From a virus (lineage: Duplodnaviria > Caudoviricetes): DNA of 25,686 bases. The notes below the pieces were generated by a model that had not been told where the DNA came from, ran no database searches, and saw only the letters and a list, made by a program, of their open reading frames with translations. Below, piece by piece: positions 1 to 25,686 of this stretch; the first letter of the stretch is position 1, and the number at the start of each line of letters is the position of its first letter. Both the position numbers and the translations under genes were made by a program. The stretch spans positions 1 to 25,686 of IMG/VR virus record IMGVR_UViG_3300008117_003610; one strand, 5' to 3'.

Positions 1-2
1 TT

Positions 3-2963
3 CTGCGTGAGGCTCGTGGCAGCAAGTCCTTTGAAGACATTGCGTTCAAGGCCGAAGAGCTTTCAGGTGGATTGCCAAAGGGACGCGAGACTACGTTTGA
101 AACTGATCGACTAGCTAAGCTTGACTTCATTATTAGCCAGATTGATATTCTTGCGGAGACCCCGAGCTCGTGGACATCAAAGGAAATCTTTGACCAGTCA
201 ATGAACGCACTTCGCGAGAACATGACAGAAACAGACTTTAGGAACATGATCGGATCTTCAATTGACGGCGGAGCAGGCGACATCATTTCTGCGGCTCCGT
301 CTTCACGGTGGAACCTTTCAAAGAGGTTCAGCCGACTTATTGCAATGTGGGACTCACCAGAGCGAGACATCATGTTCGCTGACGCGAGTAGACGATGGAC
401 CGCAATTTCTGGGAAGCAGCAATACACGAACTTTGCTGAAGGATCTGGCGGGGCATATCCAGTAGAGGCAACAATTACAGAAGCAGAGAAGATGGCTGGG
501 ACTGACTTTAGCCAGCCTGAGTCTAAAGCGGCAAAGAAGCCAGCAAAGTACGTCCCAGTTGACTTGGTAAGAATTAGAGATGAGAACGGTAAGCCTCAGC
601 TTGTTTCTGCCGCCTCAGATGAAGCGCGCAAGTACTACCTGGAGAACGGGGAGGTTTTGGCTACCGGAAGAAATCCTGAGCTGTACAGCAAAGACACACT
701 GGTGTCAAAGGCTACAGACGTTACGGCAAAGTACCCAACAATTTTTGCTGGCGATCGATCTCAGGCCATTGATGATCTTCTGGTAGCCACAGACGAGATC
801 GCCCGCCTGGCATATCGCTTTGCATATGCCCTAGGGTACGGTACAGACCTTAAGCCTCTTGGAACAGAGGGCGTAGATGTTAGGACCATGCAGGCAATTG
901 CGGCAACAGTTTCTTCTCTAATTGACGAAGAACATTTTAGATTTGCCGAAACGTTTAAAGCCCCAACATCACTTACGCAGACCAGCTACGAGCAGCCGAT
1001 TATCCCTAATTTCCGAAGTCAGGCCGAGGCGCATCTACGTGTCTTGGAGACCCTACAAAAGCAGCTTGACCTTCGGGAGGTTGTTGACCCAGAGACAGGC
1101 ATGGTACTTGAAGAGAAGCCAGCTAATGTTGCAGAGCCAGTTGAAGTAAAGAGTTTCCAAAGGCAGCAGCTAGAGGCTAGAATTGCACAGATTGAAGAAG
1201 CAGCTGGTGGGGTAAAGAACCCAACGGAGCTTGCCCTTCTTAAGCGACAATACGAAGCACTGCTGCGCGGAGAACGCGTCCCTGGATACGAAAACATTTT
1301 GCAGGACGTTTCGACTGTAACTGTGAAGGCCGAGAGCGCACCAGAAGTTACCGCCAAGCTTGGGATGGGCATTAAGGGTGATCCTCTTGAGGAAATTGCT
1401 AGCAGGCTTGCTGCTACAATGATTGGCGACGAAGACCCTGCGGTGCTGAGAAATGTTCTTAGCAAAAGCAAGCTCCTCGACTTGTTTAACGAAGGTCCTG
1501 AGGCAGCTGCAGCAGCAATTATTAAGCGCGCATGGGTTCTTTACGGAGAGAACGCGACTCCTGACCTAATGCGCGAGCTTTCATTTAATTACGACGGACG
1601 AGAGTATTACGGCACGATGGGTGTTGGACCTGACGGCAGGCCGATCATGGCTGTTCAGCCAGTCAAGTCTGTAGAGAGTACTCTTCCAAAAGATAACGTT
1701 CTTGGAGATGGCGGCCGATCAACAAATGAAGACACCGCAGCTAGGAAGGCGCAAATCGCGCAAGCCGAGACTGATCTCATTGGTATGCCTAGAAATACTG
1801 CAAGCTCAGATAGGACATCACAACTTACGTTTACTGGCGTAATCGACGAAAATGTTCGCAGCTTGCGAGCTGAAGACAACAAGAGAATGGTTGTTATCCG
1901 CAGGAAGCAGCAGTGGAACGCTATTTCAGAAACCGTTGCGCAGCTATTCTCTGAGACCGATAAGGGTAAACTAGACGCTACGGTAAAAGTATTTGTCAAC
2001 GACCTTCTGTCTGGTTACGTTAAGCCAGATGGTACTCCAGTGACTTATGAAGACGTTATCGCAAAGCTTGACTACGCAGAGCTCGTCAAGTCAGGACCAT
2101 ACAGCATTGCTCATCGCCTATTTGATCACGGCATCAATGGCAACTTTAAAGACATTGAGAAGTTTGTTCGGTACACACAGGACACCAGAGAGCGCGGAGA
2201 GACAGTTGCGCTGGGCGGTCGGTACGCCAGAGACCTTGGCGTTGACCCAGAGACGGGCCGAATAATTGTTGGTGGCGCAGATATCCCAGAAGGCGAGATG
2301 GACGTTCGCACACAGAGCGAACTAAACACAGAGCGATCAACTCTCGGCGCTGAGCTGCGAACAGGAAGGCTTCCAGAGGATGGCGGATTCCATCCTGAGG
2401 TTGGCTCACCAGATCACAACGCGATGATGGCGTATGAGCAAGGAAAGATGTACGGCGGCTTGGGAATGCCGTGGACCAAGGCTCTAAGCGACCTAGGTCG
2501 GCCACTGCGTGAGGCGCCAGGATCAATGAAGGCATTCCATGGTCGTGGTGGATTCGGCGCTGGATTTGCGGCCGATGCTGCCTACATGGCGTGGAAGGGT
2601 TACCTTGACCCAACGTCTCTGGCGGTATCTGCTGGATTCAACTCCATTAACTTCTTGCCAGCAAAATATGCCCCTAAGGTTGGCCTCATTGGGGCAGCTG
2701 CGAACCTTGGACTAAATGCCGTAACCGGCGGAGACATGGGCCGAGCGGCGATGATGACCATCGGCGGCCTACTAGGCGGGGCAGTGGGCGCGTTCGGCGG
2801 AGGGTTTGGCGCAATCGGAGGCTCATTCGCTGGCTCTGAGATTGCAGACTATATTTGGTCTGACGTGTTTGGCAACAAGAACAAGATGCAGAATCAGCCA
2901 ATCCCAAGCTTGAACCCAACGTCTAAGAACACGATTAAGATTTCACCACGGGTCTCACCGTAA
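3..2963 (+). CDS. Large virion protein, 5'-truncated (internal/ejection protein or tape-measure-like) with C-terminal Gly-zipper hydrophobic segment
   Basis: The frame of the 72..2963 ORF is open back to position 3 (LREARGSKSFEDIAFKAEELSGGLP...), so TTG72 is probably not the true start. Mostly helical and Ala/Glu-rich. The C-terminus (GLIGAAANLGLNAVTGG...IGGLLGGAVGAFGGGFGAIGGSFAG) is typical of membrane-inserting phage ejection or tape measure proteins. Confidence 0.55.
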   Translation: MREARGSKSFEDIAFKAEELSGGLPKGRETTFETDRLAKLDFIISQIDILAETPSSWTSKEIFDQSMNALRENMTETDFRNMIGSSIDGGAGDIISAAPSSRWNLSKRFSRLIAMWDSPERDIMFADASRRWTAISGKQQYTNFAEGSGGAYPVEATITEAEKMAGTDFSQPESKAAKKPAKYVPVDLVRIRDENGKPQLVSAASDEARKYYLENGEVLATGRNPELYSKDTLVSKATDVTAKYPTIFAGDRSQAIDDLLVATDEIARLAYRFAYALGYGTDLKPLGTEGVDVRTMQAIAATVSSLIDEEHFRFAETFKAPTSLTQTSYEQPIIPNFRSQAEAHLRVLETLQKQLDLREVVDPETGMVLEEKPANVAEPVEVKSFQRQQLEARIAQIEEAAGGVKNPTELALLKRQYEALLRGERVPGYENILQDVSTVTVKAESAPEVTAKLGMGIKGDPLEEIASRLAATMIGDEDPAVLRNVLSKSKLLDLFNEGPEAAAAAIIKRAWVLYGENATPDLMRELSFNYDGREYYGTMGVGPDGRPIMAVQPVKSVESTLPKDNVLGDGGRSTNEDTAARKAQIAQAETDLIGMPRNTASSDRTSQLTFTGVIDENVRSLRAEDNKRMVVIRRKQQWNAISETVAQLFSETDKGKLDATVKVFVNDLLSGYVKPDGTPVTYEDVIAKLDYAELVKSGPYSIAHRLFDHGINGNFKDIEKFVRYTQDTRERGETVALGGRYARDLGVDPETGRIIVGGADIPEGEMDVRTQSELNTERSTLGAELRTGRLPEDGGFHPEVGSPDHNAMMAYEQGKMYGGLGMPWTKALSDLGRPLREAPGSMKAFHGRGGFGAGFAADAAYMAWKGYLDPTSLAVSAGFNSINFLPAKYAPKVGLIGAAANLGLNAVTGGDMGRAAMMTIGGLLGGAVGAFGGGFGAIGGSFAGSEIADYIWSDVFGNKNKMQNQPIPSLNPTSKNTIKISPRVSP

Positions 2964-2972
2964 GGAGCAGAC

Positions 2973-3143
2973 ATGGCATACGTAGGATTTGAAAAGCTAA
3001 CCAAAGAGCTAACTAAGAAGGGGGCAAAGGACCCTCGAGCGCTAGCGGCAGCTATCGGCCGCAAGAAGTATGGTAAGGCGAAGTTCCAGAAGGCTGCCGC
3101 AGCTGGCAAGTCTCTCCGGGGCGCACGTCCGAAAGGGAAGTAA
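2973..3143 (+). CDS. Small basic phage protein, 56 aa (MAYVGFEKLTKELTKKGAKDPRALAAAIGRKKYGKAKFQKAAAAGKSLRGARPKGK)
   Basis: Translated by hand; below the ORF-track cutoff. SD AAGGAG at 2962-2967, ATG 2973, TAA 3141-3143 abutting the next ATG at 3144. Fills the intergenic gap exactly. Confidence 0.85.
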   Translation: MAYVGFEKLTKELTKKGAKDPRALAAAIGRKKYGKAKFQKAAAAGKSLRGARPKGK

Positions 3144-5377
<2,234 letters not shown>

Positions 5378-5380
5378 CGT

Positions 5381-5539
5381 ATGGAAACTAAAGATATTAT
5401 CGTTACATGCCACACAGATGGGTGCGAGAATAAAGATATTCCAATTCATATCAACGTTCCCAATGACGAAAACCACCGCGTTGTTTGCGGCCCATGCACG
5501 TTAGACATTACCGACAAAAGAGACGACGACACCAAATGA
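5381..5539 (+). CDS. Small Cys-rich protein, 52 aa (METKDIIVTCHTDGCENKDIPIHINVPNDENHRVVCGPCTLDITDKRDDDTK); putative Zn-binding fibre-associated protein or chaperone
   Basis: Translated by hand; missed by the ORF track. ATG is 3 nt after the fibre stop, and its TGA overlaps the next ATG (ATGA 5536-5539). Motif C-x4-C...C-x2-C. Confidence 0.8.
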   Translation: METKDIIVTCHTDGCENKDIPIHINVPNDENHRVVCGPCTLDITDKRDDDTK

Positions 5540-5718
5540 CTAAGAACGACGTCAGCCAGGTCCTTGAGCGCCTTGAGCGCATTGAACGCGACTTGGCGGA
5601 GATCAAGGTTGAGCTCGCGGAGACCCGCGGAGCTTATCGGTTGGCGAAGTTTGTTATCGCACTGCTAGGCGTAAGCGGACTAGGTGGTATAATTGCATGG
5701 ATGAATGGGAATAGATAA
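5536..5718 (+). CDS. Small coiled-coil plus single C-terminal TM protein, 60 aa (holin/lysis-accessory-like)
   Basis: Likely start is ATG 5536 (ATGA overlap) rather than TTG 5485. Coiled coil LERLERIERDLAEIKVELAE, then hydrophobic FVIALLGVSGLGGIIAWM. Directly precedes the lysin with a TAATG overlap. Confidence 0.7.
   Translation: MTKNDVSQVLERLERIERDLAEIKVELAETRGAYRLAKFVIALLGVSGLGGIIAWMNGNR
5684..5695 (+). promoter_or_regulatory. Extended -10 promoter-like motif GTGGTATAATTG upstream of the lysin
   Basis: TGnTATAAT with TATAAT at 5688-5693, about 25 nt before ATG 5718. The identical 12-mer recurs at 25289-25300. Confidence 0.5.
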
Positions 5719-6749
5719 TGAATTTGAAGATTGTAACTCAGACAGATAGCATTGAGAAGGGCGGCTGGATGGACGACTGCGCTCCAGCGACGCTGATGGC
5801 TGCGGCCAACTTCCTTACCGGATCAACGTACACGTCAAAAGATGGGATCAAGTTCTTGGAAAAGGTTGGCAGAAAAGATGTACAGGGGCAGGGTACGCCC
5901 ACGTCACTCCTACAGCTAGTGAAGGCAGCGCCACTTGTTGGCTTAAAGCCTAAGTACGCTAAGTCATGGGATGAGGTGGTTGCAGCTCTTAAGGCCGGCG
6001 CTGTCGTCGGCATTAACGTGCAGCAGGCAAAGGGCTACCCTGCAACCGTACCGATGAGCGTGTGGCACAAGAAGCATCAAAAGAGGAACCCGGGGAAGAC
6101 GTACGGTCACATGACCTGCGCAGCGATGGTTGGAGGGAAGGTACAATGGGCGGACCCAACGATGACTGGCAAAGGAAAAGAGACATATGCAGTTGTGGTC
6201 TCAATTGCGGACCTGAAAGCTATTGCGGCCTCCAAAGGAGACGCACCCCACAAGCGCTGCCTAATCTTCACGGCAGCCCAGAAGAAGTCATCCGCACCTG
6301 CCCCAACTGCGGTTCTCAGCTCACAGATCGTGCCTGTAAGCTCATCTGCTCTTGTGGCTACTACGCTAGCTGCTCAGACTACCTCTAAAGAGCCCGTAAA
6401 GGTGGATTTGCGCCACCAGGAGCGTCCAAAAGACTACCCTAGTGTAAAGACGCCACCCCAGACAATAGACCCCGCATTGGCCCTTAAAGTCGCCCAGGCC
6501 ATTGTCGGTAAGATTGAGGTGGCTAAAGGAGACAAGACGATGAAAGACCAGATCATTGCTGCCGGCTTGGACGCACTCCAGGCCGCCCTCTCCACCGCCA
6601 TTGCGGTGTTCCTTGGGCTTGGCGTAAGCATCTTTGACCTTGATGGCGACGGCGTAAAGGCTGTCGCAGCTTCGGCGATCAGCGCAGGACTTTTGGTCCT
6701 GCAGCGATGGCTGGATGAGGACAATACTCGTTATGGACGAACTCGCTAA
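5718..6749 (+). CDS. Endolysin candidate: C39/papain-like cysteine peptidase fused through a low-complexity linker to a holin-like membrane domain
   Basis: Gln8...Cys21 (DDCAPATLMAA), His131 (YGHMTCA) and Asp146 (WADP) give the C39-like catalytic layout. S/T/A/P-rich linker. The last 69 aa contain two hydrophobic segments and a charged tail. Confidence 0.7.
   Translation: MNLKIVTQTDSIEKGGWMDDCAPATLMAAANFLTGSTYTSKDGIKFLEKVGRKDVQGQGTPTSLLQLVKAAPLVGLKPKYAKSWDEVVAALKAGAVVGINVQQAKGYPATVPMSVWHKKHQKRNPGKTYGHMTCAAMVGGKVQWADPTMTGKGKETYAVVVSIADLKAIAASKGDAPHKRCLIFTAAQKKSSAPAPTAVLSSQIVPVSSSALVATTLAAQTTSKEPVKVDLRHQERPKDYPSVKTPPQTIDPALALKVAQAIVGKIEVAKGDKTMKDQIIAAGLDALQAALSTAIAVFLGLGVSIFDLDGDGVKAVAASAISAGLLVLQRWLDEDNTRYGRTR
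6146..6388 (+). CDS. Overprinted zinc-finger microprotein in the -1 frame of the lysin (ends TCPNCGSQLTDRACKLICSCGYYASCSDYL)
   Basis: Six Cys in the last 29 aa (6299-6385) in a CPxC...CKxxCxCGY..SCSD pattern, resembling CPxCG-type small zinc-finger proteins. Candidate start ATG 6146 with GGAGG at 6132-6136; alternative GTG 6062. The start is uncertain. Confidence 0.55.
   Translation: MGGPNDDWQRKRDICSCGLNCGPESYCGLQRRRTPQALPNLHGSPEEVIRTCPNCGSQLTDRACKLICSCGYYASCSDYL
6540..6749 (+). CDS. Holin-like protein, 69 aa, from an internal in-frame start in the lysin gene
   Basis: SD AAAGGAGA at 6525-6532, 7 nt before in-frame ATG 6540 (codon 275). Product MKDQIIAAGLDALQAALSTAIAVFLGLGVSIFDLDGDGVKAVAASAISAGLLVLQRWLDEDNTRYGRTR has two predicted TM helices and a basic C-terminus. 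Confidence 0.6.
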   Translation: MKDQIIAAGLDALQAALSTAIAVFLGLGVSIFDLDGDGVKAVAASAISAGLLVLQRWLDEDNTRYGRTR

Positions 6750-7233
6750 GGCTCCTGTACTGGCGCAGTGCGCCGCGTGCAGAAGCCCATTTGCTGAGCA
6801 GATCAACGAACGGATGCGCCGTGGCGCTCCGGATACGCAAATCTCTCAGTGGCTTAAGGATAACGATGCATACATCTCTCGCATTACGCTAGGGATGCAC
6901 AAGCGAGAGCATCTTACGGACGAGTTCCAGACTGCAAAGAAGAAAGCAGTTGCAGCGTTTAAGAAACAGCAGGGCACAATTAAGGCAAAGGGAGACCTTG
7001 CACAGCTGGTGCGAGACCAAGTCATCCGGATGGTTGACGACGGATTCCTAATGCCAACGCTTGCAGAAGGTTTGCGAGCTCAGGAAATGATTGACCGTCG
7101 AGTAGAGAAGTCTGCAGACCGAGAGCTTTCGGTTACGTTGGCAGGAATTCTCGGTGGCGGCCCAGTAATCAACATGATTGAGATGGAAGCGGAGGAGATT
7201 ACAGATGGCAAAGACGCCAGCTTGGACGCGTAA
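6733..7233 (+). CDS. terS: Putative terminase small subunit (CxxC...HxxxH Zn-stabilised HTH)
   Basis: Lies upstream of terL. CAAC...INERMRRGAPDTQISQWL...ISRITLGMHKREH suggests an HTH with potential Zn ligands, followed by a helical C-terminus. ATG 6733 follows GAGG at 6717-6720 (the track uses ATG 6715). Confidence 0.55.
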   Translation: MDELAKAPVLAQCAACRSPFAEQINERMRRGAPDTQISQWLKDNDAYISRITLGMHKREHLTDEFQTAKKKAVAAFKKQQGTIKAKGDLAQLVRDQVIRMVDDGFLMPTLAEGLRAQEMIDRRVEKSADRELSVTLAGILGGGPVINMIEMEAEEITDGKDASLDA

Positions 7234-7504
7234 AGAGGGTAAGAACCCAAAGGGCGGCCTTAACGCAAAGGGTCGCGCATCATACAAGGGCGGCACTCTT
7301 AAGCCGCCAGTGAAATCAGGAGACAATCCACGTCGTGCGTCGTTCCTGGCCCGCATGGGTGGCATGCCTGGGCCGGAGCGGGACTCAAAGGGACGGCCCA
7401 CGCGTCTACTCCTCAGCCTTCAGGCTTGGGGGGCTAGCAGTAAAGCAGACGCCAAGAAGAAGGCAGCTGCTATTAGCGCACGGAATAAGAGTAAGAAGTC
7501 TTGA
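7205..7504 (+). CDS. DUF6321-like small basic phage protein (99 aa)
   Basis: MAKTPAWTRKEGKNPKGGLNAKGRASY...RRASFLARM matches my recollection of this phage family. SD GGAGG at 7191-7195 before ATG 7205. Confidence 0.7.
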   Translation: MAKTPAWTRKEGKNPKGGLNAKGRASYKGGTLKPPVKSGDNPRRASFLARMGGMPGPERDSKGRPTRLLLSLQAWGASSKADAKKKAAAISARNKSKKS

Positions 7505-8994
7505 AAGTTAATAGCGACGCAGCAAGGGACCTTGCCGCCGGCCGCAACAACCCAATCTTCTTTGCCAAGCGATGGCTTGGGATTGATCTCCACGAAGGAC
7601 AGAAGCAATGGGTTGAAGGTATCGCTGCCAGAGACGAGTCTGGTTGGCGACCAAAGTACCTGACTACCGTCTGCTCTGCAGGTAACCGAGCTGGCAAGAC
7701 TCTAGGGATGGCAGTGGCAGTGTTCCACAGCGCATTCTATAAGCTAGGAGTTCAGCCACCTGACGGAACGCAGAAGGACGCAATGCGTTGGCAGTCGGCT
7801 CCGTACGAGTGGTACCACGTGGGAATCCAGCAGGAGACTGCGGAACTTGTGCATCGAGAGGTGTCCATGATTCTAGAGGGTGGACACCCAGCGCAGAAGG
7901 GCCGTGGATGCCCGCTCATTGCAGAGATTGGCAAGGTTGTTGAGCACACTAAGAAGTACCGCGGAGAGTACTTGTGGCTACAGTTCCACCCTTTGGTCGG
8001 AGGAGCTAACATCCACTTCCGCACCACGCAGGACAAAGCCAAGGCGCTCCTCGGCAAAGACATGAATGGCATCTCATTTGACGAGGCAGCCTTTGAGCCG
8101 CACTTAATGCAGATCTACCAAGAGGTACTCAACCTACGGCGTCTGTCCACAGGTGGGCAGCTCCACTTCATCGGGACACCTACCGAAGGCATTAACGACT
8201 ACGCAGACCTCTGGGAGATGGGCAACGCGGCAAACCCGGACCGAGATCCGCAGTTCTTTAGCTTCCGGCTCTCGACCCGCGGCAACGTAGGGTTTGGGCT
8301 GGCGCCTGACACATTTGATGCCATCCTTCGGCAGCAGGCTGAGTACCTAATCCCACAGAACATTGATGGATATTTCATTGAGGCAAGCGATGCGTACTTC
8401 AGTTCCACCTCTGTGGACTCCTGTTTTGTGGACGAATTGCCTGCAGAGCAGCCGCCAGCTGCCAGGCGGAAGTACGTTCAAGGGTGCGACCCAGGCCTCC
8501 TTAGTGATAGTACCTGGGCCATCACACTTGACAATACTGAAAAAAATGGTATAATCGGCGTTAGAGCCAGAACGAGAACAGGCAAACAAACGATTCAAGC
8601 AGTAGTGAATATGGTTCGTGAAGGACATCTTCTCTACAATCAAGATTCAACCTGTACAACGATCTTGGATGAAACAGGTTTCGGTGGTAAGATGTTCAAG
8701 CAAGAATTCAGCATCATCAAACCACTAAGGGGATATGACTTCGGCGGGACAAAGGCTAAGAAGCTTGAACTCCTGTCTGACCTAAAAGCAACAATGGATA
8801 AGAAAATGATTAGGTTCCCAAGGACGGGAATCTGGATGCAGCTTCGACGCCAGCTACTGGCATACAAGCTGGACGACAAGAAACTGGAACAGGACGCTGT
8901 TATGGCTCTGGCTGTTGCCGTAAGACATGCGCTAAGAAATCAACACAGCTATGTAGAGAATCCGGTGTTCACATATTTTGGAGGTTCTGATTAA
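7501..8994 (+). CDS. terL: Terminase large subunit
   Basis: Walker A SAGNRAGKT, Walker B ISFDEAA, motif III FIGTP, RNase H-like nuclease residues VQGCDPG and QDAVMALA. Directly followed by the portal. TTGA start/stop overlap. Confidence 0.93.
   Translation: MKVNSDAARDLAAGRNNPIFFAKRWLGIDLHEGQKQWVEGIAARDESGWRPKYLTTVCSAGNRAGKTLGMAVAVFHSAFYKLGVQPPDGTQKDAMRWQSAPYEWYHVGIQQETAELVHREVSMILEGGHPAQKGRGCPLIAEIGKVVEHTKKYRGEYLWLQFHPLVGGANIHFRTTQDKAKALLGKDMNGISFDEAAFEPHLMQIYQEVLNLRRLSTGGQLHFIGTPTEGINDYADLWEMGNAANPDRDPQFFSFRLSTRGNVGFGLAPDTFDAILRQQAEYLIPQNIDGYFIEASDAYFSSTSVDSCFVDELPAEQPPAARRKYVQGCDPGLLSDSTWAITLDNTEKNGIIGVRARTRTGKQTIQAVVNMVREGHLLYNQDSTCTTILDETGFGGKMFKQEFSIIKPLRGYDFGGTKAKKLELLSDLKATMDKKMIRFPRTGIWMQLRRQLLAYKLDDKKLEQDAVMALAVAVRHALRNQHSYVENPVFTYFGGSD
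8528..8555 (+). promoter_or_regulatory. Consensus sigma70-type promoter inside terL (TTGACA-N16-TATAAT with extended TG)
   Basis: TTGACA at 8528-8533, TG at 8547-8548, TATAAT at 8550-8555. About 440 nt upstream of the portal start. Confidence 0.6.
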
Positions 8995-11027
8995 TGGCAA
9001 AGCCACAGTATAAACTGCCAGACGCCGAGCAGAAGGCTCTGTCCATGGCGTCTAGTGCGCTCATGATGAAGGACGTTGATCCAGCACATGACGAGCACTA
9101 CAACATCCTCAAGGATGCGTACACAAAGAAGCAGATGCAGGAGCCTGAGCAGGCCCGACTACGATCAACATTCCGACGATACGACCACTTCTACTACCCG
9201 AATACGCTCACGCTCGGCGGTGCCGATCACTGGGCGGAGGACCCGTCAGCTCGCACTGCCGGGCGTGCTCACGTTTCTGTAAACGTACATCCAGCATATG
9301 TGAACATTCCTGCATCGCTTCAGGCAGTACCTCCAGTAATCAACTACGTACCAACGACGATGGACAAGGACGGACGAGCTCAGGCAGCCCGACGAGAGCG
9401 CTTGTACTTTGCTTGGGCAGAGGCGAACGAGATTGACGTGCGCCTTGAAGAGGCATGTCTGTACAAGAGCCTATACGGACACACCGCAGCTAAGGTTACG
9501 TGGGACCCAGTGGCGGGTCTGCCCAAGGTAACCATCATTGACACCCCAGAGAACCTGTACCTAGGGTACGGAGACTCGAACTACAACCGCATTGACTGGG
9601 CAATCTACAGCTACGGCCTTAGCCCGCAAGCTGCCATGGAAGATTTTGGTATTGAGATCGTTCCGGTGCAGCACGGAAACAAGTGGCACCCATACACCTA
9701 CCAGGCAAGCCACGACGATCCGCTGGCAAACGTGTACACCAAGGAATACAACCGAGACCCAAGCCGCATCAACACGGCCTACGACAACATGAAGATCACG
9801 GTGCTTGACTACTGGTACAAGCACCCCACGAAGCCTGGCAAGCCACCACTCGTGTGCAACGCCCTTATCGTGGGCAACACGATTGTGAAGGTATCCAAGC
9901 ACCCAGAGCTGGCTGGTGTCCTGCCTTACGTCACGCTACGCAACAGCATGATCCCTGGCAGCCCATACGGCAAGTCAGAGCTCTTTGACGTTGAGCAGCT
10001 TCTCCGTGAGAAGGACGAGCGCATCACGGCGCAGGCGCAGATGATCCAGTCTGTTGTCGGCGGCCAGATGTGGCAGCTCGTTGGAGGCGACGCTCCGGAC
10101 GAAGTTCCGGCAAATGCAATCCCGAAGCCTGGCCGCGTTGCGACGCCTGGCCCTGGCAACGAGTTGCGAGCTATTACACCATTCATTCCTCAGTTCCAAG
10201 TTGAGGATTATAACAAGCGCATTGACCGAGAAATCGCAGTGGTAACAGGTCTTAACGACCTCCTGCTGGGACTTGCTCCGTCAAGCGTTCTTGGCTCCAG
10301 CCGAGCAATTGCGTCTCTCGTGGCAAACTACGAGCAGCGCATCGCCCCTAAGCGCAAGCTTCTGTACTCGTGGATCAAGAAGGTCTGGGAGATGTCGGCT
10401 CGTATGTGGGAGGCCAAGGACAAGGCCATCAGCGAGATCATTGGTGGCGAGTACCGACTTGAGATTACACCACCAGAGCTTACTCCACGAGATACACTTG
10501 AGCTTGCGCAGACTGCCCTCAACCTTGTTCAGGGTCGAATCTGGAGCGCAGAGCGTGCAATGGACCGTGTCGGCGTGGAAGACCCAGAGGGCGAGAAGGA
10601 CGTCATCCGCGACGAGCAGACAGACGCTACACTCAACCCAGCTGCGGTTCTCACGATGGGTCAGCTCATGATGATGTTCCAGCAGCTACAGGCGCAACAG
10701 GCTCAGATGCAGCAGCAACAGGCCATGATGCAGCAGCAGATGGGCGCCCAAGGTCAGCCACAGCCTGGCCAGGGAGTTCCTCCTGGAATCCAAGAGCAAC
10801 TACAGGCGCAGCAGGCATCTGCTGAGAATGCGTTCCGTCAGGTAGGCCAGCCGCAAGGCACTGAGATGATGAATGGCGGCGAGATGGGCTCAGTCCCACC
10901 TGAGATGCTGCCGGAGAACGCACAGCCAGGCGCCGAGCCACAAGAGGGCGTTGGCCAACCTGGTGACCTAGGGGCGCAGATCGCGGCTCTACGACAAAAC
11001 AAGACAATCAATCGCCTAGCAAGATAA
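8994..11027 (+). CDS. Portal protein with Gln/Pro/Gly-rich C-terminal extension
   Basis: Directly follows terL, 677 aa. Portal-like segments (LYGHTAAKVTWD, LPYVTLRNSMIPGSPYGKSELFDVEQL, IAVVTGLNDLLLG). Poly-Q tail as often seen in podovirus-type portals. Confidence 0.85.
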   Translation: MAKPQYKLPDAEQKALSMASSALMMKDVDPAHDEHYNILKDAYTKKQMQEPEQARLRSTFRRYDHFYYPNTLTLGGADHWAEDPSARTAGRAHVSVNVHPAYVNIPASLQAVPPVINYVPTTMDKDGRAQAARRERLYFAWAEANEIDVRLEEACLYKSLYGHTAAKVTWDPVAGLPKVTIIDTPENLYLGYGDSNYNRIDWAIYSYGLSPQAAMEDFGIEIVPVQHGNKWHPYTYQASHDDPLANVYTKEYNRDPSRINTAYDNMKITVLDYWYKHPTKPGKPPLVCNALIVGNTIVKVSKHPELAGVLPYVTLRNSMIPGSPYGKSELFDVEQLLREKDERITAQAQMIQSVVGGQMWQLVGGDAPDEVPANAIPKPGRVATPGPGNELRAITPFIPQFQVEDYNKRIDREIAVVTGLNDLLLGLAPSSVLGSSRAIASLVANYEQRIAPKRKLLYSWIKKVWEMSARMWEAKDKAISEIIGGEYRLEITPPELTPRDTLELAQTALNLVQGRIWSAERAMDRVGVEDPEGEKDVIRDEQTDATLNPAAVLTMGQLMMMFQQLQAQQAQMQQQQAMMQQQMGAQGQPQPGQGVPPGIQEQLQAQQASAENAFRQVGQPQGTEMMNGGEMGSVPPEMLPENAQPGAEPQEGVGQPGDLGAQIAALRQNKTINRLAR

Positions 11028-11039
11028 CGGAGGACCATA

Positions 11040-13889
11040 ATGGCACGACGAGGTAGGTTCGGACGTTCGGCATCAGGTTCACAGAACCTGTCGTCGCTTG
11101 TCTATTCTCTGCTAAAGGAAGAGCGCAACAACCAAGAAAGCACGATGCTGACTGCGTATAAGAACAATATGATGTCAGGAAGCGCAGCTGGTCTGTTTAC
11201 CTCAGACGGTAGCACCCGTCCTGCCACTGCGGCTAACCTTGTGGAGTGGTACCGAGCTCAGGCTGCGGCAGCCGAATCGGTCGGCGACTCTGCTGGCGCT
11301 GAAAGATTCCGAACGCAAGCCGAAGAGTTCCGTATCCAATCTCTACGGGACATTGAGACCGTTCTTGATAACGCATACAAGGCAGGCAATTCGATTGACC
11401 TTTCCCTAATCGGTGGTTCTGGTTCCGCTAAGATTGACGGGGCAACCTACGAGAAGTGGATGAACACGATTCTCAGCGATTCTTCAATGACTGCATCTGA
11501 CAGGGAGCGCCTGCAGAGCAAGCTCTTTACTGTTTCCTACAACTACGCTGCAGAGAACATGGTAAACGGATTCAATGAGAAGAAGTTTACTGCGAACCAA
11601 CTGGTTAAGTTCTACGACGCCGAACTTGAGCGAGCTCGCAACGCTGGATTGACGCAAACAAGCCAGACGTACAGAGACATTGTCTCGGCACGCGCCGCGG
11701 CGGTTCAGCGCGCAGCAAACGATGCGCAGGCTGCACGGGTTGATACGGTTGAGAAGGGCATTCGCGACGAGACCGACGCCATGGCCGGGGCAATCCAGAG
11801 GTTGATTAAGCCGATCCTGAAGGACTATGTCTCCGCCCCAGACGTCGTAGAAGCCCTGCTCAAGGATATCGGCAAGGGCAATGGTGACGACTGGCTCACT
11901 AGGTTCTCAAATGTTGTCCAGGCTTCAGGTCTTGACTACACTCAACTATTTGATGCAGGCGCAGGGGCTAACGGACTTTCCGTTGAAGACATGCGTTCTA
12001 TTGCGCAAATCTTCGGCGATCTCTCAACTGAGCTTGAAGGTCTTAAGAGGCAGGGCTATGCAGCAGAACTCGGCAAGTGGATTCCTTTTGCTGACGAAAT
12101 GTCAACAAAGTACACAAATGGAGCATTTGCCGCCTCAACTCGACCATTTGTGACATCATTTAATGGTACGTACGCCAATGCAGGAGGCAGCATCGGGGTT
12201 CAGTTTTCTGGCGAGCCAGCGGCAACTAGAAGCGCTCTTCAGGAACTGACTGGAAGCATCGCTGGGGCGGGGTACGAGCAGAATGTCACTGACAGCTCAA
12301 CTGTTGGACAAGTTGGCCTATTTGGTCAAGGGTTTATTACCGGGCTCATCCCAAGCAAGCCTGAGATTAAGACAGTCGGCGATCTTGTTGATTACTTGTC
12401 TAAGAACGGTGCTACTGCGGGCATGGACAAGACAGACATTGCAAATGGTATTGGCGAGTGGCTGTTTGTCATGAAGAACAACCCAAACGCAGCCACTGCA
12501 GGTGCAATCCCAAACGAACTATATAACCTAGGGATTGCAACGACTATGACCATGCTGGACAACGCTATCGGCGGAGCTGGCGGCCTAACGACGGGCGATG
12601 TTCTAAGGCTGCACATTGAGTCAACTTACATCCCTCAGTCTATTAGGGAAACTGTTGACCCTAACGGTAATCCTACCAGGGCTATGGCATACAAGATGGA
12701 CCCTAAGTCCGGTGAGTTCTCCTTCAAGGTGATTCCAAGCGCTAACGTAAGCAGCAAGGACTACGTTATCTCAACTGGCGCTGATGGGGAAATCTTCTAC
12801 ACGCAGTCAATCCCATACAAGGGAGCTGACGGGAACAGTATCCCAATCAGGTTTGTGCCTGTCCCGGGTGGCGGAAATTACGCCGGCGGGAATGACGCGA
12901 ACGACCTAATCGTTATTGACTTTACCGGAGGCTACGGGTCTCCTTACGCCTTTACCGCGGCGCAAATTGAAAGCTTCACTAGCTGGTACTCTTCGCAGCA
13001 AGGATCTACTGGCGGGGATTTCTCTGGGTTTAGGCTTGAGCCAGACGCAGCGAACCCTGGCCTAATGAACTTTACTGCTGGGGCAGATCTGCTAAGGGCG
13101 CTAACAGCAAGTGGTTTCTTCGGCGGAAGGGCCATTAATGATTGGATGAACGCTGCAAATATTAACCCAAGCGATGTTTCCGTTACGAGCATCAACGGCA
13201 CCCTTATTGTCGGGGATAACTTTATTGATGATTACAGAATGGAAATCTTCACCGCAGGGGTACAGGGCACAGACGCAAGAACCGCAGTTGCTAACTGGCT
13301 GAGGACTTCTAAGGGCATTACAGATCCGGGTGGGAAAATCATTAACATGATTCTATCCGGCATGTACCTAACTGCAGAGCAGGGAGATGGCGGTCTCACC
13401 TGGAAGATCTTCAAGGATGGCCAGCAGTGGACCAACAGCACCGATAACACCCAGGATAAACTACCGCCAGCTCCTGAGGGCACAAAGCCAGACCCTAACG
13501 CAGTCGTCTCAAGCGACCCACAGTTTGGGTGGGGCGGTAATCCACAGACTCCGAAGCCTGAACCGATTGGAATGGGCGGTACGGCCGGAGTCAGGGGCAC
13601 TCAGACCAGCAGGTTTATTCCCCCATCTGATCTTATGGATTACACATTTAGGAACATGGCGCCTTCGATCACTCCAGTTGAGCCAGTAACTCCACCGCCT
13701 GGAGGCGCAGCTCCGATTATCGGGCCTGGGCTTAAGCCAGACGGCCCAGAGGTAACCGCACCGGCAGTATCTCCTGGCACTGCACCAGGCGCAGGAACTC
13801 CAGCGCCAAGCATGCGCCCGTTGGCACAGCCAGGCCAGCCAATGCGCAGGGAACTTGGCCCAAATAGGACAGCAATGAGGAGCTTGTAA
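11040..13889 (+). CDS. Large virion protein of unknown function (putative internal/ejection protein)
   Basis: 949 aa with a GGAGG SD. Basic N-terminus (MARRGRFGR), helical N-half, Gly/Asn-rich middle, Pro-rich C-tail. No catalytic motif recognised. Confidence 0.5.
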   Translation: MARRGRFGRSASGSQNLSSLVYSLLKEERNNQESTMLTAYKNNMMSGSAAGLFTSDGSTRPATAANLVEWYRAQAAAAESVGDSAGAERFRTQAEEFRIQSLRDIETVLDNAYKAGNSIDLSLIGGSGSAKIDGATYEKWMNTILSDSSMTASDRERLQSKLFTVSYNYAAENMVNGFNEKKFTANQLVKFYDAELERARNAGLTQTSQTYRDIVSARAAAVQRAANDAQAARVDTVEKGIRDETDAMAGAIQRLIKPILKDYVSAPDVVEALLKDIGKGNGDDWLTRFSNVVQASGLDYTQLFDAGAGANGLSVEDMRSIAQIFGDLSTELEGLKRQGYAAELGKWIPFADEMSTKYTNGAFAASTRPFVTSFNGTYANAGGSIGVQFSGEPAATRSALQELTGSIAGAGYEQNVTDSSTVGQVGLFGQGFITGLIPSKPEIKTVGDLVDYLSKNGATAGMDKTDIANGIGEWLFVMKNNPNAATAGAIPNELYNLGIATTMTMLDNAIGGAGGLTTGDVLRLHIESTYIPQSIRETVDPNGNPTRAMAYKMDPKSGEFSFKVIPSANVSSKDYVISTGADGEIFYTQSIPYKGADGNSIPIRFVPVPGGGNYAGGNDANDLIVIDFTGGYGSPYAFTAAQIESFTSWYSSQQGSTGGDFSGFRLEPDAANPGLMNFTAGADLLRALTASGFFGGRAINDWMNAANINPSDVSVTSINGTLIVGDNFIDDYRMEIFTAGVQGTDARTAVANWLRTSKGITDPGGKIINMILSGMYLTAEQGDGGLTWKIFKDGQQWTNSTDNTQDKLPPAPEGTKPDPNAVVSSDPQFGWGGNPQTPKPEPIGMGGTAGVRGTQTSRFIPPSDLMDYTFRNMAPSITPVEPVTPPPGGAAPIIGPGLKPDGPEVTAPAVSPGTAPGAGTPAPSMRPLAQPGQPMRRELGPNRTAMRSL

Positions 13890-16800
13890 TGGCTAAAATT
13901 GGCGGCAGCATTGTAGACCCAACGCCACCGTACGATACCAGCTCAGATAGCGGCAGGGGGATTAGGTCAAGAGAACTAAACGTCACCCTGACTCCTGAGT
14001 ACGGTATTGATACCGGCCGACTACTTGATGTACCTAGCGCTCTGTCTAGCGGCGGTGATTCCAGTAACCCATTGGACTACGCAGCTTCTTTGCCGTTCCG
14101 CGGCCTAGGAGTTGCCGGTGAGGCTCTTGGCGCCGGAATCAAGGTCGGCGCTGATGTTGTCGGGGCAAGCCCAATCGGGTTTGTCGCAAGCCAAAGGATC
14201 GGCGATGGGACTGTTGGAGACGTAGTTGGGAACATTGGCAAGGTGTTCCTTGATATTCTCGCCAAGCCTGGCGAAATGGTTCAGGACTTTGGTGCAATGC
14301 TGCGAGTCAAGACCGCAAATGGCACTTTGCCGCCAGATATCCAGGCCATGGTTGACAGTGGCGCCTCAGAGGAAAGCATTATTAAATATATGCGAGAGAC
14401 TGGGCGTTCTCTTGCAAACGACAGGACGGTAAACCTTGGTCTGTCCCTTCTTCTTGACCCGCTAAACCTTACACCATTTGCCCTTGGTAAGGTCAACCTG
14501 CTCAGGGGCCTTGGCAAGCTAGGAACAGTAGGCGCAGGAATTGGAATCGGTAGCGCACTCGGACCAGTCGGCGGAGTAGTTGGCGGTCTAGCTGGTTACG
14601 CTGCAGGAGGGCGCGTAGGCCAAAAGCTTGCCCAGATTGGCTGGAAAGCTGGAGCAAAGACTATTTCAAAGGAAAGCGGCCTTGAACTCAGCGCCAAAGC
14701 TAGGTCAATCCAGGCGTTTGAAGCTGCAGGACAAGCCATCCCTGCAGACCTAAACAAAGGTCAGTACCTCATTTACAACGAAATTGACAAGGCCATCTTC
14801 CGTCCTATGCGCAATGTCGCTGAAGGAGTTAAGGAAGGCCTAAAGCTAAAGACTGGCCAACTTCTCCTTAGGGCGTACAGCGCCAATGTCATTGACGACT
14901 TCCACAATGCTGCTAGCCAGGCGTTTGGCCCTGATGCTGCCAAGCTAGGTTTGCGCAGGTTCGCGATTGCAAAGACAAACTCTGTAATCCAGTCTGTGTC
15001 TCGGTCTAGGGTTGGAGAGGTCGAAGCTTCAGTGGACAACGTTGTTGAGAACCTTGACGCCGACCTAAATAAGGCGCTTCAAGACTACGTTGACGCTAGG
15101 TACAAAAACGCCCCAGACAGCACATTTGACAGGCTGACATCTTCATCAGGTGACCAGATCAGCTTCCCTGGTACGACTGATTATGTCATGACTAAGCTTG
15201 CCGACGAAGCGGGCGAGGCTGGGCTTGAAGGCAGATACGGCATGAGCCGAGAAGAAATTACCGCCTACATGCAGGACGCTGCTCCTGGATACGGCCCGCG
15301 AACAGACCCTGGAACTGGCTTGCGAATTGTTGACGAAACGACGACTCGACAGGCAGCTAAGAATCGCCTACGCAACAGGCTTCTACAGGCTCGGATGGAT
15401 ACAGAGCTTGCGGGGTATGATCCAGTCAAGGACGCAGTGCGAGCCGCCTCCACTAACATGGATATGATTGACAACGGCCTTCTGGATGAGATTGCCCTTG
15501 AAGTCAAGAAGGAAACAGAGTACGTAGGCATTGCTGGGCCAGTCAAGGGGGCAACGTCTCAGGCGGCAGCCAAGCGTGCGTACATGTACGCAGAGCGGCT
15601 TGCCACAGAGCTGGCTAACGCTTCATCGGATGACATCTCGCGAGTTGCAGGAAGGCAGCCAGCAACACCAGCTCAGATTCAGGCGATTGCAGAAAACTTC
15701 TTTGGTGGGGCAAGGGTTGAGGGGAATAAGCTCGTCGGAGGAAAATACTTTGACGACGCCGGGACACTGTCCTCTGCTGCCAACATTTCTCGTCAGCTAT
15801 CGCAGAGGTTTGCATTTGCACGGTCCACAACTTACGGATTCAACATCAACCGAATGGGCAACGTCCGGCGCGTTCTTCACGTAGCGTCTCTTTTTGAGAA
15901 GGCGACCCTTCGCGAGAAAGACATTTACGCAAAGGAGATGAGCAAGGCACTTGGGAAGCCAGTGACTGTCCGAGAACTGGAGCAGATGCTTCCAAGGCTT
16001 AAGGAACTTGGCGACCCGTCAACGTACGCCCGCCCAACGTTTGTAAAGACAACCAGTCTTATTGACACCAAGGTAGAGCAGTGGATCGCCATGTTTGACA
16101 ACCTTGGCCAAGAGGGAGGCCTAGTTGCTAGCCAGTACCCTGACGTTTCCCAATCAGTCATTGCTCAGATCAATAGGGCTATGGCCAAGGGCGGTTCAGC
16201 CTCTGCCGCTGAAGCCAAGAGGATTTGGGCGACACAGGCCGCTGGGGCATTTGAAGACGTCGCTGCGCACCACCCAGGGTACAAGTTGTCATCTGGCTCG
16301 GTATCTGCCCAGCAGGTTAAGGACTTCCTGACCGCTGCCAAGAACTCAAGCGCCACCACTGCTCGAGCAACACCTAAAGAGCTTGCTGCGATCAGGGAAG
16401 CTTGGCGTGTGCTTACTGGCAACTCAGATGAGATTGACGGCATTATTGCAGCAGCTAAGCGCGACGGGTACGAGCTTGGCATTGCGCCAGCAGACAACGT
16501 TATCCGAGAGCCTAGATTGATTGCTACTGTTGAGAAGCAGGGTCTTGCTGTGCCAGAAGTGGCCACGATTGACCGTCCGTTTATTGATATCACCTCAGAA
16601 TTTGTTGACGGATTGCCAGACTTTGCTAACCGTCAATCGTACAAGGTTGGCGGTATTCGCGGGGCAATCCAGTCAATGCTGGCGCCAGTTCCGCAATCTC
16701 TGGTATCGTCATCTGCTGCCCAGAGGCTGCAACTTCTCCTACGAAACAGGTTCACGGTTGACGAGATTGATGAGTTTAACCGAAGAATTGTGACTAGGTC

Positions 16801-18889
16801 TGTTGAGAGCCGCGTTGGCACTAGAGGGCTGTCGCAAGACACTCTTGAGGATATCATGGGCGGCATTCTTCAGGAGAAGACAGGCGCAGCTTCTGTGAAG
16901 GCTGCATGGACAGAGCGTATCCAGGCCCTTGAGAAAGCCGGTATTAAGCGTCCAGACATTCAGGGTGACGTAATCAAGGCCTTCAAAGGTGAGTACGATA
17001 TTTCTGGGTATTCTCAGTGGATCAGCGGGTCCATGAAGACCGCTCCAGGTATCGGGAAATTCTTGGCTCAAGTCTCGGAGAATCTATACCCTACGCTAAA
17101 GTATAAAGTAAACCCAATGTTCTTTGCGCAGGAGTTGGTTGAGTCTCCATTCTACGCAGAGTTGCGAGGAATGAACCGGGCAGACATGGAGGCTAAGCTA
17201 AAGGCCGCCAATATTGACCCGCGAGAGATTCGCCAGATGTTTGGAGAGCGAGCTGCTGCCCAGGCTATGCAGCTACACGAGCAGGCGTTCTTCTCGTTCA
17301 CTGCAAGATCCCGAGGGGCGGCTGACTCGGCCCTAAAGGAAGGGCTTACAGTCAGGAACATTATCTCAGAAGATGGTATAATTGCAAAGGGATGGGACTT
17401 TACCGCAAACTTTAAGGAGCAATACCGAGACCTGATGGCGGCTGCCGATCTGGCTCCCAAGTTCCAGCAGTTTGTGCAGAAGAATATGCCACACGAGTAC
17501 ACGGCTCTTCATGCAAAGTATGGCCCAGACGCCTTTGATCAGCTGGTTGGTTGGGCAACAGACTACAAGCGCATGCAGAATGCAAAGTTTGGTGGGTCGG
17601 CAGTAAACACGATGAAAGCTCCAGGATTTGGCTTTGCCGTGAACCCATCCGCCACACAGTTGGCTGTTATTTTGAATGACGTTAGGGATGTCCTTCCGAT
17701 GCACACTGCGGACAAGTTCGGAGCCCTTGTTCAGGGCGGAGCTCGACCGCGCATCATCACGAGCACATTCCGCGCCAAGTTCATCAACGCAGCACAAGAT
17801 GCTGGGTATGACGTGTCTTCAGCCCGTACGGCACTTGACCAACTTGACAACATTGCTCAGAGGTACGCACTTGAGCTCAATCGCGTTGGGCCGAACCTAG
17901 ACTTCCTTCGCAAGGAGTATGATAGTGCCCTAAACACATTTGGAGTTGAGATGCGAGGTCTCACTGCGCAGCTGCAGCTAGCCGACGTTCAGAAGGTTAT
18001 CGTGCAGGAGCTGATGGACGCGTATATCCCAGGGTTCTCATCAACTCCAGACGCCAGCAAGATTGTTGAGGCCATTGCAAACGCAAGAAAGTACGGAGCA
18101 AAGTTTGCTACGATGGGCAACCTAATTGAGCAAATCCGACTTGACTCTGGAGACATCTCAACCCTTGGAGCAGGCGCTCGCGAAACGATCCGAGAGACAG
18201 TAAAGCGATACGCAAACTTTGGTGGTGAACGCGGACAAGTTGTACGATCCACGCAAGACATTCTCACCGACACAACTAGCAACTTGCTTAGGGACCACGC
18301 CGGAGAACAGGCTATGTTTGAAGCAGCAAAGTGGTCATACGCCAAATCTGTTGATGAGATGAACAACGTAAACTACTTCAAAAGCAACCGGTCGTGGTTT
18401 GAGCGGAGCATCAATCATCCGTTCCTTGGCCTGTACCCGTTCTCGTACATGTTCGGAAAGGCTCTCCCAGAGCTTGCTCGGTTCATGTTCTACAAGCCGT
18501 TCGGCATGACCGCGCCCGGCGCTGGCTACGTCGCATATCGCAAGATCTCTGAGTATCTTTCTTACAACGGGTTGCCACCCGGGTGGGAAGTTACACAGGA
18601 GAAGCCAGACTGGCAGTTCCTCCTAACGCAGTTAATCCCTGCCGTTCCTGAGGACATGACCGTGGTTACGCCGAAGTGGTTCCGATCTGCGGTCTCAACG
18701 ATCTCGCGCCAAGGCTACGACCAGTACAAGGCAACAGACCTTCTTGGTAATGCTACGGACTGGGTTGGAAGCACTGGCCTTGGAGGGTTCTTACAGCTTG
18801 CGGCTAAGTCCGGAGGAGAGCTAACTAGTGGGGCAGCTGACTTCCTAACTGGCAAGTTTAATACCGACGTAGGTACATTCAGAAAATAA
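13889..18889 (+). CDS. Very large virion protein (putative internal/ejection protein)
   Basis: 1666 aa, Ala-rich and helical. N-terminal LLLDPLNLTP and Gly-zipper LGTVGAGIGIGSALGPVGGVVGGLAGYAAGG; aromatic C-terminal segment NHPFLGLYPFSYMF. The layout resembles large podovirus ejection proteins. TAATG coupling with the previous gene. Confidence 0.55.
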   Translation: MAKIGGSIVDPTPPYDTSSDSGRGIRSRELNVTLTPEYGIDTGRLLDVPSALSSGGDSSNPLDYAASLPFRGLGVAGEALGAGIKVGADVVGASPIGFVASQRIGDGTVGDVVGNIGKVFLDILAKPGEMVQDFGAMLRVKTANGTLPPDIQAMVDSGASEESIIKYMRETGRSLANDRTVNLGLSLLLDPLNLTPFALGKVNLLRGLGKLGTVGAGIGIGSALGPVGGVVGGLAGYAAGGRVGQKLAQIGWKAGAKTISKESGLELSAKARSIQAFEAAGQAIPADLNKGQYLIYNEIDKAIFRPMRNVAEGVKEGLKLKTGQLLLRAYSANVIDDFHNAASQAFGPDAAKLGLRRFAIAKTNSVIQSVSRSRVGEVEASVDNVVENLDADLNKALQDYVDARYKNAPDSTFDRLTSSSGDQISFPGTTDYVMTKLADEAGEAGLEGRYGMSREEITAYMQDAAPGYGPRTDPGTGLRIVDETTTRQAAKNRLRNRLLQARMDTELAGYDPVKDAVRAASTNMDMIDNGLLDEIALEVKKETEYVGIAGPVKGATSQAAAKRAYMYAERLATELANASSDDISRVAGRQPATPAQIQAIAENFFGGARVEGNKLVGGKYFDDAGTLSSAANISRQLSQRFAFARSTTYGFNINRMGNVRRVLHVASLFEKATLREKDIYAKEMSKALGKPVTVRELEQMLPRLKELGDPSTYARPTFVKTTSLIDTKVEQWIAMFDNLGQEGGLVASQYPDVSQSVIAQINRAMAKGGSASAAEAKRIWATQAAGAFEDVAAHHPGYKLSSGSVSAQQVKDFLTAAKNSSATTARATPKELAAIREAWRVLTGNSDEIDGIIAAAKRDGYELGIAPADNVIREPRLIATVEKQGLAVPEVATIDRPFIDITSEFVDGLPDFANRQSYKVGGIRGAIQSMLAPVPQSLVSSSAAQRLQLLLRNRFTVDEIDEFNRRIVTRSVESRVGTRGLSQDTLEDIMGGILQEKTGAASVKAAWTERIQALEKAGIKRPDIQGDVIKAFKGEYDISGYSQWISGSMKTAPGIGKFLAQVSENLYPTLKYKVNPMFFAQELVESPFYAELRGMNRADMEAKLKAANIDPREIRQMFGERAAAQAMQLHEQAFFSFTARSRGAADSALKEGLTVRNIISEDGIIAKGWDFTANFKEQYRDLMAAADLAPKFQQFVQKNMPHEYTALHAKYGPDAFDQLVGWATDYKRMQNAKFGGSAVNTMKAPGFGFAVNPSATQLAVILNDVRDVLPMHTADKFGALVQGGARPRIITSTFRAKFINAAQDAGYDVSSARTALDQLDNIAQRYALELNRVGPNLDFLRKEYDSALNTFGVEMRGLTAQLQLADVQKVIVQELMDAYIPGFSSTPDASKIVEAIANARKYGAKFATMGNLIEQIRLDSGDISTLGAGARETIRETVKRYANFGGERGQVVRSTQDILTDTTSNLLRDHAGEQAMFEAAKWSYAKSVDEMNNVNYFKSNRSWFERSINHPFLGLYPFSYMFGKALPELARFMFYKPFGMTAPGAGYVAYRKISEYLSYNGLPPGWEVTQEKPDWQFLLTQLIPAVPEDMTVVTPKWFRSAVSTISRQGYDQYKATDLLGNATDWVGSTGLGGFLQLAAKSGGELTSGAADFLTGKFNTDVGTFRK

Positions 18890-18891
18890 CA

Positions 18892-18912
18892 CAGGCCAGA
18901 AGTACTGGTCTG
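18892..18912 (+). other. Intergenic hairpin CAGGCCAG-AAGTA-CTGGTCTG upstream of the scaffold gene
   Basis: 8-bp stem (one G:U) with a 5-nt loop and no U-tract, between stop 18889 and the SD AAGGAG preceding ATG 18938. Confidence 0.4.
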
Positions 18913-18937
18913 GGGATAGTTAAGAAAGGAGCCAGAG

Positions 18938-19477
18938 ATGGCAGACCTTGAAGTCGCGGCAGAGCAGCCGCTTGAGTCGCAGCAGGAGGCCGTAAATCCT
19001 TCAGCAGCCACTGAAGCGGAGGATGATGTCGCCACTTGGAAGCGTCGTCTCTCAGGAAAGGACCAGGCCCTCACTGCAGCCCAGAAAGCAGCAGAAGAGT
19101 TTAAGTCCAAGTACGAAGAGCTCGCACAGTGGAAGGCCGCCCAAGAGGAGGCGTCCCTGTCGGAGTTTGAGAAGGCAGCACGCAAGATCAAGCAGCTCGA
19201 GGATGAGCTGAAGGCAACGGAAACGCGGTACGAGACGGAAAAGTTGAAAGCCAACTACCCGCAGTACTACGAATTCCAGGAGAAGGTGCGTAACCTCTCT
19301 GAGGCACAGCGTGCTGCGGAGTTTGAGAACTTCGTTAAGTCACAGCTTGGTGGGAACGCTCCCACAGAAATCAGCGACGCAAACGCTCCAAAGCGTGACG
19401 TCGTCAAGGATAAACCAATGAAGCCAGAGGATATCAAGGACGCAATTCGCGCTCTTGGGAACCCCTGGGCAGAGTAA
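18938..19477 (+). CDS. Capsid scaffolding protein
   Basis: 179 aa directly before the major capsid gene. Acidic N-terminus, long coiled coil, strong SD. Confidence 0.8.
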   Translation: MADLEVAAEQPLESQQEAVNPSAATEAEDDVATWKRRLSGKDQALTAAQKAAEEFKSKYEELAQWKAAQEEASLSEFEKAARKIKQLEDELKATETRYETEKLKANYPQYYEFQEKVRNLSEAQRAAEFENFVKSQLGGNAPTEISDANAPKRDVVKDKPMKPEDIKDAIRALGNPWAE

Positions 19478-19491
19478 GAGGAGGTAGCTAA

Positions 19492-20829
19492 ATGGCTACT
19501 ACATCAACCCTTTCGGGTCCTGCTCTGAACAACCTTAAGTCCTTTAACGGGACTGAGGCTAATGCGTTCCAGAAGCTCGTTCAGGAGCTTGTGTCGCAGA
19601 ACGTTCAGACGGAACTTCGAAATCGCATGGTTCACGCCCTTCCGAGCAACTATATGCCGGGAACCTTCATCAAGGGCACCGATCGCATTCGTTACGTCCG
19701 CTACCCAGATATCAGCCACTCGTTGACTGAACTCTCGGAAGGCGTGACGCCTGACCCAGTGGTCAACCTCAGTGTTCGCACTGAGTACTTCTCGGTAAAG
19801 CAGTACGGTGCGTACACCAGCCTCAGCGACATTGTCCAGCAGGACTCGCCGCATGACTTGGTGTCCATTGCATCGGAGCGCATTTCGTTCGCAGCAGCGC
19901 AGTCCATGGACCGCATTGTCCGCGACGTTATGAACGCTGGTTCGGCTCGCGTGCACTACGCTCAGGCGCAGTCCACGACGTCAACCATTACTACCCGAGC
20001 AGGCCTTGCGGCTGCAACCATCAGCGACATCGCTGAAGGCGCTGCCCGCCAGGACTACAAGCTTAACGGCCTTGAGGTGAAGAAGGCTGTTGCCCGTCTT
20101 AAGACGGCCAACATTCCTCCGTTCGCTGACGGCTACTACCGCTGCATCATTCACCCAAATCAGCAATTCGACTTGCTGACGGATACTTCGGGACACGGCT
20201 TCCTTGAGGCCACGAAGTACACCCAGTCCCTTGACCTCCTGAACGGGGAAATCGGCGCCTATTCTGGCGTCCGCTTCCTTGTTTCCCCAGAGGCCAAGAC
20301 GTTTGATGTTGGCGGCACGAACGTGTACTCGGCACTCTTCTTCGGTCCTGACGCATTCGTCGTCGGCGACTCGCAGACGATGCAGACGTACTTCGTCGCA
20401 CCTGGTGGCGACCACTCCGACCCACTCTCGCAGCGCGCTCTCCTTGGTTACAAGGTGCGCTTCGGTGCGATGATCGTCGGCGAGGCTGCCGTCAGCGACT
20501 ACAGCGGTCTGAACAAGGCTGCCGTTGTCACGAACAAGGTACTCACCACCACGCTTGCAACCATCACCACGAGCGCCCCTCACGGGCTCTTCCCGGGTGA
20601 GAAGGTCAAGCTCACCGGTGTTGACTCGCAGCTTAACGGAACGACCTGGACGATCGCAGGCATCAGCGGCACCGCTGGCGCAGAGAACGTCTTCACGATC
20701 ACTCTCGTTGGCGCAACTGCGGTTGCCTCGACTGCAGTGAGCGACGGTTTCGTTAACAACGTTGTCCCACAGACCAGCACGGGCATTACCCGCTACCTGC
20801 GTCTTGAGACACGCGCAACCGCTCTGTAA
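19492..20829 (+). CDS. Major capsid protein (HK97 fold, N4-gp56-like) with an inserted ~99-aa beta domain
   Basis: LSEGVTP, VKQYGAYTSLSD, YRCIIHPNQQFDL, GEIGAYSGVRFLVS, DPLSQRALLGYK and the terminal RLETRAT match this family. GAGGAGG SD. Confidence 0.92.
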   Translation: MATTSTLSGPALNNLKSFNGTEANAFQKLVQELVSQNVQTELRNRMVHALPSNYMPGTFIKGTDRIRYVRYPDISHSLTELSEGVTPDPVVNLSVRTEYFSVKQYGAYTSLSDIVQQDSPHDLVSIASERISFAAAQSMDRIVRDVMNAGSARVHYAQAQSTTSTITTRAGLAAATISDIAEGAARQDYKLNGLEVKKAVARLKTANIPPFADGYYRCIIHPNQQFDLLTDTSGHGFLEATKYTQSLDLLNGEIGAYSGVRFLVSPEAKTFDVGGTNVYSALFFGPDAFVVGDSQTMQTYFVAPGGDHSDPLSQRALLGYKVRFGAMIVGEAAVSDYSGLNKAAVVTNKVLTTTLATITTSAPHGLFPGEKVKLTGVDSQLNGTTWTIAGISGTAGAENVFTITLVGATAVASTAVSDGFVNNVVPQTSTGITRYLRLETRATAL

Positions 20830-20847
20830 TTAGAGCTAATGGTGGAC

Positions 20848-20882
20848 TTCCCCCCGGCTGGGTTATGACCAGCTGGGGGGAG
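20848..20882 (+). terminator. GC-rich 14-bp stem-loop after the major capsid gene (terminator/attenuator or mRNA stabiliser)
   Basis: TTCCCCCCGGCTGG-GTTATGA-CCAGCTGGGGGGAG with two G:U pairs and no downstream U-run. Classic position for stepping expression down after the capsid gene. Confidence 0.7.
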
Positions 20883-20898
20883 CCCCGACAGGAGAGAA

Positions 20899-21561
20899 AT
20901 GGCAGCAATTGACACGCTTCTTCAGAAGATCCGTCGCGACTTGCGCGATACAGGGACGTCTGACGGCGTAGACCGAACGTGGAGCAATCAGGAGCTTATT
21001 GACCTGGTTAACCTTGCTCTTGTTGACATCTCCCGGGCCTACCCGCGAGAGGTTGTGTCTACCGTTGCAGTCCCGCAGGTTTATTCAAGCTCGCATCACA
21101 CAAGCATTGCACTACCAGCTGGCATGGAGACAGTGATCCGAATTGACGCTCTATGCTACAAGATTGACAATACAGTTAGCCCAATCGCCTCATGGTACGA
21201 AGCTCTTGGGCCGCTTGAGCCCTCCAATGGATACGGCAACTACAGCGGTTGGGAAACACACGCAGGAACAGTCTACCTGCAGCCAGGAATGTCAGAACTG
21301 ATCAGCCATCTTCGGTTGGTTGGATACGGGGACTGGACAATCGACACACTTGACGCGCAGGCAGAAGAGGCACTTCGGTACCACATTCAAGCTGAGGCAT
21401 TCTTCAAGCTCATGGCAGACCGCACCATGTTCCAGCAGTGGCAAGTCAACTCTGGTGCCACTGACGTATCTGTCCCAATGATCAACCAGAACTACACCAT
21501 CGCACGGCAGCGCTACGAGCGCCTCCTTGCGCGAATCAGGAAGATCAGGAGAGTTGCCTAA
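20899..21561 (+). CDS. Head-tail adaptor/connector protein
   Basis: Follows the capsid gene. N-terminal LLQKIRRDLRD...WSNQELIDLVNLALVDIS helices and C-terminal ALRYHIQAEAF...YERLL are typical of ~200-aa adaptors of short-tailed phages. Confidence 0.7.
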   Translation: MAAIDTLLQKIRRDLRDTGTSDGVDRTWSNQELIDLVNLALVDISRAYPREVVSTVAVPQVYSSSHHTSIALPAGMETVIRIDALCYKIDNTVSPIASWYEALGPLEPSNGYGNYSGWETHAGTVYLQPGMSELISHLRLVGYGDWTIDTLDAQAEEALRYHIQAEAFFKLMADRTMFQQWQVNSGATDVSVPMINQNYTIARQRYERLLARIRKIRRVA

Positions 21562-22400
21562 TGGATTTCAATCGTCCGATCAAGATTCAGACCGGCCCAT
21601 CAACGTTCCTAGACCTAAACTCACTAGCTGGAATCAGGGTAGGCGCTTCGCCTATTTCTGGGTTCAAGGTTGAGTCTGCTAACTATGCAGCCGTACCTGC
21701 TCAGGGGTTTATTGACAAGTCCGCCCTTCGGGACGGGTCAAGTGTCACTGAGGCGTACCTTGGGTCTCGCGGTGTTGAGCTGGTTGTGTCTGTATACGGA
21801 GAAACGATTGGAGACTTCTGGGACAACATTGACACCCTGACTGCGGCACTGCAGCCAATGCCGCGTGGGTTTGACTCCACGTACGGCGTTCGCGCATTGC
21901 GTTTCTTCCAGCCAACATGGGAGCTTGCGGCGCAGTTCCCTGGTGGAATTGAGTTAGACATGCTAGTTCGCCCAGCAAGCCTGCCAGTGTATAACGTTGG
22001 CCGGCGCACATCAGTCGGCAAGGCCAGCGATGGATTTGCGCAGCCAGCTCAGATTAGGCTTATTGCTCCAAACCCAAAGAAGTTCCTAACTACTACAAAG
22101 TCTGGCGCAGGAACACACAGAGGTTCGGCCCCTGTGTACCCAATTCTGACAAAGCCAGACTGCTCTGCTGCGGAAGAAGTAACATTCTCATGGACAAGCG
22201 GCGGCGTTACCAGCACGGTAGTAGCCAACGCAATTGAGGCTGGGGCTATCTCTATTGACACAGACACCATGTCTCAGGTAAACTGCAGGATTAGTCATGG
22301 AGATACAAGCGGAGACTTCTTGGTGTATCCAGGCTCGGTTGTAATTGAGGGCAGCACTTCGACCGGAGCGGTCGTCACGTACAGGGAGGCATGGCTTTGA
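21561..22400 (+). CDS. Distal tail protein (Dit)-like
   Basis: RDGSSVTEAYLGSRGVELVVSVYGETIGDFWDNIDTLTAAL, QIRLIAPNP and the terminal FLVYPG...VVTYREAWL match the siphovirus Dit pattern and size (279 aa). Confidence 0.7.
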   Translation: MDFNRPIKIQTGPSTFLDLNSLAGIRVGASPISGFKVESANYAAVPAQGFIDKSALRDGSSVTEAYLGSRGVELVVSVYGETIGDFWDNIDTLTAALQPMPRGFDSTYGVRALRFFQPTWELAAQFPGGIELDMLVRPASLPVYNVGRRTSVGKASDGFAQPAQIRLIAPNPKKFLTTTKSGAGTHRGSAPVYPILTKPDCSAAEEVTFSWTSGGVTSTVVANAIEAGAISIDTDTMSQVNCRISHGDTSGDFLVYPGSVVIEGSTSTGAVVTYREAWL

Positions 22401-25282
22401 GCAGCAGCGTTAGAATCCGCATCTTTGATATCGGAGCTAATAGGGGCGTTGGCAACGAGAGGTGTGTTATCTACGACGCTAAAAACGTTGGGTCTGAGGT
22501 ATACGCCAACGACGTCGGCAGCGCCTTCTGGACACTTCCAATCAACCATCCTCTCGTGCCGGAGCTGGTGCCACTTAAGCGGCACTACAAGGTTGAGCGC
22601 CTAAGCTCAGGCAACTGGATCCTTATCGGAGCCGGCTTGCTAACGACTTACGATGCGACAAACGACGAGATCGTCTATGAAGGCATGGACTACATGACGA
22701 TGCTCAGCATGCACTACACAAAGCTGGTTGGGCCTGAGTCTGGGTCAGAGATTGCCATCAAGCGTGAAGAGCCTGCCAGCACGACCGAGACGGTCACTAC
22801 TACACTGACGGCAACTCGGTCTGCATCGACCCTGTTCAGCACAACATCAGACTGGAACTCAAACGATACAGAGCAGCACATGGTCATTGGGGCCTTCCCA
22901 AACTCCTTTAACGTTGAGAATTATTACATCACATCAAACGTTGCGTCTGTGTTTATCAGTGGAACAACCTTTTCTCTTCTTAATAGCGGAGACGTAGTGT
23001 ACATTAGTGGCACGTCTTCCAGCAGGATTAACGGACTTAGAACCATTAGCAATAGGTTTCCAGCAGCAGGGTCAACGACAAGTGGTCAGATTACTTTTTC
23101 CACAAGCAGCGGATCAAACGTTGGCTCTGCTGGGTCGCCTATTTCTAGCACTGGGTACTGCTACTTTAAGAGGTACACATCAAGAGGCCTTGTAAAGTTT
23201 ACCCTCCCAAGCACCCTTGATTCAACTGCCACGGTAACAACTGCTAACCTAATCCTGACTCAGAGCAACACTAGCGGGGACCACTCAGTCACAGACAGCT
23301 CTCCTGGGGACTTGCTAGTCAACGCATCCGGAGTGGACTGGACGACTGACTCAACAACTGGGTCTGAAGGGTCGTGGGGCAACGCCAATGATACGACTCA
23401 CCCAAACTGCGACTGGGGCAGCGCAAGCTCATCTACCTCTGGTGGCCTTAGCAATATTACGTATACTGGAATAGGGTCAACGCACAACTCAACACACACG
23501 TTCTCAATCTCTAGTATTGTTAACTACTGGAAATCAAATCCATCTGCCAACAACAATGGCATTCTCATGTACAACACGAATGAGTCCGGAGTAACTGACA
23601 GCTTTACTATTTACAGTACGGCTGCCAGCGCTTCGTACCGTCCTAAGCTTGCCCTCACCTACACGTATCCAACAAGTTCTGCCACAAACATCAATGCGAA
23701 TGGCCTGTCCCATGGCCCAGCGGCTACGAAAGCGTTCCTAAAAGAGCGCACCTCCAATAGCACAGCAAGGCATGCCGGAAACGAGATTGCAGTATACACA
23801 AGGAATGAAGCTGGTGAGGCCAACAAAATTGACATGGTTTACGATGAGGTGGATAGCGTCTACACGCTAACGGGGTACACCTACATTGAACGATCTGCGA
23901 TCAACAACGACGAGAAGTTGTACAATAACGAAGAAGACGTGTACATTCCAAATAGGTTCAACGTAAACAGAATCCGAGTAAGCATTGTGGCAAGCCCTGG
24001 AGATGAGGTCTGCACGTTTAACGTGTGGCCAGACTCATGGACCGAGATTGCCCAGCCTGAGTCTCCTGTGATGCTTAAGTGGCGTCTAAAGCTACGCCAG
24101 CACGATGCTAATGTTGCAGAGGTAATTGCCCCTGCGTCCACAGTCCCAACGCTCAGCATTCCAAGCGGTCAGACAATCTACGGTAACTACACCGGAACTA
24201 CCCACAACATTACCAACTCGTACGAGATTAACTGCTTGACTAGTGGTGTTTCCTATACATTCGCTGCCTACACGATGGCAGAACTTGTAAACGTTTCGCC
24301 GCAGACTTCGTCAACGAATCCAAACTACGGCGGAGTTATGACTCACGACGTTAACGGTATTAGCGCCAGCACATCTGCAAGCCAGACGGTGGTTATGGGT
24401 CTTGAAAAGAAGACGCTGCAGGGTATCTTTGACAAGCAAATCCCGTATGTTACTGGCCAAGGAGAATCATTCAGTCGATTTGGTTGGCTAACCTTTGAGC
24501 TTGCATCTGGACAGTCTTGGAACTCTGAGCTCATCCGATACTTTACGTCCGGAGAATCCGTCCTTTCCTATCTGCGCAGCATGTGCGACAAGGAGATGGC
24601 GGCCAACCTTCTTACAGCCGATGCCTCAGCAAGGTGGGATGTTGTTGACGGAATCAAGATTCCATGGAGAACCGTCTTCAACTTTGTCGGGGTGCGCGGG
24701 GCAGCTGCTCCTGGTACCAAGCTGTACGTGGCTCCTGCGGTTACGCAGGCAAATCCAGTTTTTGTTTTTGATTACCCTGGTATGGTTGACCAATTTAGGT
24801 ACCGTCGCAACGGCAAAGACCTTAGGAACTCGGTGAGGGTCGTACCTGCCACTGCGTTCCTCACCGGGTCCACTACCAGCTCTGGCGGCTCTCGCTCTCA
24901 AGGAAAACTTGCTGAGAATGAATCTTCTATTGAAGAGTATGGGTATGCGCCAGTTCTGACCACTCAGGCAAACTTTGCAGATGCGGCAGAGCTTGAGAAG
25001 TATGCTCAGTCACAGGTGACAAAGTCAAGTGACATCCTAAACGTATCCATGGTAAGCATCCAGCTGGCGCCGGACAGCGTCAAGCCGTTTGAGGACTTTT
25101 TCCTTGGGGATATCGTTCGCGTCGCGGTGCGGAGGCAAAATGTTAACTACACAAATGCCTCAAGTCCAGACTTTATTGCTGACACCTATATCGTCGGAGG
25201 GGTTCGGTTTGAGCTCCCAGTTGACGGATCAGAGCGTGTAACACTAGACCTGGTGAAGACGAGCGAATTCGGCAGAGGATAG
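22397..25282 (+). CDS. Tal/baseplate-hub-like minor tail protein (ReqiPepy6 Gp37-like) with an inserted DNRLRE/CBM-like domain
   Basis: N-terminal NDVGSAFWTLP and C-terminal DFFLGDIVRV...GSERVTLDL hub pattern. Internal SRGLVKFTLPS...TANLILTQ...IVNYWKSNPSANNNGILM...RPKLALTY. Start is probably TTG 22397 (GGGAGG at 22384-22389; TTGA overlap) rather than ATG 22391. Confidence 0.7.
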   Translation: MSSSVRIRIFDIGANRGVGNERCVIYDAKNVGSEVYANDVGSAFWTLPINHPLVPELVPLKRHYKVERLSSGNWILIGAGLLTTYDATNDEIVYEGMDYMTMLSMHYTKLVGPESGSEIAIKREEPASTTETVTTTLTATRSASTLFSTTSDWNSNDTEQHMVIGAFPNSFNVENYYITSNVASVFISGTTFSLLNSGDVVYISGTSSSRINGLRTISNRFPAAGSTTSGQITFSTSSGSNVGSAGSPISSTGYCYFKRYTSRGLVKFTLPSTLDSTATVTTANLILTQSNTSGDHSVTDSSPGDLLVNASGVDWTTDSTTGSEGSWGNANDTTHPNCDWGSASSSTSGGLSNITYTGIGSTHNSTHTFSISSIVNYWKSNPSANNNGILMYNTNESGVTDSFTIYSTAASASYRPKLALTYTYPTSSATNINANGLSHGPAATKAFLKERTSNSTARHAGNEIAVYTRNEAGEANKIDMVYDEVDSVYTLTGYTYIERSAINNDEKLYNNEEDVYIPNRFNVNRIRVSIVASPGDEVCTFNVWPDSWTEIAQPESPVMLKWRLKLRQHDANVAEVIAPASTVPTLSIPSGQTIYGNYTGTTHNITNSYEINCLTSGVSYTFAAYTMAELVNVSPQTSSTNPNYGGVMTHDVNGISASTSASQTVVMGLEKKTLQGIFDKQIPYVTGQGESFSRFGWLTFELASGQSWNSELIRYFTSGESVLSYLRSMCDKEMAANLLTADASARWDVVDGIKIPWRTVFNFVGVRGAAAPGTKLYVAPAVTQANPVFVFDYPGMVDQFRYRRNGKDLRNSVRVVPATAFLTGSTTSSGGSRSQGKLAENESSIEEYGYAPVLTTQANFADAAELEKYAQSQVTKSSDILNVSMVSIQLAPDSVKPFEDFFLGDIVRVAVRRQNVNYTNASSPDFIADTYIVGGVRFELPVDGSERVTLDLVKTSEFGRG

Positions 25283-25288
25283 CGTTCT

Positions 25289-25323
25289 GTGGTATAATTG
25301 GGGGTAGGAGGGGACTTCCCTCC
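25289..25323 (+). promoter_or_regulatory. Extended -10 promoter (GTGGTATAATTG) followed by a short leader hairpin GGAGGG...CCCTCC
   Basis: Intergenic, at the boundary between the structural module and a DNA-metabolism gene. TATAAT at 25293-25298, hairpin at 25307-25323. Confidence 0.6.
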
Positions 25324-25342
25324 GCAAGATATGGAGGCAAAG

Positions 25343-25686
25343 ATGGCAAACGATGGAGCGATTGAGCGCATCGCAGCGCTCAAGGAAAAGGGGCTCTCCT
25401 TTCAGGAGATCGCTGCCCAGTTGGACATCACTAAGGACCAGGCGCAGAAGCTGTACAAGCGGTATGCGGCCACACATCCAGAGGCGCCTGCGGACGCACG
25501 GGTAATTGAGTCGACCCCTAAGGGCGACTATGCCGGGTTCCGCATCGCGTTCTATGACCTAGAGACCACGTACTCGTCGTGGACTACGATCTTCTGCATG
25601 AGCGTCGCAGATGAGCACGGTAACGTAAAGACCCTGTCGCTAGAGACGCACAAGGGAAAGACATGGATGGACGACAGCAAGCTGGT
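25343..25686 (+). CDS. HTH + DEDD/RNase H-like 3'-5' exonuclease, 3'-truncated
   Basis: Translated by hand; absent from the track because it runs off the window. SD GGAGG at 25333-25337. MANDGAIERIAALKEKGLSFQEIAAQLDITKDQAQKLYKRY is HTH-like, followed by RIAFYDLETT (ExoI DxE motif). Confidence 0.75.
   Translation, partial: MANDGAIERIAALKEKGLSFQEIAAQLDITKDQAQKLYKRYAATHPEAPADARVIESTPKGDYAGFRIAFYDLETTYSSWTTIFCMSVADEHGNVKTLSLETHKGKTWMDDSKL

Follow-up and report, generated by a model that had tools for sequence, protein, structure and literature searches.

A conserved gene for a predicted zinc-ribbon protein, nested in a likely phage lysin-holin fusion and likely captured from a free-standing HVO_2523-like family

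Does the linker of a phage lysin conceal a second gene, and how would such a gene have come to lie there? The question is raised by a window of 25,686 nucleotides (the whole stretch of DNA analyzed), a linear virus record of 25.7 kb with a completeness estimate of 57%, whose plus strand carries tail-fibre, terminase, portal, capsid, and adaptor genes. Between a collagen-like tail fibre and the packaging genes lies a frame 0 open reading frame (ORF) of 343 amino acids (aa) (positions 5718 to 6749, plus strand). A first-pass annotation had described a six-cysteine microprotein in the -1 frame of its linker, with GGAGG and nine bases before an ATG at 6146, and on re-reading all of these sequence statements were correct. 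The nested frame reads ...EEVIRTCPNCGSQLTDRACKLICSCGYYASCSDYL, with its first Cys at 6299 and a TAA at 6386 to 6388, and the lysin frame crosses it as a Ser/Ala/Thr-rich linker. The nested ORF (6146 to 6388, plus strand) would encode 80 aa, a leader followed by the six-Cys finger.

The enclosing ORF is a peptidase-linker-holin-like fusion, likely a membrane-anchored lysin as predicted, and its frame is open to the end in 26/26 distinct full-length relatives. The N-terminal part (5718 to 6275, plus strand) is a papain/C39-like cysteine peptidase domain with putative catalytic residues C21, H131, and D146. Its AF2 model (pLDDT 87.6) places the last strand at residues 181 to 186, and a Foldseek search with the model returned the pseudomurein endoisopeptidase PeiR as the top match (E value of 3e-6), followed by phytochelatin synthase, C39, and staphopain. 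Among relatives, C21 and H131 are invariant and D146 is nearly so. Fold and conserved Cys-His-Asp residues are those of papain-like/C39-like peptidases such as PeiR, but the window protein is only 13 to 19% identical to these (TM of about 0.55) and is fused to a hydrophobic tail. Searches of Pfam, PHROGs, and NCBIfam with the 343-aa protein yielded no match, and a tblastn search for the lysin in 50,697 annotated phage records was negative as well. We infer cell-wall hydrolysis, as by an endolysin, from the fold and the gene position; the labels "lysin" and "holin" draw on these two and on a weak Atlas lead described below. Among other peptidase relatives, those at L025 to L046, L050, and L058 stop near ...ARKK and are tail-less, with unrelated genes downstream, and still others end in a short basic extension.

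The C-terminal part of the fusion is a holin-like hydrophobic tail of 69 aa (6540 to 6749, plus strand) that has its own in-frame AGGAG and start codon (ATG in 25 sequences, GTG in 1), with a Shine-Dalgarno (SD) duplex of -8.0 to -8.4 in 26/26. An Atlas search with the tail returned viral 70-aa clusters, among which an r1t-holin cluster at rank 30 of 30 (score of 0.91, 41% of members) is a lead only; the tail had no Pfam match to the r1t-type holins (PF16945), and one of its segments exceeded the hydropathy threshold. Between finger and tail, the rest of the linker (6389 to 6539, plus strand) codes in frame 0 only, that frame being open in 26/26 sequences and the other frames in 0/26. The linker 3' of the finger stop measures 82, 91, 142, or 151 nucleotides, differing by whole codons. 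Compared with the window, five relatives (L004, L008, L020, L023, and L054) pair linker length variants with different peptidase N-terminal types, a mixture that suggests recombination near the finger.

Fusions of this kind are common. When long peptidase homologues (346 to 2000 aa) were searched, the best 120 of 660 all terminated in a holin-like tail and 1 had the finger shadow; most nested lysins (320 to 343 aa) are missing from this set because the range began at 346 aa. The C39-like peptidase, linker, and holin-like tail are likewise fused, without Pfam annotation, in P0151 to P0270 and at L153, L165, L182, L184, L185, L187, and L055 to L057, and an SD sequence and ATG stand before or near the tail in 8/8 loci of the fusion family that were checked. 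Peptidase-holin fusions thus form a large family that carries no library annotation.

Conservation of the nested frame was followed through these relatives. A peptidase query recovered 58 viral loci, and at 26 of the 58 the finger was present with frame and register unchanged. After two more scans the nested set stood at 74 rows; many of these repeated contigs, and 28 distinct sequences were obtained from them. Rows dropped in the analysis were L145, which is truncated, L148 to L151 and L125, which fall outside the strict motif, and L140 and L144, which end before the holin. The comparison set of finger-less loci comprised 23 distinct ones. All 28 nested sequences have the ATG 51 codons upstream of the first Cys, an open frame of 80 codons, and all six finger Cys; these sequences are related and partly mosaic, and pooled counts therefore overstate their independence. 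Statistics on them are column-level counts. By chance, a single sequence would be open across the leader with a probability of 4 to 7% and, in the lysin frame across the finger, of 16%.

Substitution patterns differ sharply between the two frames along the overlap. Over positions 6272 to 6386, the finger frame had a pooled pN/pS of 0.22 and the lysin frame one of 1.10, and 10/38 amino acid columns varied in the finger frame compared with 26/38 in the lysin frame. Over positions 6146 to 6272 the relation is the reverse, with a pooled pN/pS of 1.98 in the -1 frame and 0.17 in the peptidase frame. The pattern was repeated on 17 sequences. Constraint moves from one frame to the other at about 6272, where the last predicted peptidase strand ends (residue 186). 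Synonymous columns of the lysin frame are invariant at 21/27 positions under the finger, compared with 6/104 upstream, 3/33 under the leader, and 3/58 in the holin-like part. These counts bear out the earlier proposal that constraint acts on the finger frame and that the linker is a by-product of it.

The lysin frame also remains open across the finger, in 25/25 distinct nested sequences and with stops in 0/77 vulnerable codons; in stand-alone phage fingers, the corresponding shifted frame is open in 3/13 and has stops in 19/50 vulnerable codons. GC-rich bacterial copies of the finger, which have no lysin, have an open shifted frame in 11/17, and the openness of the lysin frame, taken alone, is a weaker test for that reason. 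Both frames are thus conserved open and each is under frame-specific purifying selection, as in a nested overlapping gene. By these comparisons of sequence, the window holds a real, conserved nested gene whose translation is predicted.

Where would this translation begin? The SD-like GGAGG (6132 to 6136, plus strand) lies in a variable peptidase loop, nine bases before the ATG at 6146. Its duplex in the window is -9.8 kcal/mol, compared with -4.2 for the lysin's own SD sequence, and the median is -7.4 in the 28 nested sequences and -3.9 at the equivalent place in the 23 finger-less ones. We then considered stop-vulnerable columns, that is, synonymous peptidase positions where T creates a stop in the -1 frame. 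T occurs at 0/10 such columns below the ATG, compared with 52/58 elsewhere (Fisher P value of 3e-8), and 9 of the 10 do vary, among A, C, and G. The Gln codon that creates the nested ATG is CAA in 28/28 sequences, compared with 32/225 at ten other Gln columns. Among finger-less relatives, the ATG is found in 2/23 and the open frame in 2/23, and in 12/25 sequences the nearest upstream -1 stop lies 2 to 5 codons above the ATG. Translation of the nested gene likely begins at a start of its own, ATG 6146, as the first-pass annotation had suggested. The start of the longest ORF, GTG 6062, was considered and rejected: its SD sequence is weak, and its frame closes before 6146 in 14/25 relatives.

The exact coincidence of the constraint switch with the end of the peptidase domain might also suggest that the finger is produced by a -1 ribosomal frameshift near that end or initiated at a near-cognate codon at 6257, where 28/28 sequences have an NTG codon and the product would be 43 aa, near stand-alone lengths. 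Either route would leave unexplained the openness of the -1 frame from 6146 and the fixation of CAA. No strict slippery heptamer is common to more than 8/28 sequences, and local RNA folds are unremarkable (z between -0.7 and +1.0); the SD sequence at 6257 is weak (median of -2.8), and its NTG is forced by a conserved KRC. We regard this explanation as very improbable and retain ATG 6146 as the start.

The segment between this start and the finger core is a leader of about 42 aa (6146 to 6271, plus strand), overprinted on the C-terminal part of the peptidase. Its sequence drifts while its frame is kept open, and it is predicted to be disordered (pLDDT of 51 to 56). Three leader cysteines, Cys15, Cys21, and Cys27 (window positions 6188 to 6226, -1 frame), are present in 27, 27, and 25 of 28 sequences, respectively, and all are missing in L085, the most divergent member; they may reflect shared ancestry or a second metal site.

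The finger core (6272 to 6388, plus strand; C52, C55, C64, C68, C70, and C76), whose lysin-frame shadow forms the first part of the linker, belongs to a widespread family. A phmmer search with the last 38 aa returned 350 cluster representatives at E values of ≤0.001 (best, 7e-13), which supplies the homologues of the Cys pattern that the first-pass annotation had called for; among the best 150 of the 350, 145 are ≤130 aa and 129 match the strict six-Cys pattern. A hidden Markov model (HMM) built from the 145 short representatives was run on 6,756 six-frame segments (the window and 38 finger-less loci), and the window finger scored 78 bits, with the runner-up segment at 13 bits. The core is 72% identical over 39 aa to a stand-alone phage gene. 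Stand-alone finger genes were located at 22 viral and 17 bacterial loci, the latter from Myxococcota or delta-proteobacterial bins, and one relative comes, by its annotation, from a Ca. Limnocylindrales genome; these bins and this genome indicate the range of the family, not the phage host.

These results also bear on a finger that arose de novo, or by chance, from an Ala/Val-rich linker whose -1 frame is naturally Cys-rich. The -1 shadows of the finger-less linkers at L153, L165, and L182 are indeed long, open, and Cys-rich. However, no segment other than the window finger exceeded 13 bits with the family HMM, Cys-rich shadows included, and the identity to the stand-alone gene extends to non-Cys residues, so that the probability of such an origin is close to negligible. 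A chance pattern, or convergence from a Cys-rich shadow, was excluded by the phmmer and HMM tests.

As to which family this is, the first-pass annotation had named the HVO_2523-like zinc-finger proteins. An Atlas feature search placed HVO_2523-like (PF28087) clusters first, with top clusters at 0.93 to 0.94 and 181/256 features at 0.94. The NF041914 model matched the nested product with 20.5 bits (E value of 3e-4; 19.3 bits in a second run), which does not reach its equivalog cut-off of 60 bits, and it matched 56/115 aligned relatives at E values of ≤0.001. The finger contains CPNCG and CSCG, and its six Cys are present at ≥90% in the 115 aligned rows; HVO_2523-like/CPxCG microproteins are short, single-domain proteins with a CPxCG knuckle and a further Cys pair, as here. 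We take C52, C55, C68, and C70 to be the probable Zn site, from general knowledge of zinc ribbons. AF2 modeled the core as a confident small beta domain (pLDDT of 85 to 91), and fold searches yielded weak matches, none of them significant (best Foldseek row with an E value of 0.48 and an rmsd of 1.1 over 27 columns; VIA Z of ≤2.4). PDB sequence searches returned spurious or weak rows only, and beyond weak zinc-ribbon and HVO_2523 rows nothing was returned by Pfam, PHROGs, and NCBIfam searches with the 80-aa and 108-aa ORFs. The nested product is a predicted zinc-ribbon protein of the HVO_2523-like family. It shares with the microproteins of this family (NF041914; PF28087) a short protein ending in CPxCG-x7-CKLxC-x-CGY-x2-C, but differs in being encoded by a phage gene that lies entirely within another, its leader overprinting a peptidase; the family thereby gains a phage context. 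Searching the 50,697 annotated phage records for the finger with tblastn gave no result. A word-index protein search with the 43-aa finger was also negative, whereas six-frame searches did find the finger. A conserved microprotein can therefore hide wholly inside a called gene, where a protein-collection search missed it.

How did the finger enter the lysin? De novo overprinting is the usual explanation for overlapping genes, and in many cases it is difficult to show what came first. The finger core does not have the narrower distribution, relative to the frame it overlaps, that such an origin implies. Since the finger family stands alone elsewhere and the fusion is widespread without the finger, it is likely that an existing linker took up a foreign gene. 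Finger-less fusions have tails 87 to 94% identical to those of the nested lysins, the same internal start, and an Ala/Pro/Val-rich linker at the finger's place, and the existence of such close relatives makes the fusion likely older than the finger. Similarity to stand-alone fingers at the DNA level sets in about 9 codons upstream of the first Cys, and the shadow linker was found only together with the finger. Nested fingers form one group (SH-aLRT of 90) in a tree of 37 columns that names no donor. In the peptidase tree, 12/13 finger-bearing peptidases fall in a clade supported at 100/100; L085 joins outside it, and monophyly was neither rejected (p-AU of 0.205) nor established by the tree.

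In the order of events that we favor, recombination would have set the finger core just behind the last peptidase strand, replacing the start of the Ala/Pro/Val-rich linker. The insert would have been tolerated because the shifted frame of the finger, already mostly Ala, Thr, and Ser in stand-alone genes, fits a linker. The core would then have lost its own start and acquired a new one 42 codons upstream, from the Gln-Trp codons of the peptidase, so that each gene now bears a segment overprinted on the other. Three proteins would come from one late mRNA: the fusion (343 aa), the holin-like protein (69 aa), and the finger (80 aa). Taken as a whole, this account, with an 80-codon zinc-ribbon gene nested in a lysin-holin fusion, its own start likely at 6146, and likely a single capture from the free-standing HVO_2523-like family into the linker, has our considerable confidence. 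The original description of a microprotein overprinted on the lysin holds for the leader, which does overprint the peptidase, and is reversed for the core, which is the older and more widely distributed frame.

The same description had the peptidase-holin fusion reading through an intervening gene. The lysin frame does cross the entire finger, and with an internal SD sequence and ATG before the holin-like part the three products proposed from this locus are predicted here as well. In its historical form, this idea would have adjacent peptidase, finger, and holin genes joined across the finger when the peptidase stop was lost. At L048, L049, and L053 the peptidase ends in ...KK-stop near the junction, with a separate small hydrophobic gene downstream, and the holin-like part of the fusion retains its own SD sequence and ATG, both as such an origin would have it. 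However, the closest tails come from finger-less fusions with the same pre-holin helix and internal start, a finger was found at 0/32 non-nested peptidase loci within the DNA available for each, and the finger start sits within the peptidase rather than between genes. Such a read-through origin is quite improbable, the fusion likely predating the finger. Because the nested state, stand-alone fingers, and finger-less fusions are all extant, capture into the linker is directly testable. It would constitute a route to overlapping genes in which an old gene enters a linker and the partners each gain an overprinted segment.

Known overlaps in lysis genes and linkers resemble this arrangement in part. 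In lambda Rz/Rz1, according to the portion available of PMC6139136, the embedded Rz1 overlaps the linker DNA of Rz, and -1 cases occur; the likeness is that of a small out-of-frame gene within a lysis gene, overlapping a flexible linker. Here, in contrast, the gene lies within a peptidase-holin fusion and its product looks like a soluble Cys protein, not a lipoprotein partner. Direct reading of the sequences showed a polar, charged leader in which no stretch is hydrophobic, unlike an embedded o-spanin (Rz1), which has an N-terminal hydrophobic signal with a lipobox. In that study, embedded and separated members were never found within one spanin family (PMC6139136), whereas the finger occurs both nested and stand-alone. 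The movement protein of apple stem grooving virus overlaps an RdRp-CP linker, and the available part of the source on such overlaps (PMC8227390) gives a phylogenetic genealogy criterion for them. Linker overlaps and phiX174 E in D share with the window an asymmetric evolution in which the linker frame absorbs change, and that part treats overlaps as one ancestral and one de novo frame (PMC8227390); in the window overlap, older stand-alone relatives exist for each of the two genes, and which frame is the ancestral one changes partway along. Ms6 lysA, in the extract available of PMC3111421, contains an in-frame embedded gene (384/241) and is similar in that an internal SD sequence and start are predicted to yield a second product, but in the window it is the holin-like tail that would be made in frame from an internal start, and another frame would supply a third product. 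A holin-capsid-protein fusion has been proposed (PMC9671378), and overlapping endolysin genes are described (PMC12294143), each as given in the accessible part of the source. In the open literature covered (titles and abstract openings), neither a zinc finger nested in a lysin nor this peptidase-holin fusion family was found.

For the family, deletion of HVO_2523 in Haloferax affects swarming, biofilm, growth on glycerol, and motility proteins, with no molecular target named in the available portions of PMC6562870 and PMC12949519. Our leading view, held at about even odds and based on analogy with the family, is that the finger would be a small metal-binding interaction module directed, late in infection, at a protein or nucleic acid of the host, as its relatives would be elsewhere, with no lysis-specific task. 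Among the 22 stand-alone viral finger loci, the 12 inspected had ParB-like, sugar-modifying, and head-gene neighbors, recognized by eye, and no peptidase-holin cassette beside the finger.

The first-pass annotation had proposed that the finger could regulate lysis or packaging, and these neighborhoods do not favor it. A nested finger co-opted to regulate lysis timing or packaging, via the peptidase, the holin, or the adjoining terminase-like protein, would fit the retention of the nesting across a clade with peptidases down to about 67% identity and the position of the finger on the same predicted transcript, directly 5' of the packaging genes. Yet stand-alone fingers at the viral loci inspected are not next to a lysis cassette, the finger is missing from most peptidase-holin fusions, and its conserved residues are those of the entire family, so that we consider this role rather unlikely. 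Slightly less likely still is a version in which the captured host-type finger, encoded on the mRNA shared by the membrane-tethered peptidase and its holin, would act as a lysis timer, with metal or redox sensing through the six family Cys and Cys15, Cys21, and Cys27 gating lysis; if it were true, lysin linkers generally would be landing pads for entire foreign microprotein genes.

The surroundings of the locus were scanned as well. An Rfam search over positions 5300 to 7300 yielded no match, a tRNA scan gave no result, and promoter and terminator scans scored near shuffle level. Contigs from RNA libraries (4/18 runs) were of low depth and covered the gene partially, one of them spanning 6151 to 6412; because such contigs reveal neither strand nor transcription, they were not counted as expression. 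A 52-aa ORF 3' of the tail fibre (5381 to 5539), with no library match, has CxxxxC and CxxC motifs. Two very large ORFs (11040 to 13889 and 13889 to 18889; 949 and 1666 aa), with no Pfam or PHROGs match, lie between the portal and capsid genes. The next gene after the fusion (6733 to 7233) begins 17 nucleotides inside the holin stop region, with its ATG kept in 25/26; its product has no library match and contains a CxxC...HxxxH motif, and its position suggests a small terminase subunit. A DUF6321/phrog_4689 protein (7178 to 7504) is encoded between the putative small and large terminase genes.
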